Source: an uncultured Verrucomicrobiae bacterium
GTDB taxonomy: Bacteria; Verrucomicrobiota; Verrucomicrobiia; Chthoniobacterales; Chthoniobacteraceae
DNA length: 64,000 nucleotides
Direction: 5' to 3'
Assembly: GCA_963769025.1 (NCBI GenBank)
Contig: CAVYKI010000010.1
Coordinates: 1-64,000, forward strand
Shown here: piece by piece, positions 1-64,000 of the stretch
Position numbering within the stretch: the stretch's first letter is position 1
How the letters are laid out: each line of letters starts with the position of its first letter
The notes under the pieces: model-generated
What the model saw: only the letters and a program-made list of their open reading frames with translations
Database searches by the model: none
Told to the model about the DNA's origin: nothing
Position numbers and translations under genes: made by a program

Positions 1-222
1 AGCCACGTGCGCAATGCAAGGGATCCCCTGCCCTCCCATGCGGCGGCGGGAGCGCCGGGACGCAATGCGGAGGATTTTCTCCCCCGCTGCCTCGACCTCA
101 TCTCCGCGGAGGATGTGATCCGGCGCATGGGCCTGTACTTCGACGGCGGTGCGGTGCGGGCGCTCACGGCCGGGGAATGGCGGCGCTGCGAGGAGACGAT
201 CGGCGGCGTGGCCAGCGGATGA
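1..222 (+). CDS. C-terminal end of a gene running in from the left edge, possibly a glycosyltransferase family 9 (heptosyltransferase-like) protein
   Basis: Frame open from base 1 to TGA at 220-222; the tail PRCLDLISAEDVIRR resembles the end of GT9 proteins. Only about 73 codons are visible. Confidence 0.4.
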   Translation, partial: SHVRNARDPLPSHAAAGAPGRNAEDFLPRCLDLISAEDVIRRMGLYFDGGAVRALTAGEWRRCEETIGGVASG

Positions 223-238
223 GGGCGGACTTCTGCCG

Positions 239-1138
239 CTATGAAGCGCTGCGCGGGATTCCCGCGTCCGCGAACTGGCGCGGGGTGACGCCGAGGACGC
301 GTTTGAAATGCCGCGCCATGTGGCTTTGATCCGAGAAGCCGGCGTCCTGCGCGACGGCGGCCATCGTCCAGCCGCGCTCGCGGCGCATGAGCTCCTGCGC
401 GCGGTCCACGCGCAGGCGGATGAGGTAGTCGTGCGGCGGATGGCCGGTCGCCGTCTTGAACTGCCGCGCAAAATGAAACGGGCTCAGGCCGGCGGCGTCC
501 GCGAGTTCCTCGAGCGACAGCGGCTCCACCATCCGGCGGCGCATGAGTTCCACGGCGCGCAGCACGGCGACGGGCGGCGCGACGTCCGCCGGCTTGCGGG
601 CGGGGAGCTGCTGGTATTCGCGGAGGAGCAGGACGGCGATGGCGCGGGCGACGCCCTCGGCGACCAGGGATGCGCCGGGCGGCGCGTCCAGTTCCGGCAC
701 GAGCTGCCGCATGAGCGCGCACACCGGATGGGTCGCTGGCAGCTTGCGGACATTTGCCGCGCCGTGCAGCGCGGAGCTTCCGCCGAGTTCCGCCGCGATG
801 CGCTCGAAGAACCACGGCTCGAACCCGAGCATCAGGATCTGCACGTCGCCCGTCCACCGGAACGACACCGGCCGCCCGGCAGGCGTGACGCGCCCCTCGC
901 CCGCGCGATACACGACCTTTCGCACCTCGCCATCCACCACCACGTCGCTCCGCAGCGGCTTGAGAAAGTAATAGAAGACGTGCTGCCGGATGCCGGGGAC
1001 GTAGTCCACATGCCCGGATTTCCCGCGCCGCTCCTGGAGGAAAAGCCCCGGCCAGCCGCGCGACCGCCGCACCACCGTGATGGCCGCAGGCACATACTTC
1101 TCGACGTCCACGAGCGGCAGGGAGGGGGTTTTCTTCAT
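239..1138 (-). CDS. AraC family transcriptional regulator
   Basis: C-terminal double HTH: LSLEELADAAGLSPFHFARQFK...VAQDAGFSDQSHMARHFKRVLGVTP; start placed at MKKTPSLP (ATG 1138). Confidence 0.92.
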   Translation of the reverse strand: MKKTPSLPLVDVEKYVPAAITVVRRSRGWPGLFLQERRGKSGHVDYVPGIRQHVFYYFLKPLRSDVVVDGEVRKVVYRAGEGRVTPAGRPVSFRWTGDVQILMLGFEPWFFERIAAELGGSSALHGAANVRKLPATHPVCALMRQLVPELDAPPGASLVAEGVARAIAVLLLREYQQLPARKPADVAPPVAVLRAVELMRRRMVEPLSLEELADAAGLSPFHFARQFKTATGHPPHDYLIRLRVDRAQELMRRERGWTMAAVAQDAGFSDQSHMARHFKRVLGVTPRQFADAGIPRSAS

Positions 1139-1264
1139 GCGCGCCGCGACGATACGCAGCCCGCGGCAGGATTGCCAACCGCGGATGGGAAAGTGCGCGC
1201 CCGTGCCCCGTGCGGGGCTCTTTGCCTTGCCCGCGCGCAAGGCCGGCGGTAGCGTCGCGCCATC

Positions 1265-1909
1265 GTGAAATTCCCAATCCTCGCCTCGCTCGTCCTCGCC
1301 GCCACCTGTCTCGCACAGAAGGATCGACCCGACGTGATTGCGCTGGAGAAAAAGGCGTCAGCCGGGGACGCGGAGGCGCAGATCGCCCTCGGCCTCGCGT
1401 ACGACGAAGGCAAGGGCGTCGCGCAGGATCGCAAGAAGGCCGCGGAATGGTTCACCAAAGCCGCCGCCCAAGGCGTGGCGGAAGCGCAGTTCAACCTGGG
1501 CATCATGTACAGCTCCGGCATCGGGGTCGCGAAGGACGAGGCGAAGGGAGTGGAGTGGCTGGAAAAGGCATCGGTGCAGGGCTTGGTGGATGCGCAATTC
1601 AACCTCGCCAACATGTACGCAAACGGACGGGGCACCGCGAAGAATCCGGAAAAGGCCGTCGAGTGGTACGAGAAGGCCGCGTTCAAAAGCATGACGCGGG
1701 CGCAGTTCAACCTGGCGCTCATGTACTATGTCGGGAAGGACGTGCCGAAGGATCCCGTGAAAGCCTACGCGTGGCTCTCGGCAGCCGCAGCCGACGGCGA
1801 TCCCGCCGCGAAACACAACCGCGACTTCATGGAGAAAAGCCTGACCGCCGAGGAGAAGGCGAAATACAAAAAGGCGGCGGAGGAGCTCGCGGCGAAGCTC
1901 AAGCCGTAG
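1265..1909 (+). CDS. Secreted Sel1-like repeat protein
   Basis: Signal peptide, then four A(Q)FNL(G/A)xMY..G.G...D..KA..W..KAA repeats. Confidence 0.92.
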   Translation: MKFPILASLVLAATCLAQKDRPDVIALEKKASAGDAEAQIALGLAYDEGKGVAQDRKKAAEWFTKAAAQGVAEAQFNLGIMYSSGIGVAKDEAKGVEWLEKASVQGLVDAQFNLANMYANGRGTAKNPEKAVEWYEKAAFKSMTRAQFNLALMYYVGKDVPKDPVKAYAWLSAAAADGDPAAKHNRDFMEKSLTAEEKAKYKKAAEELAAKLKP

Positions 1910-1991
1910 CCGGCGCAAGCCGGTGGGATGGCCCGCCTCCGGCACCGTCGTGCCGGCGGTTTTCCCCCCGCGGATGAAATAGAAGACCGTC

Positions 1992-3188
1992 GTGAGCGCC
2001 CCGACTCCGGCCGCGAGCCGCCCCCGCTTTTTCCAGCTCTGCCTCGCGGAGCCGTTCCGGATTTTCTTCCCGCTCGGCGTGCTGTTCGGGATTTCCGGCG
2101 TGTCGCTGTGGCCGCTCTACTTGCTCGGGATTCACACGTCCTTCTATCCGGGATTGATGCACGCGCGGTTGATGATCGAGGGGTTTCTCGGTGCGTTCGT
2201 GCTCGGGTTTCTCGGGACGGCACTGCCGCGGATCCTCGGCGCAGCATCGCTGACACGTTGCGAACTCTGGACGCTCGTCGTGCTCCATCTCACGGCGATC
2301 GGCCTCCACATCGGCCTGCAACCCTTTTCCGGCGACCGCGTGTTTCTCGCGCTGCTCGTCTTCTTCCTCGTATGCATGGGACGAAGGTTCGTCCGGCGCG
2401 AGGATCTGCCACCGCCGGGATTTGCCCTCGTCGGCCTCGGCTTCCTGAATGCGCTCGCCGGCACCGCGCTGCTCGCTTCCGTGCCGCTGAACGTCTGGAC
2501 TTACGCGATGCCCGTCGGCACCGCGCTCTTGAACGAGGGCTGGCTGCTGCTGCTGATCCTGGGCATCGGCGGATTTCTCCTGCCCCGGTTCTTTGGGATG
2601 GAGCTCACGCCGTTCCCTGAATCCCGCACGCCGCCGCCGGGCTGGACACCGCGCGCGCTGGCCGCCGCGGCGACCGGCGTCGCGATCACGGGGACATTGA
2701 TCGCCGAGAGCCTCGCCTTTCACCCGCTCGCTGCGCAGCTGATCCGCTGCGCCACCGCCGCTGCCTACCTGCTGACGACCGTGCCGTTTCATCGTGTGAA
2801 AGCGCCAAACACCACGCTCACGTTCTGCCTGCGCGCCGCGCTGGTGCTGCTCATCGCCGGGCTCGCCTTCCCGCTCTGCTGGCCGCACCTGCGCGTCGCG
2901 GGACTGCACGTGATTTTCATCGGCGGATTCAGCCTCATCGCGCTCACCGTCGCCACGCGCGTCGTGCTCGGCCACAGCGGCGGCTCGCATCTTTTCCCGG
3001 CTCCCCTGCCCTTCCTGCGCGGCGCGGCGGTGCTCTTCGCCATCACGACGCTGCTGCGCGTGGTCGCGGACTTCCTGCCGCTCGCCCGCACTCACTGGCT
3101 CAACGCCGCCGCCGGCGCGTGGATGCTCGCGGCGCTCGTGTGGGCGCGGCGCATCCTTCCACGCGTCCGGATTCCGGATTCGGACTGA
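1992..3188 (+). CDS. nnrS: NnrS family membrane protein
   Basis: EPFRIFFPLG, H(A)RLMIEGF, GFLGTALPR, H..F.GGF, ATRVVLGHSG motifs; about 12 hydrophobic segments. Confidence 0.85.
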   Translation: MSAPTPAASRPRFFQLCLAEPFRIFFPLGVLFGISGVSLWPLYLLGIHTSFYPGLMHARLMIEGFLGAFVLGFLGTALPRILGAASLTRCELWTLVVLHLTAIGLHIGLQPFSGDRVFLALLVFFLVCMGRRFVRREDLPPPGFALVGLGFLNALAGTALLASVPLNVWTYAMPVGTALLNEGWLLLLILGIGGFLLPRFFGMELTPFPESRTPPPGWTPRALAAAATGVAITGTLIAESLAFHPLAAQLIRCATAAAYLLTTVPFHRVKAPNTTLTFCLRAALVLLIAGLAFPLCWPHLRVAGLHVIFIGGFSLIALTVATRVVLGHSGGSHLFPAPLPFLRGAAVLFAITTLLRVVADFLPLARTHWLNAAAGAWMLAALVWARRILPRVRIPDSD

Positions 3189-3210
3189 CGGGAATCACGG
3201 CAAGGCGTTA

Positions 3211-4103
3211 GAGACTGTGCAAAAAGTCTGCACTATGGTCATTTTAGTAACTCGTACGAATTGGAGGAATGGGGTGGAAAGCTTGGGATGCCGAACCAAG
3301 AACCGTATCCGAGTGACCTCAATGAAGTGGAATGGGAGCTGTTGCGCCCGCTGGTGAACGTGCCGGCGAAGCTTGGGCGGCCACCGCGCCACGACCGGAG
3401 GCTGGTGCTCAATGCCATCTTCTACGTGGTGCGCAGCGGGTGCGCGTGGCGGCTCTTGCCGCATGACCTGCCGCCGTGGCGGCTGTGCTACTACTACTTT
3501 GCCAAGTGGCGGGAGAACGGGCTCTGGGTGCAAATCAACGATCAGCTGCGCGAGGCCGTGCGCGGGAAAGGCGCGAAAAAAAAGCCCCCAGCGCTGCGAT
3601 CTTCGACGCGCAGAGTGTTAAAGTGGCTAACCACCCCGGAGTGCGAGGCTACGATGCGGGCAAGAAGATCCGAGGGCGAAAACGGCATCTGGTGGTAGAC
3701 ACCCTGGGGCTCATCCTGGGCGTCGTGGTCACCGGTGCCGATGTCTCCGATCGCGCCGGATCCCTGCAGGTGCTCCCGCCCGTGCTGCGCACCCAGCCAC
3801 GGCTCGGACAGCTGTGGGCGGACGCAGGCTACGCGGGCGGCACGCTCGCCGCAGACTTGCGCGCGCACGCCGCCCATCCGGACCTGCGCCTGGACATCAT
3901 CAAACGCAGCGACCCCGCCCCCAAAGGCTTCCAAGTCCAGCCCAAGCGGTGGATCGTCGAACGCACTTTGGGATGGCTCATGCAGGCGCGCAGACTTGCC
4001 CGCGACTACGAAACCAAAACCGCCTCCAGCCAGGCGATGATCCTCATTCAAGCCTCCCGCATCATGCTGCGCAGACTCGCCAAGTGACTTTTTACACAGT
4101 CTC
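3211..4103 (+). mobile_element. IS5-family insertion sequence, 893 bp, complete
   Basis: Terminal inverted repeats GAGACTGTGCAAAAAGTC (3211-3228) and GACTTTTTACACAGTCTC (4086-4103), 17/18 match; flanking TTA direct repeat (3208-3210, 4104-4106); internal transposase. Confidence 0.93.
3288..4087 (+). CDS. IS5-family DDE transposase, two ORFs joined by a probable programmed -1 frameshift
   Basis: OrfA YPSDL..EW..GRP..LNAIFYVVRSGCAWRLLPHDLPPW; OrfB DAQSVK..GYDAGKKIRGRKRHLVVDTLG..ADAGY..RWIVERT; slippery A8G run at 3576-3584 in the overlap. Confidence 0.9.
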
Positions 4104-4364
4104 TTAGTGTGCGCACGCTGTTCCGTCCCCTCCATCGAACCTATTTTTCTTGCCTATCGCTGGTCAAGGGTCGAAAAGCACATTGCCTCAGGCAAAGGTT
4201 TCACAGCTCTCTCCAACGACTCTCATCGGGAAAGCAACGGTGATGGGCTGTGGAAAAAAGCACATCAAATGAGAACGCTCCCCTTTTTGAAACACGATCA
4301 GGCCCGGCGAGTTTCGCCCGCCGGCGCACGGGACAATTTCCAACGAACACAATAGGAGACGCAA

Positions 4365-4922
4365 ATGAACATGTTGATTCCAATGAAGACGCTGGCGGCT
4401 GGTGGCGATCCGGTGCAATTGCTGGACCTTGTGCAGTACGGGACCATCGGCATCGCGCTGGCTGGTTTGATCATGAGCTTCTGGCTGGTCACCCAGGCGA
4501 ACAAGGAGAACAAGGTGGACCTGCTGAACATCAAGAGCAACAATGCGACGAAATTTCGCATGACATGCATCGTGGCGCTCGGCTTCAGCCTCGCGATCGA
4601 AGTGGTGAAGCTGTTCGCCAGCGGCAGAACGCCCGATGTGGTGGCGGCGGTGAAGGCCCGAATCGGCCTGGTCCCGCTGACAGAGGCGGGTTCTGGAAAA
4701 TACGGGAAACCAAAGATCACCCACATCCGTGGAAGCGAAGACATCCCCATCCCGGTGAAAATGACCGGCTTCGAGGTCGCGCTGAATCCAAACGACAGCA
4801 TCGTGGTGGATGTCGAGGAATTGATGAAGAAGCTGGATGCCGAAAAGGAGCAGCATGACTTGGACAAGCGACTCTATGTGGCGCCTCAGGCGGCGACATT
4901 GAACCCGACAGCTATCCAATAG
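4365..4922 (+). CDS. Hypothetical membrane protein (2 TM helices)
   Basis: 185-aa ORF with an upstream AGGAG RBS and two hydrophobic segments. Confidence 0.7.
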   Translation: MNMLIPMKTLAAGGDPVQLLDLVQYGTIGIALAGLIMSFWLVTQANKENKVDLLNIKSNNATKFRMTCIVALGFSLAIEVVKLFASGRTPDVVAAVKARIGLVPLTEAGSGKYGKPKITHIRGSEDIPIPVKMTGFEVALNPNDSIVVDVEELMKKLDAEKEQHDLDKRLYVAPQAATLNPTAIQ

Positions 4923-4928
4923 GCATCC

Positions 4929-5867
4929 ATGAAAACGTTCATCTCACTTGCAACAAAGGTCGCGGCAGCGCTGCTCGCATTGGCATCCTCGAACATCCGG
5001 GGGATCGCCGCGGATGCAGATCGCTTTGGGCAGAGACCGAAACCGAGCGCGGAAATGAAGGTGCGGCAGGCGGTGGAGGCGAGCGGGAAGGACCTGGCCA
5101 CATCGGCAAAGCTGCTGCAGGAGGCGCTGGAGGAGGATCCGTCGTACTACCGGGCGCAACTGAACCTGGGGCTGATCAGGCAGGCGCAGAATCTGAAGAA
5201 GGAAGCTGTGTCGGAGTTGGAAGTGGCAAACGAGATGAAGAATGCATATGACGTAAAGGACGCAGGGATCTTTGCGGAACTGGGGTTCGCATACCATCGG
5301 GCGGATATGTACGAACAGGCGCAAAAGGCATTCGCCGACGGGGTGGCAAACATCACGAAGCTCACTCCGCAGGAACAGGAAAAGCTGCTTCAACGGGGGG
5401 TGGCATTTTATCTGGAATACCAGAATCCACAGGCCGCTACGATTCTCTACGAGACCGCGAAGGGGGGATTGAACCCGGCTCTGAGGGCGACGATGGACAC
5501 TTTCCTGAAGCAGGGCATCGAACGCCTGACCAGGAACGATGTGGACGGCGGGTGGGTGAGCTACGGGAGGGAAAAGCTGACGGTGACGGGATCGGAATGG
5601 GGCGCTCAGCTCTTCCGGAAGGTGGATGGCAGTCCCGGAGTGCCGAAGGCGGGAGAAAAAATCACGCCCCTGGGTGGGGCGGTGAACATCCGCATGGATC
5701 GGCGGCGCACGGAAAACAAGGAGACGCAGCTCGCCCTCGCGGTGGGTTATGCAAGACCGGGCGAGGTCTTCACCGTGGTGAGCGAGCCGTTCGGTGTGGA
5801 GTTGGATCGGGATCTCGCCGGCTGGAAGGCCTGGTGGGTGCAGGTAAAGCGGGATAAGGCGCCTTAG
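4929..5867 (+). CDS. Secreted tetratricopeptide-repeat protein
   Basis: Signal peptide; TPR-like helices (ALEEDPSYYRAQLNLGLI, AELGFAYHRADMYEQAQKAF); beta-rich C-terminal domain. Confidence 0.75.
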   Translation: MKTFISLATKVAAALLALASSNIRGIAADADRFGQRPKPSAEMKVRQAVEASGKDLATSAKLLQEALEEDPSYYRAQLNLGLIRQAQNLKKEAVSELEVANEMKNAYDVKDAGIFAELGFAYHRADMYEQAQKAFADGVANITKLTPQEQEKLLQRGVAFYLEYQNPQAATILYETAKGGLNPALRATMDTFLKQGIERLTRNDVDGGWVSYGREKLTVTGSEWGAQLFRKVDGSPGVPKAGEKITPLGGAVNIRMDRRRTENKETQLALAVGYARPGEVFTVVSEPFGVELDRDLAGWKAWWVQVKRDKAP

Positions 5868-6044
5868 GAGGCGTCGCACCCGGGACGGAAAGTGACAGCA
5901 CTCGGGCCGGAGTGGCCGTCGCTCGCGCAGTCGTGTATATCCGAGGCGGGACGACGGAGGCCGGGAATTTCGCGGGCGGCATTCTCATGTCGGAGTTCGG
6001 GCGTGCAAACGACCGCCGGTCAAACCGCCGTTTGCACCATCGAC

Positions 6045-6602
6045 CTACCCCGCCCCGAGCCGCTGCGATTTTTTGTTCGCCGGGTGCTCATCTTTTTTTC
6101 CGTGAAGGAAGACGGCCGTCCACTCCGCGAGACGCTGGCCGAGCAGGCGGCACGCGGCGGTGTCGTCTTCCGAGCGCGGCTCCTTTGCGACGACCGCGCC
6201 GTAGTGGAGCGTGCGCATCTTCGTCGCGTAATCCGTCACGCCGAAGACGAGGAAACCGAAATTCATCAGCACGGTGAGGATGGACTGGCAGGCGAGCTCC
6301 ATGCCGCCGCCCCATCCGCCGGCGGAGGAAAAGGCGCATGCGATTTTGCCGTCCACGTCCATCCAGTGCGGCCCCATCGTCTCATCCCAGAAGCGTTTCA
6401 TCTTCCACGAGAGGATGCCCATGTTCGTCGGGCTGCCCACCGCGAGGCCGTCGCACCAGATCACGTCGTCCGCCTTCGCCTCGTCCACGGGTCGCAGGCG
6501 CACCTCGGTGTCCGCGATGCGCTGCGCGCCCTCGGCGACGAGGGCCGCCATCTTTGCGACATTGCCGGACTTGGAATCGTAGAGGACGAGGATGCGGTTC
6601 AT
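6045..6602 (-). CDS. Flavodoxin-like / WrbA-type NAD(P)H:quinone oxidoreductase
   Basis: ILVLYDSKSGNVAKMA FMN loop, GSPTNMG, SSAGGWGGGME. Confidence 0.88.
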   Translation of the reverse strand: MNRILVLYDSKSGNVAKMAALVAEGAQRIADTEVRLRPVDEAKADDVIWCDGLAVGSPTNMGILSWKMKRFWDETMGPHWMDVDGKIACAFSSAGGWGGGMELACQSILTVLMNFGFLVFGVTDYATKMRTLHYGAVVAKEPRSEDDTAACRLLGQRLAEWTAVFLHGKKDEHPANKKSQRLGAG

Positions 6603-6614
6603 AGAAAGCGGCGC

Positions 6615-7100
6615 TCAGTGCGCGGGCGGGAGCATCACGATGCCATAGCGCGGGGCCACGGAGAGCAGCTTCTCGATTTCGCCGGGCTGAGGCGGAATCG
6701 GCGGCGCGTCCGATGAGGGCAGCTCGGTTGCAAACTCGGCCATGAACTTCTCGAACCCCGCTGGCATGCACATGATGAGCATGCGCGCGGGCTTCGCCGT
6801 GTGGTTCCTGAACGCGTGCGGCGTGCCCCGTGGGATCTGGACGAACGTGCCCGGCGTCCCGATCACCGCGCGCCCGTCCACGGTGAACGTGATTTCGCCC
6901 TCGGTGACGTAGAAGGACTCCTCCTCGCGCGTGTGGTAATGCGGAGGAGGTCCGCCACCGGGCGGCACCGTGGCATCGGCGAGGCAGTAGTCGCCGCCGG
7001 TCTGTTCGCCGGTGGCGAGGATGACGTATCGGTCGCCGACGGCGGAGAAGGTCTTCGCATTGCCGGGAGTGGAGTGGATGAATTGCACGGGGGCGCTCAT
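6615..7100 (-). CDS. Cupin domain protein (quercetin dioxygenase-like)
   Basis: GPPPHYHTREEESFYVTEG and IPRGTPHAF cupin motifs. Confidence 0.9.
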   Translation of the reverse strand: MSAPVQFIHSTPGNAKTFSAVGDRYVILATGEQTGGDYCLADATVPPGGGPPPHYHTREEESFYVTEGEITFTVDGRAVIGTPGTFVQIPRGTPHAFRNHTAKPARMLIMCMPAGFEKFMAEFATELPSSDAPPIPPQPGEIEKLLSVAPRYGIVMLPPAH

Positions 7101-7278
7101 GGGCCATGGAAAACATCACGGACGCGGACACGCGGCAACATTTTGCGGTTTCGCGCAGGCGGCGGACCATTCCGCATTCGCGTCCCCTCGCTTCGGCGAT
7201 GCGCGTTAAACACATTTTCATCACAGAGCATTTGCGTTGCTTGGATGGCGCGACGATGGAGCGCACCCGCAAAACCCA

Positions 7279-8559
7279 ATGACGAGCGCACCCGCACCTC
7301 CGACACCCCTGACCAAGCGCGGCACCGCGCCGCCCGCGCGCAGCCCGGGCCGGCGCGTGCTGCGGAAAATGATGCTCGTCGCCGCGGGAATCGCGATCGG
7401 CGCGCTCGCCACCCGCTTCATCCCGGGCAGGACGAGCACCGCTGCGATCGCGTCCGAACTCGGCACCGCCGTAAGGCCTGGCCCATGGGGCGAGCTTTAC
7501 ACCGTCCCATTCCACATCGCCGCACCGGACGAACTGCTCCCCGTCCGCACCATCGAAGCCGCCGGCACGCACTGGGTGTTCAAAAATTCCACCCGCACCG
7601 AGCTCACCAACCTGCTGGAATCCGCCGGCCTCCCCACGGACCAGCGTGAGGCGTTCCTCGACCCCGCAGTCGCGCACGTCGGCATCATGGACATCGAGCT
7701 GACTCCAACCCCCGCGATGGTCGCGGCGTTGCCCGAGAAGGCGCGGGAAGTGATCTACCGGGGCCTCGCCCAATTCCCGGAGAACCGCCCGGCCTTCTTC
7801 TTCATCCACAAGGACACGCTCCACGATCGCTTCGGCGACAGCGGTGTCTCACCGGACACCCTCGCGCTCTTCCGCAAATTCTGCTGCGAGCACGGCGATT
7901 ACCTCGTCCTCGGCGGCCTCCCGGCGCTGCTTTCGCACATCCCCGGCTACGAGGAAAAGATGCGCTTTGCAAAGGCGCTCACCCGCCAGAAGACGATGCT
8001 CATCCGCCTCCGCGTGACGGACCAGTCGGACCCGAAAACGCTGGCCGCGTACTGGGCCCGGGGCCGCTGGGCGCCGAGCATCCGGACCGTCCTCGAAGGC
8101 ATCGAACATGTTCCCGGCAGCACGTTCATGAGCATCATGGCGCTGCTCCCGCCGCTGCCCGCATCGCAGCTCTACTTCTATCCCGACGTCCAGAGCGCCC
8201 AGCCCGGCACCACCGCGCCCGTGCGCGACTGCCACTGGACCTCGCAGAATTTCTTCAGCGACCCCTCCGACACGAAGCCGATGAACCCGGCGGCGTTCGC
8301 CGTGGAACTCGCGACAAGCTACTTCCCGATATCCGGCGACCCGAGCTACGGCGACGTTGTCATCCTCGAAAAACCCGACGGCGAGATCGTCCACTCCGCG
8401 GTCTTCATCGCCGACGAGATCGTCTTCACGAAAAACGGCTCGACGCCCATCTTCCCGTGGATGTTTTCCACGGTGCCGGACCTGCGGAGGCAATACTCTT
8501 TCCTCGCCCCGGAAGGCCGCCAGCTCACCCTGCGCTACTTCCGCAACAAGGGCGCGTAG
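7279..8559 (+). CDS. Hypothetical membrane-anchored protein with a possible Cys-His (papain/NlpC-like) C-terminal domain
   Basis: Long ORF with host-like codon use; N-terminal TM; DCHWTS ... GDVV ... HSAVFIAD..VFTKNG. Confidence 0.7.
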   Translation: MTSAPAPPTPLTKRGTAPPARSPGRRVLRKMMLVAAGIAIGALATRFIPGRTSTAAIASELGTAVRPGPWGELYTVPFHIAAPDELLPVRTIEAAGTHWVFKNSTRTELTNLLESAGLPTDQREAFLDPAVAHVGIMDIELTPTPAMVAALPEKAREVIYRGLAQFPENRPAFFFIHKDTLHDRFGDSGVSPDTLALFRKFCCEHGDYLVLGGLPALLSHIPGYEEKMRFAKALTRQKTMLIRLRVTDQSDPKTLAAYWARGRWAPSIRTVLEGIEHVPGSTFMSIMALLPPLPASQLYFYPDVQSAQPGTTAPVRDCHWTSQNFFSDPSDTKPMNPAAFAVELATSYFPISGDPSYGDVVILEKPDGEIVHSAVFIADEIVFTKNGSTPIFPWMFSTVPDLRRQYSFLAPEGRQLTLRYFRNKGA

Positions 8560-8627
8560 CCCGCCCGGAGACGGACCGTCGCGAATCCGCACTGGCGTTT
8601 TCCACGCGGCTCGGAAAAATCCCGCGC

Positions 8628-9038
8628 ATGAGCACCCCGAATACCGACGCCGAAACCGGCACCTGCCGGTCCACCCCAAACGCAATCGAGTGGAATGAAC
8701 TCATCACACCCGACCCGGCTGCGGCCCTGAAGTTCTACGGCGGCCTGTTCGGCTGGACCGGCGAGCCCTTCGAGTCTGTGCCCGGCCAATCCTACACGGT
8801 GCTCAAGCTCGGCGACAGCGGCTTCGGCGGAGTGATGGCACCGCCCATGCCCGGCATCCCGCCGCACTGGCTCCACTACGTCACCGTGACGAGCGTGGAT
8901 GAGTCCCTCGCAAAAGCCACCAGCCTCGGCGCCACCGTCTGCCTCCTGCCGACCGATATCGGCGAAGCCGGCCGCATCGCCGTGCTCAAAGATCCGCAGG
9001 GCGCCGTCTTCGGCCTGCATCAGCACCCGAAAAAGTAG
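8628..9038 (+). CDS. VOC (glyoxalase/bleomycin resistance) family protein
   Basis: WNELITPDPAAALKFYGGLFGW, PHWLHYVTV, GRIAVLKDPQGAVFGL. Confidence 0.92.
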   Translation: MSTPNTDAETGTCRSTPNAIEWNELITPDPAAALKFYGGLFGWTGEPFESVPGQSYTVLKLGDSGFGGVMAPPMPGIPPHWLHYVTVTSVDESLAKATSLGATVCLLPTDIGEAGRIAVLKDPQGAVFGLHQHPKK

Positions 9039-9079
9039 CCGCGTCCTCATTTCCCCAAACCGCGCTGTTTCCCTCCCGC

Positions 9080-9730
9080 ATGAAAACCTCCCTCGCACTC
9101 CTCGTCGCCGCCATCACTTCCGCCGCTTTCGCCGCCGACCCCGGGCTGCCGCAAACGCGCATCGCACAGATTGAGAAACTCGAGTTCGCCGACGCTTTCA
9201 GCGGCACCGCGCCCGGCCCGCAGTGGAAGGCCGCCAAAGGCAGATGGGAAATCGTGGACGGCACACTCCGCGGCAGCGAAATCCCCGCGGACAAGCACGG
9301 CGCAGTCATCCGCCTGCCGTTCAGGCTGCAGAACATCGTCATCGCCTACGACGTGAAACTCGACGGCGCGAAAACGACCTCCCTCTCCATCAACGGGCCG
9401 AAGGATCACCTGGCCCGCGTCATCGTCGCACCGGCCCGCTTCGCCGTGCAGCGCGACGACCAGGATCATGACGGCCCCGACAAGGCCAGCGTCTTCCTCA
9501 CCAAGCCCGTCAAACTCGAACCGGGCACGTGGCACAGCGTCGTCCTCGAAATGGTCGGCGACAATATGGTCGGCACGCTCGACGGCAATCTCATCGGCGA
9601 CGGAAACGACCCGACTTTTGCCGCGAAGGAAAAGGTGAACCCCGGCTTCACCGTCGCCGGCGAGAGCGCCAGCTTCCGGAACGTGCGCATCTACACGGCC
9701 AAACCCGAGCCGAAGAAGGCCGGGAAGTAG
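9080..9730 (+). CDS. Secreted concanavalin-A-like / DUF1080-like hypothetical protein
   Basis: Signal peptide; GRWEIVDGTL, GTWHSVVLE, FRNVRI. Confidence 0.7.
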   Translation: MKTSLALLVAAITSAAFAADPGLPQTRIAQIEKLEFADAFSGTAPGPQWKAAKGRWEIVDGTLRGSEIPADKHGAVIRLPFRLQNIVIAYDVKLDGAKTTSLSINGPKDHLARVIVAPARFAVQRDDQDHDGPDKASVFLTKPVKLEPGTWHSVVLEMVGDNMVGTLDGNLIGDGNDPTFAAKEKVNPGFTVAGESASFRNVRIYTAKPEPKKAGK

Positions 9731-9759
9731 CAGCCTGGGGGAACGCTTTCGCTGTACCT

Positions 9760-10083
9760 TCAGCGCCGCCGGCTGCCGCCGTGCACCGCGGTGATGAGGT
9801 CACCCACCGTCCGGTGCGCCTCCAGATCATGCCTCAGCGCGGCGTCGAGGCGCACACTGTAGCGGTTGCGCCGCCCGTCGCGCTCGCGTTCGATCACGCC
9901 GCCCTCCTCGAGGTCGGCGAGGATTTTCAGCACAGCGCGCTCGGTGATGCCCACCTTCAGCGCGAGGTCGCGCACGCGCAGGGAATCGTCGGAGGCGAGG
10001 CAGAGCAGGACGTGCGAATGGTTCGTGAGAAAGGTCCAGGATGACCCGGCTGCAGGTTCGGGAGTTTTTTTCTTTGACGGCAT
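9760..10083 (-). CDS. Winged-helix transcriptional regulator divergent from sbtAB
   Basis: WTFLTNHSHVLLCL...RDLALKVGITERAVLKILADLEEGG..RERDGRRNRY. Confidence 0.88.
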   Translation of the reverse strand: MPSKKKTPEPAAGSSWTFLTNHSHVLLCLASDDSLRVRDLALKVGITERAVLKILADLEEGGVIERERDGRRNRYSVRLDAALRHDLEAHRTVGDLITAVHGGSRRR

Positions 10084-10084
10084 A

Positions 10085-10144
10085 GATGCACTTATTTACA
10101 TGCAGTTGTTTTCATGCTTTTCAACGCATGACAAGCACAGCATA
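10085..10144. promoter_or_regulatory. Putative operator array: (C)ATG(C) boxes at 14-bp spacing
   Basis: ATG cores at 10086, 10100, 10114 and 10128, plus a degenerate CATA at 10141; includes the palindrome TCATGC-N8-GCATGA (10112-10131) in an AT-rich divergent promoter. Confidence 0.5.
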
Positions 10145-10264
10145 TCCCACATCGACATGAAAAACACAAGGAACGGCGGATTCGCCATCACTGGGACCCG
10201 CTGCGTGATCGCTCAAGGCAGTCCGGAGACCGTCCGCTAGCCGCAACGCCTTTCCACATTCCGC

Positions 10265-11233
10265 ATGGACGCCGCACTCATCCTCTCGAATCTCCTCAAT
10301 CCGCCGGTCCTGTTTTTCTTTCTCGGCATGCTGGCCTGCCTGGTCGGCTCCGATCTGGAGATTCCGCAGCCGCTGCCGAAGTTCTTCTCGCTCTACCTGC
10401 TGCTTTCCATCGGGTTCAAGGGCGGCGTCGAGCTTCACAAGAGCGGACTCACGGCGCAGGTGAGCTGGACGCTCGCCGCGGCGGTGTTCATGGCCGTGGC
10501 CGTGCCGGCGTGGACGTTTTTCGTCCTCCGGCGGAAGCTCGACGTGAACAACGCCGCCGCTGTGGCCGCGACTTACGGCTCCGTCTCCGCGGTCACCTTT
10601 ATCGCAGCGAGCTCATTCCTCGGGCAGCTCGGCATCACGTCCGGCGGGCACATGGTCGCTGCGATGGCGCTGATGGAATCACCCGCGATCATCGTCGGCA
10701 TCACCCTCGCGCGCTGGCTCGGGAAGGCAAATGGCACGGCATTTTCATGGCCGCACCTGCTGCGCGATTCGTTCGCGAATGGCTCCGTGCTCGTGCTCTG
10801 CGGCGCGCTCGTCATCGGCCTGCTCACCGGGGACAGCGGGGAAAAGGCGCTCGGTCCTTTTACCAACGACATCTTCCGCGGAATGCTGTGCCTCTTCCTC
10901 CTCGACATGGGCGTCGTCAGCGCGCGGCGGCTCGGCGGCATCCGGCATCTCGGCGTCTTTCCCATTGCATTTGCCACGCTGGTCCCGCTCGTGAATGCCG
11001 GGGCCGCCATTGCCATCGCGCACTTCCTCGGGCTCTCGCGGGGCGATGCGCTGCTCTTCACCGCACTGTGCGCCAGCGCCAGCTACATCGCTGTGCCCGC
11101 TGCGATGCGCCTCGCGCTTCCGGAGGCAAACCCCGGCCTTTACGTCACCATGTCGCTCGCCATCACCTTCCCATTCAACATCATCATCGGCCTGCCGCTC
11201 TACCTCAGCGTCATCAACCGCCTCTGGAACTGA
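10265..11233 (+). CDS. sbtA: Sodium-dependent bicarbonate transporter SbtA family
   Basis: SDLEIP, YLLLSIGFKGG, YGSVSAVTF, MESPAI, ASASYIAVPAAMR, ITFPFNI. Confidence 0.93.
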   Translation: MDAALILSNLLNPPVLFFFLGMLACLVGSDLEIPQPLPKFFSLYLLLSIGFKGGVELHKSGLTAQVSWTLAAAVFMAVAVPAWTFFVLRRKLDVNNAAAVAATYGSVSAVTFIAASSFLGQLGITSGGHMVAAMALMESPAIIVGITLARWLGKANGTAFSWPHLLRDSFANGSVLVLCGALVIGLLTGDSGEKALGPFTNDIFRGMLCLFLLDMGVVSARRLGGIRHLGVFPIAFATLVPLVNAGAAIAIAHFLGLSRGDALLFTALCASASYIAVPAAMRLALPEANPGLYVTMSLAITFPFNIIIGLPLYLSVINRLWN

Positions 11234-11236
11234 CCC

Positions 11237-11530
11237 ATGAAACCCGTCAAGCGAATCGAAATCATCATCGACACCCCGGAAGTCCCCGCGCTCCTCGCCA
11301 TACTGCGCGCGCAGGGGGTCAGCGGCTATTCCGTCTTCAGCGCCGTCACCGGCGGAGGCGAACGCGGCGAGCGCCGCAACGATGAGCCCGGCGGCGGCAG
11401 CGGAAACGCGTGCATCCTCACCGCCGTCCCGCCGGAAGACGTCGCCCCGCTCGTCGAAGCAGTCCGCCCCATTCTCAAACGCCGCGGCGGCGTCTGCCTC
11501 GTCTCAGACGCCGAGTGGTTGATTCATTGA
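11237..11530 (+). CDS. sbtB: PII-like regulator SbtB
   Basis: MKPVKRIEII, GVSGYSV..VTGGGERG, GGVCLVSDA; directly downstream of sbtA. Confidence 0.88.
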   Translation: MKPVKRIEIIIDTPEVPALLAILRAQGVSGYSVFSAVTGGGERGERRNDEPGGGSGNACILTAVPPEDVAPLVEAVRPILKRRGGVCLVSDAEWLIH

Positions 11531-11541
11531 AATACCGGCGC

Positions 11542-12609
11542 CTACTTTCCCACGCCGAACAGCGCGCGGAACCGCGCGGCGGATCGCGGAAACTCGGTGC
11601 CTTCCTTTTTCCCCGTCCCGCTCACGCCGGGCGAAAGCTGGTGGCCGTGGTCGCTTTCGTTGATGTCGAAATAGCAGTGAAAGGCGACGTTGTTCTTCGG
11701 GTCGGTGATGAAGGCGTGCATCTGCTCGATGAAATGCGGGTTGTCCAATCCGCCATGCTTGTGCCCCGCCCACACGAGGCCCCATTCGGGAATTGCGAGC
11801 GGCTTGCCGTGGTCCTTCGCAAACTTCGCCCAGAACGCCAGCCCGCGCGGGCTCGCCATGATCCACTCGGCCCACGCCTTTTTCTGACGCCGGGCAATCT
11901 CGTCCGCGCTCGCGTCGGCAGGCCACGGATAGGTGCCCTCGTGCCATGTCTCGTCGTACACATCCACGCCAACGAAATCCACGAACGCGTCGCCCGGCCA
12001 CGCCTCGTCGGCGGGGAACTGCTGATCGCCGAGCGTCGGGTTCCAGCAAAACTTCAGCGACTCCGCGCCGGGCACCGCGCGCATCGTCTTCACGATCTGC
12101 CGCCAGTATTCCGCAAACGCCGCCGTCTTTCCCTTCGCCCGCCACGCGTACCAGTCGCCGTTGAATTCCCACGCAGGACGCAGGATCGTTTCCGCGAGCC
12201 CATGCTTCACGAGGTTCTCCGCGAGCTGCTGGAAGTGAATGTTGTAGTCCCCCGTCGCGCCCTTCTCCAGCGACACGGGCACATTCACGCCGACATCACC
12301 CTGCTTCGGCCCGCTGCCATCCACGGGACCTGCGAGGATCGGGATGGAAAGCACAAGCCTGCGGCCTGCCTTCGCCTTCACCCACTTCGACCAATGCTCC
12401 AGCCAAAACACCGGCCAGCCGACATTCGACCACGACTCACCGCCGACGAAGTCCAGCCCCCACACCACATCGCGCCCGAGCCATTCGGCAAACGCGTCCA
12501 CTCCCTTCGTCCCATTCGGCCAGTGGTAGGTGCCGACCGGGGGCTCCGCGGCCCGTGTGTGGGCGAGCGTGAAAAGGATCGCGCAGAGAAATCGGAGCGC
12601 ACCTTTCAT
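11542..12609 (-). CDS. Secreted glycoside hydrolase family 26 (beta-mannanase-like)
   Basis: RPAWEFNGDWY, WPGDAFVDFVGVDVY, KPLAIPEWG. Confidence 0.88.
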   Translation of the reverse strand: MKGALRFLCAILFTLAHTRAAEPPVGTYHWPNGTKGVDAFAEWLGRDVVWGLDFVGGESWSNVGWPVFWLEHWSKWVKAKAGRRLVLSIPILAGPVDGSGPKQGDVGVNVPVSLEKGATGDYNIHFQQLAENLVKHGLAETILRPAWEFNGDWYAWRAKGKTAAFAEYWRQIVKTMRAVPGAESLKFCWNPTLGDQQFPADEAWPGDAFVDFVGVDVYDETWHEGTYPWPADASADEIARRQKKAWAEWIMASPRGLAFWAKFAKDHGKPLAIPEWGLVWAGHKHGGLDNPHFIEQMHAFITDPKNNVAFHCYFDINESDHGHQLSPGVSGTGKKEGTEFPRSAARFRALFGVGK

Positions 12610-12926
12610 CGCCGGGATTCGTCAAAAAAATCGCCAAACACCGGCGGGATCTTCCGCGCAACGCAGCGCAAGCTTGTTCCATCTGCGAGCAGCCGCCGCT
12701 GGAGCGCCGATGCATTTTCCGCCGAGCCGCGCACATATTCGATCACCGGACGCCGCTCGGTGAACCGATCGCGATAAGGGTGGCGCGGATCGAGCCAGTG
12801 CGCCAGCAGCCGCGCACGCATCGCCGGTCGCGCCCACATGCGGCGGCCATATTCGAAGCGCGCGATGTCGTCGTAGTTTGGGTAAGCGCCCCAAATCGCT
12901 GTGAACTCGTCGGCGCTCATTGTCAT
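12606..12926 (-). CDS. Hypothetical protein
   Basis: About 106-aa ORF whose stop overlaps the GH26 start (ATGA). Confidence 0.55.
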   Translation of the reverse strand: MTMSADEFTAIWGAYPNYDDIARFEYGRRMWARPAMRARLLAHWLDPRHPYRDRFTERRPVIEYVRGSAENASALQRRLLADGTSLRCVARKIPPVFGDFFDESRR

Positions 12927-12982
12927 GGCCTGAATTTCAACTGGCTTGCCCGATTGCAATTCGAGTTCTTCCCGGACCCTAC

Positions 12983-13195
12983 TCACGCAAACGCGAGCCT
13001 GCCTTTTGGCTCGGGGATCGGCCATGATGCTTCGCGCGCGGCAGTGAGATACGCGTCAATCATCTCCTCGGCATTGCGCAAAGCTTCAACCCGTGTCGCT
13101 CCATCAGTGACGATGCTCGGAAGCTCAGGCACTTCAGCAAGGAAGTGGCCATCCTGCTCGCTCCAATAAACGACGACCTCGAATTTGTTGTTCAT
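12983..13195 (-). CDS. hicB: HicB family antitoxin
   Basis: FEVVVYWSEQDGHFLAEVPELPS..TDGAT..EALRNAEE..PIPEPKG. Confidence 0.92.
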   Translation of the reverse strand: MNNKFEVVVYWSEQDGHFLAEVPELPSIVTDGATRVEALRNAEEMIDAYLTAAREASWPIPEPKGRLAFA

Positions 13196-13437
13196 AGTAG
13201 CTGGTTGTTTTGAAGCGCTTTGCGGGCCTGCCGGACTTGATAAGCTTTAGCTTTCCCGCCCTGCGGTTGCAAGTTGATCGCTTCGGCCATGCCGGGCTTC
13301 CGGAAAAAATGATGGCTTCCCGCGATGCGCATTTCAAAGCCGAGCCTCTGGAGCAACTGACACATCTCAGCGAAGTCCCACGCGGCATCCCGCTGCGGGT
13401 CACGCAACCGCTCCAGCAATTTGTCGTGTTTGCTCAC
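13192..13437 (-). CDS. hicA: HicA family toxin (mRNA interferase)
   Basis: LLQRLGFEMRIAGSHHFF...INLQP..GKAKAYQVRQ; overlaps the thrS stop and the hicB start. Confidence 0.9.
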   Translation of the reverse strand: MSKHDKLLERLRDPQRDAAWDFAEMCQLLQRLGFEMRIAGSHHFFRKPGMAEAINLQPQGGKAKAYQVRQARKALQNNQLL

Positions 13438-15965
13438 GCACGCCGCTCTCTGATCGCCGCAAGGATGTCCGCCACCGCCTCGTCGCGTTTCTTCGCGCCT
13501 TGCGGGCCTTTGCCGTGGATGCGAACGCTCACATTTCCCGCTTCCAGATCGCGTCCGCCGATGACGAGCATGTGGTGGACTTTCATCGTCTCGGCATTTG
13601 CGATCTTGGCTTTGATGGGTTCGTTCAGCGCGTCGAGCGTCGCGCGCACTCCCGCGGCGCGCAGCTCGGCGACGATGCCCTTCGCGTAGGCGAGCAGCGG
13701 CTCATCGTCCCCGAGCGTGAGCACGCGCACCTGCTCGGGCGCGAGCCAGAGCGGGAAATTGCCGGCGTAGTGCTCGATGAGGAAGCCGATGAACCGCTCG
13801 TGCGTGCCGAGCGGCGCGCGGTGGATGCAGAGCGGCGTCTTGTCCGTGTTGTCGCGGTCGCGGTAGGTGAGGCCGAATTTCGCGGGCACGGCGAAGTCCA
13901 CCTGGTTCGTGGCGATGGTGAATTCGCGGCCGATGGCGCTCCACACCTGCACGTCAATCTTCGGGCCGTAGAACGCGGCCTCGTTCGGCACCTCGATGTA
14001 GTTGATGCCGCTGCGCTGGAGGACGCCGCGGACCATGTCCTCGGTCTTCAGCCACAGCGCGGAGTTGTCCACGAACTTCTGGCCGAGCTTCGCCGGGTCG
14101 TGCGTGGAGAAGCGCATGAGGTATTTCTCGATGCCGAAGATTTTGAAATACTTGAGATACATCTCGTTCACGGCATTGAACTCGGACTCGAACTGTTCCT
14201 CGGTGAGGTAAATGTGCGCGTCGTTCATCTGCATGGAGCGCACGCGCATGAGGCCGAAAAGTTCGCCGCTCTGCTCGTAGCGGTAGCAGGTGCCGTATTC
14301 GGCGAGCCGCAGCGGAAGGTCGCGGTAACTGCGCGGCACCGCTCCGAAGAGCTTGTGATGGTGCGGGCAGTTCATGGCCTTGAGGTAGTAGCGGTCTCCA
14401 GTCGCCGTGGTAAAAGAAGGCGCGTCGTCCGCGGGTTTGCGTGCCTCGGGTAGGGTGGGCGTCCCGCCTGCCGTGCCGGGCGTCCCGCCTGGCACATCGG
14501 ACGTGGGACTGGCTCCCGCCTGCACATCCGGCGTCCAAACCCATGGATAGTTCTCCTCCGGCCCAACGAGATTCTCCCCGCGCGGATTGTTGCAGATGTA
14601 GAGAAACTTCTCCTCCAAATCCGAATCCCCGCGCACATAGCGATCGTATCGCTCCTGCTCCCACACCTCGCCCGTCGTCCCCTCCGCCTTGTTGATTTCC
14701 TTCGCGGTGAAACTCTTGATCGAGTGCATCAAATCGCCGAGCGGCCAGAACACGCTTTCGTCTTTCGCATTCTTCTCCTTTACCCACGGCTGAAGCAAAA
14801 AATGGACGTGATCGGGCATGACCACGGCGGCGAACAGTTCGTAGCGGACCCCGTGGAAATGGCGGAGAGCATTCAGGACGATGGTGCGCGCATCCGGCGA
14901 GAGGACGCGGTGGTCTCGCGTGGAGACGGTGACGAAATAGATCGCCCACGGTTTTTCGAAGTGCGGGAGGCGGCGGTGTTCCTTTTCGTAACGAACGCCT
15001 GTCGTGCGTTCGGATGTGCCAGGCGGGACGCCCGGCACGGCAGGCGGGACGCCCACCCTACCCGAGGCACTGCCCTTCGCCATTGGCGCGCCTGTGGTTC
15101 CCGCGCGCTCGTTTTCCAAAATCATCGGCGGGAACATGCTCTCCGCGTAATACGGCAGATGCCCGCTCGTGAGATACAGGTTCTCCCGCGCGAGGTGCGG
15201 CGTGCGCACGCGGTCGTAGCCGGCGGCGAACTCGGTTTCCTTCGCGAGCTTTTCGAGCTCCTCCAGCAGCACCGTGCCGCGCGGCAGCCACAGCGGCAGG
15301 CCGGGGCCCACGTCGTCGTCGAACGTGAAAAGCTCCAGCTCCTTGCCGAGCTTGCGATGGTCGCGCTTCTTCGCCTCCTCGAGCATCGTGAAATACTCGT
15401 CCATCTGCGTCTTGTTCTTGAACGCCGTGCCGTAGATGCGCTGGAGCTGCGGGTTTTTCTCGTCGCCCTTGTAGTAGGCGCTCGCGACGTGCGTGAGCCG
15501 GAACGCGCCGATGTTCCCCGTGCGCATGACGTGCGGCCCGGCGCACAGGTCGAGGAAGTCGCCGTTGCGGAAGAGCGAGATTTCCTCGCCCTCGGGGATG
15601 TCCGCGAGGTTGCCGATTTTGAATTTGCTCGGATTGCCCGGCCGCTCGCCGAGCCCGCCGAGGCGTCCGCTTTCCGCGAGCTTCACCGCCTCGTCGCGCG
15701 ACACAACCGTGCGCTCGAAGACGTTGTTCGCCTTGATCTCCTTTTTCATCTCCTCCTCGATGCGCGCGAAGTCCTCCGGCGAGATGCGGTGCTTCAAATC
15801 CACGTCGTAGTAAAAGCCATTCTCCACCGGCGGCCCCGCGGCAAACTGCGCCTCCGGCCAGATGCGGAGGATGGCCGTGGCGAGCACATGCGCCGCGCTG
15901 TGGCGCAGCCGCTCAAGGTCGGTCATCTGGTGGCGTTGCTCGATGGTCTTGCGTTCGTCGGACAT
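13434..15965 (-). CDS. thrS: Threonine--tRNA ligase with an in-frame insertion of about 235 aa
   Basis: RHSAAHVLA, DLCAGPHV, RDHRKLGKEL, MNCPHH, GLMRVR, EAAFYGPKID, HRAPLGTHERF, WLAPEQVR; no stop across 843 codons. Confidence 0.97.
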   Translation of the reverse strand: MSDERKTIEQRHQMTDLERLRHSAAHVLATAILRIWPEAQFAAGPPVENGFYYDVDLKHRISPEDFARIEEEMKKEIKANNVFERTVVSRDEAVKLAESGRLGGLGERPGNPSKFKIGNLADIPEGEEISLFRNGDFLDLCAGPHVMRTGNIGAFRLTHVASAYYKGDEKNPQLQRIYGTAFKNKTQMDEYFTMLEEAKKRDHRKLGKELELFTFDDDVGPGLPLWLPRGTVLLEELEKLAKETEFAAGYDRVRTPHLARENLYLTSGHLPYYAESMFPPMILENERAGTTGAPMAKGSASGRVGVPPAVPGVPPGTSERTTGVRYEKEHRRLPHFEKPWAIYFVTVSTRDHRVLSPDARTIVLNALRHFHGVRYELFAAVVMPDHVHFLLQPWVKEKNAKDESVFWPLGDLMHSIKSFTAKEINKAEGTTGEVWEQERYDRYVRGDSDLEEKFLYICNNPRGENLVGPEENYPWVWTPDVQAGASPTSDVPGGTPGTAGGTPTLPEARKPADDAPSFTTATGDRYYLKAMNCPHHHKLFGAVPRSYRDLPLRLAEYGTCYRYEQSGELFGLMRVRSMQMNDAHIYLTEEQFESEFNAVNEMYLKYFKIFGIEKYLMRFSTHDPAKLGQKFVDNSALWLKTEDMVRGVLQRSGINYIEVPNEAAFYGPKIDVQVWSAIGREFTIATNQVDFAVPAKFGLTYRDRDNTDKTPLCIHRAPLGTHERFIGFLIEHYAGNFPLWLAPEQVRVLTLGDDEPLLAYAKGIVAELRAAGVRATLDALNEPIKAKIANAETMKVHHMLVIGGRDLEAGNVSVRIHGKGPQGAKKRDEAVADILAAIRERRA
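14441..14498 (+). repeat. Inverted repeat arm (GTAG-REP plus a second hairpin)
   Basis: GTGCCTCGGGTAGGGTGGGCGTCCCGCCTGCCGTGCCGGGCGTCCCGCCTGGCACATC; exact reverse complement of 15013-15070. Confidence 0.95.
15013..15070 (-). repeat. Inverted repeat arm (partner of 14441-14498)
   Basis: 58/58 reverse-complement match. Confidence 0.95.
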
Positions 15966-16008
15966 AGGAAAAGGGCGGCGAAGCTAGGCGAGCCGCGGCG
16001 CAGGCGCA

Positions 16009-16117
16009 AGGGTAGGGCGCGCTCGCCGAGCGCGCCCCAACTTTTGCGGAGGGGCTTCGAGAAACGGCAGGCGCGGGGTAGGATGCGTGGGCGCTTTCGG
16101 CGAAAGCGCCCTACCCT
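16009..16117. repeat. REPIN (inverted pair of GTAG-REPs) upstream of thrS
   Basis: AGGGTAGGGCGCGCTCGCCGAGCGCGCCC (16009-16037) and inverted AGGGTAGGGCGCTTTCGCCGAAAGCGCCC (16089-16117). Confidence 0.8.
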
Positions 16118-16129
16118 GGCGCCCCGCGG

Positions 16130-17630
16130 TCACTGCGCGTCGAGCGCGCGGATGGGGAAGAGGTCCGACTTTGTGTGCTGCTCCTTCATCAGGGCGCTGA
16201 GCTTTGCGACCACGTCGGGATGATTGTCGGCGACGTCGTTGCTCTCGCCGATGTCCTTCGCGAGGTCGAAGAGCTGCGGGTCGCGCGGCTTCAGCTTCGC
16301 CTTCGGGCCGCCGTGGAGTTTCTCGAGGATGAGCTTCCAGTCGCCGACGCGGATGCACGCCTGCCCGCCGTAGCCGGGCGATTCGCGGTAGAGGAAAGGC
16401 CGCGGCTCCTGCGGCTTGCCGAGGAGCGTGGGCGCCATGCTGATGCCGTCGATGCCCGCAGGAGTGGCGGCCTTTTCGCCGATGAGCTCGAGGAGCGTCG
16501 GCATCCAGTCCTCGAACCCGCTCACGCGATCGCTCACGGTGCCAGCGGCGATGCGGCCCTTCCAGCGCACGATGGTCGGCACGCGAATGCCGCCCTCGAA
16601 CATCGAGCCCTTGCGCCCGTTCAGCGGCCCGGCGCTCTCGAAGAAATCCGTGTCGGTCCCGCCGAGCTTGCCGTAGAGCGGGCCGTTGTCGCTGGTGAAG
16701 ACGAAGATGGTGCGCTCATCGAGGCCGAGTTCCTTCACGAGATCGGCCAGACCGGCCAATCTCGCGATCCATGCGCGTGACCATCGCGGCGTACGCAGCG
16801 CGCGGGGCACGATGCGGCAGGTAGCCATTGCCGCCGGGATAGGGCTCCTCGGGAAATTTTCCCGCATACTCCGTGAGCGAATCCTCCGGCACCTGCAGCG
16901 CGAGGTGCGGCACGGTCGTGGGGTAGTAGAGGAAAAACGGGCGGTCCTTGTTGTCCTGGACGAACTCCAGCGCCTCGGCGCTGATCAGGTCGGGCGCGTA
17001 GTCCTTGCCGGAAAACTTGCGCGTAGGTCTCCGAGGAATTCGAGATCGGCGCCCTCGGCGAGTTTCTGGTGCGCGGAGAATGCCGGGTTGTCCAGGGCGC
17101 GCTTCTTGTCGTTGTCCCAGAGGTGCGTCGGGTAGTAATTGTGCGCGACGCCCTGGCAGTTGTAGCCGAAGAAACGGTCGAAGCCCTGCTTCAGCGGATC
17201 GCCCGTCGAGCCCACCGGACCGAGGCCCCATTTTCCAAAACCGCCGCTCGTGTAGCCGAGCTTTTGCAGCGTGAGCGGGAAGGTCAGTTCGCCCGCGGGC
17301 ACGGGCGTCTGTCCTTCCTCCCACTTCGGGTCGAGCGCCTTTGCGTTCCCGTTGTCGCGGATGAATGCGTGGCCGGGGTGCTTGCCGGTCATGCAGCACG
17401 CAGCGCGACGGCGCGCAGACGTTGTTGCCCGAGTAGTGCTGCGTGAGCTTCATGCCCTCGGCGGCGATGCGATCGATGTTCGGCGTGCGGATCTTTTTCT
17501 GCCCGAATGCACCGACATCGCCGTAGCCCAGATCGTCGGCGAGGATGAAGATGATGTTCGGGCGCTGCTCCGCGGCGTGCGCGACAGCGGCGAGGAGGAG
17601 CGATGCGAGGAGGAAACGCGGTGCTTTCAT
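16130..17630 (-). CDS. Arylsulfatase (formylglycine-dependent), split by at least 3 frameshifts
   Basis: [54 protein letters not shown] spread across three ORFs; shifts near 17393, 17030 and 16760. Confidence 0.85.
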
Positions 17631-17692
17631 GGGAGGAGGCGATATGGAGTGGGCGCGCGGGGAGTGCAAGCGGAGGCTGCGACCGCCAAGCG

Positions 17693-17757
17693 GCCGCCGG
17701 GAGGAGGCGGGGCCTTCGAATTGGAATCTCAACCCGCCTCCTTCCGCCGGCGGCTAC
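17693..17757. repeat. REP pair (GTAGCCGCCGGCGGAAGGAGGCGGG family)
   Basis: Full REP on the - strand at 17733-17757 and a degenerate inverted arm at 17693-17711; near-identical copy at 25070-25094. Confidence 0.7.
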
Positions 17758-17806
17758 CGAGCGATGCTGCTTGCCGGGATCGTGCTGACTGCTAGACCAG
17801 CAGGCA

Positions 17807-18502
17807 ATGTTGCAAGACTTGATCGAAATCTGGTTCCGCTGGGTCCACGACTGGGGATACGTCGGTGTTATCATCCTGATGGCGATGGAGAGTTCCATTT
17901 TTCCCGTGCCGAGCGAAGTTGTCATCCCTCCAGCGGCCATCCTCGCCACCCTGCCGGGCGGGAACATGACGCTGACGGGCGTCGTGATTGCCGGGACTTT
18001 CGGGTCATGGGTGGGCTCCGCGATCACGTATTACATCGCACGGAAGGTCGGACGGCCGTTCATCGCACGCTATGGCACGTACTTCCTGATGCCGCCGAAA
18101 AAGGTCGCCCGCGCCGAGCGCTACATGCACCGCTACGAGTCGGGCGGGATTTTCTTCGCGCGACTGCTGCCGGTCCTCCGGCATCTCATTTCCATCCCGG
18201 CGGGAATCATCAAGATGAACTTCATGCGGTTCAGCGCGCTGACGATCATCGGCGCGGCAATCTGGTGCTGGGTGCTCGCGTGGCTCGGCGCACGCGTGGG
18301 GGCGAAGCTCGACGCAAGGGAGATCGGCGCACTGCAGACGGGGATTGGCGTGGATCTGGGCGGGCTGATCCGCGCGGTGAAACACGAGGCCCTGTGGATC
18401 ATCGTCGCGATCGTGGTGGTCTGCGTGCTCTATTTTGTCGCGATGCGGATGTCGGAACAGCGGCACGAAGACGACCACGCGGACGCCCCGAAGGAGCAGT
18501 AA
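17807..18502 (+). CDS. DedA family membrane protein
   Basis: MAMESSIFPVPSEVVIPPA, FFARLLPVLRHLISIPAG. Confidence 0.93.
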   Translation: MLQDLIEIWFRWVHDWGYVGVIILMAMESSIFPVPSEVVIPPAAILATLPGGNMTLTGVVIAGTFGSWVGSAITYYIARKVGRPFIARYGTYFLMPPKKVARAERYMHRYESGGIFFARLLPVLRHLISIPAGIIKMNFMRFSALTIIGAAIWCWVLAWLGARVGAKLDAREIGALQTGIGVDLGGLIRAVKHEALWIIVAIVVVCVLYFVAMRMSEQRHEDDHADAPKEQ

Positions 18503-18507
18503 GGCGG

Positions 18508-19902
18508 CTAGAGCCGGATGGGGACGCCCGGCGCGGGAGTCAGCACCTCGGTGTCCGGCAGGTCCTCGCGCGCGGCGTTGGCGAGCCATTCGGAGGCGGC
18601 GGGGTCGCCGTGGACGTAGATGAGCTTGCGCGGGTTCGCGCGCTTCACGTAGTCGCGGATGGATTCACGCGTCGCGTGGGCGCTGAAGTTGAACGCCTCG
18701 ATCTGGCAGCGCACCTTTTCCACCGGATGGTCCGGGGCGAGCGAAATTTCGCCGCCGGTGCCGGCCGCCCGGAGCCTGCCGCCGGGTGATTCCGGATCGG
18801 CGTAGCCGACGAAGAAGATCGCATTTTCCGGGTGGCTGAGGAACTGGCGCGCGAAGACATTCGAGAGCGTCTTTTCCACCATCATGCCGCTGCTGAGCGC
18901 GAAAACGCGCGCGGGCTTCATGCGGAGATCGGCAAAATTCTGGCCGCTGACGACGAAAGGCTGGACGTCATTGAGCAGGTCCAGTTTCGGGTTCAGGCGC
19001 GGCGTCTTGCGGGCGAGCTTGTCGTAAACTTCGGTGAGTTTCGCACCGAGGCCGCCGATGTAGATGGGGCAGTCGCGCCGCAGGCGCCCGCGCACGCGGA
19101 GGTCGTGGAGGAGAGAAAGGAATTCCTGCGTCTTGCCGAGCGCGAAAAGCGGCATGAGCACGCAGCCACCGCGCGCAAACACGTCCTCGATCGCCTTGGC
19201 AAGCCGCTCGGTCTCGCTCGCGCGCGTGAAGCCCTCCGGCGTGGGCCGCTCGCCGTACGTGCTTTCCATGATCATCACGTCGCACGGCTCGTCGGCGAAG
19301 CTGGGAAAGGTCGCGCCGGGCGAGATGTTCTGGTCGTCGAACTGCACGTCGCCCGCGTAAAAAATCGTTCGCCCGCCGGAGCGGATGAGCGTTCCCGCGG
19401 AGCCGAGGATGTGGCCGGCGTCGAAAAGCTCGATGGTGACATCCGCCGCCTCAGCCGGGCCGACGCGCTCGCCATGCAGGTCGAATTTTTGCTCGAGCGG
19501 GCGCGCCATCCAGCGGCGCGCGCAGATTTCCACTTCGCGGTGGGAAAAAAGCGGCGGCACTGCCGATCCGGCATTTTGCTCCGCGAGCATCACGTTCACG
19601 GAATTATGCATCATGATGTCGCCGAGCAGCCGCGTGGGCTCGGTCATGAAGACGGGAGCACGCGGATGCCGCCGCATGACCACCGGCAGCGAGCCGATGT
19701 GGTCGTGGTGCGCGTGCGAGAGCACCATGGCGTCGATGGAATCATCCTTCACCAGATCGAGGCGGGGCAGGCCGTCCGTGCCGGACCGTTTCGGGTGATA
19801 TCCGGCGTCGAGCAGGACGCGCCGCCCGCCGGTCTCGATGAGGTAGCTGTTTGCGCCGATTTCGAGAGCGCCCGTGAGGTTGGTGAAGGTGATTGGCGGC
19901 AT
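18508..19902 (-). CDS. Metallo-beta-lactamase / beta-CASP family nuclease
   Basis: SHAHHDHIGSLP, AGHILGSA, MESTYG, PLFALGKTQE, FSAHA, VHGD. Confidence 0.92.
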   Translation of the reverse strand: MPPITFTNLTGALEIGANSYLIETGGRRVLLDAGYHPKRSGTDGLPRLDLVKDDSIDAMVLSHAHHDHIGSLPVVMRRHPRAPVFMTEPTRLLGDIMMHNSVNVMLAEQNAGSAVPPLFSHREVEICARRWMARPLEQKFDLHGERVGPAEAADVTIELFDAGHILGSAGTLIRSGGRTIFYAGDVQFDDQNISPGATFPSFADEPCDVMIMESTYGERPTPEGFTRASETERLAKAIEDVFARGGCVLMPLFALGKTQEFLSLLHDLRVRGRLRRDCPIYIGGLGAKLTEVYDKLARKTPRLNPKLDLLNDVQPFVVSGQNFADLRMKPARVFALSSGMMVEKTLSNVFARQFLSHPENAIFFVGYADPESPGGRLRAAGTGGEISLAPDHPVEKVRCQIEAFNFSAHATRESIRDYVKRANPRKLIYVHGDPAASEWLANAAREDLPDTEVLTPAPGVPIRL

Positions 19903-19941
19903 GCTCGGTTTTCTTGCGGCGGCAACGTGCGGCTGCGACCG

Positions 19942-21177
19942 CTAGAACGCGATGATTTTCTCGATCCTCCGCGCGACGAGGCGCAGCAGAAGGACCCACG
20001 TGGAGAGTCCGACGGGAAGCACCGCAGGGAGGAGGATCTGGCGGGTGCGGAACATCCACCACGCGCTGACGGCGCAGGCGATGAGGAGGCCGAGGGTGAT
20101 GACGACGCAGAGGACCGGCTTCCATTTGCGAATCCACAGCGCAAGGAAGGCCGCGATGCCGACGAGCGTCCAATCGAACCATTCGCCGATTCGCCGCGGG
20201 AAGGTGCCGGCCTCGACGCTCGCAAATGCAGCGCCGATGAATTCGCCCGGCGAAACCATCCGGCCGCCGGGCATGGCAAGGGTGCGCGACCCGGGGTCGG
20301 TGCGGGCGAGCATGACGGCGCGGCCGGCAAAAAGCTCCGCGGGGCGGACCGGTGCTTCCTTGCGGTCGAGTTGCTCCCGGCTCAGGAGCAGATCGTCGTA
20401 CGAGACCCGGATGAAATCCGCGCCGACATTCAGGAGCATCCGGCCCGAGTCATCGATCGGCACGGAACGGAATTTCCCGATCGCCACATGCGAGCCGAGG
20501 ATGACCTCGACCTCGTCGAGCGTGACTTTTTCCATGTGCATCACGAGCTGCAGGACCATGGTCGGCACCGGCTGGCCGCGGTAGCGCAGGACGAGCGGGC
20601 AGAAGCCGCGCGGGCCGGCGCGCCCGGGGACATTCGTCCAGCCGGGCTGCGTGGTGAAGCGCAGGGTTTCGTCGGCCCACGATTCCACGGCGGTGAATTC
20701 CGGCACCAGGGTGAGGTCGCCATGCACTTTGTGCAGCACCGGCATGGGCTGGATGTCCGGCACGGCCTCGGCATCCGGCGCAAATCCGAGCCTGCCGCCG
20801 AGCACGAGTTTGGGGCTTTTCAGCACGTGGTCGTGCAGCATTTTTTCAAAGACCGGATCCTTCTCCGCGGCTGCGTCGTGCTCGAAATGGACCGGCGGCT
20901 CCACGGCGAGGACCGCGGGCTGAAAGGGCAGCACGGCGTGGAAGAAGAGCGCAAAATCATCCGGCCCCCATGGCCACGGGTGCTTGGAAAGGCTGTCGCC
21001 AGTGATCTCCACGAGCGTGAACTTCGAAGCCGTGGTCGCGGGCGTGCCGAGTTTTGCGACGAGCGCCCACCAGCCTTCGTCGAGACGCGCGAGCCTGCCG
21101 AACGCCGCCTCGCGGATGAGCGATGCACCGGCCAGGAAGACCAGCAGGGCGTATATCAGGGAGCCGCGACGAAGCAT
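19942..21177 (-). CDS. CHASE2 domain membrane protein without a cytoplasmic output domain
   Basis: N-terminal TM, WPWGPDDFA, VPIDDSGRMLLN, SYDDLL, PGE, three C-terminal TM helices, then stop. Confidence 0.72.
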   Translation of the reverse strand: MLRRGSLIYALLVFLAGASLIREAAFGRLARLDEGWWALVAKLGTPATTASKFTLVEITGDSLSKHPWPWGPDDFALFFHAVLPFQPAVLAVEPPVHFEHDAAAEKDPVFEKMLHDHVLKSPKLVLGGRLGFAPDAEAVPDIQPMPVLHKVHGDLTLVPEFTAVESWADETLRFTTQPGWTNVPGRAGPRGFCPLVLRYRGQPVPTMVLQLVMHMEKVTLDEVEVILGSHVAIGKFRSVPIDDSGRMLLNVGADFIRVSYDDLLLSREQLDRKEAPVRPAELFAGRAVMLARTDPGSRTLAMPGGRMVSPGEFIGAAFASVEAGTFPRRIGEWFDWTLVGIAAFLALWIRKWKPVLCVVITLGLLIACAVSAWWMFRTRQILLPAVLPVGLSTWVLLLRLVARRIEKIIAF

Positions 21178-21258
21178 GGGCGGGGAAACTGCGCGAAATC
21201 CCGTCGCGAGGGGAAGCCGAAACCGCACCGCATTTTATCCGTGAACCTGGAAAAAAGT

Positions 21259-21354
21259 TCCGTCAGGGAACCACGACAAGGAAGGGCAGGCTACCGTTGC
21301 TGCCTTCCGGCTCTGGCGGGGTTTGCCAGCCTTCAATCCATGGCCCCTGACGGA
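21259..21354 (-). ncRNA. ffs: Signal recognition particle RNA (small bacterial SRP, 4.5S)
   Basis: Minus strand reads TCCGTCAGGGGCCA...CCCGCCAGAGCCGGAAGGCAGCAACGGTAG...TGGTTCCCTGACGGA: the helix-8 GGAA tetraloop with CAG/AGCA internal loops, a long closing stem, then a T-run. Confidence 0.9.
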
Positions 21355-21535
21355 GCGCGGAGGAAAGCACGCCGAACGCCGCCCTGACAAAATGAAAACG
21401 TAGGAATCTTTGAGGAATGCCCTTGCAAAGAAATTTCGCAGCCGCTTAAAAGCGCGCTCCGATGACGTTTTGGCATTGCACCAAAGTGTCCCGCTTGTCA
21501 CATCTCCCAGACCACCCACCACCTGACCTAACCTT

Positions 21536-22426
21536 ATGGCGAAAGTTTTTTCCGTTTTGACCCTTCTCGTAGCGTTGGCCGCGACTTTCTTCGGATTCCA
21601 GAGCAAGGAGCTGGTCGGCAAACTCCAAGTCGCCGCGGAACGGGATCACAAGGATCTCCTCGACACCCGGGACACGCTGAAGAAGACCGAGGCAAAGCTG
21701 AAAACCACCGAGGAGGAATTGGAGACCACGAAGGGGGAACTTTCCAAGACGCAGATCGAGCTGACGCAGACCAAGACGGAACTCGACAAGGCGAAGACCG
21801 ACCTCGTGGCGGCGATGGCGGCGCAAACGAAGGCGGAAGAGGAACTCGCCACCCTCAAGAAGAACTACGACGAGCTGAAAGTTGCGTTTGGCGACAAAAC
21901 GCCCGAGCAGATTACCAAAGAGATCACGGATATGCAGGCAGCCAACAAGGTGCTCGAGGCCAAGGTAACCGCCGCTGAGACGAAAGTCGCCGAACTCACC
22001 ACGGTAAACGAGGGCCTCATTGCCCAGAAGAAGGAGACGGAGGAAAAAATCGCTAGCCAGAAAAAGGTCGTGGATCGCTACCAGAAAAACATCATGCAAA
22101 AGGGCATCCGCGGAAGCGTGCTGGCAGTCAATGCCGGCTGGGGCTTCTGCGTGCTGAGCATCGGCGACCGCCATGGTGCCGCAGCGAACAAAATCATGAT
22201 CGTCGCCCGTGGCGGGCAGGCCATCGGCAAGGTGAAGATCATCAATGTGGAAAACTCCCAATCCGTCGCGGACATCATCGCGTCGAGCTTCACCCGCGGG
22301 ACTTACGTCGAGCCCGGCGACGAGGTCATTTTCACCGGCGAGGATAAAGTCCGCGAGGAACCTGCCGATGAAAAAGCCCCCGTCGGCCCGGCCCTGCCGG
22401 TCGTCCCTTCGCTCCCGGAGCTGTAA
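21536..22426 (+). CDS. Membrane-anchored coiled-coil protein with a C-terminal beta-barrel domain
   Basis: N-terminal TM, long K/E/T heptads, GSVLAVNAGWGFCVLSIG...GDEVIF. Confidence 0.8.
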   Translation: MAKVFSVLTLLVALAATFFGFQSKELVGKLQVAAERDHKDLLDTRDTLKKTEAKLKTTEEELETTKGELSKTQIELTQTKTELDKAKTDLVAAMAAQTKAEEELATLKKNYDELKVAFGDKTPEQITKEITDMQAANKVLEAKVTAAETKVAELTTVNEGLIAQKKETEEKIASQKKVVDRYQKNIMQKGIRGSVLAVNAGWGFCVLSIGDRHGAAANKIMIVARGGQAIGKVKIINVENSQSVADIIASSFTRGTYVEPGDEVIFTGEDKVREEPADEKAPVGPALPVVPSLPEL

Positions 22427-22444
22427 GCCGCAACTGTCGGGCAT

Positions 22445-22603
22445 ATGTTTCGCATCCTTCTCGCCATCATCGCAGCCAGCATCGCCGGCTGCGCGAGCAC
22501 GGAGCGCTCACAGGAAGATCGCGTCTCCAGCATCCCGTGGGCCAAGCCGGAAAGCTGGGAAGGCCAGGGAGCCTTCGGGTCGATGATGCAGGGCAGCCGC
22601 TGA
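22445..22603 (+). CDS. Small lipoprotein (52 aa; not in the supplied ORF track)
   Basis: MFRILLAIIAASIAGCASTERSQEDRVSSIPWAKPESWEGQGAFGSMMQGSR; lipobox IAG-C. Confidence 0.7.
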   Translation: MFRILLAIIAASIAGCASTERSQEDRVSSIPWAKPESWEGQGAFGSMMQGSR

Positions 22604-22740
22604 CCGGAGACGACCCCTCGGCGGGCCTCGTCGATCCGGCTCAAATTTGGGCGGCCAATGCGCCAACGCGATATGAAAAGTCACCTATTCTTGACTTTCA
22701 TCCACTTTCAAAACTGGTAGTCTCCGTGAGCCTGACTCGA

Positions 22741-23556
22741 ATGAACTCAAGTGCCCACAATCTGCCTGACGACACCCGTCCGCCTGTCGATCCGGCTCCG
22801 AGCATCACGTCCATGTCCGGAGGGGTCGCACCGGGCGCACGCATCACCTATCGGACCCGGCTCGCCACTTCGGAAGCTGACATCCAGGCCGCCCAGCGGC
22901 TTCGTTTTGACGTGTTCAACGTCGAACTGCAGGAAGGCCTGAGCGAGAGCTGGCGCACGCAACTCGACTCCGATCGCTTCGACGCCACATGCGATCATCT
23001 GGTCATCGAGCACATCGCCACGGGAAAAATCGTCGGCACCTACCGTCTTCAGACCGGAGAGATGGCCGCGGCGGCCAACGGCTACTACAGCGAGCAGGAA
23101 TTCGACTTCACTCCGTTCGCCCCTTTCCGCAGTGAGATCGTCGAACTCGGCCGCGCCTGCGTCCACCAGGATCACCGCAAGGGCAATGTCCTCGACCTTC
23201 TCTGGCGCGGCATCGCCGCCTACACCCGCGAGCGCAAGGCCCGCTACCTCCTCGGGTGCAGTTCGCTCACCTCGCAGGATCCCGCGCTCGGCCACGCCAT
23301 GTATGCCCGGCTCGCGCCGGAATACCTCGCCCCGGAGCCATTCCGCACCTCGCCGCTCCCTGCCTTCGCGCTGCCGGATGCGGAACCGCTCGCCGTCTGC
23401 CCCCGCCCGCCGCGACTCTTGCGCACCTACCTCAGCGTCGGTTCGAAAATCTGCGGCAAACCCGCGCTCGACCGCGAATTCGGGACCATCGATTTTCTGA
23501 CGCTGATCGATCTCACCGCACTGCCAGCGGCGACATCCGCGCGGTTCCTCTCGTAA
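22741..23556 (+). CDS. olsB: GNAT N-acyltransferase, OlsB-like (ornithine lipid synthesis)
   Basis: AAQRLRFDVF, D.FDATCDHL, VGTYRL, YYSEQEFD, ELGRACVH, YLLGCSS, PALDREFGTIDF. Confidence 0.8.
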   Translation: MNSSAHNLPDDTRPPVDPAPSITSMSGGVAPGARITYRTRLATSEADIQAAQRLRFDVFNVELQEGLSESWRTQLDSDRFDATCDHLVIEHIATGKIVGTYRLQTGEMAAAANGYYSEQEFDFTPFAPFRSEIVELGRACVHQDHRKGNVLDLLWRGIAAYTRERKARYLLGCSSLTSQDPALGHAMYARLAPEYLAPEPFRTSPLPAFALPDAEPLAVCPRPPRLLRTYLSVGSKICGKPALDREFGTIDFLTLIDLTALPAATSARFLS

Positions 23557-24303
23557 ATGGGAACATTGGCAGGTGCTGCCCGCACCGCAGTCCGTTCATT
23601 GCTGGTCGCGCCGCTCGCGGCAGGATGCCTCGGGGACTTCCTTCTCAGCGGCGCGAGCAGGAGCATCCGCGACCGCGTCCGATGGCTCTCTCGCTCGTCG
23701 CGGCGGCATGTGAAATGGATGGGAATTCACGTCAACGTCCACGGCGAAATCCCAAGCGGCGGGCTCATCGTCGCAAACCACGTGAGCTACGTGGACATCA
23801 TTGCGCTGAGCATGGCCGCGACCTGCGCATTCGTCTCGAAAAAGGAAGTGGCGAAGTGGCCGTTGTTCGGCCTCTACGCGCGGCTCGGCGGTACGGTATT
23901 CGTGGATCGCGAGCGGCGCGGCGCCGTCGCCGAAGTGGCGCCTGAAATGCGCGAGCGCCTCGACGCCGGGGTGCCGCTGACCCTTTTCCCCGAGGGGACC
24001 AGCACCGATGGCAGCGACGTGCTCCCGTTCCGCAGTTCGCTTTTCGAGCCCGTCGTCGAACTCGCCTGTCCCGTCACCGCTTGCGCGCTCCGCTATTCGT
24101 TCGAAGGCGGCTCCGTCGCGGACGAAGTCGCCTATTGGCGCGACATGACGCTCGCCCCTCACCTCCTCAACCTCCTCGGGAAATCCGGCGTCACGCTCGA
24201 CATCCACTTTGGCCCCTCATCGCGCCGCACCGGCGACCGCAAGACGCTCGCCCGCGATCTCCACGCCGAAGTCCGCACGCTCCTGCGCGGGACGGCTGCC
24301 TGA
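23557..24303 (+). CDS. Lysophospholipid acyltransferase, OlsA-like
   Basis: NHVSYVD, FVSKKEV, FVDRE, FPEGTS; abuts olsB. Confidence 0.88.
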   Translation: MGTLAGAARTAVRSLLVAPLAAGCLGDFLLSGASRSIRDRVRWLSRSSRRHVKWMGIHVNVHGEIPSGGLIVANHVSYVDIIALSMAATCAFVSKKEVAKWPLFGLYARLGGTVFVDRERRGAVAEVAPEMRERLDAGVPLTLFPEGTSTDGSDVLPFRSSLFEPVVELACPVTACALRYSFEGGSVADEVAYWRDMTLAPHLLNLLGKSGVTLDIHFGPSSRRTGDRKTLARDLHAEVRTLLRGTAA

Positions 24304-24308
24304 CGCCC

Positions 24309-25398
24309 TCAGCGCACGCCCATCTCGCGCGCGGCGGCCTTCACGCCTTCGAGCAATGCGCGCCAGTCGTCGCGCGTCGTCCCCCACCCCGCGCTGAAGC
24401 GCAGTGCGCGCCCGGCATCCTCCGGCGAAACGCCCATCGCCGTCAGCACGTGCGACGGCTTCTCCTTCCCGCTCGCGCATGCCGATCCGGTCGAGACCGC
24501 AAAGCCCAGCTTGTCCATCACCACCACCCAGCGGCGGCGGCAATCGGGCGTCTCGGGCAGGATCACCGAGACCGTGTTCCAAAGCCGCTCCACGCCTGCG
24601 CCGAGCACGCGCACACCCGGCAGCGCCGCGGTGAGTCCGCTCTCAAATTCCTCGCGCCATCCGAGCCGTTCATCGAGCGCACCGCCGCGGATCGCCGCCT
24701 CGCGCTCCTCCAGCACCGCGAGCATGGCGAGGACGCCGGCAACATTTTCCGTCCCCGCGCGACGCCCCTCCTCCTGCGGCCCGCCACGCAGCAGCGGCGG
24801 AAAATCCGCGGGGCATTTCAAAAACCCGACGCCCTGCGGCCCGCCGAACTTGTGCGCGCACCCGCTCACAAAATCACACGCACCGAGCCCTGCCGCCGGC
24901 AGACGCCCGATCCACTGCGCCGCATCGCAAAACAGCGGGACGCCATTTTCCCCGCAGACCGAAAGCGCCTCCCGCCACGGCTGCAGCACGCCCGTCTCGT
25001 TGTTCGCCGCCATCAGCGCGACGAGCTGCGGACTTCGCACCGTCGAACCGCGGAAGCTCCACCACTCCCGTAGCCGCCGACGGAAGGAGGCGGGCTGATT
25101 TTCCCCTCAGGGGTTCCAGCACGCACGGATGCTCGATCGCCGAAGCCAACACGTCATCGAACTGCGCGATCACCGCATTCGCCGATTCCGTCGCGCCGCT
25201 CGTAAATACGATCTGATCCGCGCCACACCCCAAAATCGTCGCGAGCCGCTCCCGCGCATTTTGCAGCGCCGCCTCCGCCCGCTGTCCCGTCCGGTGCGGC
25301 GACGACGGATTTCCCGGGAAGCGCTCCACCGCCTCCAGCCACGCGCGCTTCGCCGTCCCGGAGAGCGGATGCGTGGCGTTGTGGTCAAAGTAGAGCAT
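24309..25398 (-). CDS. Cysteine desulfurase (IscS/NifS class), one frameshift near 25032
   Basis: YFDHNATHP, FTSGATESAN, AIEHPCV, ANNETG, CDAAQ, AHKFGGPQG, RRAGTEN, STGSACAS. Confidence 0.88.
25070..25094 (+). repeat. REP copy lying inside the desulfurase coding frame
   Basis: GTAGCCGCCGACGGAAGGAGGCGGG; 24/25 identical to the reverse complement of 17733-17757; read as RLLPSAAT. Confidence 0.65.
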
Positions 25399-25498
25399 GT
25401 CCGGGCCGAGTTAGCGCGAGCGCTGCCGCGAAGGCAATGGCTTCAGCGCCACATTCCACTCGCGCCGCAGCGCGTGATGCCCGATGTTCCGCGGCCCG

Positions 25499-25963
25499 AT
25501 GAGCGGCCCCGCGACATCCTTTTACAAACGCAGCAACTTCGTCACCCACCTGCCGGTGGAGTGTCTCTACAGCCCGTCGCATTTCTGGATCGCGAAAATG
25601 GGCGGCGCACGCCTGCGGATCGGCTTCACGAAATTTGCCACGCGGATGCTCGGCGAGATCGTCGAGGTGCGGTTTGAAAAGGCGCCCGGCTCGGCGCTCG
25701 CGGGCGGCGAAATCGTCGGGAGCATCGAGGGCTTCAAGGCCATCAGCGACATCTACTCGTGCGCGGGCGGCACCTTCGCCGGGGGCAATCCCGCGCTCGC
25801 GGCCGGCGTGGAAGCCGTCGGGAAAGATCCCTACGGCGCAGGTTGGCTCTACGAAGTGGACGGTGAGCCGGATGATAAGTGCGTGCCGCTCGAACAATAC
25901 CGGGCGATGCTCGACACCACGATCGACAAGATTCTCGAAAAACAAAAAGCCGAAGCCGACTGA
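25499..25963 (+). CDS. Glycine cleavage H-like (lipoyl-carrier fold) protein
   Basis: YSPSHFWI, RIGFTKFA..LGEIV, IEGFKAISDIY (lipoyl Lys retained), DPYGAGWLY. Confidence 0.85.
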   Translation: MSGPATSFYKRSNFVTHLPVECLYSPSHFWIAKMGGARLRIGFTKFATRMLGEIVEVRFEKAPGSALAGGEIVGSIEGFKAISDIYSCAGGTFAGGNPALAAGVEAVGKDPYGAGWLYEVDGEPDDKCVPLEQYRAMLDTTIDKILEKQKAEAD

Positions 25964-27101
25964 TGCCCACCTCGCAATCCGACCCACAGCCATCCGCACT
26001 CGAAGGCCCGCTACATCATGATCGGTGGCTTCCTCGGCGCGGGAAAGACGACCGCCGTCGCCGCAGTCGCGCAGCATTTTGCCGCACAGGGATTGCGCGT
26101 CGGGCTGATCACGAACGACCAGGGCAGTGAACTCGTGGACACCACGATGCTGCGTGCGCGCGGTTTTGCGACGGAGGAAATCACCGGCGGATGCTTCTGC
26201 TGCCGCTTCAACACGCTCGACGGACGCCGCGCAGAAGCTGACGGACGCTTCGCGGCCGGACGTGTTCATCGCCGAGCCGGTCGGGAGCTGCACGGATCTC
26301 GTCGCGACGGTCACCTATCCGCTGCGGCGCATCTACGGCGACTCTTTTGCCATCGCGCCGCTGAGCGTGCTCGTGGACCCGATTCGCGCGGAGCGTTTCC
26401 TCGGTCTCGCGGCCGGCGGGAAGTTTTCCGACAAGGTCACCTACATCTACCGCAAGCAGCTCGAGGAGGCGGACATCATCGTGATCACCAAGAGCGATCT
26501 GCTCGATGCCGCGCGCCTCGTGGCCATCGGCGCAAAGCTCGCCGAGGAGTTTCCCCACGCGGAGATCCTCGCCGTCAGCGTGCGCAATGGCGACGGCCTC
26601 GCTCCGTGGCTGGAACTCCTCGCGACCGGCGAGCAGAGCCGCCGCGCGACGATGGAGGTGGACTACGAGCTTTACGCCGAAGGCGAGGCGCTGCTCGGCT
26701 GGCTGAATGCGACCGTGCAACTCGCCGCGCCCGCGGGCTTCGACGCCGATGCCACGCTGAAGACGATCGCCGCCGGCATCCAAGAGCGCCTCTCCGGCTC
26801 AGAGATCGCCCATTTGAAAATGACGCTCAACCCGGACAGCGGCCTCGGTGACATCGCCGCGGTGAACCTTGTCCGCAGTGATTTCGTCCCCGAGCTTTCG
26901 CTCACGCTCGAAGAGCCGGTGGAGAGCGGACAGCTCATCATCAACTGCCGCGCCGAGGCTGCGCCCGAGTCCATCCGCGATGCGGTGAACGAAACGATCG
27001 CCACACTGAACAGCGACACATTTTCCGCAAAGCTCGAACACCTAGAGTTTTTCCGCCCCGGCAAACCGGAGCCAACCCACCGCGACACAGTGTCCGCCTG
27101 A
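25963..27101 (+). CDS. CobW/HypB/UreG (G3E) family GTPase metallochaperone, frameshifted near 25990 and 26220
   Basis: GGFLGAGKTT, ITNDQG, GGCFCC, AEPVGSCTD, QLEEAD..TKSD, IAHLK. Confidence 0.85.
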
Positions 27102-27102
27102 C

Positions 27103-27498
27103 ATGAGCAAACCAGCGATTCTCTACTGCCACTGCCAGTACGCGCAGGTGGTGCCGAAGGAAGTGAAGGAAGCCGTGCTGCGGCGCCTTTGCGAGAGCGG
27201 CGTCGCGTTTGACGCCGTTGCGGACCTCTGCGAGATGGCCGCGCGGCGCGACCCGGCGCTCCGGCAGCTCGCGGCGAACGGCGCGGTGAAGATCGCCGCA
27301 TGCTTCCCGCGCGCGGTGAAGGGCCTCTTTCACCAATGCAACGCCGACCTCGCGCCGGACAAGGCCGAGGTGCTCAACATGCGCACGCTCACCGCGGATG
27401 AAATCTGTGCGAGGCTCGCGGCGGACGATCTTTTGCCGAATCTGCCCGAGCGCGAAACGAAAAACGCGCAACCCGCGACTCCGAACCCCCAAACCTGA
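27103..27498 (+). CDS. Small Cys-containing, probably Fe-S-binding protein
   Basis: YCHCQYA...DLCE...ACFPRAV...NMR, spaced like HdrA N-terminal cluster ligands. Confidence 0.7.
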   Translation: MSKPAILYCHCQYAQVVPKEVKEAVLRRLCESGVAFDAVADLCEMAARRDPALRQLAANGAVKIAACFPRAVKGLFHQCNADLAPDKAEVLNMRTLTADEICARLAADDLLPNLPERETKNAQPATPNPQT

Positions 27499-27504
27499 TC
27501 CGCC

Positions 27505-28353
27505 ATGTCACTGAAAGACGAATCCACCCTCCGCGTCGTGCTCTACGAAGGCGATGGCGCCGCTCCGCTCGACAACACTTTCGCGACGATGGCCGCGCTG
27601 CTGGAGAAAGGCTACGCCGTCACGCGCAGCACGGCGGGCGGCAAGGTCGCGCCGCAGGAAAAAGGTTCGCTCGTCGTGCTCGGGAAATTTTCCGGCGGTT
27701 CCGCACCTGCGGCGGAGGACGGAGGCGGCGCGGTGAAGGTGCGCATGCACGACATCACGAACCGCGACATCGCAGGCGTGACGGCGCTCGTCGAGGAGGA
27801 GCGCGCGGCGGCGGGCGCAGCACAGCATGGCGCGTGGAAGCCGTGGTTCCCGGTCATTGACTACGACCGCTGCACGAATTGCATGCAGTGTCTCAGCTTC
27901 TGCCTTTTCGGCGTGTACGGCGTGGATGGCGACAGCCACATCCAGGTGCAGAATAACGACAACTGCAAAACGAACTGCCCGGCGTGCTCGCGCGTGTGCC
28001 CGGAGGCGGCGATCATGTTTCCGAAATACAAGGCGGGGCCGATCAATGGCGACATGGTGAGCGCGACGGATCTCAAGCGCGAGAAGATGAAGATCGACAT
28101 CTCGGCGCTGCTCGGCGGCGACGTTTATTCCATGCTGCGCGAGCGGACGCTGAAGGCGCAAAGCCGGTTCAGCAAGGAGCGCGACGCCGACAAGGCGCTG
28201 ACCGAACGGCAGAAGTGCCTCGTAAAACTCGCGGCCGCCGGGGACATTCCCGCCGAGGTGCTGATGTCGCTGCCGTCGCCCGAGGAAATCGCACGCCGCG
28301 CCGAGGAAGCGAAGGCGAAGGCCGCGGCCGCGCTTGCCGCACAGAAGAGCTAG
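27505..28353 (+). CDS. 4Fe-4S dicluster ferredoxin-domain protein
   Basis: WFPVIDYDRCTNCMQCLSFCLFGV and NCKTNCPACSRVCP. Confidence 0.88.
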   Translation: MSLKDESTLRVVLYEGDGAAPLDNTFATMAALLEKGYAVTRSTAGGKVAPQEKGSLVVLGKFSGGSAPAAEDGGGAVKVRMHDITNRDIAGVTALVEEERAAAGAAQHGAWKPWFPVIDYDRCTNCMQCLSFCLFGVYGVDGDSHIQVQNNDNCKTNCPACSRVCPEAAIMFPKYKAGPINGDMVSATDLKREKMKIDISALLGGDVYSMLRERTLKAQSRFSKERDADKALTERQKCLVKLAAAGDIPAEVLMSLPSPEEIARRAEEAKAKAAAALAAQKS

Positions 28354-28440
28354 CGGAGCGGCGCCCAGCGGGCTTCCTCAGGACGCCTTGACCGATTTCG
28401 CCTTTTCTGTCGCAGTCCCGCGCCGCTGATCCTCCGACCC

Positions 28441-29949
28441 ATGCTCCCACCGATCGCCTCCCTGCCTCCCGTCGCGGTGTCCTATTGGCCGTTCGTCATC
28501 CTCGCCGTGTCGGTGGTGTTCATCATCGTCACCATCACCAAGCTGCGCATGCACCCCTTCATCGCGCTGATCCTCGCGGCGTTCCTCGCGGGGTTCATGA
28601 CGGTGGACTTCAAGCCCGAGCAACTCGCGAAGGTCTCCACGAGCATGCGAGGAGACGCGAAGGCCAACTCCTGGGTCGCCGCCGTGGAACTCACCGCGGT
28701 CGAATTCGGCGGCGCCGCCGGGGCCATCGCCATCTCGATCGGCCTCGCGTCGATCATCGGCCTGTGCCTCATGGAAAGCGGGGCGGCGGACAAGGTCGTG
28801 CGCCGGTTCCTCGGCGCATTCGGGGAGAAAAGGGCGGGGCTCGCGCTGCTGGCGAGCACGTACGTGCTGTCGATCCCCATCTTCTTTGACACGATGTTCA
28901 TGCTCATGGTGCCGCTGGCGAAGGCGCTCCGGCTGCGAACGGGCAAGGACTACATGCTCTACCTCATGTGCATTTGCATCGGCGGAGTTGTCACGCATTC
29001 GCTCACCGTGCCGCACCCCGGACCGCTCGCGATGGTGGACAATCTGCGCGTGGACCCGGGCATCTCGCTGCTCGTCGGCATCGCCGCGGGCATCCTGCCG
29101 TGCATCGCGGGGTTTTTCGTCGCCCGCTGGCTGAACGGACGCACGGAAATCCCGCTGCGCGAAACGCCCGGCGTGACGCTCGATGAACTCAAGGGCATCT
29201 CCAACCAGCCCGAGAGCGCGCTGCCCTCCTTCTTCTGGAGCATCACCCCGGTCATCCTCCCGATCCTCCTCATCACCGCGGCGTCGTTTTTCAAAATCAC
29301 CCAAGGCACTGCGGTCGAAGGCTGGTTCGGCGGCAGCGACACATTTGCCACCGCGGCGAAAGTCTCATTTTTTGTCGGCAACAAAAACATCGCCCTCGCC
29401 ATCGGCACCGTGATCGCGCTCTGGGTGCTGGCCCGGCAGCGGAACCTGAGCTTTGCCCGCATCGAGGCCCTCCTCGGCCCGCCCATCGAGACTGCGGGCG
29501 TGATCATCCTCATCACCGCCGCAGGCGGGGCGTTTGGCGGAATGCTCCGCAATGCGGGCGTCGGCGACGCCATCGCCGATGTCGCCAAGACCTACTCCAT
29601 TCCGCTGCTCGTCCTCGCGTGGCTCACCGCCGCCGTTATCCGCATCGCGCAGGGCTCCGCCACCGTGGCGATCCTCACCACCTCGGCGATCATCTGGCCG
29701 ATGATGGACCCCGCCGTCGCCGGCAACGCCCCGCTCGCGTACAATCCGATGTACGTCTTCCTGAGCATCGGCTTCGGCGCATTCTGCTGCTCGTGGATGA
29801 ACGACTCGGGCTTCTGGGTGGTGAACCGGCTCAGCGGAATGACCGAAAAGGAGACGCTGAAGAGCTGGACGGTCATGCTCACGGTGGTCTCGATCTTCGG
29901 CCTGCTGCTCACGCTCGGCATGGCGGCCATCCTGCCTTTGGCAAAATAG
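28441..29949 (+). CDS. GntP family (gluconate:H+) permease
   Basis: KLRMHPFIAL, IPIFFD, PHPGPLA, ITAAGGAFG, RIAQGSATVA, WMNDSGFWVV. Confidence 0.92.
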   Translation: MLPPIASLPPVAVSYWPFVILAVSVVFIIVTITKLRMHPFIALILAAFLAGFMTVDFKPEQLAKVSTSMRGDAKANSWVAAVELTAVEFGGAAGAIAISIGLASIIGLCLMESGAADKVVRRFLGAFGEKRAGLALLASTYVLSIPIFFDTMFMLMVPLAKALRLRTGKDYMLYLMCICIGGVVTHSLTVPHPGPLAMVDNLRVDPGISLLVGIAAGILPCIAGFFVARWLNGRTEIPLRETPGVTLDELKGISNQPESALPSFFWSITPVILPILLITAASFFKITQGTAVEGWFGGSDTFATAAKVSFFVGNKNIALAIGTVIALWVLARQRNLSFARIEALLGPPIETAGVIILITAAGGAFGGMLRNAGVGDAIADVAKTYSIPLLVLAWLTAAVIRIAQGSATVAILTTSAIIWPMMDPAVAGNAPLAYNPMYVFLSIGFGAFCCSWMNDSGFWVVNRLSGMTEKETLKSWTVMLTVVSIFGLLLTLGMAAILPLAK

Positions 29950-30116
29950 GCCGCGTTTTTGCCCCCCCGGCGCACGGATGGCCACCGGGGATCGCGGCGG
30001 GACTCCAATAAAAGCCACCATCGGAATTGGTGCGTCACCGCTCGCAATTTTCCGCGTGGACATTTCCGGGGAATCGTTTGTCCTGTCGCGCCGACCTTCA
30101 CCCCACGGAAAAACGA

Positions 30117-31145
30117 ATGAGCCCCCTCCAATCCACGCCCCCCGCACAGAACCCCGCCAGCGAGGCCGACGTCATCGCCATCGACCAGCTCCGTGAGCTG
30201 TACGGCCGGATCCGCACCGAACTCGCGAAGGTTATTATCGGCCAGGACAAGGTCATCGAGCAATTGCTCACGTGCGTCTTTGCGCGCGGGCACGCGTTGC
30301 TCATGGGCGTGCCGGGCCTCGCGAAGACGCTGCTCATCCACTCGCTGGCCGATCTGATGTCGCTGAGCTTCAGCCGCATTCAGTTCACGCCGGACCTCAT
30401 GCCGAGCGACATCACGGGGACGGAGATCTTGCAGGAGACGGAGACGGCGGGACGCCGCCAGTTCGAATTCGTGAAGGGGCCGATTTTCGCGAACATCGTG
30501 CTCGCGGATGAAATCAACCGCACGCCGCCGAAGACGCAGGCCGCGCTGCTTCAGGCGATGCAGGAGCAGAAGGTGAATTCCGGCAAACACAGCTTCACGC
30601 TGGAGAAGCCGTTCTTCGTCCTCGCGACGCAGAATCCCATCGAGCAGGAGGGCACGTATCCGCTGCCCGAGGCGCAGCTCGACCGGTTCATGTTCCTCAT
30701 CAACGTCGGCTACCCAAGCGCCGCGGAGGAATTGCAAATCGCGAAGACCACGACCGGTGCCGCGCAGGAGGCGCTGAACAAGCTCATCGGCGGCGAGGAA
30801 ATCCTGAAATTCCAGGACATCGTCCGCCGCGTGCCGGTGCCGGACCACGTGTACGAATACGCCGTGAAGCTCGTGCGCAAATGCCGCCCCGGCGGCGAAG
30901 AGGCGCCGGACTGGATCAAGAAATTCGTGATGTGGGGCCCCGGCCCGCGCGCCGTGCAGTATCTCGTGCTCGGGGCAAAGGCGCGCGCCGTCCTCTACGG
31001 CAGCTACCTCGCGAGGCTCGAGGACATGCTCGCCGTCGCCGAGCCCGTGCTGGCGCACCGCATCCTGGTGAATTTCCACGCGGAGAGCGAAGGCATCGAC
31101 AGCGCGGAGATCATCCGGCGCGTGATCAAGGAGACCGAGAGCTAG
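30117..31145 (+). CDS. moxR: MoxR family AAA+ ATPase
   Basis: GVPGLAKT, RIQFTPDLMPSDITG, LADEINRTPPKTQ, ATQNPIEQEGTYPLPEAQLDRF. Confidence 0.96.
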   Translation: MSPLQSTPPAQNPASEADVIAIDQLRELYGRIRTELAKVIIGQDKVIEQLLTCVFARGHALLMGVPGLAKTLLIHSLADLMSLSFSRIQFTPDLMPSDITGTEILQETETAGRRQFEFVKGPIFANIVLADEINRTPPKTQAALLQAMQEQKVNSGKHSFTLEKPFFVLATQNPIEQEGTYPLPEAQLDRFMFLINVGYPSAAEELQIAKTTTGAAQEALNKLIGGEEILKFQDIVRRVPVPDHVYEYAVKLVRKCRPGGEEAPDWIKKFVMWGPGPRAVQYLVLGAKARAVLYGSYLARLEDMLAVAEPVLAHRILVNFHAESEGIDSAEIIRRVIKETES

Positions 31146-31164
31146 GCGTCCTCCCCCGGACATC

Positions 31165-32088
31165 ATGGCCGACATCCCGCAAAACATTGATTTCCTCGAC
31201 CAGGGGGTCGTGGGCCGTCTGTCGCGGCTGATCCTGAATGTCCGCAATCCGATGCTCGGCTCGGTGAACGGGCTGCATCGTTCCGCGACGCGCGGGGCGA
31301 GCGTGGAGTTTGCGGAATACCGGAAGTATTCGCCGGGGGATGACATCAAGTTTCTCGACTGGCGGGTGTTTGCGCGGACGGACAAATTTTTCATCCGCGA
31401 GTTCGAGGCGGACACGAATCTGCGCTGCTACCTCGTCGTGGACACGAGCGCGTCGATGAAGTTTTCCAGCGCGGCGGACGGCAGCACGCGCTTCGACTAC
31501 GCGCGGCAGCTCGCGGCGACCATCGCGCACATGCTCGTGCATCAGGGCGATTCGGTGGGGCTCACGTGCTTTGCCGACAAAGTGATCGATCTCCCGCCGC
31601 GCCACACGCCGTCGCATCTGCGCCAGCTCTACCAGACGCTCGCGGAGACGCAGCCGCAGGGGGAATCGAACATCGTCCAGACGTTGCACGATTTCGCCGA
31701 GCGCATCCGGCAGCGCGCGCTGGTGATCGTCGTGAGCGACCTCTTCACCGAAGTGCCGGCGCTGCTCGACTGCATCAAGCACCTGCGTTTTTACAAACAC
31801 GACGTCGCCGTGTTTCACCTGCTGGACCGGCAGGAGTTCGATTTCGATTTCACGCGCCCTGTGCGCTTCGTGGACCTCGAGACCGGCGCGGATCTCATCA
31901 CCGATCCGAGCGTCGTGCGCGACGCCTACCGCGAGGCGCTGATGGATTATCTCGAGGCGATCCGGCACGGCTGCCGGCAATTCCACGTGGACTACCACCT
32001 CACGTATCTCGACCAGCCGTTCGAGGGGATGCTCACGAACTTCCTGCTGAAGCGAATCCGCCAGTCCAAGAAAGGCGGAAGGCGATGA
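31165..32088 (+). CDS. DUF58 domain protein
   Basis: GASVEFAEYRKYSPGDD..DWRVFAR, VDTSASM, VVSDL. Confidence 0.93.
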   Translation: MADIPQNIDFLDQGVVGRLSRLILNVRNPMLGSVNGLHRSATRGASVEFAEYRKYSPGDDIKFLDWRVFARTDKFFIREFEADTNLRCYLVVDTSASMKFSSAADGSTRFDYARQLAATIAHMLVHQGDSVGLTCFADKVIDLPPRHTPSHLRQLYQTLAETQPQGESNIVQTLHDFAERIRQRALVIVVSDLFTEVPALLDCIKHLRFYKHDVAVFHLLDRQEFDFDFTRPVRFVDLETGADLITDPSVVRDAYREALMDYLEAIRHGCRQFHVDYHLTYLDQPFEGMLTNFLLKRIRQSKKGGRR

Positions 32089-34121
32089 GCTACTTGCAGC
32101 CGTGGATGCTGTGGGCGCTGCCGGCGGTGCTGCTGCCGATCATCATCCACCTGCTGAACCGCCTGCGCTATCGCACGGTGCATTGGGGCGCGATGATGTT
32201 CCTGCTCAAGGCGAACAAGGCGGCGACGCGGCGCGCAAAGATCCGCCAATATCTGCTGCTGCTGTTCCGCGCGCTCGTGATCCTTTTCCTCATCTGGGCA
32301 ATGTCGAGGCCCATCGTCGGCGGTTGGATCGGCAGCGCGGCGGGCGGCGCGCCGGAAGTGGTGCTCGTGCTGCTCGACCGTTCGGCGAGCATGGAAGGGC
32401 GCGGGCCGGACCAGCAGGAAAGCAAACGCCAGCACGCGATCGCGCTGCTCACGCAGGCGGCGAAGCAGAGCGCCGGCAGCCGCTTCGTGCTCATCGAAAA
32501 CGCCCTGCGCCAGCCGCTCGAAATCGCGGACACCGCGGCGCTCGGCACGATGCAGATGGCCTCGGCGACGGACACCGCTGCGGACATTCCCGCGATGCTG
32601 CGCACGGCGCTGGATTATCTCTCGAAAAACAAGCCCGGCAGCGCCGAAGTATGGCTCGCGAGCGACATGCAGGAGAGCAATTGGCGCGCGGACAGCGCGG
32701 AGTGGCAGGACATCGCGGCGCGCTTCGCCGGCCTGCCGCAGGAGACGAACGTGCGTGTGCTCGACCTTTCCTCGACCGGCGGGACGAATGTGAGCATCGG
32801 TTTGAAGAGCGCCGATTTTCGCGTGCGCGATCCGAAGACCGGCAAGGGGCAGCTCGCTCTCGGATTTGAAATCAAGACGAACGGGAAGACGGGGACGTTC
32901 CCGCTGCTCGTGACGCGCGACGGCGCGAAGAGCGAGATGGACGTGACGATCACCGCGCCGGTGCAGCGGCAGACGATGAAATTTGAAGTGCCAAAACTCG
33001 ACGCGGCCGGCGCGTGGGGAAAGCTGGAGTTGCCGGCGGACGACAACACCGCGGACAACACCGCGTATTTCGTCCACCGCCCGCCGACTCCGCTCCACGC
33101 CACGGTGATCGGTGAGGCGACGGCCACGGCGAAGATCGTCCGCTTTGCGGCCGCTCCCGACCCGACGCGCACAGATCGCACGGCAGAGGCGCTCACGCCG
33201 GCACGCGCGTCCGGGGCGCGCTGGAAGGATTCCGCGCTGGTCGTGTGGCAGGGCGCTGCGCCCGGCGAGGCGGAGGCGAAGGCGCTGAAACAGTTCGTCA
33301 ATGACGGCGGCGTGCTGCTTGCCTTCCCGCCCGGCGGCAGCGCGACGGGCATTTCAGCAGGGCCGGCAGGCGTTTCGTGGGGCGAGATCGAAAAGAGCGG
33401 CAAGGATGCCTTCCGCGTCACCGCGTGGGACGATCTCGACGGCCCGCTGGCACGCACTGACGCCGGCACGCCGCTTCCACTCGCGCGACTCGCGGTGGAG
33501 CAACGGCAGACTCCGCGCTCCGACGGCGGGACGGCGCATGTCTATGGAGCGTTCGCCGATGGCCAGCCTTTCCTCACCGGGAAAGGTGTCGGCAAGGGAT
33601 ACGTCTTTGCATGCTCGACACTGCCGGAAGACGACTGGAGCACGCTCGGCGAGGGCTTCGTGCTGCTGCCGATGGTGCAGCGGCTGCTCACATTGGGTGG
33701 AGCGCATCTCGCGCCTCCCGCGCTCGCCATCGCCGGTGAATGGAACCCCGAGGACGGCGAGGGAAGCTGGGCACCCGTCGAGACCGACCGGCGGCGCGAT
33801 CCGCGATGGAATGCAGGCGTTTACCGCAACGGCGCGCAACTCATCGCGCTCAACCGTCCCGATGCGGAGGACGTGCCCGAACTCGTCGAGGCTGCGCGCC
33901 TGCCCGAGCTTCTCCGCGGCGCGAAGCTCACGGTGATGACCGGCGCGCTCGAACTGAAAGCGGACCGCCTGATGAGCGAAATCTGGCCCGCCATGATCAT
34001 CGCCACGATGCTTTTCATGTGCCTCGAAATGCTGCTCGCCACGAGCAAGGCGATGCTGCCGGTGAAGCCGAAACCGAAGGCTGCGGCGCGCGCGGAAAAG
34101 AAAGAGGAGGTGGCGGCGTGA
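32085..34121 (+). CDS. BatA N-terminal / vWA domain membrane protein
   Basis: LPIIIHLLNR..VHWGAMMFL, LLDRSASM (MIDAS), ASDMQ, DDNTADN. Confidence 0.9.
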   Translation: MSYLQPWMLWALPAVLLPIIIHLLNRLRYRTVHWGAMMFLLKANKAATRRAKIRQYLLLLFRALVILFLIWAMSRPIVGGWIGSAAGGAPEVVLVLLDRSASMEGRGPDQQESKRQHAIALLTQAAKQSAGSRFVLIENALRQPLEIADTAALGTMQMASATDTAADIPAMLRTALDYLSKNKPGSAEVWLASDMQESNWRADSAEWQDIAARFAGLPQETNVRVLDLSSTGGTNVSIGLKSADFRVRDPKTGKGQLALGFEIKTNGKTGTFPLLVTRDGAKSEMDVTITAPVQRQTMKFEVPKLDAAGAWGKLELPADDNTADNTAYFVHRPPTPLHATVIGEATATAKIVRFAAAPDPTRTDRTAEALTPARASGARWKDSALVVWQGAAPGEAEAKALKQFVNDGGVLLAFPPGGSATGISAGPAGVSWGEIEKSGKDAFRVTAWDDLDGPLARTDAGTPLPLARLAVEQRQTPRSDGGTAHVYGAFADGQPFLTGKGVGKGYVFACSTLPEDDWSTLGEGFVLLPMVQRLLTLGGAHLAPPALAIAGEWNPEDGEGSWAPVETDRRRDPRWNAGVYRNGAQLIALNRPDAEDVPELVEAARLPELLRGAKLTVMTGALELKADRLMSEIWPAMIIATMLFMCLEMLLATSKAMLPVKPKPKAAARAEKKEEVAA

Positions 34122-36350
34122 TCGAAGGCTGGCAGATCAACATGGCTCCGTGGGCGCTCGGCATTGCCGGGACGTTCGTCCTCGCGTCGGTGTGGTTCTT
34201 TTTCCGCTCGCTGAAACGCGAAGGCAGCACGGGAGGAATGGTCGCGATGCACCTGCTGCGCCTCATCATCGCGGCGCTCGTTGCGCTCACATTTTTGCGG
34301 CCTGAGCGCGTCGTGGTGGCGAAGCGCAGCGAGCAGCCGCGCGTCATGGTGCTGTGGGATGGTTCGGGCAGCATGGGCACGCGCGATGTGGTCTCTGACG
34401 GAAAGACGACGACCTCGCGCGCGGAATGGGTGAAGTCGCAGGTGGATGCGAAATTTTGGGAGCCGCTGGAGAAGCGCTACCAGGTGAGCGTGGAGGCGTT
34501 CGCGCAGCCGCCCGCGGATCCGAAGGCGGACGTGGAGACGGAGATCGGCACGGATTTGAACGACCCGCTGGAGCGCGTGCGGCGCGACCATCCCGACCTT
34601 CGCGCGGTGCTGCTGCTCACGGACGGCGACTGGAATCTCGGCAAGTCGCCCATCACCGGCGCGACCGGGCTCGCGCAGCGCGACGTGCCGGTCTTTGCCA
34701 TCGGCACGGGCAGCGAGACGTATCTGCCGGATCTCGAATTGCAGAGCGTGCTCGCGCCGACTTACGGGCTGCTGAATGAGCGCATCAGCGTTTTCGTCAC
34801 GTTGCAAAACCATCTCAACCGCGAAGTGAAGACGACGGTGACGGTGAGCGGGCCGGGCGGCGCGACGGGATCAAAGGCGGTGATTATTCCGCCGATGGCG
34901 CAAATTCAGGAAATGCTGGTTTTCACTCCCCAAACCGCAGGGCGAGGGCGACTTCACGGTGAAGGTGCCCGTCGAGCGGGAGGAGATTTTCCCGGAGAAC
35001 AACGAGAAGAAATTCCACATGGCGATCCGCAAGGAGACGCTGAAGGTGCTAGTCGTGGATTCGCAGCCGCGGTGGGAGTTCCGCTTCCTGCGAAACGCGC
35101 TCATGCGCGACCCCGGCGTGCAGGTGAATACGGTGCTCTTTCATCCGCAGCTCGGCATGGGCGAAGGCGCGGGCTATCTCGGGGCGTTCCCCACGAAGCG
35201 CGAGGATTTGCAGGGCTACGACGTGGTGTTCCTCGGCGATGTCGGCGTGACGAAAGGGATGCTCTCGACGGAACAGGCGACGCTGCTGCGCGGGCTCATC
35301 GAGCAGCAGGCGAGCGGGCTCGTCTTTCTCCCCGGTGCGCTCGGCTGGCAGAAGACGCTGAAGGATTCGCCGCTCGCGGACCTCGTGCCGGTGGAGACGG
35401 ACTACGACAAAGGCGCGGGCATGGTGAATTTCACGCAAGGCAGCGGCTTCACGAGCAGCGGCGAGACGCGGCTGGAACTGACCTTCCGCGGACGCGACCA
35501 CTGGCTGACGATGCTCGCGAACGGATCCGGCCGCGAACCAGGCCGTGTGGCGCGGACTGCCCGGGATTTTATTGGTACGCGCCAGTCGTGAAGGCGAAGC
35601 CGGGCTCGGAGGTGCTCGCGGTGCATGAGTCGGCGCGCAACGCAGTCGGGCCGCATCCCGCTGCTCGTCACGCGCAGCGCGGGCAGCGGCAAGGTGCTCT
35701 ACATGGGCACCGACGCGGCGTGGCGCTGGCGCAAGGGCGTGGAGGACACGTATCACTACCGCTTCTGGAGCCAGGTCGTCCGGTGGATGTCGCATCAGCG
35801 CCACCTCGCGCAGTCGGACGGGATGCGCTTTTTCTACACGCCCGAAGCGCCGAAGCGCGGCGACAAGGTGCGGCTGAGCGCGACCGTTCTCGACAAGCTC
35901 GGCACGCCGATCACCGAGGGTAAGACGACGGTGACGCTGAAAGCGCCGGGCGGCACGAGCGAGACGATCGAACTCGCGGCGGAGAATACCGAGTGGGGCG
36001 TTTCCACCGGAGTCTTCACACCGCGCGAAGGCGGGCGCTACGAAGTCGAGATCGCAAACGAAAGCGCGGGGCGGAAGATGAAGACGCAGATCGATGTGAG
36101 CGTTCCCACTTTGGAAAAGGTGGGCCTGCCCGCGAAGCTCGACGTCCTGCGCGAAATCGCGGCGCTCACCGGCGGCAGATTCGCCGCGCCCGGCGAGCTC
36201 GCGCAGGTCATCAGCAGCCTGAGCCTGCTGCCGGAACGGAAGCCGGAGGAACTGCGGTTTCGCCTGTGGTGCGACCCGTGGTGGTGCGGCGCGCTGCTGG
36301 CGCTGTTTTCGGCGTACTGGATCGGGCGGAAGATCGGGGGACTGGTGTGA
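34118..36350 (+). CDS. vWA plus glutamine-amidotransferase-like domain membrane protein, frameshifted near 34940, 35540 and 35645
   Basis: LWDGSGSM, LLTDGDWN, PRWEFRFLRNAL, YDVVFLGDV, GKVLYMGTD.AWRWR, C-terminal TM; pieces lie in three ORFs. Confidence 0.82.
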
Positions 36351-36431
36351 GCTTTCACCTCATAATTTCCTGACAACTCCGCGGTTTCCCTAAGCAGTTT
36401 CGCAGTTACACTCCCCAAAACCATTCCAGCC

Positions 36432-39400
36432 ATGAACTCCATCCATCTGCCGGATTCACTGGTCGCGCAGCTTCAAGCCTACGAGCGGAAATTGCGGCGC
36501 ATGGAAACCCTCGTCGCGGTGGCGGGCGGGCTCGCCGGACTCCTCATCACGTATGTGCTGCTGTTTGTGTTCGACCGGTTCGTAAACACGCCGGTGTGGG
36601 CGCGCGCGGTGCTGACCGCCACGGGCGCGGCGCTCGCGGCGTGGTTTGTGCATGGGTGGACACGGCACTGGCTGTGGAACCGCCGCGGTCCTGCGGACCT
36701 CGCGAAACTGCTCCAGAAGCATTTCCGCGTGCTCGGCGACCGACTGCAGGGCGTGATCGAGCTGACGCAGATCGAGGAACTGCCACCGAACATCTCCCCT
36801 GCCCTGCTCCGCGCAGCCATCCGCCAGGTCGCGGATGATTCGGGCCGCCATCAATTTGAGGACGCCGTGCCGAGGCGCCCTGCGCGCCGCTGGGCGCTCG
36901 CGGGAATCACCGCGACGGCGCTGACCGCCGCTCCGTTTGTCTTCGTGCCGCGCGCGGCGACGAATGCGCTGGAGCGCTGGGCGATGCCGTGGGCGGGCGT
37001 CGAGCGCTACACATTCACGACCGTCGAGACTCTGCCGGACGATCTCTACATTCCGCATGGCGAGCCGTTCGAGATGTCCGTCGGGCTCCGGCCGGACGCG
37101 GAATGGAAACCTTCGTCGGCAACGGCGCGCATCGAGCGGCAGGACAAACTCTCGGCGCAGGTGGAGGACAGCCGCGCGCTCTTCAAGTTCCCCGGCCAGA
37201 CGCGGGAGGGCAGCCTCAGCCTGCGCTTTGGCGACTACCTCAAGGACATCGCCGTGCATCCGCTTCACCGGCCGGAATTGAAAGGGCTCACGGCACTCGT
37301 GAAGCTGCCGGAATACCTCGGGCATCCGGATCAGCGCGTGCCGGTGAATGGCACCATCGCGGATTTCCTCACGGGCAGCAGCATTTCGTTTGAGGGGAAA
37401 ATCAGCCGCGGCGTCGGCAGCGGCGCGCTCACTGCGGGAACACTGAAACTCGACGCCAGCGCGAACGCCGAGACTTTCACCACTCCGCCTGCCGAGCTCG
37501 CGAAACTCGGAGCCGAGGTCTCGATGCGCTGGACGGACATCCACGGACTCACGCCGCTCCAGCCTTACACACTCAAGCTCGGCACGACGCAAGATGCTCC
37601 GCCGCGCGTGGATATCCAGAATCTCGATTCGCAGGAGATCGCGATTTTGCCGAATGAGGAGGTGCGCTTCACGCTCAGCGCGGTGGATGATTACGGGCTG
37701 AAGGAAATGTGGGTCTCCTGGACGGCTCGGAACCTCAACGACAAGCCGAAGGAACCGAAGAAGGCGGAAAAGGAAAAAGGCAAGGACTGGGTCGGGCAGC
37801 TCTGGGACGAGTGGAAGTCGCAGGCGGAAGTGAAGCCGGAGCCCGCCAAGCCTGCACCGGAATTGCCGCGCATCGGCGGCGGACAGACGGTGCGCGAGCT
37901 GACGCGCCCGCTCACATGGTCACCCGCGGCGCTCGGCGTGCCGCCGGATTCCGTGGTGGAGCTGACCGGCTACGCGCTGGACTTCCTGCCGAAGCGCGAG
38001 CCGACCACTTCCTGGAAGCTCACCATTTTCGTCCTGAGCCCGGAGAAGCATGCGGAACGCGTGCGCGAGCGGATGGACCAGGTGCTCAAGCAGCTCGACG
38101 AACGAATCCGCGACGAGGAGCGGGCCATCGAGGAAAACAAGGGCATCGCCGAGAACAAGGAGGACCTGAAGACGGACAAGGCGGCGGAGGAAATCAAGCG
38201 CGTCGAGGCCGGCGAGAAGGCAAACAAGGACGCGCTCGACAAGCTTTCGGAGCAGATGGCCGAGGTGATGAAGGACGCGTTGCGGAACAAGGAACTGCCG
38301 ACGGATACGCTGAACGAATGGAGCAAGATCGCGGACGCGTTGGAGAAGCAGGCTTCGCCGAAAATGGAGGAGGCGGCGCAGAACATGGCGCAGGCCAGCC
38401 AGTCGCCGCAGGAACGCGCAGAGGATCTGGAGAAGGCGATGCAGAACCAGCAGGAGGCGCTCGACGCGATGCGGCAGGGGGCGCAGAAGATGAAGACGAC
38501 GAACGAGAACCTTTTTGCGCGGAACTTTTACAACCGCCTGCGGCTCGCGGCGTCGGTCGAACACCAGATTTCCGACGGCCTGAAGAAGCTCGCGCGGGCG
38601 ACGGTGGGGCTGAAGCCGGAGGAAATCGGCGCGGGCGAAAAGAAGTCCTTCGAGAGCGTGGCCGGCAAGCAGGATGGCAACGTGAAGGACGTGGATGGGA
38701 TTCAGAATGACATGACGACATTCCTCCGCCGCATGCCGAATGAAAAATACCAGACGGTCGTGAGCGAGATGGAGGAAAAGCGCGCGGTGCCGGAACTCGG
38801 CGAGCTCGCGAATTCCGTCCGCGCGAACCTCGGGCTGAAATCCGTCGGCCGCGCGAAGATGTGGGGCGACCAGCTCAATGCATGGGCCGAGTTGCTGCGG
38901 GACGAGGCGCAGGGCGGCGGCAAAGGCGGCGGCGAGATGGATCCGGACATGATGGAGCTGATGATCGCGCTGGTCCGCGTGGCTGTCGGCGAGGACGCGA
39001 TCCGGGAGCAGACGGGCGAGCTGGAAAGGGCGAAGGACAAGAATCCGCACCATGCGGACGACAGCGCCAAGCTCGCGACGACGCAAAACCAGCTCAACGG
39101 CACGGTGCAGGACATCGGCGACAATCCGAAGTTTGCGAAGTTCATGGTCGATGTCGGCCCGTTGCTCGAACAGGTGAGTTCGCTCATGCGCGAGGTGTCC
39201 GGAGAATTGAACAAGCCGAACACGGGGGCTGAGACAGAGTCCGTCGAGAGCATCATCATCGAGTTGCTCGTGCCGCCCGCGAAGAAGGGCGGGAGCGAGA
39301 GCCAGTCGCCGGGGATGGCGCAGATGCAGCAGATGATGCAGCAAATGATGCAGCAGATGACGAAGAGCCGCACGGCTGGCGGGAACAATTCCAAGGCACC

Positions 39401-39566
39401 GAGCACGCTCGAAGGGACTGCGGCACAGGGCGCGACAGCGAAGGACAAGACGAACACGCGCACGGTCGAGAAGAGCGGCGGCGCGGCGAATGCGGGCGAA
39501 TGGCCGGAGGAATTCCGGGAGGCTTTGCAGGCTTACTTCCAGGCAATCGAGGAGCGGAAGAAATGA
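36432..39566 (+). CDS. Large membrane-anchored coiled-coil protein (DUF4175-like) of the MoxR operon
   Basis: N-terminal TMs, DAPPRV, DDYGL, Q/E/M-rich helical region, terminal PEEFREALQAYF. Confidence 0.85.
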   Translation: MNSIHLPDSLVAQLQAYERKLRRMETLVAVAGGLAGLLITYVLLFVFDRFVNTPVWARAVLTATGAALAAWFVHGWTRHWLWNRRGPADLAKLLQKHFRVLGDRLQGVIELTQIEELPPNISPALLRAAIRQVADDSGRHQFEDAVPRRPARRWALAGITATALTAAPFVFVPRAATNALERWAMPWAGVERYTFTTVETLPDDLYIPHGEPFEMSVGLRPDAEWKPSSATARIERQDKLSAQVEDSRALFKFPGQTREGSLSLRFGDYLKDIAVHPLHRPELKGLTALVKLPEYLGHPDQRVPVNGTIADFLTGSSISFEGKISRGVGSGALTAGTLKLDASANAETFTTPPAELAKLGAEVSMRWTDIHGLTPLQPYTLKLGTTQDAPPRVDIQNLDSQEIAILPNEEVRFTLSAVDDYGLKEMWVSWTARNLNDKPKEPKKAEKEKGKDWVGQLWDEWKSQAEVKPEPAKPAPELPRIGGGQTVRELTRPLTWSPAALGVPPDSVVELTGYALDFLPKREPTTSWKLTIFVLSPEKHAERVRERMDQVLKQLDERIRDEERAIEENKGIAENKEDLKTDKAAEEIKRVEAGEKANKDALDKLSEQMAEVMKDALRNKELPTDTLNEWSKIADALEKQASPKMEEAAQNMAQASQSPQERAEDLEKAMQNQQEALDAMRQGAQKMKTTNENLFARNFYNRLRLAASVEHQISDGLKKLARATVGLKPEEIGAGEKKSFESVAGKQDGNVKDVDGIQNDMTTFLRRMPNEKYQTVVSEMEEKRAVPELGELANSVRANLGLKSVGRAKMWGDQLNAWAELLRDEAQGGGKGGGEMDPDMMELMIALVRVAVGEDAIREQTGELERAKDKNPHHADDSAKLATTQNQLNGTVQDIGDNPKFAKFMVDVGPLLEQVSSLMREVSGELNKPNTGAETESVESIIIELLVPPAKKGGSESQSPGMAQMQQMMQQMMQQMTKSRTAGGNNSKAPSTLEGTAAQGATAKDKTNTRTVEKSGGAANAGEWPEEFREALQAYFQAIEERKK

Positions 39567-40582
39567 GCATCGCGAGACACATCAAAATCGCGGCCTGCGC
39601 GCTGCCGTTGCTTTTCACCGCGCCGGCGATGGTGCTGGCGCAGACGATGGACTTCCAGGTTTACCGCGGGACGCAGGTGCCGCCGGAGGTCGAGCGCATC
39701 TATGAGAAGGGGCTGAAATACCTCGTCGCCGCGCAAAATGCCGAAGGATCCTTCCCCGGCCAATATGGCAATGAGCCCGGCGTGGTCGGCATGGCGCTGA
39801 TGAGCTTCCTCGCGCACGGTGATGACCCGAACCACGGGCCCTATTCCAAATCGATCAAGCGGTGCATCGAATACATCCTCAAGCAGCGCAGCGAAGAAAA
39901 CGGCTACATCGGCAGCTCGATGTACAACCATGGCTTTGCGACGCTCGCGCTCGCGGAATCCTACGGAGCGGTGGCGGATGATCGCATCGCGCCGGCGCTG
40001 AAGAAGGCCGTGGAACTGATCCTGACTTCGCAGGACAAGAACAAGTTCAAGGCGTGGCGCTATTCGCCGGATGCGCAGGATGCGGACTCCACGGTGAGCG
40101 GCGCGTGCTTTGTCGCGCTCATCGCGGCGCGGAATGCGGGGATCAAGGTGCCGGACAAGAACATCGAGGACGCGCTGAAATTTTACACCGACTGCCAGAA
40201 CCCCGGCGACGGCGGGATCGGCTACATGCCCAGGAGCGGTTCGCACGGCGGCTCGACGACGGCGATCGGCGTGGCGGCCTACGCCTATGCGCGGAAAAAG
40301 GACATGCCGACTTTCATCAAGGCGCTCAAGGCGATGAAGGGCAGTGACGACGGGAACGGCGGCGGATATCCGTTTTACTACGACTACTACGCGGCGCAGG
40401 GGTTTTTCCAGGGCGACTTCAAGGCTTGGCAGGGCTGGAATGACAGGCAGGTGAAGCGGCTCACCGAGATGCAGAATGACGACGGGAGTTGGGACGCGGG
40501 GCTCGGACCGGGCACTTGCACGGCGCTCGCGCTGCTGTCCATCGCACTGAACTACCGCTACCTGCCGATCTACGAACGCTGA
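39563..40582 (+). CDS. Prenyltransferase / squalene-oxidase repeat protein
   Basis: GLKYLVAAQNAEGSF, MYNHGFATLALAE, WRYSP..DADSTV, QNDDGSW, YLPIYER. Confidence 0.9.
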   Translation: MSIARHIKIAACALPLLFTAPAMVLAQTMDFQVYRGTQVPPEVERIYEKGLKYLVAAQNAEGSFPGQYGNEPGVVGMALMSFLAHGDDPNHGPYSKSIKRCIEYILKQRSEENGYIGSSMYNHGFATLALAESYGAVADDRIAPALKKAVELILTSQDKNKFKAWRYSPDAQDADSTVSGACFVALIAARNAGIKVPDKNIEDALKFYTDCQNPGDGGIGYMPRSGSHGGSTTAIGVAAYAYARKKDMPTFIKALKAMKGSDDGNGGGYPFYYDYYAAQGFFQGDFKAWQGWNDRQVKRLTEMQNDDGSWDAGLGPGTCTALALLSIALNYRYLPIYER

Positions 40583-43500
40583 TGAAAATCCGGGCCATCC
40601 TCGTCGCCACGCTGGTTTTGCTCGGAACCTTCACGTCGGCGGTCTGCCAGGTGCAGGCCATCGAAATCGACGGCTTCGACATTTTCGACAACGGCGCCGC
40701 CGGCGAGGCGGAGGGCGTGCAGATCGTGAACGGCAGGGTCGTGCTCACCGGCACCACCGCAAAAAAAACCGACAAGCCTGCGCAGCCTGATCCAGCGGGC
40801 GAACAAGTGTTGGAACTCACCGACGGTTCGCAGCTCCATGGCAGGCTGACCACCTTGGGAAAGAGTGAGCTCATCTGGCAGCGCGGCGATACGACCGAGC
40901 CGCTTACGTTTTCGCCGCAGGACGTGCGGCGCATCGTCTTTGCCGGCCAGCCTGACGCGCAGGCTGCGAAGGCCAATGCGACCATCAAGCTGAACGGGAG
41001 CGACTGGCTCACCGGCGATCTGGTCGGCATGCAGGGCGGAAAGTTCCGGCTCGCGATCCCCGGCGCAGGCGACATCGAGATCGAGCGTGGAAAAATCGAG
41101 TGGCTCTATCTTTCCAAAACGACGCCGCCCGACGCCTACGAAGGGCCGACAGGCCCGATGGGACTGGCGGGTTGGGACACCGGCGGCTCGGGCGGTTCCG
41201 GCGCTTGGGACTACGCTGACGGCGCACTCGCCGCGAGGGCCGCGATGCCGCTCACGCGGCGCTTCGAGGCGCTCAGCGACCGGATGGACATCGAGTTTTC
41301 AGCGAGCGACGGAGGCAATGCGATTCGCGGGCTCACACTCTGGCTGCAACCCGGGCTCACGTCGCGCGGCTACTCGAAGGGCTCCGTCTATCTGCGCTTC
41401 CAGGCGAACAACATCACCGCGAATTCCTACGATGGGAGCAACATGAAGAACTTCAGCGCGGTCGTCCCGGAGGACAAAAATCCGCCGAAGGAAACGCGCT
41501 ACCGCATCCTGCAGGACCGGCGCAGCGGGAAGCTCGTCATTTTCGTGAATGGCAAAAAGGTCGCCGACTGGGACACGCAGGGGCAGAAGGAATCCGCGCA
41601 AGGCGGCTCGCTGAGCTGGCAGCCGACGTATTGGAGCTCCAACATGGCGTGGACGCTCTCGAAGGTGCGCGTGCGGCCGTGGGACGGGAACATCGAGCCT
41701 GATCCGAAGGGCGACGATGCCACGAAGGATGCCGTCTCCGCGGGCGCGGGCCGGCAGGCGGGAAGCCTCGAAGCGATCGGCACGGACTCGGTGAGATTTT
41801 CCGGGAAGGAAATGCCGCGCAGTGAGCCTCTCTTCATCCGTCTCAATCCCGCCGCCGCAGGCGATCCGCCGGCTGGCGCGGTGGCGCGCGTCTGGCTCGC
41901 GCAGCGCGGTGAGTTTGATGTGACTGCCCTCGGTTTTCGCGACGGCCAGCTCCGCATGCGCACGTCCTTCGGCGGCGAACTCGCACTGCCAGTCACGGCC
42001 CTGCGCTCCATCGAGTTCCCGCACCGGATCGCGGCCGGGGACAAGGCGATTGCCGACGGCGGCGACTCGCTGATTTTCCGCAACGGTGACGAGCTGCGCG
42101 GCACGCTCGTCAGCGCGACCCACGACAAGTCCGTGAAGTGGAAGCCCGTGAAGGCCGAGCGGCCCGTGGAGTTCGCCGTCAGCCGCCTCGCCGGAGTCCT
42201 CCTCGCGAGCAAGGCCAAGCCGGCAAGCGGCACAGCTACTGCCGCGGTGCGCTTCCGCAACGGCGACTGGCTGCCGGGCGAATTGAAGCTGCTCGACAAG
42301 GCGCACCTCCTCCTCAAGTCACCGATCGCCGAAGATCTCCGGCTCGACCGCAGCGGCATCCGCGCCATCTACTTTGGGCGGAACAGCGAAGTCCCGGTGT
42401 GGGATGGCGCGAGCGACCGGCAGTCGTGGATGAAAGCCACGAACAGCGACGGCCCATTCTCCTCGTCCAGCCGCCAGCGCAAGGACGACACGGTGAAGCG
42501 CAACCCATGGCGCTACCTCGACGGAGCATTCACCCTTCCGCAAAGCAGCAATCGCAACGGCTACGGAAATGGCCCGAATATCGGCAGGGCGCTCGACAAC
42601 CTTCCGGACAAGGTGGAAGTCAGCTTCGATCTTTCCACGCCAAAGGGCCCGGCGGGCTACTCCATCCAGCTCTTCAACGAGGAGAACCGTCCCGGGCTCA
42701 TGATTCAGGGCGGCTGGGACAGCGCCTACATCTACGACATGTCTCCGCGCAAGCAGGGCGGCGCCTTTTTCAACCAGCCGCAGCAGATCGAGTTCGGCGA
42801 AGCCATCGGCTCCGAGGGAAACCGGCGCCAGTTCCGCATCCTCGCCGACCGGCGGAGCGGACGGCTGGTCATGCTCGTGAACGGAATCCCCGTCGGCCAG
42901 TTCGGCCAGAAACCCGGCAAGGAATCCGCAAAGCCGGGCAAGGGCATCTCCATCGTTCCGCAGCCGATGAATTCCAGCGTCACCGTCTCCAACCTCTGGA
43001 TCGGACCGTGGAGCGGCGACGCGCCGGACACACCGAAGCGCGGCGCGACTCCGAACCGCCGCGGCGCGAACAAGGGCGCCGCCGCAGCGCTCGCGGAGAA
43101 ACCCATGTCGGACACGAAGGACGAAACCAAATCGAAGCCTGTCGCGCCCGCACCGCCTGCGGCCGACTTGCTCGCGCTCGTGAACGGCGACGAAACCTCC
43201 GGCACCATCGAAAGCGCCACTGCCACCGACCTCCGCCTCCAGTGTGATGTGGGCAAACTCGACATCCCGATGAACCGCGCCCTCATGGCGGAATTCGCCG
43301 GCCCGGTGCAGCCGCCCGCCACGGGCGTGCGCCTTCACCTTGCGGGAAAGGGAACCATCACCGTGGATTCCCTCACTGTCGCCGATGGCAAGGTCACCTG
43401 CCACAGCGCTGCGGCGGGCGACCTGAGCTTTGGCGCCGGCACTCTCTCGGAAATCGTCTTCCAACCCCGCACCCTCGCGCCGCCGGAAAATGCCGCCGAC

Positions 43501-43620
43501 AAGAAGTCCGGCGACGCCAGTGGCAACCAACCCGGCGGCAACATCATCATCCGAGGCGGCGGCCAGCTTCAGATCGAGGGCAACGTGATCATCAACGGCG
43601 GCGTGCTTCAGGTTCGCTGA
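40582..43620 (+). CDS. Large secreted hypothetical protein with repeated (L/F)xNGDxLxG modules
   Basis: Signal peptide; LTDGSQLHG, FRNGDELRG, FRNGDWLPG, LVNGDETSG; translationally coupled to the upstream gene. Confidence 0.8.
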   Translation: MKIRAILVATLVLLGTFTSAVCQVQAIEIDGFDIFDNGAAGEAEGVQIVNGRVVLTGTTAKKTDKPAQPDPAGEQVLELTDGSQLHGRLTTLGKSELIWQRGDTTEPLTFSPQDVRRIVFAGQPDAQAAKANATIKLNGSDWLTGDLVGMQGGKFRLAIPGAGDIEIERGKIEWLYLSKTTPPDAYEGPTGPMGLAGWDTGGSGGSGAWDYADGALAARAAMPLTRRFEALSDRMDIEFSASDGGNAIRGLTLWLQPGLTSRGYSKGSVYLRFQANNITANSYDGSNMKNFSAVVPEDKNPPKETRYRILQDRRSGKLVIFVNGKKVADWDTQGQKESAQGGSLSWQPTYWSSNMAWTLSKVRVRPWDGNIEPDPKGDDATKDAVSAGAGRQAGSLEAIGTDSVRFSGKEMPRSEPLFIRLNPAAAGDPPAGAVARVWLAQRGEFDVTALGFRDGQLRMRTSFGGELALPVTALRSIEFPHRIAAGDKAIADGGDSLIFRNGDELRGTLVSATHDKSVKWKPVKAERPVEFAVSRLAGVLLASKAKPASGTATAAVRFRNGDWLPGELKLLDKAHLLLKSPIAEDLRLDRSGIRAIYFGRNSEVPVWDGASDRQSWMKATNSDGPFSSSSRQRKDDTVKRNPWRYLDGAFTLPQSSNRNGYGNGPNIGRALDNLPDKVEVSFDLSTPKGPAGYSIQLFNEENRPGLMIQGGWDSAYIYDMSPRKQGGAFFNQPQQIEFGEAIGSEGNRRQFRILADRRSGRLVMLVNGIPVGQFGQKPGKESAKPGKGISIVPQPMNSSVTVSNLWIGPWSGDAPDTPKRGATPNRRGANKGAAAALAEKPMSDTKDETKSKPVAPAPPAADLLALVNGDETSGTIESATATDLRLQCDVGKLDIPMNRALMAEFAGPVQPPATGVRLHLAGKGTITVDSLTVADGKVTCHSAAAGDLSFGAGTLSEIVFQPRTLAPPENAADKKSGDASGNQPGGNIIIRGGGQLQIEGNVIINGGVLQVR

Positions 43621-43809
43621 CGCGGCCAGGAGGCTGGAAATCGGTCGAAGGCGCCAAAATTTGCGGAGCCGGAAGCATTCGAAACGCCGACCGCCAAAAG
43701 CGGACGAAACGCATGTGAGTGGAAGTTTCCCCGCTGCTCCCCCGCCCTTCCAATGTTGCAGCAGCGCACCGCGGCACGCGAGGCAACCGCACCTTGGCGG
43801 ATTGAAAGC

Positions 43810-44487
43810 CTACGCGACATTCTCCGGCAGCCGCCATGCCGCGAGCCGCTCGCGCCACCCGGCGATGGCGCGCTGCTCGGGAGAAAGGCGGTTCCAGTCC
43901 TTGAAGGTGAGATTCCCCAGCATGCCGAAGAGCAAAAAATCCGCGTAGACCGGCGCAGCTCCGAAGAGAAACGCCTCGTGGCGCAGCGTCTTCTCGAACC
44001 GGACGAGCAAGCGGTCCAGCTCGGAGCGAATGGCCGCCGCGTCGCCACGCCACATGTCCACGCAGCCGCGCCCGAAACGCCGCTCCTTATGCCGCACGAC
44101 CATCCCGCGATGTGCGACATCCGGGATCGCGGGAATCCAGTGGATGTCCACAAGCTTGAATGTCCGCGCCTCAACTTCATTTTCGAGGAACTCGAGGACG
44201 CACTGATGCGCGGCCTCGATCGCCTCGGGAAAAAGACGGCCGCCGAACCACGTGCGGTCCACATATTCTGCGACGTCCTGCGTGTCATTCCCGCTCTCAA
44301 AGACGAGCCGCCCGCCATCCTGAAGCACCGGCACGGCATAGTATGCTCCGTCGGTAAGGCGGAGGAGTTCTGAACGATCCCAGCTAGGAACCTCGCGCGA
44401 TTCAAATGCGACACCCGCCGCGCGCAGCGCCTGCGCAATGGGAATGCAGAACGGGCTGTGCGCGAGTTCATGGAGGATTGTCTTCAT
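43810..44487 (-). CDS. Glutathione S-transferase family protein
   Basis: HSPFC, YAVPVLQDG..VFES, FLFGAAPVYADF. Confidence 0.85.
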   Translation of the reverse strand: MKTILHELAHSPFCIPIAQALRAAGVAFESREVPSWDRSELLRLTDGAYYAVPVLQDGGRLVFESGNDTQDVAEYVDRTWFGGRLFPEAIEAAHQCVLEFLENEVEARTFKLVDIHWIPAIPDVAHRGMVVRHKERRFGRGCVDMWRGDAAAIRSELDRLLVRFEKTLRHEAFLFGAAPVYADFLLFGMLGNLTFKDWNRLSPEQRAIAGWRERLAAWRLPENVA

Positions 44488-44669
44488 GCCACCGGCACTA
44501 GCAGACACGCCGCCCGCGAGCCAGCGTTTGCCGTCCTAAGGGCGGGCGGGACGTTAGTCGATGGGGACGTTTCAAACGTTCCGCAATCGGAAGACACGTG
44601 CGTTGGCAAACGAAGTCCTCCCAAATTTCTTTTCCATCGTGCTGACAAGCACGGTAATGCAGGCACTGC

Positions 44670-44742
<73 letters not shown>

Positions 44743-44804
44743 TTTGAACGCGGAATGAGGAAAGGGAATTGCGGATTGCAAATTGAGGGATTGAAATTGC
44801 GGCG

Positions 44805-45746
44805 ATGAATCGAAGTCCGCTCGGGAAAATCGCCGTCGTCGGGTCCGGCGCGGTGGGGTGCTATTATGGAGGCATGCTCGCGCGTGCGGGGCACGATGTG
44901 CATTTCCTCATGCGGTCGGACTTGGAGACGGTGAGACGGGACGGGCTGGTGATTTTCACGAAGGGAAACGAGGTGCGAATCCCGCGCGTGCAGTGCGCTA
45001 GGACGACGGTTGAAATCGGCCCGGTGGACGTCGTGCTGATTGCGTTGAAGGCGACGGCGAATGGCGAACTGGAGCGGCTGCTGCCGCCGCTCATCGGCAA
45101 GGAGACGGCGCTGCTCACTCTGCAAAACGGGCTGGGAAACGAGGACTTTCTCGCCGGGCGATGGGGTGCGGAAAGGGTGATGGGCGCGCTGTGCTTTGTG
45201 TGCATCAACCGGACCGCGCCCGGAGTGATCCGGCATCTGGATCACGGTTCGATTTCGATCGGGGAATTTCACAGACCTGCCTCGGACCGCGCGCGCGCGA
45301 TCGCGGAGGCGTTCCGGGCCGTGGATGTGGAGGCGAGTGTGGTAGATGAGCTCGAGGGCGAACGCTGGCGAAAGCTGCTGTGGAATATCCCGTTCAACGG
45401 CCTCTCGATCGCCGCTGGCGCAACCGTCGCGGACGTGCTGGCGGACTCGGGACTGCGTGCGGCGGCGCGCTGGCTGATGGACGAGGTGCTCGACGCAGCG
45501 CGGCGGCTCGGCCATGAGATTCCGGATTCCTTTGCCGACTGGCAGGTCGATCGCAGCGATTCGATGGGAGCGTACAAGCCGTCATCGATGATCGACTACC
45601 AACTCGGCCGTCCGGTCGAGGTGCAGGCAATCTGGGGCGAGCCGCTGCGGCAGGGCGTCGCGGCCGGCGCGAAAATGCCGAGGCTGGAGATGCTGCATGC
45701 AATCATCCGGCACGTGACGGAGCGGCGTGCGTTGCACGGGGCATGA
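44805..45746 (+). CDS. panE: 2-dehydropantoate 2-reductase (ApbA/PanE family)
   Basis: VVGSGAVGCYYG, TLQNGLGNE, WRKLLWNIPFN, YKPSSMID..RPVEV. Confidence 0.9.
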   Translation: MNRSPLGKIAVVGSGAVGCYYGGMLARAGHDVHFLMRSDLETVRRDGLVIFTKGNEVRIPRVQCARTTVEIGPVDVVLIALKATANGELERLLPPLIGKETALLTLQNGLGNEDFLAGRWGAERVMGALCFVCINRTAPGVIRHLDHGSISIGEFHRPASDRARAIAEAFRAVDVEASVVDELEGERWRKLLWNIPFNGLSIAAGATVADVLADSGLRAAARWLMDEVLDAARRLGHEIPDSFADWQVDRSDSMGAYKPSSMIDYQLGRPVEVQAIWGEPLRQGVAAGAKMPRLEMLHAIIRHVTERRALHGA

Positions 45747-45766
45747 TCCTCGGATACTGATGGCGC

Positions 45767-46447
45767 GTGCAGCCGCAAGCCATCGTCTCCATTCGCAACC
45801 TCTCGAAGGTGTACCGCCAGGGCGAAATGGAAATCGCGGCTCTGGACGATGTGAGCCTCGACATCGCACGCGGGGAATTTCTCTCGCTCATGGGGCCATC
45901 CGGCTCGGGAAAGAGCACGCTGCTGCACATCATCGCCGGAGTGGACCGCCCGACCTCCGGGCAGTGCGCAGTGGGCGGAGTGGATGTGACATCGCTGAAC
46001 GAATCCGAACTCGCGGACTGGCGGAATCAGAACGTGGGATTCGTCTTCCAGAGCTTCAACCTGATTCCCGTGCTCACGGCTTTCGAGAATGTGGAACTGC
46101 CGTTGTTGCTGATGAACCTGTCGTCTGCACAGCGGCGCGAACTGGTGAACACGGCGCTGGAACTCGTCGGCCTCGCGGACCGGAGGAAGCATCTGCCCAA
46201 GCAGATGTCCGGCGGGCAGGAGCAGCGCGTGGCCATCGCGCGCGCCATCGCGACCGATCCGCGCCTCGTGGTGGCCGATGAGCCGACGGGGAATCTCGAC
46301 AGCGCGAGCGCGGACACGGTGCTGGAGATTTTGCAGACGCTGAGCGGGAAGGCGGGCAAGACGGTGATCATGGTCACGCACGATCCGCGCGCCGCCGCGC
46401 ATGGCTCGCGGACGATTCATCTCGAAAAGGGAAAGCTGTTGCCGTGA
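45767..46447 (+). CDS. ABC transporter ATP-binding protein (LolD/MacB type)
   Basis: [35 protein letters not shown]. Confidence 0.95.
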
Positions 46448-46460
46448 GAGGACGAGGCGA

Positions 46461-47612
46461 ATGCCGATGAACATCCCGGGCTTCATCATTCGCAATGCGC
46501 TGCGCAACAAGCGCCGGCTACTGCTCAGCGTGCTGAGCGCGGCGGTGAGCCTCTTCCTGCTCGTCACGCTGATGGTGCTGCTGCGCGAACTGACGCAACC
46601 GCCGACCGACGCGGATGCCGCGCTGCGCGTCGCCGTTCGCAACAAAATCTCGCTGATGAGCACGCTCCCGCAGCGGCAGCGGCCCATCATCGAGCGCGTG
46701 CCGGGAGTCGATGTCCTCACGCCCTTCGTGTGGTTCGGAGGGAAGTTCAAGGAGAACGAGCAGCTCCTCTTCGGCACGATCGCCATCGAGCCCGCGGCGC
46801 TGAAGAAGTTGCTGCCGGAGATCCGTTGCAACCCGGAGGAATACGAGGCGTGGCTGAAGGATCGCACGAGCTGCATCGTCGGCCGGGATACGGCGCTGCA
46901 GTACGGCTACAAGCCGGGCGATCGGTTCACGATGATGAGCGGACTTTTCCCTTGCAGCATCGAGCTGAAGGTCGCCGGGATCTACTGGGGCACGGTGGAC
47001 GACCGGAACATGTTCTTTCACCACAAGTATCTCGACGAGGCGCTCAACGACTGGGGGCAGACGGGAATGTGGTGGATGAAGGTCGCATCCACGGAGGTGA
47101 TGCCGCAGGTCATCGACCAGATTAACAAGGCGTTTGCGAACTCCGCGAACGAGGTCCGCGCGGAGAGCGAGCGCGCGTTTCAGGCTTCGTTCGTTTCGAT
47201 GTGGGGTGGGATCAAATTCCTCATCGGCAGCATCAGCGTGCTCGTGCTGCTCACGCTGCTGCTCGTGACAGCGAGCACGATGAGCATGGCGGTGCGGGAG
47301 CGTTTCCGGGAGCTCGCAATTTTGAAGGCGCTGGGGTTTCGACGACGCGAGCTGTTCGCGCTGATTCTGGCGGAGAGCTTCGGCCTTGCGGCACTGGGCG
47401 CGTTGATTGGAGCTGGCGGAGCGTGGCTGCTCTACTCCGGCATGGACGTCCACAAGGCGACGCGCGGGGTTTTTATCTCCTTCGAGGTCACAGCGCGGAT
47501 GCTGGGGACGGCGGCGCTGGTCGCCGCAGTGCTCGGCATCGTGTCATGCCTCGCGCCGGCGATCGCAGTCGCGAAAATGAGCGTCGCCGAGGGACTGAAG
47601 ACGCTGGACTGA
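46461..47612 (+). CDS. ABC transporter permease (FtsX/MacB type)
   Basis: RNALRNKRR, periplasmic domain, MAVRERFRELAILKALGF. Confidence 0.92.
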   Translation: MPMNIPGFIIRNALRNKRRLLLSVLSAAVSLFLLVTLMVLLRELTQPPTDADAALRVAVRNKISLMSTLPQRQRPIIERVPGVDVLTPFVWFGGKFKENEQLLFGTIAIEPAALKKLLPEIRCNPEEYEAWLKDRTSCIVGRDTALQYGYKPGDRFTMMSGLFPCSIELKVAGIYWGTVDDRNMFFHHKYLDEALNDWGQTGMWWMKVASTEVMPQVIDQINKAFANSANEVRAESERAFQASFVSMWGGIKFLIGSISVLVLLTLLLVTASTMSMAVRERFRELAILKALGFRRRELFALILAESFGLAALGALIGAGGAWLLYSGMDVHKATRGVFISFEVTARMLGTAALVAAVLGIVSCLAPAIAVAKMSVAEGLKTLD

Positions 47613-47674
47613 GCGGCGGTGCGACAGCGCGGACGCCGATGGAAGGCGTCGTCGAGGCGAACTGCGCGACGGCG

Positions 47675-48922
47675 TCAGAATGTGTGGATGAACAGGCCGG
47701 AGCGCAGCTTCGGCTCAAACCACGTGCTCTTTGGCGGCATGATCTGGCCGGCGTCGGCGATGTCCATGAGTTGCTGCACGGTGGTCGGGTACATCGAAAA
47801 CGCGACCGCAGCTTTTCCGCTGTCCACGAGCTTGGTGAGTTCGCCCGTGCCACGGATGCCGCCGATGAAGTCGATGCGCTTGCTCGTGCGCGGGTCGTCG
47901 ATGCCGAGGACAGGCGCGAGAAGCCGCTGCTGGAGACCTTCCACGTCGAGACGCGAGATGGGGTCGGCGTTCGGCGCATGCTGCCAGCCGAGGGCATACC
48001 ATTGCCCCGCGAAATACATGCGGATGTCGCCGGGCCTGGATGGAGTCGGTGAACTGCCGGGCGTAACGGTGAACTGCTTTTCCACCGCCGTGAGGAACTG
48101 CGCAGCGGTGAGCCCGTTGAGATCCTTGATGGCGCGGTTGTAGGGAAGGATCTGAAGCTGGCTCGCGGGAAAGAGCACGCAGAGGAACCAATCGGAATCG
48201 GCGGTAGCTTCGCCTTTCGCCCGCAATTCAAGGCCGACCCGCGCCGCACTCGCCGTACGGTGGTGCCCGTCGGCGACATAGGCGGTCGGCAGGGTGCCGA
48301 ACTCGGAGACCAGCGCCGCGATGACATCCGGGGCGGTGATTTTCCACACCGTGTGGCGGATACCATCGGGGGCCGTGAAGTCATTGGTTGGCGTCTTTGC
48401 GATCTCAGTCGCTACGATTGCATCGATCTCGGCGCGATCACGGTAGGTGAGGAATACCGGGCCTGTGTCGGCGCGCAGCGTGCCGATCAGCCGCGTGCGG
48501 TCGTCCTCCTTGTCCTGCCGCGTGCGCTCGTGTTTTTTGATGATGTCGCGGCCGTTGGGATTCGCGACGCGCTCGTGAACGTAGTCATCAACATGGCACA
48601 CGGCGGCGAGTCCGGTCTGCACGTGCGCACCCATGAGTTGCTGATAGAGGTAAACCGTCGCCGCGCTTTCGCGGCGTAGTGCGCCGGCGGACTGGAGGCG
48701 TGCAAAGTTCACCTTCGCGCGCTCGTAGACGGCGTCGGAGTATGGATTGGTCTCCGGCGGGAGTTCCAATTCGGCGCGATCCACCCGGAGGAGCGTATTT
48801 GGGCGTCCCTCGGCGAGGACACGGGCTTCCTCGGTATTCAGGACGTCGTAGGGGACGCAGGCGATGTCGGCGACTTGGTGAGGATCGGGGACGAGGCCCC
48901 GGAAGGCACGGATTCGAAGCAT
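47675..48922 (-). CDS. DUF1015 family protein
   Basis: PYDV, IKKHERTR, YVADGHHR, YNR, MPPKSTWFEPKLRSGL. Confidence 0.92.
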   Translation of the reverse strand: MLRIRAFRGLVPDPHQVADIACVPYDVLNTEEARVLAEGRPNTLLRVDRAELELPPETNPYSDAVYERAKVNFARLQSAGALRRESAATVYLYQQLMGAHVQTGLAAVCHVDDYVHERVANPNGRDIIKKHERTRQDKEDDRTRLIGTLRADTGPVFLTYRDRAEIDAIVATEIAKTPTNDFTAPDGIRHTVWKITAPDVIAALVSEFGTLPTAYVADGHHRTASAARVGLELRAKGEATADSDWFLCVLFPASQLQILPYNRAIKDLNGLTAAQFLTAVEKQFTVTPGSSPTPSRPGDIRMYFAGQWYALGWQHAPNADPISRLDVEGLQQRLLAPVLGIDDPRTSKRIDFIGGIRGTGELTKLVDSGKAAVAFSMYPTTVQQLMDIADAGQIMPPKSTWFEPKLRSGLFIHTF

Positions 48923-48973
48923 GGGGCGCGCGTGGTAGCGGGGCACGGGCATCCGTGCAAGCAAAGGCGTCGG

Positions 48974-49009
48974 GAAAGAAAAGGGCGCACCGGTGAGGGT
49001 GCGCCCTTT
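48974..49009 (-). terminator. Rho-independent terminator of the DUF1553 gene
   Basis: 12-bp stem AAAGGGCGCACC/GGTGCGCCCTTT; the - strand transcript ends in TTTTCTTT. Confidence 0.75.
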
Positions 49010-49032
49010 GCTTGGAATTGCTGTGACGGCGG

Positions 49033-52000
49033 TCAGTTCACGTAGGCCGCTTCGTTCGCGAAGAGCAGCGCGTGGGCGTAGGCCTCCCACGGTTGCAATG
49101 GCTTCCGCTCGACGATCGTGCCCTTGTTCTGGACGGCGCGCCTCGCGTCGTTATCGCGTTTCGCGATGTCATCGACGCGCTTCTGGATCTCCGCGTTCTT
49201 CTTCGCGATTTCCGGTGCCGTTGCGTCCACCTCGGCTTGCTTGGCCTTTTCCTTCTGGACGAAGTTGACTCCGAATTCGATCTCCTTCGGCAGCGGCTGG
49301 CGCTGGAACATGATGCGGTAGAGCGCGAAGACGCGGCGGAGATCGTTGTCAGCGCGTTGGAATTCGCTGCGGGCGACTACGCGGCGCGCCACATCCACGG
49401 CGAGCGGGCTATTCATCAGGAAGAGCGCCTGCTGCGGAACGATGGTGGTCGTGCGCTTCGAGTTCGGCATGTCGGGATCGCTGAAGTCGAAGTGCGACAT
49501 GAGCTCAGGCAGATTCCCGCGGTCAATGTAACCGTAGATGCTGCGACGATAGCTGTAGGGCTCGTCGGTGATATTGACGGGCTGACCTCCCATCGTCGGG
49601 TCAAGGCGGCCGGACATGGCGAGCAGCGAATCGCGGAATGATTCGAAGTCGAGGCGGCGGACGTTTGCGCGCCAGAGGAGGCGGTTGTCCGGCTCGAGGG
49701 TTTCGTAATCGGGGCGGGTGTAGCTGCTCTCCTGGTAGACGCGCGAGAGCATGATGAACTTGTGCAGCCGCTTGATGCTCCAATTTGCACCGTTCTCGCT
49801 GATAAACCATCCGGCGAGGTACTCGAGCAATTCGGGATGGGAGGGCTTCTCGCTCATCACGCCGAGGTCATCGGGCGTGCGCACGAAGCCTTCGCCGAAG
49901 TGCTGCAGCCACACGCGATTCACGAGGACGCGCGGAGTGAGCGGATTGTCGTTGTCGGCGATTGCCTTGGCGAGTTCCAGACGACCGCTGCCGGACTTGA
50001 ACTCCAGACGCTTGCCAGTCGGGCTCAGGATGCTGAGGAAGCCGCGAGGCACTGCGCCACCGGGGGTTCCCTGCTGTCCGCGGATCAGGAGCTGCGAGTT
50101 TTGCGGGCTGGACTTGTCCAGCATCACCATTGCGCGCGGAGTGGCGCCAGGATGGCTGAGTTCGAGGTCGTTGATTTTCGCGAACACAAAGCGCGCACGC
50201 CCGGTCATCTGATTGTTCCAAGTGCCGATGGCGTCGCGAATCCACGGAATGGTCGCGTTCGGAGCCGTGACGAGGGCAAACGGGCCTGAGAGAAACTCGA
50301 TCTCGGCAGGCGTGTATCCGGTGACCGTGTCGCCGGTGGCGTCTTTAAACGCCGGGATGAAGGTTCTCAGCTTCGGTGCCATGCGCCTGACGAGACCTTC
50401 GTAGGTCGCGAGCACCTCATACATCGATTTCGGCCTCGCCGTGGTGAGTTCATCCACGACGATCTGGTTGTAGCGGCCGCTCTTCTGAATCTCCTTCAGC
50501 ACGCCTTCGCTGCGGGATTCGAAGTTGCCGTCACCCAGATCCGCAAACTTCCTCAGCGGACCGTAAACGGGATGGTTCTGATTCAGGACGCGTTGGAAGA
50601 AGTTTGCGAAATTCACGTCGAGCGAGGCCTGCTTGACGAGGTCCAGTCGCGCCTGGAGGTTCGCTGCATCCCTCCGCCCGCTGAGCAGTCCGGCCTGCAG
50701 GTACTCGTTGGGTTTGCCTTGGAAAAGGCTCAGCCAGTGCTCCACCTCACGGTAGTAAACATCGCGGTTCTCCTTCACCACTGCGGCGATCTTTTGCTCG
50801 TAGTCGAGTTTCAGCGCCGGGTCGGGCATCGCGATCATCGGCTTTAGCGCCGGTTCCTCGCTGCTGGCGAAGACACCGTGCAAGGCGTAGTAATCCGCCT
50901 GCGGAATCGGGTCGAACATGTGGTCGTGGCACCGGGCGCAAGAAACCGTGATGCCGAGGAATCCCTTGGAAACGACATCGATTCGGTCATCGATCGTGTC
51001 GTTGAGATTATTGTGGCGCATCCCGACGGTGAGGAACCCGAGCGCGGCGAGATTCGGGCTGCCTTGGGTTTCCTTGCCCGCGGAACGCTGGCCGGAGGCG
51101 CTCATCATCATCATGCCATCGGCACCCATCATCGCGGGCTCCACCGGAGCTGCGGGAGCCATCGGTGCGCCAGGTGCGGCGGGATTGACGGCAGTTCCCT
51201 TGGCCATGAGGAGCGGATCCGCTTTTTTCAATCCGGCTGTCTTGGCAGCGGTGGCCGCAGGCTTCGGCGTCGCAACCGGTGCATCCGCCAGCGACGAAGC
51301 GGCGACCGGCTGTACGGGATAAAGCAGGTCGGCTGCGAGTTGCTCGACGATGAACTGGTTGTACGGCTTGTCCTCATTGAACGCACGGACGACGTAATCG
51401 CGATAGGTCCATGCATTCGCGTAGCGGTAGTCGAGCCGCCCATTGTTCACATTTGCATCGCCACCAATGGTATCAGCGTAGCGGGCGGAATTCAGCCAAT
51501 AGCGCGCCCAGCGCTCACCGTAGTGTGGGCTCGCGAGCAGGCGGTCGATCACTTTCTCCCAAGCGTTCGGTGCGCGGTCAGCGAGGAAGGCTTCGATTTC
51601 AGCAGGGCTCGGCGGCAGGCCGATGAGATCGTAGTATGCACGGCGGAGGAGAATTTCCCTATTCGCATCGGGCGAAGGCAGCATTCCCTTGGCTTCCAGC
51701 TTTTGGAGAACATAGGCGTCAATCGGCGTGCGGCACCACTGCTGATTCTTATTGGCCGGAATCGCCCGTTTCGGATTGTACGGCTTGATCGGCTGATATG
51801 CCCAGTGATGGCGGGCTGAATCATTCAGGCCGCTAAGCTTGGTAGCTTTGGCAGCTTCCTTGCGGGGATCTGGCGCGCCCATCTTGATCCACTCCGCGAC
51901 ATCGGCGATCTGCTTGGCGTCCAACTTGCCACCGCTGCTTGATGGCGGCATTTCCATATCCGGATCCGTATACAGGATCGCCTTGTAAATGAGCGACTCC

Positions 52001-52251
52001 TCGGGCTTTCCCGGAACGATACCAGGCCCAGTATCGCCACCTTTTCTAGTTTCCGCTGCGGTGTCCAGCAAGAGGCCACCTTTCATTTTTCCGGCTTCAC
52101 CACTGTGGCATTTGTAGCATTTTTCGCTCAGAAGTGGGCGAATCTTACCCTCGAAAAAGTCGAGCTGCTCTTTGGTTGGCTCGTCTGCGAAAGCAGGGAA
52201 CGCAAGGGCGAGCGCTCCGGCGAGGATGAAGGCGGGTTTGGATTTGCTCAT
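49033..52251 (-). CDS. Planctomycete cytochrome c plus DUF1549 (PSCyt2) plus DUF1553 (PSD1) protein
   Basis: CYKCH haem motif, HWAYQP, LLRRAYYDLIGLPP, YGERWAR, CARCHDH.FDPI, NPLTPRVLVNRVW, PSHPELL, PQQALFLMN. Confidence 0.95.
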   Translation of the reverse strand: MSKSKPAFILAGALALAFPAFADEPTKEQLDFFEGKIRPLLSEKCYKCHSGEAGKMKGGLLLDTAAETRKGGDTGPGIVPGKPEESLIYKAILYTDPDMEMPPSSSGGKLDAKQIADVAEWIKMGAPDPRKEAAKATKLSGLNDSARHHWAYQPIKPYNPKRAIPANKNQQWCRTPIDAYVLQKLEAKGMLPSPDANREILLRRAYYDLIGLPPSPAEIEAFLADRAPNAWEKVIDRLLASPHYGERWARYWLNSARYADTIGGDANVNNGRLDYRYANAWTYRDYVVRAFNEDKPYNQFIVEQLAADLLYPVQPVAASSLADAPVATPKPAATAAKTAGLKKADPLLMAKGTAVNPAAPGAPMAPAAPVEPAMMGADGMMMMSASGQRSAGKETQGSPNLAALGFLTVGMRHNNLNDTIDDRIDVVSKGFLGITVSCARCHDHMFDPIPQADYYALHGVFASSEEPALKPMIAMPDPALKLDYEQKIAAVVKENRDVYYREVEHWLSLFQGKPNEYLQAGLLSGRRDAANLQARLDLVKQASLDVNFANFFQRVLNQNHPVYGPLRKFADLGDGNFESRSEGVLKEIQKSGRYNQIVVDELTTARPKSMYEVLATYEGLVRRMAPKLRTFIPAFKDATGDTVTGYTPAEIEFLSGPFALVTAPNATIPWIRDAIGTWNNQMTGRARFVFAKINDLELSHPGATPRAMVMLDKSSPQNSQLLIRGQQGTPGGAVPRGFLSILSPTGKRLEFKSGSGRLELAKAIADNDNPLTPRVLVNRVWLQHFGEGFVRTPDDLGVMSEKPSHPELLEYLAGWFISENGANWSIKRLHKFIMLSRVYQESSYTRPDYETLEPDNRLLWRANVRRLDFESFRDSLLAMSGRLDPTMGGQPVNITDEPYSYRRSIYGYIDRGNLPELMSHFDFSDPDMPNSKRTTTIVPQQALFLMNSPLAVDVARRVVARSEFQRADNDLRRVFALYRIMFQRQPLPKEIEFGVNFVQKEKAKQAEVDATAPEIAKKNAEIQKRVDDIAKRDNDARRAVQNKGTIVERKPLQPWEAYAHALLFANEAAYVN

Positions 52252-52328
52252 GGTTGAAGGAACGAGGGTTGAATAACGAGGGTAGTTTGGCGCGCCCCGG
52301 CAGGGGAATCAATGTGGAATTTGGAACG

Positions 52329-52372
52329 AAAAGGAAAGCGCCCGCCGGAGGCCTCGGCTTCCGGCGGGCGCT
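52329..52372 (-). terminator. Rho-independent terminator downstream of the DUF1501 gene
   Basis: Stem AGCGCCCGCCGGAGGCC/GGCTTCCGGCGGGCGCT; the - strand continues TTCCTTTT. Confidence 0.75.
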
Positions 52373-52400
52373 GAGCAGAATGATGTCTGTGCGTCCGCGG

Positions 52401-53840
52401 TTAGCCGATGAGCGCCTTGACCACTTTTCCGTAGTTGTCGGTGAAGCGGAAGTCGCGACCATTGTAGCGATAGGTCAGCTTCTCGTGATCGAAACCAAGC
52501 AGCGCCAGTTGCGTCGCGTGCAGATCGTGGACATGGACTTTGTTTTCGACAGCCTTCGCGCCGAACTCGTCGGTCGCGCCATAGGCCTGACCGCCCTTGA
52601 CGCCGCCACCGGCCATCCATGCGACCATTGCGCGACCGTTATGGTCGCGACCCGGGGTTGCGCTGCCGGCACCGTCCGCGGTGACAGTGCGCCCGAATTC
52701 GCCGCCCCAGATGATGAGCGTCGAATCGAGCAAGCCGCGCTGCTTGAGGTCCTTGATGAGGGCTGCAGCCGGCGTGTCGATCGCGCCGGCGGTGCGGGGC
52801 AGGCCGGTTTCGATGTTGGCGTGCATGTCCCAGCCGCCGGCTTCGACTTGCACGAAGCGGACACCGCGTTCAACGAGGCGGCGGGCCACAAGCAACTTCG
52901 CGCCGAGATCGGTCTTCCCGTAGGACTCCTGGATGTCATCGGGTTCCTTGGTGATATCGAAGGCTTCCGTGGCCTCGGTCTGCATCTTGAACGCCATTTC
53001 AAACGACTCAATGCGTGCTTCGAGCTGCGCATCCTTTTGCAGCGCCTGGGCGTGCATCGTGTTGAGCGTCTTGACGAGATCGAGTTGACGGCGCTGGCGT
53101 TCCATCGGGCTGAACTGGTTACGGATGTTCAGGATGACGTTGTCGAGATTCATCCCGCGCGAGTAGTTCACGTTCACGCCTTGGTACGTACCGGGCAGGA
53201 AGGACGACTGGCGCCATTCAGGACGACCGCCGATGGTAACGAAGCCGGGCATGTTCTGGTTGTCCGTGCCGAGGCCGTAAACCACCCACGAACCGAAGGA
53301 CGGCTTGGGAAGCTGGAGCGAACCGGTGTGCATGAAGCGCTGGGCGACTTCGTGCGCCGGTATGTCCGTCCACAGCGAGCGGATGACCGCGATGTCGTCG
53401 ATGAGTTCGCCGAGCTTCGGGAATACCTCGGAGACTTCCACGCCGCTCTTGCCCATCTTCGGGAACTTGAACGGCGAACCAAACGCGAGCCCACCGTGCC
53501 CGGGGATGGTCTTGCCACTGTACTTCGTCAATTCCGGCTTCGGATCCCACGTATCCACCTGCGTGGGTCCACCCGATGCGAAAATGTGAATGATGTGCTT
53601 CGCCTTCGCGGCGAAGTGCGGGCTCTTGGGTGCGAGCGGCCCGGCGATCTTTGCAGCGCCGGGGTTCAGCGCGGAAGCCCCTTCTGCCCAAGGATTGATC
53701 CCGAAAACTCCCGCCAAGCTCATTGCACCGAAGCCCATTCCGGTGCGTTGCAGGAATTGGCGACGGGTAAAGATGATGTCGTCCGCCGACGGAGTGTGTT
53801 CGCGGATGTATTTTTCGCTGGGTTGAATGGGACTGCTCAT
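52401..53840 (-). CDS. DUF1501 domain protein with a Tat-like signal
   Basis: TRRQFL, GGPTQVDTWDPKP, ARRLVERGVRFV, WGGEFGRT, GRDHN, HVHDLHAT. Confidence 0.95.
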   Translation of the reverse strand: MSSPIQPSEKYIREHTPSADDIIFTRRQFLQRTGMGFGAMSLAGVFGINPWAEGASALNPGAAKIAGPLAPKSPHFAAKAKHIIHIFASGGPTQVDTWDPKPELTKYSGKTIPGHGGLAFGSPFKFPKMGKSGVEVSEVFPKLGELIDDIAVIRSLWTDIPAHEVAQRFMHTGSLQLPKPSFGSWVVYGLGTDNQNMPGFVTIGGRPEWRQSSFLPGTYQGVNVNYSRGMNLDNVILNIRNQFSPMERQRRQLDLVKTLNTMHAQALQKDAQLEARIESFEMAFKMQTEATEAFDITKEPDDIQESYGKTDLGAKLLVARRLVERGVRFVQVEAGGWDMHANIETGLPRTAGAIDTPAAALIKDLKQRGLLDSTLIIWGGEFGRTVTADGAGSATPGRDHNGRAMVAWMAGGGVKGGQAYGATDEFGAKAVENKVHVHDLHATQLALLGFDHEKLTYRYNGRDFRFTDNYGKVVKALIG

Positions 53841-54038
53841 GGTGGATTTCTGGGTTTGTTGGATTGAATTAACGTGGCGAACCGGGCGTGGATTTCCCGG
53901 TTATTTCGGATTCCTACACCGTGTATATCGGTTGGCTAGCAAAATGTGAGCATTTTTAAAAAAATTTCATCGCTCCCAATCGGCACCGAATCGGTCGTCG
54001 TGGAGCAACCGGACCACCCCCCCCGGGGCGCACCAGTC

Positions 54039-54755
54039 TCAACGGTTCAGTTTCGCAAGCACTTCGGGATCGCGCACGTCGGCCCACTCGCCCGAAAGTT
54101 CGATGACCCGCACCGTCATTCCGCTCTGCGCGAGGTCGCGGATCGCGTCCGTGAGTTCATACTCGCCGCGCGGTGAGAGCTTCAGCCGCGCCGTGAATTC
54201 GAAGATGGAAGGCCGGAATGTGTAAACCCCGGTGTTGTACCACGGACTGGGCGCGGGGCCTGCGGGTTTTTCGATGAGGTCCGTGAGTTCGAATCGTTCG
54301 TTCACGACGACGCACCCGCCTTTGGCGATCTCGCCGGCGTTGTGCTTCACCGTCACGATTCCCTCTGCCCCCGCGAGGTCGGTGAGGCGCACGTAGTTGG
54401 CCGGGTTGATCAAAATATCACCGTAGCTGAGGATGAACGGATCTTCGCCGGCGAACCCCTTCGCGAGTTCCACAACGCGCCCCGTGCCGTCCTGCACCAC
54501 TTGGGTTGCATAAGAAATACGCACACCGAACTTCGACCCGTCTTCAAAGAATGCGCGCACCACGTCCGCGCGGTAGCCGACGACGATGCAAAAATCCGTG
54601 ATCCCGGCAGCCTTCAATCCCTCAACGATGTGCAGCAGGATGGGCTTGCCGCGGACCTCCAGCATCGGCTTCGGAAGTTCATTCGTGAGCTCCTTCATGC
54701 GCGTGCCTTTGCCCGCGGCGAGTAGCACGGCTTTGGTGACTTTTGTGGCGTTCAC
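54039..54755 (-). CDS. Sugar-phosphate nucleotidyltransferase
   Basis: AVLLAAGKGTRM..LT..LPKPML, YGD, EKP, SPRGEYELTDA; GTG start overlaps the upstream stop. Confidence 0.92.
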   Translation of the reverse strand: MNATKVTKAVLLAAGKGTRMKELTNELPKPMLEVRGKPILLHIVEGLKAAGITDFCIVVGYRADVVRAFFEDGSKFGVRISYATQVVQDGTGRVVELAKGFAGEDPFILSYGDILINPANYVRLTDLAGAEGIVTVKHNAGEIAKGGCVVVNERFELTDLIEKPAGPAPSPWYNTGVYTFRPSIFEFTARLKLSPRGEYELTDAIRDLAQSGMTVRVIELSGEWADVRDPEVLAKLNR

Positions 54756-55925
54756 TTGCGGGCCTCCGTCACAAATTCCGCCATGCGCTCCATCGCGATT
54801 TTTATCTTCTCCAACGAGGTCGCGTAGCTGCACCGCACGTGGCCTTCGCCGCTCACGCCGAATGCCGGCCCCGGCACGCAGGCGACCTTTTTCTCCTGCA
54901 GCAGGCGCAGCGAAAATTCCTTGCTCGTGAGCCCCGTGCTCCGGATGTCCGGGAAGACATAGAACGCCCCGAGTGGCTTGAAGCACGGCAGCCCCATGTC
55001 GTTCAGGCTTCGCACGATGAAATTCCGCCGCGCCTCGTATTCTTTTCGCATCATCGCCACGTCGCCTTCGCCGCTTTCGAGCGCCTCGATCGCCGCGTCC
55101 TGCGCCATCGTGTTGGCGCACAGGATCGCGTACTGGTGGACCTTCATCATCGCCTCGGTCAGCGCCGGCGGCGCGCACGCGTAGCCGACGCGAAATCCCG
55201 TCATCGCAAACGCCTTCGAGAACCCGTGCAGAAACACCGTCCGCTCGCGCATGTGCGGCAGCGCCGCGATGCTCACATGCTTGCCGCCGTCGTACGTCAG
55301 TTCGCTGTAGATTTCGTCGGTCAGCACCACGAGATCGTGCTTCACGCACAGCGCCGCGATTTTCTCCAGCTCCTCGCGCGTCTGCGTGGCGCCCGTCGGG
55401 TTGCAGGGAAAATTCATCATCAGCACCTTCGAACGCGGCGTGATCAGCTTCGCGAGTTCCTCCGCGGTCATGCGGAAATTGTCCTTCGCAAAAGTCGGCA
55501 CCGCCACCGGCACGCCGTGCGCGAGCACCACGCTCGGGCTGTAGCTCACGTAGCATGGCTCGTGGTAGAGCACCTCATCGCCGGGGTTCAAAAGCGCGCG
55601 CAGGGCGAGATCGATCGCCTCGCTCACGCCGACCGTCACGATGATCTCCGTCGCCGGATCGTAGCCGACGTGGAAATGTTTCTGCACATACTGCGCGATC
55701 CGCTCGCGCAATTTCGGCAGCCCGAGGTTGCTCGTGTAGCCCGTGTGCCCGCGCTCGAGCCCGTAGATGGCCGCCTCGCGGATGCGCCAGGGCGTGTGAA
55801 AGTCCGGCTCGCCGATGCCGAGCGAGATCACGTCCGCCATCGTCTGGACGATCTCGAAGAAGTCGCGGATCCCCGAGCGCGGGAATGTCGCGCACATGGT
55901 CTGCGATGTATTTGCTGGAAGTCAT
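54752..55925 (-). CDS. Class I/II PLP-dependent aminotransferase, frameshift near 55890
   Basis: SGIRDFF, SLGIGEPDF, PCNPTG, DEIY, GFSKAFAMTGFRVG, GAFY. Confidence 0.9.
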
Positions 55926-56157
55926 ATGAAAATTTCTGATTGGTGATTTCTGATTTCTGGTTTGGACGAAACCGCCCGCGTGGTTTTGGACGGAGGAGCC
56001 GTGCGCGAGGTGCAGTCAGCAGGCACAGGGAAAAGCCTGTGCCGCCATGCGGGAACGCACGGCTACCAAGCTCGCGCGCCGCAAATCCGAAATCCGAAAT
56101 CCGAGCCGAGCGAAGCGAGACCGCCGTGGGCGAAGGCGGGGCAACTCTGAAATGCTC

Positions 56158-56637
56158 TCATGGCGCCACCGAAAGCCGCTCCGGGCCGGTCTCCTTTTTC
56201 AGCTCCACGCCATTCTCCTTGTAAGCCCGCAGGCGAAAATGCGTCGCCGTGGAAATGACGCCCTTTTGCGTGCTCAGCTTCTCCGACACGAAGCCCGCGA
56301 CCTCGTGCAGATTCGGCCCCTCGACCACGACCATCAGGTCATATCCACCGCTCATCAGGTAGCAGCTCTGCACCTCGGGAAATTTGGAAATGCGCTCCGC
56401 CAGCTTGTTGAAGCCGCCATCCCGCTCCGGCGTGAGCTTCACCTCGATCACCGCCGTCACACGTTCCTTCGCCGTCTTCTCCGGATCCACGATCGCCTGA
56501 TAGCCGAGCACGACGCCGTCGTTCTCCAGCTTCTCGATGCGCGCGACCACATCCGTCTCGCTGAGGCCCGAAGCCTTCGCGAGATCGGCGATGGAAGCGC
56601 GCGCATTTTTGCGCAGGAGCGGCAGGATCATGTCCAT
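56158..56637 (-). CDS. Lrp/AsnC family transcriptional regulator
   Basis: NARASIADLA..GLS..V.ARIEKLE.DGV..GY, CYLMSGGYDL, STATHF. Confidence 0.92.
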   Translation of the reverse strand: MDMILPLLRKNARASIADLAKASGLSETDVVARIEKLENDGVVLGYQAIVDPEKTAKERVTAVIEVKLTPERDGGFNKLAERISKFPEVQSCYLMSGGYDLMVVVEGPNLHEVAGFVSEKLSTQKGVISTATHFRLRAYKENGVELKKETGPERLSVAP

Positions 56638-56744
56638 TTTGGAAAAAAGCGGGCGCCACGTCTCGCGTGCGCAGCCGGTGCGGGCAAGCGAAAATGCGGC
56701 AGCCGCCGCAAATGGGTTCGTTTGGCAAAAATCGCATTTCGCAT

Positions 56745-56890
56745 TCACCCCCGGTCGGCGACCTCCACGGAAAGCGGTGCGGGGATCCCCTCGCCCTGGC
56801 GCATCCGCTGCACGCGTTCGAGCTGCGCCATCGCCCGATACATCTGCCGTTCCAGCTTCGTCTCGTAGCGCAGGATTTTGTCGAGCGTCG
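56745..56890 (-). pseudogene. Orphan C-terminal fragment of a hypothetical protein
   Basis: Reads LDKILRYETKLERQMYRAMAQLERVQRMRQGEGIPAPLSVEV with no recognisable start or N-terminus. Confidence 0.45.
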
Positions 56891-57071
56891 GCCCAGCTTC
56901 GCAGCACGCAGGTAGCGGAGCGCTATCCAGTCCCGGCGTTGCTCATGATTCCAGTGGCGCGGGGCTGTAGCAGCGCCGCGAAGAATTGGCGAGTGCAGTC
57001 TCAGCCGTGTTCCCCCAGCAGCATCGCACCGGTGCAGACATTCAGCCGATGCGGCTCTTGGATCGCGCCGT

Positions 57072-58583
57072 TCACGCTCCGAGCGCCGCGCGGGTGCGCT
57101 TCACGAGATCGTTGTCCTTGTCGCCGGAACCTCTCAGGTAAAACGCGCTCGCGGCCAGCATCCGGTCGCGCCACGGCGGCGTGAGGGACTCACAGTCCTC
57201 AAGCACGGCGGCGCTGAACTTGTAATCATGCGAGTTGGTGCCCTTGAGGAAGATCAGCCTGCGCGCAGCCTCGGCGATCGGTCGCGGGCTTTGATGCTCC
57301 TTGAGGTAGCCAAGAATCTTTCGCGCCGCGGTGAGGCGATCCTTGCTCACGTCGGCGAAGATTTCCGCGACCGCCTCATCGCCCTTCGCCGCAGGCGTGA
57401 GCGGCTCCAGCGTGTCGATGTGGAGTCCCGTGTCCTTCCGGTCGCCGCGGAAAAGCGGGAGGAGCGCGGCATTCTGGAGCAGAAGCAGGCGCCGCGTCCC
57501 GTCGCTCTGGGTCCGGTGCCACGCATAGTGAATGGCATTGGTGAACGTCGTCGCGTGGAGGGAGAGAATCCCGGGCGCTTGCATCAGCAACTCGCCTGCG
57601 GATTGGAAAAGCGCGTCGAAGACCGATTGAGGCGCGACTCCCTGGTTCAGCAGTTTCAGCGTCACAGCGCTCGCATCGTCCGCGCCCCCGGTGCGGATCG
57701 CTTGACACAGATCAGCGCTCGCTTCCGCGCTGGGTTTGCCGGAGAGCCAGTCCTCCCGCACCTGCTTCATGTTCCCGAGGTTCTGGCGGAACGGACGATC
57801 CGCCGCGAGGTCGGCCTTCGCCGGATTCTCCTTCGCGCCGCCGCGGTCGAGCAGTGCGTACGCAAGCGAGCGGAGCACCGGCTCGGCATGGTGCCAGCCG
57901 ATCGCCTCCAAAGTGCGGAAGCTGTTCGCGACATAGATCGCCTTGTGCCCGATGTCGCGGAAGTCACGCGCGCCATACCGGCAGAAGACATCGAACAGCT
58001 CATTCGCGCCCGCGGCCCGGGCGAACCCGACCACCGCTGCGTCCGCCGCAGCTTCGTCCCAGTTTTCCATCGCCTCGATGAACGCCTGCCGGGCGCGGTG
58101 ATTCGGTGGCACAACCGCTTCATCCACCGGCTCCATCGTCCAATTGCCCTCGCGCACGTCCGCCGCCTGCGAACTCTTGAACTGATCGATCGCCCAGAAG
58201 ATCGGCAGCCAGCGGTCGCGATCCGCCGAGGCGAGGCTGGCGATGTGGGCTGAGTTGATGACGAGCACCGCGTGGAATTTGAATCCGACGGGCCGCGGCT
58301 GAATGTTCCGGACGCCCGCCAGCAACAGCGCTGCAAGAACTTCGCGGTAGCTCAGCCCGCGCTGGATTCGAGCGGCCACTTCCTCCAGCACACGCTCGCG
58401 TGGCCTGTCCTCCAGAAGCCGCACAAGCGGCTCGATGTCGGGATGGAAGCGGACCGTCCGCGGATCGATGGCCGCCTCCTGCGCAGTGACGGATGGGAGT
58501 CGCGAAAGAAAACCGAAATTGCCCAGCGCAACGACGGCTCCAGCACTGCTGGTCGATTTCAGGAAGGAACGACGGTCGATCAT
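57072..58583 (-). CDS. Tat-exported alpha-helical hypothetical protein
   Basis: MIDRRSFLK twin-arginine signal; GFKFH, IGHKAIY, HDYKF motifs. Confidence 0.8.
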   Translation of the reverse strand: MIDRRSFLKSTSSAGAVVALGNFGFLSRLPSVTAQEAAIDPRTVRFHPDIEPLVRLLEDRPRERVLEEVAARIQRGLSYREVLAALLLAGVRNIQPRPVGFKFHAVLVINSAHIASLASADRDRWLPIFWAIDQFKSSQAADVREGNWTMEPVDEAVVPPNHRARQAFIEAMENWDEAAADAAVVGFARAAGANELFDVFCRYGARDFRDIGHKAIYVANSFRTLEAIGWHHAEPVLRSLAYALLDRGGAKENPAKADLAADRPFRQNLGNMKQVREDWLSGKPSAEASADLCQAIRTGGADDASAVTLKLLNQGVAPQSVFDALFQSAGELLMQAPGILSLHATTFTNAIHYAWHRTQSDGTRRLLLLQNAALLPLFRGDRKDTGLHIDTLEPLTPAAKGDEAVAEIFADVSKDRLTAARKILGYLKEHQSPRPIAEAARRLIFLKGTNSHDYKFSAAVLEDCESLTPPWRDRMLAASAFYLRGSGDKDNDLVKRTRAALGA

Positions 58584-58694
58584 AAGATTACCTCCAAACG
58601 ATTTGTGGAACGAAGCTACCACCAAACACGCGCCGTGCGAGCGCCTTGATTTCGCTAAGGCAAATCCGAATGGTTCACCGGTCCTTCCCTCCGC

Positions 58695-58964
58695 GATGCG
58701 GACAGGCGAGTCCATCTGCGTCTCGAAGTCATAAACGTGGAATTCGTGAAATTCGTGGAAGTGGCCGAAGGCGATGAAGAGGCGGTCGAGGAAGCGCTGC
58801 GCCTGATCGTTGTCGTCTCATTCGGAGACGACCTGCGAAATGCCTCCGGGTTTTACGAACGCGCTCACGCGCGGGGCAGTCTCGTCGGCGGTGATGTGTG
58901 CCTTTGCCCATGCGGTGAAGGTGGCAAGTTTTTCGGGAGAGGAGCGCAGTTCAGCCGTGGCCAC
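58695..58964 (-). pseudogene. Decayed 5' fragment of an MmeI-like type IIG restriction-methylase (copy A)
   Basis: VATAELRSSPEKLATFTAWAKAHITADE...AQRFLDRLFIAFGH...EFHVYDFETQMDSPV, with frame breaks and an internal deletion. Confidence 0.65.
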
Positions 58965-59089
58965 AGGGCGGAGAGTGCCCGGGAGTCGGGAGCGTTTCAC
59001 GCCGTGGGGCGCGGCGTTCTCTTCGCGACAGCCCGTTTTGCGGACGATTTTCCCGGCCACAAGGCACGCTGGCCCGAATCCGTCTTAGA

Positions 59090-59248
59090 ATGAAACAACC
59101 TCCGACCCCCAATAAAGCCGGCGACAAGAAGCCCTCCGACCCCCGCGAAGACCCGAAAGCCCGCGACTCCCGCGGCAAGGCAAGCCGCGAGGAAGTGCGC
59201 AAGGTCCACAGCGTGCCCGCATCCCGCAAACCCGGGTCCCGCAAGTAG
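59090..59248 (+). CDS. Small basic, disordered hypothetical protein (52 aa)
   Basis: MKQPPTPNKAGDKKPSDPREDPKARDSRGKASREEVRKVHSVPASRKPGSRK; host-like codons. Confidence 0.4.
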   Translation: MKQPPTPNKAGDKKPSDPREDPKARDSRGKASREEVRKVHSVPASRKPGSRK

Positions 59249-59497
59249 CCGCCTCGCGGCTTGGCAAGGCGAACCCGCTTCGGATTACCGCGCGGGCAGC
59301 GTTGGGTCGCAGCACGGTAACGCGGTGCCGACGGAGAGCGGGACGTCGATGAGCGGGAGCTCGCAGTTGTCTTCGGTTCCTCGGGGACACGGGCCAGGAA
59401 CGGGTGCGGGCACGACACGGCGGGCAGGCCGGGGGGTCGCCCAGGGACCGATGGAAATCCGCTTGCGGGACCGAAGAAGATCAGGTTGCGTTGCGCA

Positions 59498-59821
59498 ATG
59501 TCCTTCCGAGGAGTCCAGTTTCAACGCTGTGCTTCGTTTTTGCGCCGCCGAAATGCGCAGTCTGCTGCCGTTCTCCTCGTGGCACTCACGGCATTCGTCC
59601 TCGCGGGCCGCGCGCAGGCTGCATTGTTGGTTTACGAAGGTTTTACCGGGTACACATCGGGCAGCAATTTGATCGGCCACACGGTCAGCGCCGACACGAT
59701 CGGACTCGACACCTCCGCTCAATGGAGCACGACACAACTTGGGGACCTCACCGTGCAGGCGTCGGGCCTTGCCCTTGGGAGCCTGATCGGATCGCCGGTC
59801 CGAAAATCCAGCAAACCATGA
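59498..59821 (+). pseudogene. Truncated N-terminus of a secreted (PEP-CTERM-type) protein
   Basis: Signal peptide plus AQAALLVYEGFTGYTSGSNLIG, ending abruptly at the ATGA overlap with the next gene. Confidence 0.5.
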
Positions 59822-60717
59822 AACCGCTTCCCCTTCCCCTCATCGCAGCGGTCGGGATTCTGCTTATCGCGCCACCGGGACATGCGCAGGTCCTGGTCAA
59901 CGACACATTTTCGGACAACGAACGCTCGACGCAGAGTCCGCCGAGTTCGCTCAGTTGGATCGTGGGGGCGCACAATGGGACGGCTGCCAATGCTTTCGGG
60001 ACACTGGATGCGTCCGGAGGCAACCTGGTGCTCGACCACACGCAGTCCCCAGGGGTGAACAGCTTCGCGGTGGCCATCGGATATTTCACGGTCAGCGGTT
60101 CACCCGTCGTGCTCAGCATGGGCGAGACATTGACGCTGAGCTTCGACGTCAGCTTCAGCAACGGGTCTTTCCAAACCAACAACGGGGCTTTCCGATGGGC
60201 CCTGTTCGACTCCGGCGGCAGCCGCGTGTCGGCGGATTTCGCCGGCAACAACGCTCCGGGCATCTCCAGCGGCACCACCTTCAACGGCTACCGTGGCTAC
60301 GAGGCACAGTCGCGGATCGACGGTATGGCCACGCCCAATGCGATGTTCACTCGCGAGCGGACAGGGAGTGGCGCAGGGCTTTTCAACAGCACCGAATGGG
60401 CGGCACAGCTGGGCAGTGAAACCTCCTCCGCGTCCTACGCCGCCAATGTGACCTATGGCGGGTCGCTGATTTTGGAGCGCACCGCTTCCGGGGTGAATGT
60501 GCAGGGCTCGCTCAATGGCGCAACGACTTCCAGCTATCTCGATACCACGCCGGTAACCCAGTTCGACACGATCGCCTTCTTCACCGTGGACGGCCTCTCG
60601 CACGACCTCACTTTCGACAATGTGAACGTGACGGTGACCCCGGAACCTGCCGCCGGCAGCCTTCTGGCAATGGCCGGTTTGAGCTTGCTGTCCATGAGGC
60701 GCCGGCGTCGCGCCTGA
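59818..60717 (+). CDS. PEP-CTERM sorting domain surface protein
   Basis: Signal peptide; S/T/G/N-rich body; C-terminal TPEP-hydrophobic-RRRRRA. Confidence 0.92.
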   Translation: MKPLPLPLIAAVGILLIAPPGHAQVLVNDTFSDNERSTQSPPSSLSWIVGAHNGTAANAFGTLDASGGNLVLDHTQSPGVNSFAVAIGYFTVSGSPVVLSMGETLTLSFDVSFSNGSFQTNNGAFRWALFDSGGSRVSADFAGNNAPGISSGTTFNGYRGYEAQSRIDGMATPNAMFTRERTGSGAGLFNSTEWAAQLGSETSSASYAANVTYGGSLILERTASGVNVQGSLNGATTSSYLDTTPVTQFDTIAFFTVDGLSHDLTFDNVNVTVTPEPAAGSLLAMAGLSLLSMRRRRRA

Positions 60718-60737
60718 ACGGTTCGCCGGCGGTCCGG

Positions 60738-61490
60738 CTACTGCCCTGGCAGCGGGGCGATTTTCTCGCGCGGGACTTCCAGCGGCGCGTCGCCATCGTC
60801 CCATTTCACGGTGTAGGAATTCTCGCGCCGGGCCGTGACGGTGCCGGGAAACATCTGCGCGCCGCGCCAGCACGCGAGGACGCGGGCGCCGACCGCGATC
60901 CCGCGGTCCGCATCCACGCGCACCATGTCGCCGATGCCCACGGCCCCCTTGTCGCCGTCGCCGTAGGCCACGTGGTATTTCCCCCCGTCTGCCATCCCGG
61001 TGATCGTCGCGATGTAATAGGCATTCCCGCCCCACTTCGCCGCCACGCTCGTGCCGATGGAGAGCCTCGGCGCAAATGCGGGTGCCGCCGCAGCCTGCTG
61101 CCCCAGCTTCACGACACGATCCCGCGCGACCTCCAGCGGTGCATCGCCATCGTCCCACTTCACCGTCACGGTGAATTCCGTCTTCGCCGTGACCGTGCCG
61201 GGGAACATCCCCGCGCCATTCCATGCGGCGAGCACCTTGTCGCCGATCGCAAAGTCCGCATCGCGCGAAATGCGGATGAGGTCCGCCGCGCCCACGGTCG
61301 CCTTGTCGCCATCGTCGTAAAGCACGTCGAACCGTCCGCCGCCCGCCGCGGTGACGGTCGCGAGGTAATGGCGCCCGTCGCTCCACTTCGCCGCGACCTT
61401 GTCGCCGGGTTTCGCGTCATCGGCAAAAGTGAGGGTGTGCGCGGTGAGAAAGATCGCCGCAAGGAGCAAGGAGGACATCCATTGTTTCAT
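60738..61490 (-). CDS. Secreted protein of four tandem Tudor/Agenet-like domains
   Basis: Signal peptide; (GDKVAAKW..YLATVT..VLYDDGD)(GDKVLAAW..MFPGTVT..VKWDDGD) unit occurs twice. Confidence 0.8.
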   Translation of the reverse strand: MKQWMSSLLLAAIFLTAHTLTFADDAKPGDKVAAKWSDGRHYLATVTAAGGGRFDVLYDDGDKATVGAADLIRISRDADFAIGDKVLAAWNGAGMFPGTVTAKTEFTVTVKWDDGDAPLEVARDRVVKLGQQAAAAPAFAPRLSIGTSVAAKWGGNAYYIATITGMADGGKYHVAYGDGDKGAVGIGDMVRVDADRGIAVGARVLACWRGAQMFPGTVTARRENSYTVKWDDGDAPLEVPREKIAPLPGQ

Positions 61491-61583
61491 GGCCTGGGTT
61501 TGGTTTGGGGTTGTGATTTCCGGGAGGAAACGTCCGCAATGCTTGAGCCGCCCCGGCGCGTTGGCAAGCCGCGGATTGCGACG

Positions 61584-61931
61584 CTATTTTCCCAGCGGCG
61601 TCTTCAAGATCTCCGCGCCGTCCGCACTCACCGTGAGCGTGCCGGCGATGGCGATGACCTCGAATTTCTTCGCGCCCGCCGGCACCTTCGCGCTCTCTTT
61701 CGTGTCCAGGAGCACGCGCTGCTTATCGATGATGATTTCGTGGCCCGTCATCTTCACGGTGAACTGATCCTCCCCGGGTCCCACCCACGCCCCGCCTTCG
61801 ACGCGAACGTGAATGTGCCGGTCGCCGCTGGTGGCCTGGATGTCGGAAATGCCGGGTGGCTTCGGTTTGCACCCCGCCGCGAGCAAAACGCCGCAGGCGA
61901 GGAGTAATGTGATGATGTGTTTCATTTTCAT
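61584..61931 (-). CDS. Hypothetical lipoprotein
   Basis: MKMKHIITLLLACGVLLAAG-C lipobox. Confidence 0.75.
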   Translation of the reverse strand: MKMKHIITLLLACGVLLAAGCKPKPPGISDIQATSGDRHIHVRVEGGAWVGPGEDQFTVKMTGHEIIIDKQRVLLDTKESAKVPAGAKKFEVIAIAGTLTVSADGAEILKTPLGK

Positions 61932-61963
61932 GGGTTGGATGCATGGGAATGGTCGCGGCAGCT

Positions 61964-62394
61964 TCAGCCGCCTGCTTCGCGGGCCATCCTCATCGTCTCC
62001 AGCATTTCGGTGATTTCGCCGGGGGATTGCCACTGCAAAGTAAATGGAACCGTGTCCGCGGGAAACCAGCGCACCAGTTCCGCGGCCGCGATGAGGTCGT
62101 GCTCGCCCGCCAATGCAAACGCCCCGGCCATTCCGGGCGTGACCGGGTGCAAGGCCCCTGCCGGACACTGGATGATGTCACCCCCTTCCGCCGCGATAAT
62201 GGCCTGCCCCCCGTGATCCAACGCGACGACTTCGCCCTGTTTGCGAATCACGGTTCCTGTCTCGCCCGCACGATCCTGGTGGGTGATTTTGAAAACGATC
62301 AACGCGGTGCGGCAATCGAGGGAGTAACGGGTCATTTTTCCAAAGGGGTTTCCCGATTTTCCACACCTTGGAGCGATTCGGGTTTGGTTTTCAT
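61964..62394 (-). CDS. Hypothetical protein (start uncertain; possible frameshift near 62335)
   Basis: 123-aa ORF 61964-62335 preceded by a short overlapping ORF starting at 62394. Confidence 0.35.
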
Positions 62395-62804
62395 GGCTTG
62401 GATTTCGTTGGTGCCTTCTTCCAGTCGGTGTGGGCGATGACGTAGGGCGGGCGGTGCGGGACGTGGTGTGTCCGGCAGTCGAATGCCTGATCGTAGTGGC
62501 GCTCCAGCTTTGCGCCGCGGGATTTCATCTCGATGAGCGCGCGCTCGGGCCACAGGAGGTCGGCGAATTTCTTGCCTCCCTTCGCCCGCGCGCGGTCGCC
62601 ATGGAGCGGTTCGAGCTGCGCGTAGCCGGGCTTTTTCGCGATGCGGAACTCGAAGGTCGCTCCAGCCTCGATGGCTCCGCCGTGACCGAGCGCGCGGAAG
62701 AGATGATCGAGAAACGTCTGCGCCTCGCTTTTCTCATCGCCATGAAGCGAGCGCGCAAAGGCGGCGAAATTTTCGGGGGAGGAACGAAGTTCAGCCGTGG
62801 CCAC
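62391..62804 (-). pseudogene. Truncated MmeI-like type IIG restriction-methylase N-terminal nuclease domain (copy B)
   Basis: GDEKSEAQTFLDHLFRALGH...FEFR...KFADLLWPERALIEMKSRG..L..HYDQAFD...RPPYV, then abrupt end; no methyltransferase domain follows. Confidence 0.78.
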
Positions 62805-62991
62805 GGGACGGAACGTGTCCGGGATGCGGGATGGTTGCAAGCCGCGGGTCCGTGCCTTGCAGGCGGACATGGCTCGGGCGCTCAGTCTGCAAGCGAGGCG
62901 AAGAGGTGCTGCTCTCGGCATCCACGTCGGCGGGACTGGCGACGGTCCCGGCGATCCCGGCGCGGGGAGTTGTCAGCCAGTCCGCCCGATT

Positions 62992-63884
62992 TCACCGCGT
63001 GACGACGAGCACGATGGCGGAGGTCATCAGCGCCGCGCCTGCGAGCCGCCAGCGGAGCACGGTCCCGCCGAGCTGCGCCTCGGTGTTGGAGAACCAGTGG
63101 CCGATGAGCCACACGGCGGCGACGCTCCACACGCCGCGCGCGCTATAGACGACATTCATCGCCGTGGCGTCGCCGAAGATCGCCACCCCGGAGACGAGCG
63201 CAAAGGCCTGGAGCGCCAGGAAGAGCGCGCCCGCCGCCAGCGATGGCATTGCGGCGCGCGGCAGCTCGCGCAGCGGCGCGCGGAAAAACGGGACGAACGC
63301 GAGCGACATCGCCGCGGAGAGCGCGAACATGATCGGCAGGAAGCGTCCCGCGCCCCAGCGCGGGCGACCACTTTTGCACCAGCACGTCGAACATCGCGTA
63401 CGACGACGCGGCCACCATGGAGAAGCCGAGCGTCCGCCCGAGCCGCCGGTGTCCTCCGGATGCGCGGCTGCCGGGGGCGAGATTGAGCAGCGCGATCGCG
63501 GCGACGCTGAGCGCCGCCGCGCACCAGAGCTGCCACGGCAGGCGCGTGGCGAGCAGCAGCGTGGTGAACCACGCGACGAAAATCGTCTTCGCGCCGAGCA
63601 CGGGCGTCGCCACCGACACATCGCCGAGCGAGAGCGCGAGGATCGAGAAGACCTGCCCCGCGATGAAGAGCAGCGCCACGAGCGCCGGGCTGCCAGAGCT
63701 GCGTCCACGGCTGACCGGCCCCGCCCAGCGGGAGCAGCGCGGAAAAGACGACCGCGGCGGTGCAATTGGCGATGAACGTCGTGCGCATCACGCCTGCGCC
63801 GAGCTGTTGCGCGCGCTTCAGAAAGAGCGCAGCGGCGACGTAGAGCAGGCTCGCGATAAAGGGGAAAAGAAGATGCCACTTCAT
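62992..63884 (-). CDS. DMT/EamA family transporter, frameshifted near 63685 and 63362
   Basis: Ten hydrophobic segments; GDVSVATPVLGAK, NVVYSARGVWSV. Confidence 0.82.
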
Positions 63885-63973
63885 CGCTCGCCGGACTGGA
63901 GGATGACCACGCGCCGATGCCGGTGCAGATCGCCGGATTTGTCGGGGGAGGAACGAATGTCAGCCGGTGCCAC
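63881..63973 (-). pseudogene. Very short 5' remnant of the same MmeI-like gene (copy C)
   Basis: VAPADIRSSPDK, DNA similar to copies A and B; stop overlaps the DMT start (ATGA). Confidence 0.5.
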
Positions 63974-64000
63974 GGGGCGAACGATGCGCAGTCTGCCCGG

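Follow-up and report, generated by a model that had tools for sequence, protein, structure and literature searches.

A probably mobile REP-RAYT-inverted-REP cassette carried in frame within threonyl-tRNA synthetase of a Chthoniobacterales bacterium

The thrS gene of an uncultured member of the Chthoniobacterales carries, in frame inside the catalytic domain of threonyl-tRNA synthetase (ThrRS), a tyrosine transposase of the REP-associated type (RAYT) flanked by two inverted REPs. The insert is probably a mobile REP-RAYT-inverted-REP cassette, resembling a REPIN in which the transposase gene forms the spacer. Its anatomy, its recurrence and the selection acting on its protein and on its DNA ends are read directly from sequence; that the cassette is expressed, active and moved by its own catalysis is what we infer from them. 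The features concerned lie in the window, the whole stretch of 64,000 nucleotides that was analysed, as follows.

13434..15965, minus strand: thrS::RAYT, a single 843-codon ORF and the only thrS found in the genome
15123..15965, minus strand: ThrRS N-terminal half, aa 1-281, with the editing (SAD) domain and the start of the catalytic domain, MFPPM at its end
14400..15122, minus strand: insert in the ThrRS frame, aa 282-522, sitting on the tip of a two-strand hairpin
15010..15070, minus strand: N-side 61-nt arm, with outer flank, GTAG, REP hairpin and second hairpin
14520..14990, minus strand: RAYT / TnpA-REP domain, aa 326-482, without a stop of its own
14441..14501, plus strand: C-side 61-nt arm, an inverted copy of the N-side arm
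13437..14399, minus strand: ThrRS C-terminal half, aa 523-843, with the rest of the catalytic domain and the anticodon-binding domain

The frame is uninterrupted from 13434 to 15965 on the minus strand (843 aa), and the 241-residue insert lies between MFPPM (from residue 277) and GDRYYLK (from residue 523), as the original prediction had described, with the HUH motif at 14802-14810 and YICNNP at 14583-14600 where it had placed them. That a short loop is usual at this site was also correct: the distance between SGH and the KPMNC-type motif was measurable in 109 ThrRS representatives (150 were returned), of which 85 have 19-22 residues there, and it is 258 here. The insert-free enzyme had been put at about 633 residues and should instead have about 613-616 (602 plus the 11-14-residue loop of relatives). 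The hairpin strands around the insert are residues 281-283 and 524-528 in the structural model, approximately residues 319-326 of E. coli ThrRS. The N-side arm has GTAG at 15061-15058 and the REP hairpin (8 bp, 3-nt loop) at 15039-15057, and is translated within a disordered linker (SGRVGVPPA); the C-side arm has GTAG at 14450-14453, the REP hairpin at 14454-14472 and the second hairpin at 14473-14495, and is read on the opposite strand as AGGTPTLP. The two arms are complementary at 60 of 61 nt (98%), and the insert is a whole cassette, composed of a GTAG hairpin (REP), the RAYT domain and the inverted REP. About 85 of its 241 residues are not transposase, the two translated arms among them. 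Within the RAYT, H386-V-H388 is encoded at 14810-14802 and Y456 at 14600-14598, with N460 beyond. A possible internal start, M295, lies seven codons before the REP-encoded Ser-Gly; it is not conserved, and a frame begun there would still have no stop. A scan for promoters and terminators gave chance-level matches only, and a candidate CRISPR repeat was discarded as a sub-threshold Rfam match (22.4 against 39 bits).

The ThrRS profile TIGR00418 scores the whole protein at 567.9 bits (cut-off 383.65). The C-terminal half carries C533, H584 and H715, which we take, from the E. coli enzyme, to be the zinc ligands; among 117 sequences the first two are invariant and H715 is at least 90% conserved. 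The model of the full fusion, which was used for ThrRS (pLDDT 87.6; linkers 294-339 and 482-520 below 50), keeps the ThrRS fold (Z 52.0 to 1nyq_A; 572 of 642 residues on S. aureus ThrRS, 2.8 A). Judged by its full domain set and modelled class IIa fold, thrS::RAYT encodes a bacterial threonine-tRNA ligase, and since it is the only thrS copy found, aminoacylation would take place with the insert present.

The RAYT profile NF047646 (REP_Tyr_transpos) matches the whole protein at E 1.2e-20 and the insert alone at E 2.8e-22, with 79.2 bits where the cut-off is 80; for relatives encoded by free-standing genes the score is 78.7-79.6 bits. The Y1 transposase named in the original prediction was upheld by structure and fell short by Pfam profile: Y1_Tnp gives the insert 19.5 bits (cut-off 23), and the best fold match for residues 338-483 is E. 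coli TnpA-REP (4er8_A; Z 12.7, rmsd 2.9, 130 of 165 aligned). This match was obtained with a first AlphaFold model (26 close sequences; RAYT part pLDDT about 70-88, catalytic domain 53.5), used for the RAYT domain only. Foldseek with the same model gave ThrRS entries only among the matches listed, and in the fold search with the good model the RAYT match was absent among the best 50. Compared by sequence, the insert matched no PDB chain (best E 0.59), so that the fold search alone succeeded. H386, H388, Y456 and N460 are invariant in 26 of 26 aligned fusions; the Tyr motif is kept by every one of the 67 ThrRS::RAYT clusters, and H-x-H by 66 of them. E. coli TnpA-REP, as described in the available text of PMC3479197, has His123 where the present protein has Glu464, and nothing clearly equivalent to its E161 tail was seen here. 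By motifs and predicted fold the insert belongs to the RAYT / TnpA-REP group (Y1 HUH class 2), and by analogy the fused RAYT would bind and cleave its cognate single-stranded REP.

The ends of the cassette behave as conserved DNA. The REP consists of GTAG, an 8-bp stem and a 3-nt loop, as does that described for S. maltophilia in the available part of PMC8266576. A search rule found both arms in 15 of 16 thrS cassettes and, in its two versions, in 58 and 55 of the 80 closest loci; arms within one cassette are 92.6% alike against 73.2% between cassettes (55 of 80 loci; 0 of 5000 permutations). At the GTAG ends the linker codons are CTA in 13 of 13 cases, against 1.8% of Leu codons, and GGT in 13 of 13, against 7.2% of Gly codons, and by this codon test the GTAG is conserved at the DNA level. 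Stem-pair counts were set aside in its favour, being circular because the arms had been picked by a pairing rule. Conservation outside GTAG fades past position -5. The genome contains two exact copies of the 24-nt REP core, three within three mismatches and eight with a looser pattern, and no recent identical copy of the cassette was found elsewhere in it. There is no stop between the ends and the frame stays open through both arms in all 16 cassettes; the cassette therefore appears to borrow the transcription and translation of the host gene.

Related cassettes occur widely and not only in thrS. A RAYT is found in thrS in 16 genomes and 67 protein clusters, and in at least 15 of 250 genomes having a thrS match; with this insert as query, 22 of 61 relatives gave no RAYT match. 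Such domains sit inside other housekeeping ORFs too: 76 of the 80 closest loci are fused in frame to recG, thrS, alaS, metH or an MmeI gene, with recG as host in 55 of the 80. An aminotransferase is a further host, many hosts are tRNA synthetases, and eight proteins carry two RAYT domains at separate sites. Our phylogenetic conclusions come from a 36-row tree, a 134-row tree having been set aside because it gave long-branch warnings and contained one or more wrongly labelled rows (P0047 is RecG by Pfam). AU tests rejected a single clade both for the RAYTs resident in thrS (p 1.8e-6) and for RAYT-bearing ThrRS (p 4.4e-6), and gain and loss of the RAYT in thrS takes 9 changes, at least 4 of them forced. 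Between one thrS cassette and one alaS cassette, DNA homology begins and ends 8-9 nt outside GTAG. Since the thrS RAYTs are not one clade and host homology stops just beyond the REPs, these comparisons indicate that the whole cassette has in the past been transferred between unrelated genes. RAYTs that share a kind of host gene also cluster strongly (none of 500 shuffles gave so low a value; same-family pairs are sisters), so moves would be rare and residence long. The RAYT cassette had no match in phages and three remote matches only in plasmids. Empty and filled alleles are too diverged to show exact junctions, a target site or a duplication.

The median dN/dS of the RAYT is 0.17 (39 unsaturated of 120 pairs), which indicates purifying selection, although part of this could reflect the need to stay folded within an essential protein. 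The original prediction is supported in part: Pfam and the model agree with an in-frame passenger that is not an intein and that occupies a permissive loop in an essential gene. The idea that it avoids selection is not supported, as the RAYT core is conserved as strongly as ThrRS and its catalytic motifs are kept. A domesticated nuclease tethered to the synthetase for a ThrRS-specific role is unlikely, the domain being absent from this site in most relatives and the cassette family residing in unrelated hosts. The inclusion of the REPs in the insert, the transfer of the unit between genes and the hypervariability of the loop go beyond what the original prediction had recognised. Strong purifying selection, long residence in some lineages (recG in most of the closest loci) and near absence from phages and plasmids, as for vertically kept RAYTs in the available text of 10.1101/2021.07.10.451892, would also be expected of a RAYT domesticated for a host benefit unrelated to ThrRS, such as ssDNA processing. 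Housekeeping genes would then serve it only by providing constant expression, and its relocations would be infrequent by-products of recombination between REPs, with no self-mobilisation. We consider this unlikely, given the patchy distribution in thrS genomes and relatives, the near-identical thrS flanks that hold an unrelated insert in another genome, and the REP ends, which are attached, matched and conserved as DNA and which a stationary gene would not obviously need.

The ThrRS loop is itself a swappable slot. Among 51 loci with both anchors, 25 carry non-RAYT inserts of 53-125 aa, comprising one family of six, one pair and 17 singletons, all with GC3 below that of the gene. Twenty of the 25 lack a Pfam match over the cut-off, one had no Atlas match, and none matched the G000 genome. 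Genes with 94-99% identical flanks hold different inserts; in G000 and G012 the thrS genes are identical at 1413 of the 1443 nt that flank unrelated inserts, two other genes being 86-88% identical. A third control gene, carB, is 91.8% identical and peaks near a variable slot of its own, which makes for an uneven background. Similar slots occur in carB and alaS. From these comparisons, loop content is exchanged rapidly between species. The loop might be a hypervariable slot in which diversity is selected on the ThrRS surface, for instance against a phage protein or toxin, with the RAYT as one filler whose nicking may help turnover. This reading is quite unlikely as a full account: it leaves retention of the catalytic residues and of GTAG unexplained, it lacks a known antagonist, and a REP-like hairpin occurs in only 1 of the 25 long inserts, so that these show no tie to RAYT activity. 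It is compatible with the mobile-cassette explanation rather than exclusive of it.

Within the mRNA, pairing of the two arms from end to end is possible and would enclose the RAYT coding region; this would suit removal of the insert before or after translation, by mRNA loop-out, splicing or proteolysis, to leave a working ThrRS without it. We regard removal as very improbable, as no intein family is among the Pfam matches of protein or insert (E 0.1), the junctions (PPM/ILE and TAT/GDR) have no Cys/Ser and no His-Asn, no Rfam intron family is present at the locus, all 16 cassettes are open across both arms, and the fusion folds in the model. Recruitment of the RAYT fold as a hairpin- or tRNA-binding accessory domain of ThrRS has in its favour a nucleic-acid-hairpin-binding fold adjoining the active site and the many synthetase hosts; it is extremely improbable in view of the occurrence in RecG, MetH, an MmeI-type enzyme and an aminotransferase, the repeated gain and loss in thrS, the long disordered linkers and the selection on DNA hairpins.

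As to the reality of the locus, the N-side junction is crossed by one independent contig (run X7, 15067-15364, 7 differences), and the C-side junction is unbridged among the 32 pieces listed of a set that has 1859 more. When sequencing runs were searched by sequence words, none contained half of the query words. In RNA run X15, contigs fall on each half of thrS, with zero depth over 14522-14991; as contigs cannot show absence and the strain may hold another allele, it is silent on expression. A second normal thrS, which the original prediction had named as a counter-argument, was not found by tblastn in a genome that is 83% complete. A chimeric assembly, or a defunct insertion in a thrS copy that is not used, for which this incompleteness, the C-side result and the numerous frameshifts on other contigs of the assembly might speak, has negligible probability, because the identical-site fusion recurs in the 16 genomes and 67 clusters, the ThrRS motifs are intact with no other thrS found, and the N-side junction is independently covered.

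Under the mobile-cassette explanation, translation would yield a single 843-aa polypeptide, a normally folded ThrRS to which the RAYT is attached through two disordered linkers (about 40-45 residues). The tethered RAYT would bind the GTAG hairpin in single-stranded DNA, cutting and rejoining in a pyrimidine run a few bases outside GTAG; the long arms could fold back and so hold the two ends close to each other, and the cassette would occasionally be copied or moved. Landings in essential genes would persist only in frame in tolerant loops, and loss would then require an in-frame event, as for an intein but without splicing. After arrival in thrS, the allele may also travel between species by homologous recombination in its conserved flanks, in competition with other slot fillers. 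The unit might alternatively be moved through recombination between REPs carried out by a different RAYT or by enzymes of the host. More tentatively, this RAYT lineage may still be an autonomous element, an 'autonomous REPIN' with essential proteins as its main habitat. With its ends not separated by any stop, it would be produced solely as part of a fusion; it would carry itself from one permissive loop to another by cutting and rejoining single strands, and would pass between species together with the host allele. If this were true, essential genes would have a third kind of inhabitant besides introns and inteins, one that involves no splicing, and RAYT nicking may drive turnover of loops that capture unrelated foreign peptides.

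The fusions provide comparative evidence of a REP-RAYT-REP unit changing address. They suggest that RAYTs, an enzyme class regarded as incapable of moving itself, are mobile and live in essential proteins as passenger domains that are not spliced out. They offer a small defined substrate for studying self-mobilisation (about 630 bp, one enzyme, two ends), and an essential enzyme that tolerates a 240-residue unspliced nuclease adjoining its active site. Loops of housekeeping genes appear as exchangeable slots, with a bearing on annotation and on thrS as a phylogenetic marker in the Chthoniobacterales. No account of RAYTs nested in housekeeping genes was found in the literature covered, chiefly main texts of non-subscription journals.

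Homing-endonuclease inteins place a nuclease within the reading frame of conserved essential genes; their sites recur, alleles exist with and without the element, and they spread laterally. The cassette shares all of these features, but it has no splicing domain, its passenger remains in the protein, and its target would be its own single-stranded hairpin ends rather than a double-stranded empty site. With TnpA of IS200/IS605 it shares the HUH/Y1 fold (Z 11.5 to 2vhg, 10.3 to 2ec2), hairpin ends and an autonomous unit. It differs in scoring 19.5 bits with NF033573 (cut-off 55), in being present in one copy in the genome and in having as ends a long inverted repeat with GTAG; the IS608 TnpA match to the model ends at residue 448, whereas that of 4ER8 reaches 483, beyond the Tyr helix.

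The closest known systems are REPtrons, RAYT / TnpA-REP genes flanked by REPs (E. coli, 4ER8), as described in the available text of PMC3333891, PMC3479197 and PMC8266576. They are alike in HUH plus one Tyr (H386/H388/Y456/N460 against H59/H61/Y115/N119), in the GTAG tetramer at the hairpin foot, where the REP geometry matches that of the S. maltophilia group 3 REPtron, and in flanking inverted REPs with a 5' GTAG-type tetramer. Those known are free-standing and extragenic and, according to the text available, do not move as a whole; in the present case the REPs undergo translation, the unit resides in essential genes and its host gene has changed. REPINs, according to the available part of Bertels and Rainey (10.1101/2021.07.10.451892), likewise have a spacer between inverted REPs, covariation of REP sequence with RAYT lineage, and no close match in phages or plasmids, but are non-autonomous, extragenic and present in hundreds of copies, with a RAYT tree that follows the host; here the spacer is the RAYT itself, copies of the REP are few and the host gene is not mirrored in the RAYT tree. 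Finally, intragenic GTAG/CGTC REPs and Rickettsia palindromic elements are translated in housekeeping proteins, tRNA synthetases included, and the highest intragenic GTAG repeat count given in the available text of PMC3733652 is that of a verrucomicrobium, O. terrae. As described there, those insertions comprise 20-82 residues of repeat only, unlike the present cassette, in which the transposase travels along.

The thrS gene of the window, which encodes threonyl-tRNA synthetase (ThrRS), contains in frame a cassette made of a REP with a GTAG hairpin, a tyrosine transposase of the REP-associated kind (RAYT) and an inverted REP:

13434-15965, minus strand: thrS::RAYT open reading frame, open over 843 codons
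14441-14501 and 15010-15070: inverted arms of 61 nt each, 98% complementary, with the RAYT between them

As a threonine-tRNA ligase the frame exceeds the NCBIfam cut-off by a wide margin, its match being split into two stretches; a match to the REP-associated tyrosine transposase model covers residues 335-475 (E 1.2e-20 with the whole ORF). Scored alone, the domain reached 79.2 bits against that model's cut-off of 80. The original prediction of a 241-residue RAYT insert was borne out (aa 282-522); of the profile searches it proposed, the Pfam Y1_Tnp match of the insert was weak and below threshold (19.5 bits, cut-off 23). The transposase had been seen correctly but the REP ends of the insert had been missed. 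The corresponding span is 258 residues here and 19-22 in 85 of the 109 ThrRS representatives that could be measured (150 surveyed, 41 without an anchor), and the insertion point lies at about residues 319-326 of E. coli ThrRS. A second, normal thrS, named in advance as part of one ground for rejection, was not found in the genome searched, which is 83% complete. JGI's automatic annotation already uses the name 'threonyl-tRNA synthetase/REP element-mobilizing transposase RayT'. Beside the gene, a HicA toxin gene (PF07927, above cut-off) overlaps the thrS stop and is followed by a HicB-like ORF below cut-off (12983-13437, minus strand), where GC dips to 0.56-0.58; one protein cluster (P0433) holds ThrRS, RAYT and HicA as a single protein. 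On the other side, a sulfatase gene lies in at least three frames (16130-17732, minus strand), and its frameshifts may be assembly errors, which other contigs often show.

Each arm contains GTAG, a hairpin with 8-bp stem and 3-nt loop, and a further hairpin; the GTAG and first hairpin have the geometry of the S. maltophilia group 3 REP, as described in PMC8266576. Because the arms are inverted, a REP opens the unit and an inverted REP closes it on either strand, and both REPs are translated in the thrS frame. Sixteen genomes, spread over six family groups within the order, have the fusion at the identical site. In the 401-genome sample, with the best 30 loci opened, RAYT lies in thrS in at least 15 of the 250 genomes whose thrS match is strong (the 250 include two genomes flagged unpublished, G203 and G188, which no other result depends on), and among the proteins fetched ThrRS::RAYT makes up 67 clusters at 90% identity. 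Additional REPs or REP pairs, likewise in frame, were observed beside or inside the thrS cassette at two loci (L103, L109) and in two protein clusters (P0014, P0041). We think it probable, from sequence comparison, that the whole is a mobile cassette expressed as a fusion, which relocates itself and spreads with its host allele.

The RAYT passenger is maintained. The Tyr motif is kept in all 67 clusters and the strict HUH pattern in 62, with H-x-H retained, by inspection, in four of the five misses. Median dN/dS (Nei-Gojobori; 16 loci giving 120 non-independent pairs) came to 0.17 for RAYT over its 39 unsaturated pairs, against 0.165 for ThrRS over 116 pairs, and the pair closest to the window's gene gave 0.093; folding constraint may explain part of the low RAYT value. 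Two observations count against full confidence in catalysis: Glu464 occupies the position of E. coli His123, and the window's RAYT has no obvious replacement for the E161 tail, both residues as given in PMC3479197. The cassette ends are conserved as DNA. At positions picked by protein motif, 13 of 13 cassettes use CTA for the C-linker Leu, a codon that makes up 1.8% of those for Leu in the ThrRS halves, and GGT for the N-linker Gly (7.2% of Gly codons); three of the 16 cassettes, which lack the motifs, were left out. Within one cassette the two arms resemble each other more closely than arms taken from different cassettes do (94% against 72% in 15 thrS cassettes, 0 of 10000 permutations; for 55 of the 80 loci 92.6% against 73.2%, 0 of 5000), a significance inflated by kinship among loci.

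Comparison of the closest loci (one genome per species; 192 confirmed and 80 kept, all titled Verrucomicrobiota) indicates that the cassette has moved as a unit between host genes. It lies in frame in a host gene in 76 of the 80 (recG 55, thrS 13, alaS 6, metH 1, MmeI-type 1); in the four free-standing copies the stop comes 84-90 nt downstream of the core and outside the 3' REP, which lies at 68 nt, so that the cassette itself is open over its whole length. A RAYT tree of 36 rows rejected a single clade of thrS-resident RAYTs (p-AU 1.8e-6); in it one thrS copy pairs with the MmeI copy as its sister (99/90), a different thrS copy pairs likewise with an alaS copy (99/92), and an alaS copy is nested within thrS copies. 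A second RAYT lineage, with a different REP type, includes three thrS cassettes. DNA homology between a thrS and an alaS cassette extends over 613 columns and ends 8-9 nt outside GTAG at both ends, and for the window's cassette the alignable side shows the homology ending at this position too. The outer consensus, three pyrimidines, GG and then G(T/G)AG, fades beyond -5 and fits cleavage at CT-type sites as set out in PMC8266576. Two RAYT domains at separate sites were seen in eight proteins, of which six are AlaRS, one is a MetH and one a class I synthetase, and more distant RAYTs of relatives reside in class I tRNA synthetases (Leu-, Val-, Ile-type), carB and clpB. The subfamily is narrow, since it was present in 5 of 301 genomes of a phylum-wide sample. 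Frequent movement is argued against by the strong clustering of host labels on the RAYT tree, where same-family pairs are sisters, by the lack of a second copy in the window's genome, and by the lack of close relatives found in phages and plasmids. A domesticated RAYT that uses the host gene for expression alone seems to us unlikely.

The ThrRS loop also accepts other contents. Among the 51 thrS loci that have both anchors, a set in which selection by score over-represents RAYT alleles, this slot held a RAYT cassette in 16, other inserts of 53-125 aa in 25 and 11-42 aa in 10. By rule, a REP-like hairpin is present in three of the short alleles, in one of them at both ends, and two more have inverted palindromes by eye. 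The long non-RAYT inserts are unclassified and mostly unrelated to one another, with GC3 below that of the gene in 25 of 25. On an insert-free ThrRS tree (45 rows; six loci without an N-terminus left out) the RAYT label requires nine changes, at least four of them forced, and a single RAYT-bearing clade was rejected (p-AU 4.4e-6). A comparison genome, G012, has an unrelated 86-aa insert in the slot, and its thrS matches the window's at 824 of 843 nt upstream, 589 of 600 downstream and then 285 of 353, while identity is 85.8% in ugp and 87.7% in clpB; this points to recent between-species recombination across the slot. The carB genes of the two genomes are 91.8% identical overall, with peaks of 96-100% flanking carB's own variable stretch; thrS is thus not alone in showing the pattern, and the background itself varies. 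Diversifying selection on the slot as the main driver is quite improbable in our judgement. Fillers other than RAYT also move or persist across lineages; an 83-aa family, 78-100% identical, was observed at six loci (L010, L012, L013, L014, L028, L031) on separate ThrRS-tree branches. In the window's genome, alaS (C3:813850-814160) and carB (C9:1203760-1203990) have lower-GC non-RAYT inserts at or near relatives' RAYT-cassette sites, their frames blurred by indels. In the last 350 nt of thrS (13437-13800, the anticodon-domain part) identity to relatives drops to about 70-88%, also in cases with 98% over the remainder, as though the 3' end had undergone an exchange of its own.

The REP family of the thrS cassette has only a handful of copies in the genome, so this RAYT is not tending a large population of REPINs (two inverted REPs around a spacer). 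The abundant repeat goes with a separate pair of free RAYT genes: near-identical genes of another subfamily (C10:513349-513768 and C13:35611-36030) are flanked by the genome's most abundant repeat, with about 37 copies. One RAYT in two copies is itself unusual. REPIN-like pairs related to the thrS-cassette arms lie at C3:92730-92884 and C3:895447-895600, apparently upstream of genes. Just upstream of thrS (16003-16123) is a different GTAG-type inverted hairpin pair, whose 23-nt palindrome has 45 pattern matches at up to one mismatch with orientations summed, perhaps half as many sites. In one sequencing run (X15) a contig links both arms (joint 14504-15016) across 35 other letters; a RAYT-less REPIN with thrS-cassette arms exists in that sample.

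An AlphaFold2 model (117 sequences, mean pLDDT 87.6; a monomer without tRNA) has both ThrRS and RAYT folded, with two disordered linkers (294-339 and 482-520) that emerge where a two-strand hairpin has its tip. It fits S. aureus ThrRS with Z 52.0 (572/642 residues, 2.8 A), and in the first model aa 338-483 matched E. coli TnpA-REP best (4ER8, Z 12.7, 130/165), ahead of IS608 TnpA (Z 11.5). Removal of the insert from the product is very unlikely, and a RAYT serving as accessory to ThrRS slightly more so. Many frameshifts occur in other contigs of the assembly, the thrS::RAYT ORF is intact, and when the junctions were sought in sequencing runs, the N-side was bridged by a contig of an independent run but the C-side by no piece among the matches listed; the fusion is not an artefact, an explanation to which we give practically no weight.

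The comparisons demonstrate the cassette's anatomy and its recurrence, selection on the protein as well as on the DNA ends, host-gene changes and slot-content exchange; a self-relocating cassette would add several steps. One fusion protein with a working ThrRS would be made, and its RAYT would act on its own single-stranded ends. PMC3479197 and PMC8266576 describe structure and cleavage rules. Relocation would be rare and self-catalysed, perhaps through a fold-back allowed by the arms (pairing computed for RNA); landings would be filtered for in-frame position in tolerant loops, and spread would be lateral, together with the host allele.

The literature searched yielded no report of RAYTs that reside within housekeeping genes, and supplements may list cases. 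PMC3733652 describes intragenic REPs alone, which encode 20-82 aa and are commonest in O. terrae; PMC6006769 describes in-frame REPs in subclass 2.4 RAYT genes, and the discarding of unexpectedly long proteins as fusions or errors. Our analysis argues that the REPtron-like cassette is real and intact and is translated within an essential enzyme, and it provides evidence of relocation as a unit. In its chemistry the cassette is like a REPtron (a RAYT gene flanked by REPs) or an IS200 element, although a full member of neither, and in its habitat it resembles an intein, again short of full membership.

Follow-up and report, generated by a model that had tools for sequence, protein, structure and literature searches.

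A REPtron-like transposase cassette nested in frame within the threonyl-tRNA synthetase gene of Verrucomicrobiota

The closest described relatives of the element reported here are the REPtrons, in which a free-standing gene for a REP-associated tyrosine transposase (RAYT) is flanked by its REPs. Accounts of the E. coli enzyme, TnpA-REP, describe binding and cleavage of single-stranded REPs, with a need for GTAG, and transfer of the strands (PMC3333891, PMC3479197), and TIRtron or TIRYT variants are described with longer composite inverted repeats as flanks (PMC3733652, PMC3333891, PMC3479197). Dispersal of cognate REPs in many copies is presented as usual, though not universal, for RAYTs (PMC3733652). 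The same source describes "REP-decorated" proteins and Rickettsia palindromic elements, with palindromes in frame in conserved proteins, often tRNA synthetases and proteins of DNA repair and replication, presumably in tolerant loops; for GTAG REPs, the verrucomicrobium Opitutus terrae has the largest number (PMC3733652). IS200/IS605 elements (IS608, ISDra2) have a related Y1 fold and move by hairpin-dependent, single-strand "peel and paste" without target duplication. IStrons are intron-borne relatives of these elements. Inteins with homing endonucleases carry a selfish nuclease gene in frame at conserved sites of essential proteins, where it is expressed by the host and guarded from imprecise deletion. 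Their distribution is patchy, with empty, degenerate, and occupied alleles.

In the window analyzed here, a 64-kb stretch of DNA from an uncultured Verrucomicrobiae bacterium, the sole match to threonyl-tRNA synthetase (ThrRS) is an open reading frame at 13434..15965 on the minus strand, which encodes 843 aa and ends with a stop at 13434-13436. The NCBIfam thrS model TIGR00418 matches at 568 bits, split over two stretches of the frame, and Pfam finds tRNA_SAD, tRNA-synt_2b (from aa 522), and HGTP_anticodon. The N-terminal part (aa 1-281; 15123..15965, minus strand) matches residues 70-325 of the solved Staphylococcus aureus enzyme, 1NYQ, and comprises an editing-domain remnant (tRNA_SAD, aa 133-178) and the first stretch of the catalytic domain, up to MFPPM (aa 277-281). 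The C-terminal part (aa 523-843; 13437..14399, minus strand) opens with GDRYYLKAMNCPHH, matches 1NYQ residues 330-641, and holds the zinc-site Cys533, the class II core (tRNA-synt_2b, aa 522-733), and the anticodon-binding domain (HGTP_anticodon, aa 745-834). As the alignment stops at residue 325 of the 1NYQ chain and restarts at 330, the zinc-binding Cys is normally preceded by a turn of about 4 residues; here that turn is replaced by 241 residues (aa 282-522; 14400..15122, minus strand), delimited by alignment with short alleles that have 18-24 aa at this position. Across 44 fusions C533, H584, and H715 are invariant, and with its zinc ligands and class II core thus preserved the host ThrRS appears to be functional. 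A second thrS, free of any insert, may lie elsewhere in the genome, as the analysis covered the 64-kb window and 20-kb loci. A sulfatase gene near thrS is broken over three frames, which hints at indel errors or a pseudogene.

The insert reads, in order, as a linker, a 5' arm, a RAYT core, a 3' arm, and a second linker. By the open reading frame list and the translation it has no stop and no obvious start of its own, and the RAYT could therefore be made only as an internal domain of ThrRS. The linkers joining it to the synthetase, which are encoded by the arms and rich in Pro, Gly, and Ala, diverge fast and are modeled with pLDDT below 50. Because the model of the whole 843-aa protein is poor (pLDDT 60.4, pTM 0.36), tolerance of the fold to the insert is not evident from structure. 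An earlier note on this DNA, made from the sequence alone, had described an intact-looking RAYT without a stop of its own between MFPPM and GDRYYLKAMNCPHH, at a place where ThrRS has a short loop, and had listed the RAYT motifs; the frame, the boundaries, the short loop, and every motif in its order were confirmed.

The core of the insert (aa 324-479; 14529..14996, minus strand) is, well beyond chance, an intact RAYT-type Y1/HUH transposase domain lying inside the ThrRS frame. The NCBIfam model REP_Tyr_transpos (NF047646) matches the insert over positions 4-145 of 146 with an E value of 1.2e-20 and 73.9 bits, against a curated cut-off of 80. A profile of 41 relatives searched against the PDB has 4ER8, TnpA-REP, as its top match (E 8e-12), with IS200/IS605 TnpA weaker (6e-5). 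The core model is confident (pLDDT 89.5), and Foldseek places 4er8_A first among PDB structures (E 3.8e-8, TM 0.60/0.61), with IS200/IS605 TnpAs at ranks 2-30. Pfam Y1_Tnp (PF01797) stays below its gathering score on the insert alone (19.5 bits versus 23) and is not listed in the scan of the whole 843-aa protein; the PF01797 label is precomputed on many homologous fusions. The HUH motif, H386-V-H388 (14802..14810, minus strand; MPDHVH, aa 383-388), a candidate catalytic Tyr, Y456 in FLYICNNP (14598..14600, minus strand), and N460, which is probably a metal ligand, are all invariant in the 44 fusions. They align to H59/H61, Y115, and N119 of 4ER8, residues named for E. coli TnpA-REP in a published account (PMC3479197).

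The core is bracketed, inside the open reading frame, by inverted 61-nt arms that are 98% complementary and GTAG headed. The 5' arm (15010..15070, minus strand; inverted repeat I1) carries two 21-nt hairpin units behind a GGGTAGGG head and reads as ...SGRVGVPPAVPGVPPGT..., and the 3' arm (14441..14501, minus strand), its reverse complement, reads as ...DVPGGTPGTAGGTPTLPE...; both are read through in frame, giving GRVGVPPA and AGGTPTLP. This repeat had been overlooked in the earlier note. Folded as single-stranded DNA, the 5' arm contains hairpins, and a single-strand fold pairs the two arms as a stem of about 64 bp enclosing the core (z = -13). Inverted arms of 38-63 nt with a CGGGTAG head occur in all seven RAYT-bearing thrS genes inspected (the window and six further loci), with a compensatory stem change at locus L006. 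Synonymous sites of the arms are constrained, with dS of 0.03-0.34 in 6/7 pairs compared to 0.39-1.27 in host and core. The arms are kept as nucleic-acid hairpins and not as peptide. Since the RAYT is flanked by inverted GTAG-headed arms that are translated in frame, the insert counts as a whole REPtron-like cassette, translatable end to end. The earlier note had called RAYTs normally free-standing genes with REPs on their flanks; the REPs make no contrast, as the arms flank this RAYT too.

Like the REPtron of E. coli, whose TnpA-REP (4ER8) is the best profile and fold match, the cassette has a Y1/HUH domain whose HUH motif, catalytic Tyr, and Asn ligand occupy corresponding positions, and inverted GTAG-headed hairpins on both sides, and its lineages covary with their flanking repeats. 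Unlike a REPtron, it is not free-standing but forms one open frame, arms included, inside another gene, with no start or stop of its own. Nor are its cognate repeats found dispersed near thrS: in 1.36 Mb (window plus loci, taking in ~160 kb of non-thrS sequence from seven type-A bearers), the cognate arm 21-mer, with up to 4 mismatches allowed, gave 17 matches within thrS and a single weak one elsewhere. The window contains four GGGTAGGG sites, where 0.3 would be expected by chance: two in the cassette arms and two in an intergenic inverted pair of GGGTAGGG-headed hairpins directly upstream of thrS (16003..16123, unstranded; inverted repeat I3), which belong to a different stem family. Intragenic REPs and Rickettsia palindromic elements, as described, are non-autonomous, whereas here the transposase between the arms forms a folded domain of ~156 aa in the host protein.

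Three other classes of element were rejected. An IS200/IS605 element does not fit, given the subthreshold Y1_Tnp score, the lack of TnpB, and ends that are near-identical inverted repeats where those elements have distinct left and right subterminal hairpins; the cassette also lacks a ribozyme, and it lies in frame within a gene, whereas those elements interrupt genes or avoid them. A self-splicing intron or IStron is likewise set aside, with no group I or II ribozyme in an Rfam scan of 13000-16500 (E up to 1), where the only match was a subthreshold one of CRISPR-DR29 to the arm palindrome (22.4 bits versus 39). Inteins resemble the cassette in that several elements may reside in one host protein. 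However, no Hint or intein family turned up when the whole protein (E up to 0.01) and the insert (E up to 10) were scanned with Pfam, and there are no conserved junction nucleophiles, which bears out the earlier description of the insert as a non-intein. In further contrast to inteins, whose homing endonucleases cut double strands, the cassette has hairpin DNA ends and encodes a single-strand transposase of the HUH type, and the inserted residues apparently remain in the mature protein.

The nested cassette is no one-off: many Verrucomicrobiota have this site occupied. An insert of at least 200 aa is present at the identical site in 73 of the 120 best ThrRS matches, a list in which rank depends on the score against a RAYT-bearing query, so that bearers are overrepresented and the ancestral state cannot be read from it; the Tyr motif is found in 73/73 of these inserts and a strict HUH pattern in 68/73. 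Among 75 species-representative thrS loci with both junctions, six bear the cassette. The closest relatives lack it and have unrelated inserts or almost none at the site, and the host part of the window's ThrRS shares 95% identity with an allele whose 86-aa insert is unrelated. At the same site, two alleles (L011 and P0116) have a lone arm without a RAYT and one (L068) an arm doublet, forms exactly like the intragenic REPs described above. In an alignment of 20 alleles, the residues beside either junction vary freely. Because the junctions examined have no conserved target motif and no duplication, repeated hitting of the same thrS site has no explanation from junction sequence.

Insert and host histories are discordant. 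The RAYTs at this site fall into three lineages, each with covarying arm peptides, and insert identity correlates only weakly with host identity (Spearman 0.15, 2556 pairs). Cassette types change at least 17 times on the ThrRS host tree, and an AU test rejects a single clade of type-A hosts (p = 1.3e-68). The same cassette lineages thus sit at the thrS site in hosts that are not each other's closest relatives. This discordance could also be explained by homologous recombination of thrS alleles or by chimeric metagenome assemblies.

The distribution extends well beyond thrS, into many further housekeeping genes of Verrucomicrobiota. RAYT cores with 36-67% identity are embedded in AlaRS, RecG, ValRS, PriA, PurH, and a PFL-like enzyme, and likewise in DNA methylases, Ham1, BirA, and DnaK. 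In all, the nested domain is known from at least 14 functionally unrelated host families. At E<=1e-10, 1084 longer proteins match, and the best 120 of them are ThrRS, AlaRS, RecG, MetH, methylases, and an aminotransferase. The arm peptides flanking the RAYT in AlaRS and RecG are the same as in ThrRS, host labels change at least 28 times on the core tree, and ten proteins have two cassettes.

From these comparisons of sequence, we consider the insert to be probably a mobile, selfish, REPtron-like cassette lodged in frame in a permissive turn of ThrRS, produced only as a fusion with its host and using the loops of essential genes as a refuge. On single-stranded DNA, the arms would fold or pair with each other and so juxtapose the cassette ends, where the fused RAYT may cut and rejoin, in the manner of E. 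coli TnpA-REP and of the "peel and paste" transposition of IS200/IS605, allowing the cassette to leave and enter genes without target duplication. Insertions in essential genes would survive only when in frame, free of stops, and in tolerant loops. Once lodged, the cassette would be expressed free of charge, and it would be shielded from frameshifts, nonsense changes, and imprecise deletions, none of which the host gene could survive; inteins follow the same logic but are spliced out. Lone arms and arm doublets would be relics of cassette loss, and so, possibly, would the hypervariable inserts found at this site.

An alternative that we regard as unlikely is that the cassette has stopped transposing and passes between lineages solely when DNA taken up undergoes homologous recombination through the highly conserved thrS flanks, while the RAYT persists in a classical RAYT role, the upkeep of dispersed REP or REPIN populations elsewhere in the genome. 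The ThrRS flanks, 70-96% identical across bearers, would offer ample homology for allele replacement, and the further hairpin pair upstream of thrS is intergenic. RAYTs have moreover been described as single copy, domesticated, and vertically inherited (PMC5581495), a picture with which the patchy, host-discordant distribution of the cassette is at odds. The near confinement of the cognate 21-mer to thrS in the 1.36 Mb searched speaks against upkeep of repeats elsewhere, and the presence of the same lineages in unrelated host genes is something that recombination of thrS flanks cannot yield.

More doubtful still is a domesticated RAYT that serves the host enzyme or cell, perhaps as a nucleic-acid-binding or regulatory module of ThrRS, and does not behave selfishly. 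In five pairs with unsaturated dS, the core has dN/dS of 0.10-0.12, as low as that of the host ThrRS (0.07-0.24), so that the RAYT fold and catalytic residues are held by strong purifying selection, and the insert is conserved across many lineages, both in favor of such a role. Yet the nearest relatives lack the cassette and few of the species-representative loci bear it, three lineages are interchangeable at the site, the domain is nested in many unrelated host families, and the arms are conserved as DNA hairpins, for which a protein module has no need. The earlier note had weighed a passenger that avoids selection against a nuclease domesticated while tethered to the synthetase. A passenger in an essential gene fits best, although not one that avoids selection, given the dN/dS of the core and the constrained synonymous sites of the arms; the breadth of hosts and the patchy, discordant distribution argue against a nuclease domesticated for a synthetase-specific job.

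That the insert is removed before the enzyme matures seems very improbable. At the RNA level the 64-bp stem would juxtapose the flanks, ready to be cleaved and ligated, and its great stability would bring the host halves together; at the protein level the linkers, predicted to be disordered, might undergo proteolysis, or an unrecognized splicing chemistry might act. The host spectrum of nested RAYT cassettes is also intein-like. However, no Hint domain and no intron or ribozyme family was found in the scans given above, junction residues are variable, and removal from RNA needs no open frame, yet the frame is open across both arms and the RAYT in all 73 bearers and six further loci.

Decay of an old, frozen insertion into a meaningless linker is contradicted by the selection data and is highly implausible: unrelated helical inserts or arm remnants do occur at the site in sister alleles, and GC3 is lower in the insert (0.68) than in the host gene (0.83), but core dN/dS is ~0.1, no catalytic residue differs among 44 fusions whose cores are as little as 44.5% identical, and the two arms are still 98% complementary. 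An assembly chimera or gene-calling artifact, which the split sulfatase gene next door might suggest, is next to inconceivable, as the same architecture and junctions, with the frame kept through both, are shared by dozens of independent assemblies of several origins, with contigs of 2.0 and 4.0 Mb among them.

Beyond the mobile cassette in ThrRS that we favor, a broader proposal can be offered tentatively. REP-RAYT-REP cassettes, translatable from end to end, may be a family of "spliceless inteins" in Verrucomicrobiota, actively homing into permissive loops of essential genes (thrS, alaS, recG, metH, purH, and others), expressed only as internal host domains, active while fused, and cycling through invasion, decay, and reinvasion, with thrS retargeted repeatedly by a recognition rule. 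Our literature search found no description of such nested cassettes, only automatic JGI names. A phylogenomic survey of the superfamily (PMC6006769) excluded proteins that were too long, taking them for "gene fusions or annotation errors," a practice that creates a blind spot for nested cassettes.

RAYTs are presented as the archetype of a transposase that is domesticated, stands alone, and occurs in single copy; a large clade is instead nested in frame in essential genes, with DNA hairpins that double as linkers. This would be a second, independent solution to the intein problem of hiding a selfish nuclease in an indispensable gene, and, being spliceless, it would leave core enzymes with a permanent additional folded domain that cuts DNA. 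The ability of an HUH transposase to function from within another enzyme becomes testable, which is also of practical interest, as HUH domains serve as covalent DNA-protein tags. If the proposed cycle is real, its debris of lone hairpins, doublets, and perhaps hypervariable helical inserts reshapes the surface loops of core enzymes. The share of mobile elements in the evolution of loops and insertion domains of tRNA synthetases and repair helicases becomes a testable question as well.

By ORF list and translation, thrS occupies 13434..15965 on the minus strand and encodes 843 aa, with Pfam assigning tRNA_SAD to aa 133-178, tRNA-synt_2b to aa 522-733 and HGTP_anticodon to aa 745-834. The NCBIfam thrS model TIGR00418 matches this ORF at 568 bits, split over two stretches. 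As the earlier note claimed, 241 residues separate MFPPM (aa 277-281) from GDRYYLKAMNCPHH (aa 523 on), and every motif of a REP-associated tyrosine transposase (RAYT) that it listed was found, with its coordinates correct. Aligned to S. aureus ThrRS (1NYQ), the query stops at chain residue 325 and restarts at 330, and because of this break the alignment places the insert in lieu of a turn of ~4 residues directly ahead of the zinc-binding Cys. No second ThrRS was found within the 64-kb window. Read from the sequence, the RAYT can be produced solely as a domain within ThrRS. The AlphaFold model of the whole fusion is poor (pLDDT 60.4, pTM 0.36) and served only for contrasting domain and linker confidence, not for geometry; it has a confident RAYT domain (~340-480) and linkers of very low confidence (282-337 and 481-523).

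The GTG start of a HicA-like toxin ORF (13192-13437, minus strand; Pfam 29.8 bits) overlaps the thrS stop codon, and a small UPF0150/HicB-like ORF (12983-13195, minus strand; weak, 19.7 bits) comes after it. One ThrRS-RAYT homologue, P0039 (892 aa), reads through into HicA. Upstream of thrS, a sulfatase gene (16130-17732, minus strand) is split into three overlapping frames (16716-17732, 16985-17392 and 16130-16867), a sign of a pseudogene with frameshifts or else of indel errors in the assembly.

Profile searches and structural modeling identify the core of the insert as a RAYT-type Y1/HUH domain. Among transposase HMMs, NCBIfam REP_Tyr_transpos (NF047646) covers aa 335-475 at E 1.2e-20 (model positions 4-145 of 146; 73.9 bits, slightly below the curated cut-off of 80), and Pfam Y1_Tnp, named in the earlier note, matched the insert weakly and below its cut-off (19.5 bits vs 23). 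A plain phmmer search of the core against PDB gave no relevant match and a profile search was required; a profile of 41 relatives found E. coli TnpA-REP (4ER8) at 8e-12, with IS200/IS605 TnpAs weaker, at 6e-5 or worse. Structure prediction, proposed in that note, yielded a confident core (pLDDT 89.5, pTM 0.82) whose closest structural match is again the RAYT 4ER8 (E 3.8e-8, TM 0.60), ahead of the transposases of IS200, IS608 and ISDra2. Residues H386, H388, Y456 and N460 show no variation among 44 fusions and line up with H59, H61, Y115 and N119, the active-site residues reported for E. coli TnpA-REP (PMC3479197).

Overlooked in the earlier note were inverted arms that flank the core inside the ORF, each 61 nt long and 98% complementary to the other (5' arm, 15010-15070; 3' arm, 14441-14501; both minus strand). 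Each opens with a GGGTAGGG head, behind which come two hairpin units of 21 nt, and in-frame translation gives ...GRVGVPPA... for one and, from the opposite DNA strand, ...AGGTPTLP... for the other. Folded as a single strand, the arms pair as a ~64-bp stem around the core (MFE -358 kcal/mol vs -275 for shuffled sequence, z = -13). Because the arms bracket the core within one open frame, the insert is a complete REPtron-like cassette, translatable end to end. Inverted arms of 38-63 nt headed CGGGTAG are present in 7/7 RAYT-bearing thrS genes, and the first stem of one of them (L006) carries a compensatory change, GGGTG...CACCC instead of GGGCG...CGCCC. The cognate arm 21-mer, allowing up to 4 mismatches, occurs 17 times in thrS and once, weakly, outside it in 1.36 Mb searched, and thus the arms, at least in the regions seen, do not appear to belong to a dense dispersed REP family.

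Other repeats lie in the window. GGGTAGGG occurs at four sites where 0.3 are expected, two being the cassette arms and two forming an intergenic inverted hairpin pair directly upstream of thrS (16003-16037 and 16089-16123), a GC-rich, REPIN-like doublet with a 51-nt spacer and a stem family unlike that of the cassette arms. Two inverted 35-nt repeats 7.3 kb apart (17723-17757 and 25070-25104; 89% complementary) share a GTAGCCGCC-type head and may represent another REP family. Near the window end, a direct repeat family of 49-91 nt has three copies (58918-59008, 62758-62848 and 63931-63979) at 79-82% identity.

Selection on the parts of the fusion was compared by the Nei-Gojobori method in seven pairs drawn from the window, L001 and L003-L006, whose six RAYT-bearing genes are full length. 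The ThrRS host part gave dN/dS of 0.07-0.24. For the insert, the dN/dS check named in the earlier note returned 0.10-0.12 in the core for five pairs, dS being saturated in the other two, and these values mark the core as a working protein domain. The arms had low dS (0.03-0.34 in 6/7 pairs, 0.81 between the window and L006) with dN/dS of 0.27-2.4, to be compared with dS of 0.39-1.27 in host and core; since arm dS is low relative to both, arm conservation is at the level of nucleic acid, not peptide. The remaining linkers are fast-evolving (dN/dS 0.10-0.49, with one pair at 2.3). At the level of sequence comparison, selection is shown to maintain both the RAYT domain and the hairpin ends.

The insertion point is identical in all 120 best ThrRS matches, a list in which bearers are over-represented since the query behind its score ranking itself carries a RAYT; 73 of the 120 have inserts of at least 200 aa, 42 of 45-115 aa and five of 18-24 aa. 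The Tyr motif is present in 73/73 long inserts and the strict HUH regex in 68/73, and among the five misses at least P0008 retains both histidines. Record and source names indicate Chthoniobacterales and other Verrucomicrobiota, and the automatic name given by JGI is 'threonyl-tRNA synthetase/REP element-mobilizing transposase RayT'. A species-level sample comprised 79 loci from one-genome-per-species contigs, drawn from the best-scoring 80 of 568. In this sample the RAYT is present in 6/75 loci showing both junctions (L001-L006). The cassette at the thrS site is neither an artefact nor unique. That the RAYT was ancestral and later lost, a reading taken from the host tree of the top 120 matches, was dropped given the query bias of that list and the species-level count.

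Sister alleles (P0044-P0120 and L007-L079) carry Glu/Leu/Ala/Arg-rich helical inserts of 45-125 aa at the same ThrRS site, with GC3 below that of the host gene in 42/42 loci (0.56 vs 0.80). The mid-sized and short inserts are hypervariable, the 47 sorting into 32 mutually unrelated families even across near-identical hosts. That the 45-115-aa inserts are decayed RAYTs was rejected, as the core HMM found no match (best E 0.6 over 47 inserts) and the families are unrelated. A lone type-A arm without RAYT lies at the thrS site in L011 and P0116 (exact 21-mer), and a degenerate type-B2 arm doublet without RAYT in L068. In L058, L059 and L075 the ThrRS loop holds 2-3 in-frame copies of a different small palindrome of CAGGCTTCCAGCCTG type, and in some fusions with AlaRS and RecG the RAYT is bordered by peptides resembling its translations. 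Distant free-standing RAYT-like genes, 38-40% identical to the window's core, lie directly upstream of and divergent from thrS genes without a nested RAYT in L016 (9176-9892, minus strand; 238 aa) and L034 (~9190-9720). The loop peptide EFKEAEADEVATR is identical in L033, L039, L041, L042 and L056, although the MAGs are labelled Akkermansia muciniphila, Cyanophyceae, Verrucomicrobiales and Limisphaerales, which suggests that bins are contaminated or carry wrong labels.

Signs of mobility are apparent at the thrS site, among them the RAYT-less arm footprints of L011, P0116 and L068. Three lineages of RAYT core can be told apart, and the pair of arm peptides differs between them: GRVGVPPA/AGGTPTLP in type A, GSARVSRA/TRDACAPQ in B1, and GAHAPSRA with AREGACAPQ or AREARALP in B2. 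Host and core identity show near-zero correlation (Spearman 0.15, 2556 pairs); P0022, for example, shares 86% identity with the window's fusion over the host part but 44.5% over the core. The ThrRS-only tree requires at least 17 changes of cassette type, and a single clade of type-A hosts is rejected by the host alignment (lnL difference 470.5, AU p = 1.3e-68). P0048, whose host part is 95% identical to the window's, bears an unrelated 86-aa insert, and within the 18-row clade of the window's ThrRS only the window's row has a RAYT. Neither a target-site duplication nor a common target motif was seen in searches outside the arms; CT immediately precedes the CGGGTAG head in 5/8 left arms, no more than a suggestive pattern.

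The core was also searched for within other ORFs, a check the earlier note had named for housekeeping genes. Exhaustive phmmer with the core returned 5827 representatives at E<=1e-3, 73 of them at E<=1e-30, and 41 among the best 150 matches exceed 400 aa. Pfam places embedded RAYTs in AlaRS (at several different sites), RecG, ValRS and other class I synthetases, PriA, PurH, a PFL-like glycyl-radical enzyme, DNA methylases, Ham1, BirA, DnaK and others. Limiting the search to longer proteins gave 1084 matches at E<=1e-10, of which the best 120 comprise ThrRS, AlaRS, RecG, MetH, methylases and one aminotransferase, all taxon-bearing names among them being Verrucomicrobiota or a subgroup thereof. 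In ten proteins there are two full RAYT domains, each at a site of its own: eight AlaRS (P0271, P0273-P0275, P0277-P0280) and two MetH (P0272, P0281). Arm peptides of the ThrRS cassettes also border the RAYT in AlaRS (types A and B1) and RecG (type B1). A tree of 294 RAYT domains has at least 28 host-label changes among 217 nested rows, and the window's RAYT sits in a supported 57-row clade of 35 ThrRS, 16 AlaRS, two DNA methylases, three short proteins, possibly free-standing, and one row of another group. Free-standing relatives of the core exist (e.g., P0170 and P0175), and some free-standing copies are open across their own arms (e.g., P0124 and P0145). Comparison of these sequences shows that cassette lineages have switched both host lineage and host gene many times.

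The main rival to transposition is that the cassettes spread solely when the conserved flanks of thrS undergo homologous recombination, the role of the RAYT being to serve repeats dispersed elsewhere. This leaves the occurrence of the same cassette lineages in unrelated genes unexplained. The insert is not an intein, in line with the earlier note, as Pfam scans of the whole protein and of the insert found no Hint or intein domain and the junction residues vary. Nor is it an intron, as an Rfam scan of 13000-16500 found no ribozyme family and, as its lone match, a sub-threshold CRISPR repeat on a palindromic arm.

In-frame intragenic REPs, including in repair genes and tRNA synthetases, are known, with GTAG REPs most abundant in the verrucomicrobium Opitutus terrae, and REPtrons and TIR-flanked RAYTs have already been described (PMC3733652). 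In-frame nesting of an entire RAYT goes unmentioned in the portion of that text consulted, PMC5581495, searched by word, has no wording for fusion or in-frame nesting, and literature searches, supplementary files aside, returned no description of it. In the likeliest mechanism, by analogy with what is known biochemically of TnpA-REP from E. coli and of IS200/IS605 enzymes (PMC3333891, PMC3479197, PMC6006769), the arms would fold on single-stranded DNA, bringing the cassette ends together, and the RAYT would cut beside the GTAG-headed hairpins and rejoin the strands, thereby moving the cassette. Only insertions that are in frame, stop-free and in tolerant loops of indispensable genes would persist, and in such loops the cassette would gain expression as well as shelter from frame-breaking mutations and sloppy deletions.

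Follow-up and report, generated by a model that had tools for sequence, protein, structure and literature searches.

REP-associated tyrosine transposases (RAYTs) are usually pictured as domesticated genes that occur once per genome and are inherited vertically (10.1101/119735), and that tend extragenic repeats. In the described REPtrons (E. coli, Stenotrophomonas, Marinomonas; structure 4er8), an enzyme of the HUH-Y1 family with an HUH motif and a tyrosine in a YxxxNP helix is flanked by inverted REPs, each with a GTAG-type head followed by a hairpin of 7–8 bp with a loop of 3–4 nt. RAYT enzymes cut single-stranded REP DNA at a CT dinucleotide next to the REP. E. coli TnpArep is monomeric and auto-inhibited (PMC3479197), and the enzymes of E. 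coli and S. maltophilia leave the inverted REP unbound and uncut (PMC8266576). A phylogenomic survey of the superfamily dropped "unexpectedly long proteins", which it took for fusions or annotation errors (PMC6006769).

Several other systems place palindromes or mobile elements inside genes. Intragenic REPs are in-frame palindromes in real genes that encode short Gly/Pro/Ala/Arg-rich peptides (Di Nocera et al. 2013, PMC3733652), and Rickettsia palindromic elements (RPEs) are cited there as the same kind of in-frame palindromic insert. Both are single REPs or dimers of 7–53 aa without a transposase as described in that paper, and neither RAYT nor transposase appears as a word in four of its supplementary files. 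The verrucomicrobium Opitutus terrae has the most intragenic REPs, and the first 60 of its 70 listed rows include peptides such as GTGVPPV and HGRDARAT. The IS200/IS605 elements (IS608, ISDra2) have a Y1 HUH transposase and subterminal hairpins in single-stranded DNA (ssDNA); their ends are not mutual inverted repeats, and their transposase, which works as an obligate dimer (PMC3479197), is expressed from gene signals of its own. IStrons, in which a group I intron is combined with an IS200/IS605-type transposon, are harmless within genes owing to RNA self-splicing (PMC4227781). Inteins with homing endonucleases are selfish in-frame inserts in conserved, often essential proteins (synthetases, helicases, replication and repair proteins), with patchy presence among close relatives.

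The window, by which we mean the whole 64-kb stretch of DNA analysed and which comprised all data from the source genome, contains a thrS gene with an in-frame cassette. The features of the locus are as follows.

13434–15965, minus strand: cassette-bearing thrS ORF of 843 aa (ORF list, TIGR00418, Pfam).
15072–15965, minus strand: N-terminal part of ThrRS, codons 1–298, with the editing domain and the start of the catalytic domain (residues 17–285 correspond to 70–325 of 1nyq).
15010–15070, minus strand: 5' arm in the thrS sense, a GTAG-headed REP with hairpin 1 and hairpin 2, encoding the peptide ..SGRVGVPPAVPGVPPGTS..
14541–14963, minus strand: RAYT core, protein residues 335–475 (NF047646, profile match to 4er8, dN/dS).
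14802–14810, minus strand: HUH motif, the His-Val-His within MPDHVH (H88 and H90 are invariant across alignment A2 and align with the HUH motif of 4er8).
14598–14600, minus strand: putative catalytic tyrosine, Y of YICNNP (invariant Y158 in A2, aligned with YIYINP of 4er8).
14441–14501, plus strand (the REP strand): 3' arm in the thrS sense, encoding the peptide ..DVPGGTPGTAGGTPTLPE..
13437–14440, minus strand: C-terminal part of ThrRS, with the remaining portion of the catalytic domain plus the anticodon-binding domain (residues 527–840 correspond to 330–641 of S. aureus ThrRS).
16003–16123, no strand assigned: second REP-like doublet, 5' of the thrS start (GGGTAGG heads at 16012 on the plus and 16114 on the minus strand, stems unlike those of the cassette).

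The host gene scored 567.9 bits against TIGR00418 (thrS; cut-off 383.65), and its product contained the Pfam domains tRNA_SAD, tRNA-synt_2b and HGTP_anticodon and had the editing, catalytic and anticodon-binding domains of a bacterial class II ThrRS. Apart from the N-terminal TGS part, it could be aligned with S. aureus ThrRS (1nyq). The cassette lay in the loop between S. aureus residues 325 and 330, where it replaced the equivalents of residues 326–329 and was preceded by a spacer of 20 aa and followed by one of 16 aa. The insert itself lacked both a start and a stop codon, a promoter and terminator scan of positions 13000–16500 stayed at chance level, and no Rfam family was found at the cassette. 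At the 300-nt scale the base composition of the cassette was not distinct, and only its GC3 differed.

The initial annotation had described this cassette as exactly 210 codons between perfect inverted repeats, and its anatomy was borne out in every part. Positions 14441–14498 are the exact reverse complement of 15013–15070 (58/58), within a 61-nt inverted repeat of 98% identity (14441–14501/15010–15070). The cassette starts at the second position of thrS codon 299 and its 630 nt amount to 210 codons. Its deletion joins A (15071) to GC (the complement of 14440–14439) to give ...AKG-S-KPADD... in a ThrRS of 633 aa, and the frame is kept. The thrS frame was stop-free across all 843 codons, including both arms, whose Gly/Pro-rich peptides were present in the translation. 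Only three inverted repeats in the window reached 26 nt and had partners no more than 3 kb apart; two of them were registers of the arm pair, and the third was the doublet upstream of thrS (16003–16037/16089–16123).

The insert matched the profile NF047646 over positions 4–145 of 146, scoring 73.9 bits in the whole protein (residues 335–475) and 77.8 bits (E 7e-22) alone, 2.2 bits below the cut-off of 80. Its score against Pfam Y1_Tnp, 20 bits, was below the gathering cut-off of 23. A single-sequence PDB search with the insert gave nothing useful. A family profile matched E. coli TnpArep (4er8) with an E-value of 1.9e-9 and with the HUH and YxxxNP motifs aligned; the same profile matched 2xm3 and 2fyx at E-values of ~4e-3 to 3e-2. 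The HUH motif is part of MPDHVH (14802–14819), and H88, H90, D143, R147, and Y158 were invariant in alignment A2. The tyrosine of YICNNP is, by analogy, presumably the RAYT catalytic residue. The HUH and tyrosine motifs were both kept in 78 of 80 cassettes (the best 80 of 602 matching stretches) and in 61 of 62 fused ThrRS. Judged by these matches, the insert is a RAYT of the HUH-Y1 type with intact motifs. The dN/dS of the RAYT core was 0.07–0.12, compared to 0.04–0.29 for the hosts, and the core is constrained as strongly as ThrRS (dN/dS ~0.1). This selection acts at the protein level, and the core is therefore most likely translated.

On either side of the RAYT stand GTAG-headed REP hairpins, which are inverted relative to each other. 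As the initial annotation had proposed, the GTAG-bearing strand of each arm folded into two tandem hairpins (-17.2 and -18.9 kcal/mol, z -1.7 and -3.0), while the complementary strand showed no such two-hairpin fold (-14.9 kcal/mol, z -0.7). Covariance model R1 matched the arms with 44.5 bits (E 5e-6 for the 5' arm). Hairpin 1 covaried, with seven of its eight pairs altered on both sides and 112 compensatory cells, compared to 31.7 in shuffles (0/500 shuffles reached 112). Synonymous change in the arm codons was low (dS 0.1–0.5 in five of seven pairs; ~1 and 3 in WIN-L001 and L060-L066), and arm dN/dS, calculated from 18–29 codons per pair, was 0.3–1.8. The constraint on the arms thus concerns nucleic-acid hairpins and not peptides. 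The suggestion that they double as linkers and transposase substrates found support here, since the covariation of hairpin 1 and the low dS with relaxed dN/dS point to REP signals that would also be tolerated as linkers.

In 50 cassettes, arm similarity began 2–3 nt outside the GGG head, with a conserved T-C-C/T immediately outside the REP head, and the frame of the left REP was identical in 47 of 50 cassettes. In free-standing relatives, the translation frame also ran through both REPs. Among the 70 cassettes whose arms measured 20 nt or more, only 20 had an outer-to-outer span divisible by three, as expected by chance, and the exact 210-codon span is not a family-wide trait. No further copy of the arm REP was found in the window, either with up to three mismatches or by the covariance model with filters off, and in flanks totalling 574 kb from 79 loci (among the best 80 of 602) REPs were no denser than in shuffled sequence. 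The initial annotation had held that a lack of shortened DNA or RNA species and of other copies would argue against current mobility; copies were indeed lacking in the window, but this is the rule for the cassette family and is not evidence against mobility.

Cassettes of this kind recurred in other genes. The genome-contig scan covered the best 80 of 602 matching stretches, and the prevalences derived from it are lower bounds. In 72 of the 79 related loci found in this way the RAYT was in frame, with AlaRS (32), RecG (22), ThrRS (9), MetH (7), and CarB (2) as hosts; other hosts included ValRS, PriA, PurH, DnaK, and more. AlaRS and RecG cassettes likewise replaced short connecting segments. 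A search with the RAYT region gave 1042 protein matches at E≤1e-10, with lengths of 463–1476 aa, and all 120 of the matches listed were fusions. Among RAYT cluster representatives, 93 of 150 were short proteins, either free-standing or fragments, so the embedded state is not the sole one. The plasmid collection yielded only three distant RAYT-like matches (28–34% identity). Of the 120 best ThrRS relatives, 72 had a RAYT in the same loop, and these were spread over the entire sampled ThrRS tree. In relatives without the insert, the loop had 15–21 aa or carried unrelated inserts of 54–112 aa, and ThrRS with a short loop (617–623 aa) exist. These matches point to a large Verrucomicrobiota family of in-frame cassettes in the loops of housekeeping proteins. 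In some loci from long-read assemblies (L059, L061, L072, L074), the frame was broken after the RAYT.

Compared to REPtrons, the cassette shares the enzyme family with its HUH and YxxxNP motifs, the GTAG-type heads and short hairpins, and the inverted flanks, and its stems covary. Unlike in REPtrons, the frame traverses both REPs, the gene has neither start nor stop, the unit sits in frame within housekeeping genes, and a dispersed REP population was found neither in the window nor, above the shuffled level, in the flanks. Cassettes also occurred several per genome or even per gene, with an incongruent phylogeny. Two cassettes were present in one ORF in L025 and L043, four assemblies had cassettes in two different genes, and L061 had a second RAYT match in a frame-broken metH. 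These double occurrences, together with the tree tests below, depart from the single-copy, vertically inherited pattern of RAYTs.

The nearest host relatives of the window's thrS (94–95% identical) lacked the RAYT and had an unrelated insert in the loop, while the nearest RAYT (P0002) was 83% identical in a host that was 89% identical. Presence and absence differed between close host relatives, with at least seven changes, and the ThrRS-borne RAYTs fell into two superclades with at least 12 flips on the host tree. With all trees being quick builds, AU tests rejected both host congruence (delta lnL 406, p 2e-11) and a single ThrRS-RAYT clade (delta lnL 156, p 5e-4). Host and RAYT identities were weakly correlated (Mantel r 0.29), and simple co-divergence was therefore abandoned. 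The GC3 of the RAYT was below that of its host in 50 of 55 loci. The incongruent trees and the lower RAYT GC3 show that cassettes have changed genes and lineages, although recombination of thrS segments between lineages, instead of transposition, could also produce the incongruence. By its distribution, the arrangement is both old and widespread, and it turns over.

The best explanation, which we consider likely, is that the cassette is a read-through RAYT element between inverted GTAG-headed REP modules, a member of a Verrucomicrobiota in-frame family that has been mobile over evolution. The element has a frame that is open from end to end and lacks a promoter, start and stop of its own, and it sits in the ThrRS catalytic domain, in a surface loop that is hypervariable. 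Its translation product most likely forms an internal ThrRS domain, with the Gly/Pro/Ala/Arg-rich stretches encoded by the REPs serving as probable linkers. The fused RAYT may cut and join ssDNA at its own REP ends, whereby cassettes would be moved or replaced, and a location in essential genes might shield the element from deletion and provide its expression. A weak point of this explanation is that known RAYTs offer no ready route to move a unit of REP, gene and inverted REP. The source genome may also hold a second thrS outside the window. More tentatively, and with the balance leaning somewhat against it, we propose that such cassettes are "translated transposons", a distinct class of autonomous elements expressed only inside the protein that they interrupt, in which the embedded RAYT mobilises the REP-to-REP unit into in-frame loops or REP-bearing landing pads.

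The turnover described above also bears on the alternative that the RAYT is an exapted domain, fixed long ago in ThrRS and other hosts and since then inherited only vertically, with the repeats as relics. Purifying selection on the core equal to that on the host, retained catalytic motifs, carriers all over the sampled ThrRS tree, and the general view of RAYTs as domesticated, single-copy genes (10.1101/119735, PMC5581495) would all fit. However, the RAYT and host trees disagree, close host relatives vary in presence, the GC3 of the core is systematically lower, and the hosts are mutually unrelated (aminoacyl-tRNA synthetases, helicases, MetH, CarB, PurH, DnaK, and more). The continuing hairpin selection on the arms would be unexpected for relics, and we regard exaptation as unlikely.

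Somewhat less probable still is a recent insertion that can be excised precisely, through pairing of the arms in ssDNA or by RAYT action, to leave the 633-aa ThrRS. The 58-bp perfect arm pair is the longest among 70 cassettes, the RAYT is missing in the nearest host relatives, a thermodynamic fold pairs both arms, short-loop ThrRS exist, and IS200/IS605 relatives excise precisely from ssDNA (PMC3479197). Against these points, the RAYT-less derivatives P0116 and L058 retained their REPs and are not clean empty sites, and arm-to-arm complementarity was not conserved past hairpin 1. The inverted REP was inactive in vitro in the two studied systems (PMC8266576). With the nearest RAYT only 83% identical, there was no sign of a very recent donor. 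The initial annotation had offered recent insertion or ongoing homogenisation to account for the identical arms. The arrangement as such, present in 72 of the best 120 relatives of ThrRS, is old, and it is also subject to turnover, with an unrelated insert in the loop of the nearest host relatives. Both arms of the window copy extend 7 nt past the usual family end, and in the closest locus (L002) these 7 nt are in the right arm only, a pattern compatible with arm-to-arm homogenisation. Under the favoured reading of a mobile read-through element, the perfect identity may reflect such homogenisation or a young age, and probably not a functional need.

We consider it very improbable that the arms act in RNA, by forming a 58-bp stem in the thrS mRNA that regulates the gene (for example through RNase III) or permits removal of the cassette from the RNA. 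The minimum free energy fold of 690 nt does close the cassette by an arm-arm stem (-372 kcal/mol, z -13.8). However, inter-arm mismatches across 2558 positions in 70 cassettes (80 of them transversion-type) showed no preference for G-U on the sense strand (54 vs 66). The second hairpins were often unlike between the arms in relatives, including several thrS relatives, the RAYT core is under protein-level selection, and no Rfam family matches the cassette. The earlier idea of excision or RNA pairing through the arms was thus not upheld, given the differing second hairpins, the lack of a G-U bias, and the REPs kept in P0116 and L058. An assembly chimera or a thrS pseudogene has a negligible probability: nothing supported it, though frame breaks occur in the four long-read loci mentioned above, and dozens of independent assemblies from several sources share the architecture, all 843 codons are open, and comparison of carriers shows strong purifying selection on the host portions.

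The arms, like intragenic REPs and RPEs, are in-frame translated palindromes, and their peptides GRVGVPPA and TRDACAPQ resemble GTGVPPV and HGRDARAT. Unlike those non-autonomous inserts, the cassette holds a whole transposase between its arms. With IS200/IS605 elements it has in common the Y1 HUH transposase and the hairpins, and it differs from them in being read through by the host gene and in having a 58-bp perfect inverted repeat as its ends. We rejected membership in this group based on the Y1_Tnp score of 20 against 23, the lack of an own start and stop, and the mutually inverted arms. IStrons belong to the same broad superfamily and are likewise harmless within genes, but in the cassette this would come from a frame that stays open and a protein that tolerates the insertion. 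The resemblance to inteins lies in the selfish in-frame lifestyle in conserved proteins and the patchy distribution. Unlike an intein, the insert is presumably retained once the protein is mature, and its enzyme is an HUH transposase and not a homing endonuclease. An intein reading was also rejected, with no Hint family at E≤0.01 and with junction residues that vary among carriers and include no conserved splice residues.

In the openly accessible literature we found no account of an in-frame nested RAYT, and the in-frame cassettes seem to be a means of persistence of mobile DNA that has gone undescribed. A whole branch of RAYTs deviates from the usual picture, with the gene and its two REP ends forming a frame-transparent unit that resides in essential genes under strong selection and has hopped from gene to gene and lineage to lineage. 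This would explain the "unexpectedly long" RAYT proteins discarded by surveys and would provide the known in-frame REP peptides of Verrucomicrobia with an enzyme that may be responsible for their placement. It would also mean that selfish DNA has a second way to hide in conserved proteins, one that needs no splicing. ThrRS, AlaRS, RecG, MetH, and CarB provide naturally proven permissive insertion sites, and RAYT function becomes testable where expression of the enzyme is tied to a housekeeping gene. If translated transposons exist, the intein niche would be filled without protein splicing, and a RAYT active inside ThrRS, AlaRS or RecG would show that housekeeping enzymes can carry a working DNA-recombination domain in nature.

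The REP-like doublet upstream of thrS also formed a stable predicted fold (-41.7 kcal/mol, z -3.6) and scored ~10 bits with covariance model R1.

The thrS gene of the window carries an in-frame cassette, in which two inverted REP modules (arms) flank a core assigned to the REP-associated tyrosine transposases (RAYTs).

13434..15965, minus strand: thrS ORF, 843 aa
14441-14501 and 15010-15070: cassette arms, 61 nt, 98% complementary, outer 58 nt perfect

In agreement with the initial annotation, which described perfect 58-bp inverted repeats around an insert of exactly 210 codons that could be lost without a frameshift, the cassette is 630 bp long and starts at the second base of thrS codon 299, and its deletion, as read off the sequence, joins A to GC to give ...AKG-S-KPADD... 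in a 633-aa protein. Reading of the sequence and its ORFs revealed no start or stop codon belonging to the insert itself. When both strands were folded, each arm gave a GGGTAG head followed by two consecutive hairpins, on the GTAG strand only; such strand-confined folding is the hallmark of a REP. The window ThrRS lacks the N-terminal TGS part and begins at the editing domain, aligning from residue 70 of the S. aureus enzyme, and the insert with its spacers (residues 286-526) stands for four S. aureus residues (326-329), directly before the zinc-binding NCPHH motif.

An in-frame ATG at thrS codon 294 (15083-15085, minus strand; ..PMAKGSASGRVGV..) lies five codons ahead of the 5' arm, in a context resembling the short leaders of free-standing relatives (e.g. 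MSAASSRSGSTRVSRA..). It was absent from the other thrS carriers compared at the cassette junctions, and could be the vestige of a start codon that once belonged to the cassette, or serve as an internal start.

The NCBIfam profile NF047646 matched the insert over nearly its full length (77.8 bits, E 7e-22), 2.2 bits below the curated cut-off, and a profile of the relatives matched the E. coli TnpArep structure 4er8 (E 1.9e-9), an alignment that brings both the HUH motif and the YxxxNP helix into register. H88, H90, D143, R147, and Y158 were invariant in an alignment of 24 relatives, and the HUH and Tyr motifs were found in 78 of 80 cassettes and 61 of 62 fused ThrRS. Judged by sequence, the segment between the arms is a RAYT.

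The in-frame RAYT cassette in thrS is not a one-off. Among the best 120 ThrRS relatives, 72 had RAYT motifs in the loop, 47 had none, and one had a degenerate HUH. The loop of relatives lacking the cassette was 15-21 aa long or held unrelated inserts of 54-112 aa. In eight relatives (P0044, P0047, P0048, P0084, P0089, P0099, P0100, P0110) these 54-112-aa inserts were helix-like and fast-evolving, and neither RAYT nor REP was found in them; the tail of the P0047 insert (..ARAADAFTTTG) resembled, by eye, the window spacer after the cassette (ARKPADDAPSFTTATG). A search restricted to proteins of 463-1476 aa yielded 1042 matches to the RAYT part (E<=1e-10), and all 120 among the matches listed were fusions. 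Many fusions bore the JGI pipeline label 'threonyl-tRNA synthetase/REP element-mobilizing transposase RayT' or similar.

Species-representative genomes gave at least 602 pattern matches, at least 516 of them RAYT relatives. From the matches listed, 79 loci were kept, nearly all titled Verrucomicrobiota MAGs (four were titled Bifidobacteriaceae, Bifidobacterium or Acidobacteriota). The RAYT lay in frame within a long host ORF in 72 of these 79 loci (AlaRS 32, RecG 22, ThrRS 9, MetH 7, and CarB 2), and the remaining seven were free-standing RAYT ORFs of 220-337 aa with no adjoining host halves. Further hosts among cluster representatives included ValRS, PriA, PurH, DnaK, Ham1, BirA, shikimate kinase, a glycyl-radical enzyme, and DNA methylases. 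In alignments, the RecG and AlaRS inserts likewise replaced a short connecting segment. Two cassettes shared one open reading frame in L025 (AlaRS) and L043 (MetH), a second RAYT match lay in the frame-broken metH of L061, and four assemblies carried cassettes in two different genes. Past the RAYT, the host gene goes on in other frames in L059, L061, L072, and L074; these breaks are likely indel errors, because the assemblies are long-read, and may also be real.

The left REP was read in one shared frame in 47 of 50 cassettes, and in free-standing relatives the ORF begins immediately outside the left REP and ends shortly past the right one; the frame-transparent REP-to-REP unit is therefore a family trait. 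Arm similarity set in abruptly at a point 2-3 nt outward of the GGG head, following T-C-C/T. Between thrS carriers, dN/dS was 0.07-0.12 for the RAYT core and 0.04-0.29 for the ThrRS parts. Arm and linker codons (18-29 per pair) had dN/dS of 0.3-1.8, with dS of 0.1-0.5 in five of seven pairs versus 0.5-1.5 in surrounding codons. In an alignment of 95 of 100 arms (three out-of-register arms and both L076 arms, which match L074, were excluded), seven of the eight pairs of hairpin 1 showed changes on both sides, with 112 cells compared to a shuffled value of 31.7 (none of 500 shuffles reached 112) and a covariation score of 0.494 compared to at most 0.117 for slid partners. The low arm dS, the arm dN/dS, and this covariation show that the ends are kept as hairpins and that the encoded peptide is free to vary.

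The cassettes have moved during evolution. In the trees, all of them quick builds, ThrRS-borne RAYT cores fell into two superclades (n=28 and n=34; separating branch 96% support) interleaved with RAYTs of AlaRS, RecG, and MetH, and the ThrRS host tree required at least 12 superclade flips and at least seven presence/absence changes. AU tests rejected both a single clade of superclade I hosts (delta lnL 406, p 2e-11) and a single clade of ThrRS-RAYTs (delta lnL 156, p 5e-4). Hosts ~85% identical to the window ThrRS carried RAYT cores either ~80% or ~50% identical to the window core. GC3 of the core was below that of the host in 50 of 55 loci; the difference had a median of 0.079, and the window values were 0.78 versus 0.87-0.90. 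Some of the apparent moves could instead stem from recombination between segments of host genes. Decay products exist as well: the loop of the ThrRS relative P0116 holds a REP peptide alone, and L058 (8385-8560) has a REP doublet without RAYT exactly where others carry the second MetH cassette. Near these coordinates, two REP-model matches ~100 bp apart form a similar pair in L072 (8402-8535), and no REP was present at this site in L062, so that filled (L043, L061), REP-only (L058 and perhaps L072), and empty (L062) sites form a series.

The arm REPs are private to cassettes. With filters off, the arm covariance model found the two arms at 44.5 bits in the 64-kb window and no third arm-like REP, the next match scoring 16.2 bits (E 0.47); across the loci it gave 182 matches at E<=0.01. 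A head-plus-hairpin scan of the 79 loci located 145 REPs at cassettes, a further 17 at other places in host ORFs, and 27 outside host ORFs (574 kb), the last count being at the shuffled level (36 in shuffles of all sequence). Classical RAYTs, in contrast, are accompanied by a dispersed REP population. Among the 79 loci kept, only L015 (5488-9388) resembled a classical REP-rich region, with a free-standing RAYT in an open frame without a start codon and at least 10 surrounding REP matches in alternating orientation.

Inverted repeats of at least 26 nt spaced by up to 3 kb occurred at two places only in the whole window, the arm pair and a REP-like doublet (16003-16123) in the gap separating thrS from the sulfatase gene upstream of it. 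The doublet has outward-facing GGGTAGG heads and stems unlike the cassette arms (~10 bits with the arm model); GGGTAG-type heads also occur near the thrS 5' end in L001 and L002.

Pairing of the arms in the mRNA, suggested by the initial annotation, was not borne out: despite a thermodynamic fold that pairs the two window arms, mismatches between the arms were not biased towards G-U on the sense strand (54 versus 66). Long-range complementarity is not required, since the arms of relatives match at 45/47, 51/56, 47/47, and 48/56 positions and hairpin 2 often differs between their two arms. The window arms share 7 nt past the family's usual end, a stretch that L002 has in its right arm only, which fits arm-to-arm homogenisation. 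A fairly young arrival is possible, because in the hosts most similar to the window ThrRS (94-95% identical) the loop is occupied by an unrelated insert of 83-89 aa.

Alongside the anatomy, selection pattern, and evolutionary mobility observed here, family chemistry suggests that the RAYT domain would be translated as part of ThrRS, bind the GTAG-hairpin of its own arms in single-stranded DNA, and cut beside it. Earlier work describes RAYT enzymes whose cleavage site is a CT adjacent to the REP, with inverted REPs inactive in vitro (PMC8266576), and an E. coli TnpArep that is monomeric, auto-inhibited by its C-terminal tail, and Mn-requiring (PMC3479197). In-frame REP singles and dimers are reported in PMC3733652, most in the verrucomicrobium Opitutus terrae, with peptides such as GTGVPPV much like those of the cassette arms (supplement 3, rows 1-60 of 70); no transposase is listed within those inserts, whereas the cassette here holds a RAYT. 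A superfamily survey (PMC6006769) removed over-long proteins, treating them as fusions or errors. Full-text literature searches turned up no description of an in-frame nested RAYT.

The list below gives the neighbours of thrS and two RNA genes, which were all that Rfam matched at gathering score across the window.

13192-13437, minus strand: HicA-toxin-like ORF, 81 aa (Pfam PF07927, E 7e-7)
16130-17732, minus strand: sulfatase gene, apparently broken into three overlapping ORFs that match separate parts of Pfam Sulfatase
21258-21352, minus strand: small SRP RNA (Rfam, gathering score)
44670-44742, plus strand: tRNA gene (Rfam, gathering score)

No Pfam match was found for the next ORF after the hicA-like one (12606-13025, 139 aa). 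The apparently split sulfatase gene is either a frameshifted pseudogene or the product of sequence errors. As read off the sequence, the GTG start of the hicA-like ORF overlaps the thrS TGA stop (GTGA), which suggests translational coupling to thrS. The ThrRS relative P0039 (892 aa) has a HicA domain in the same protein.
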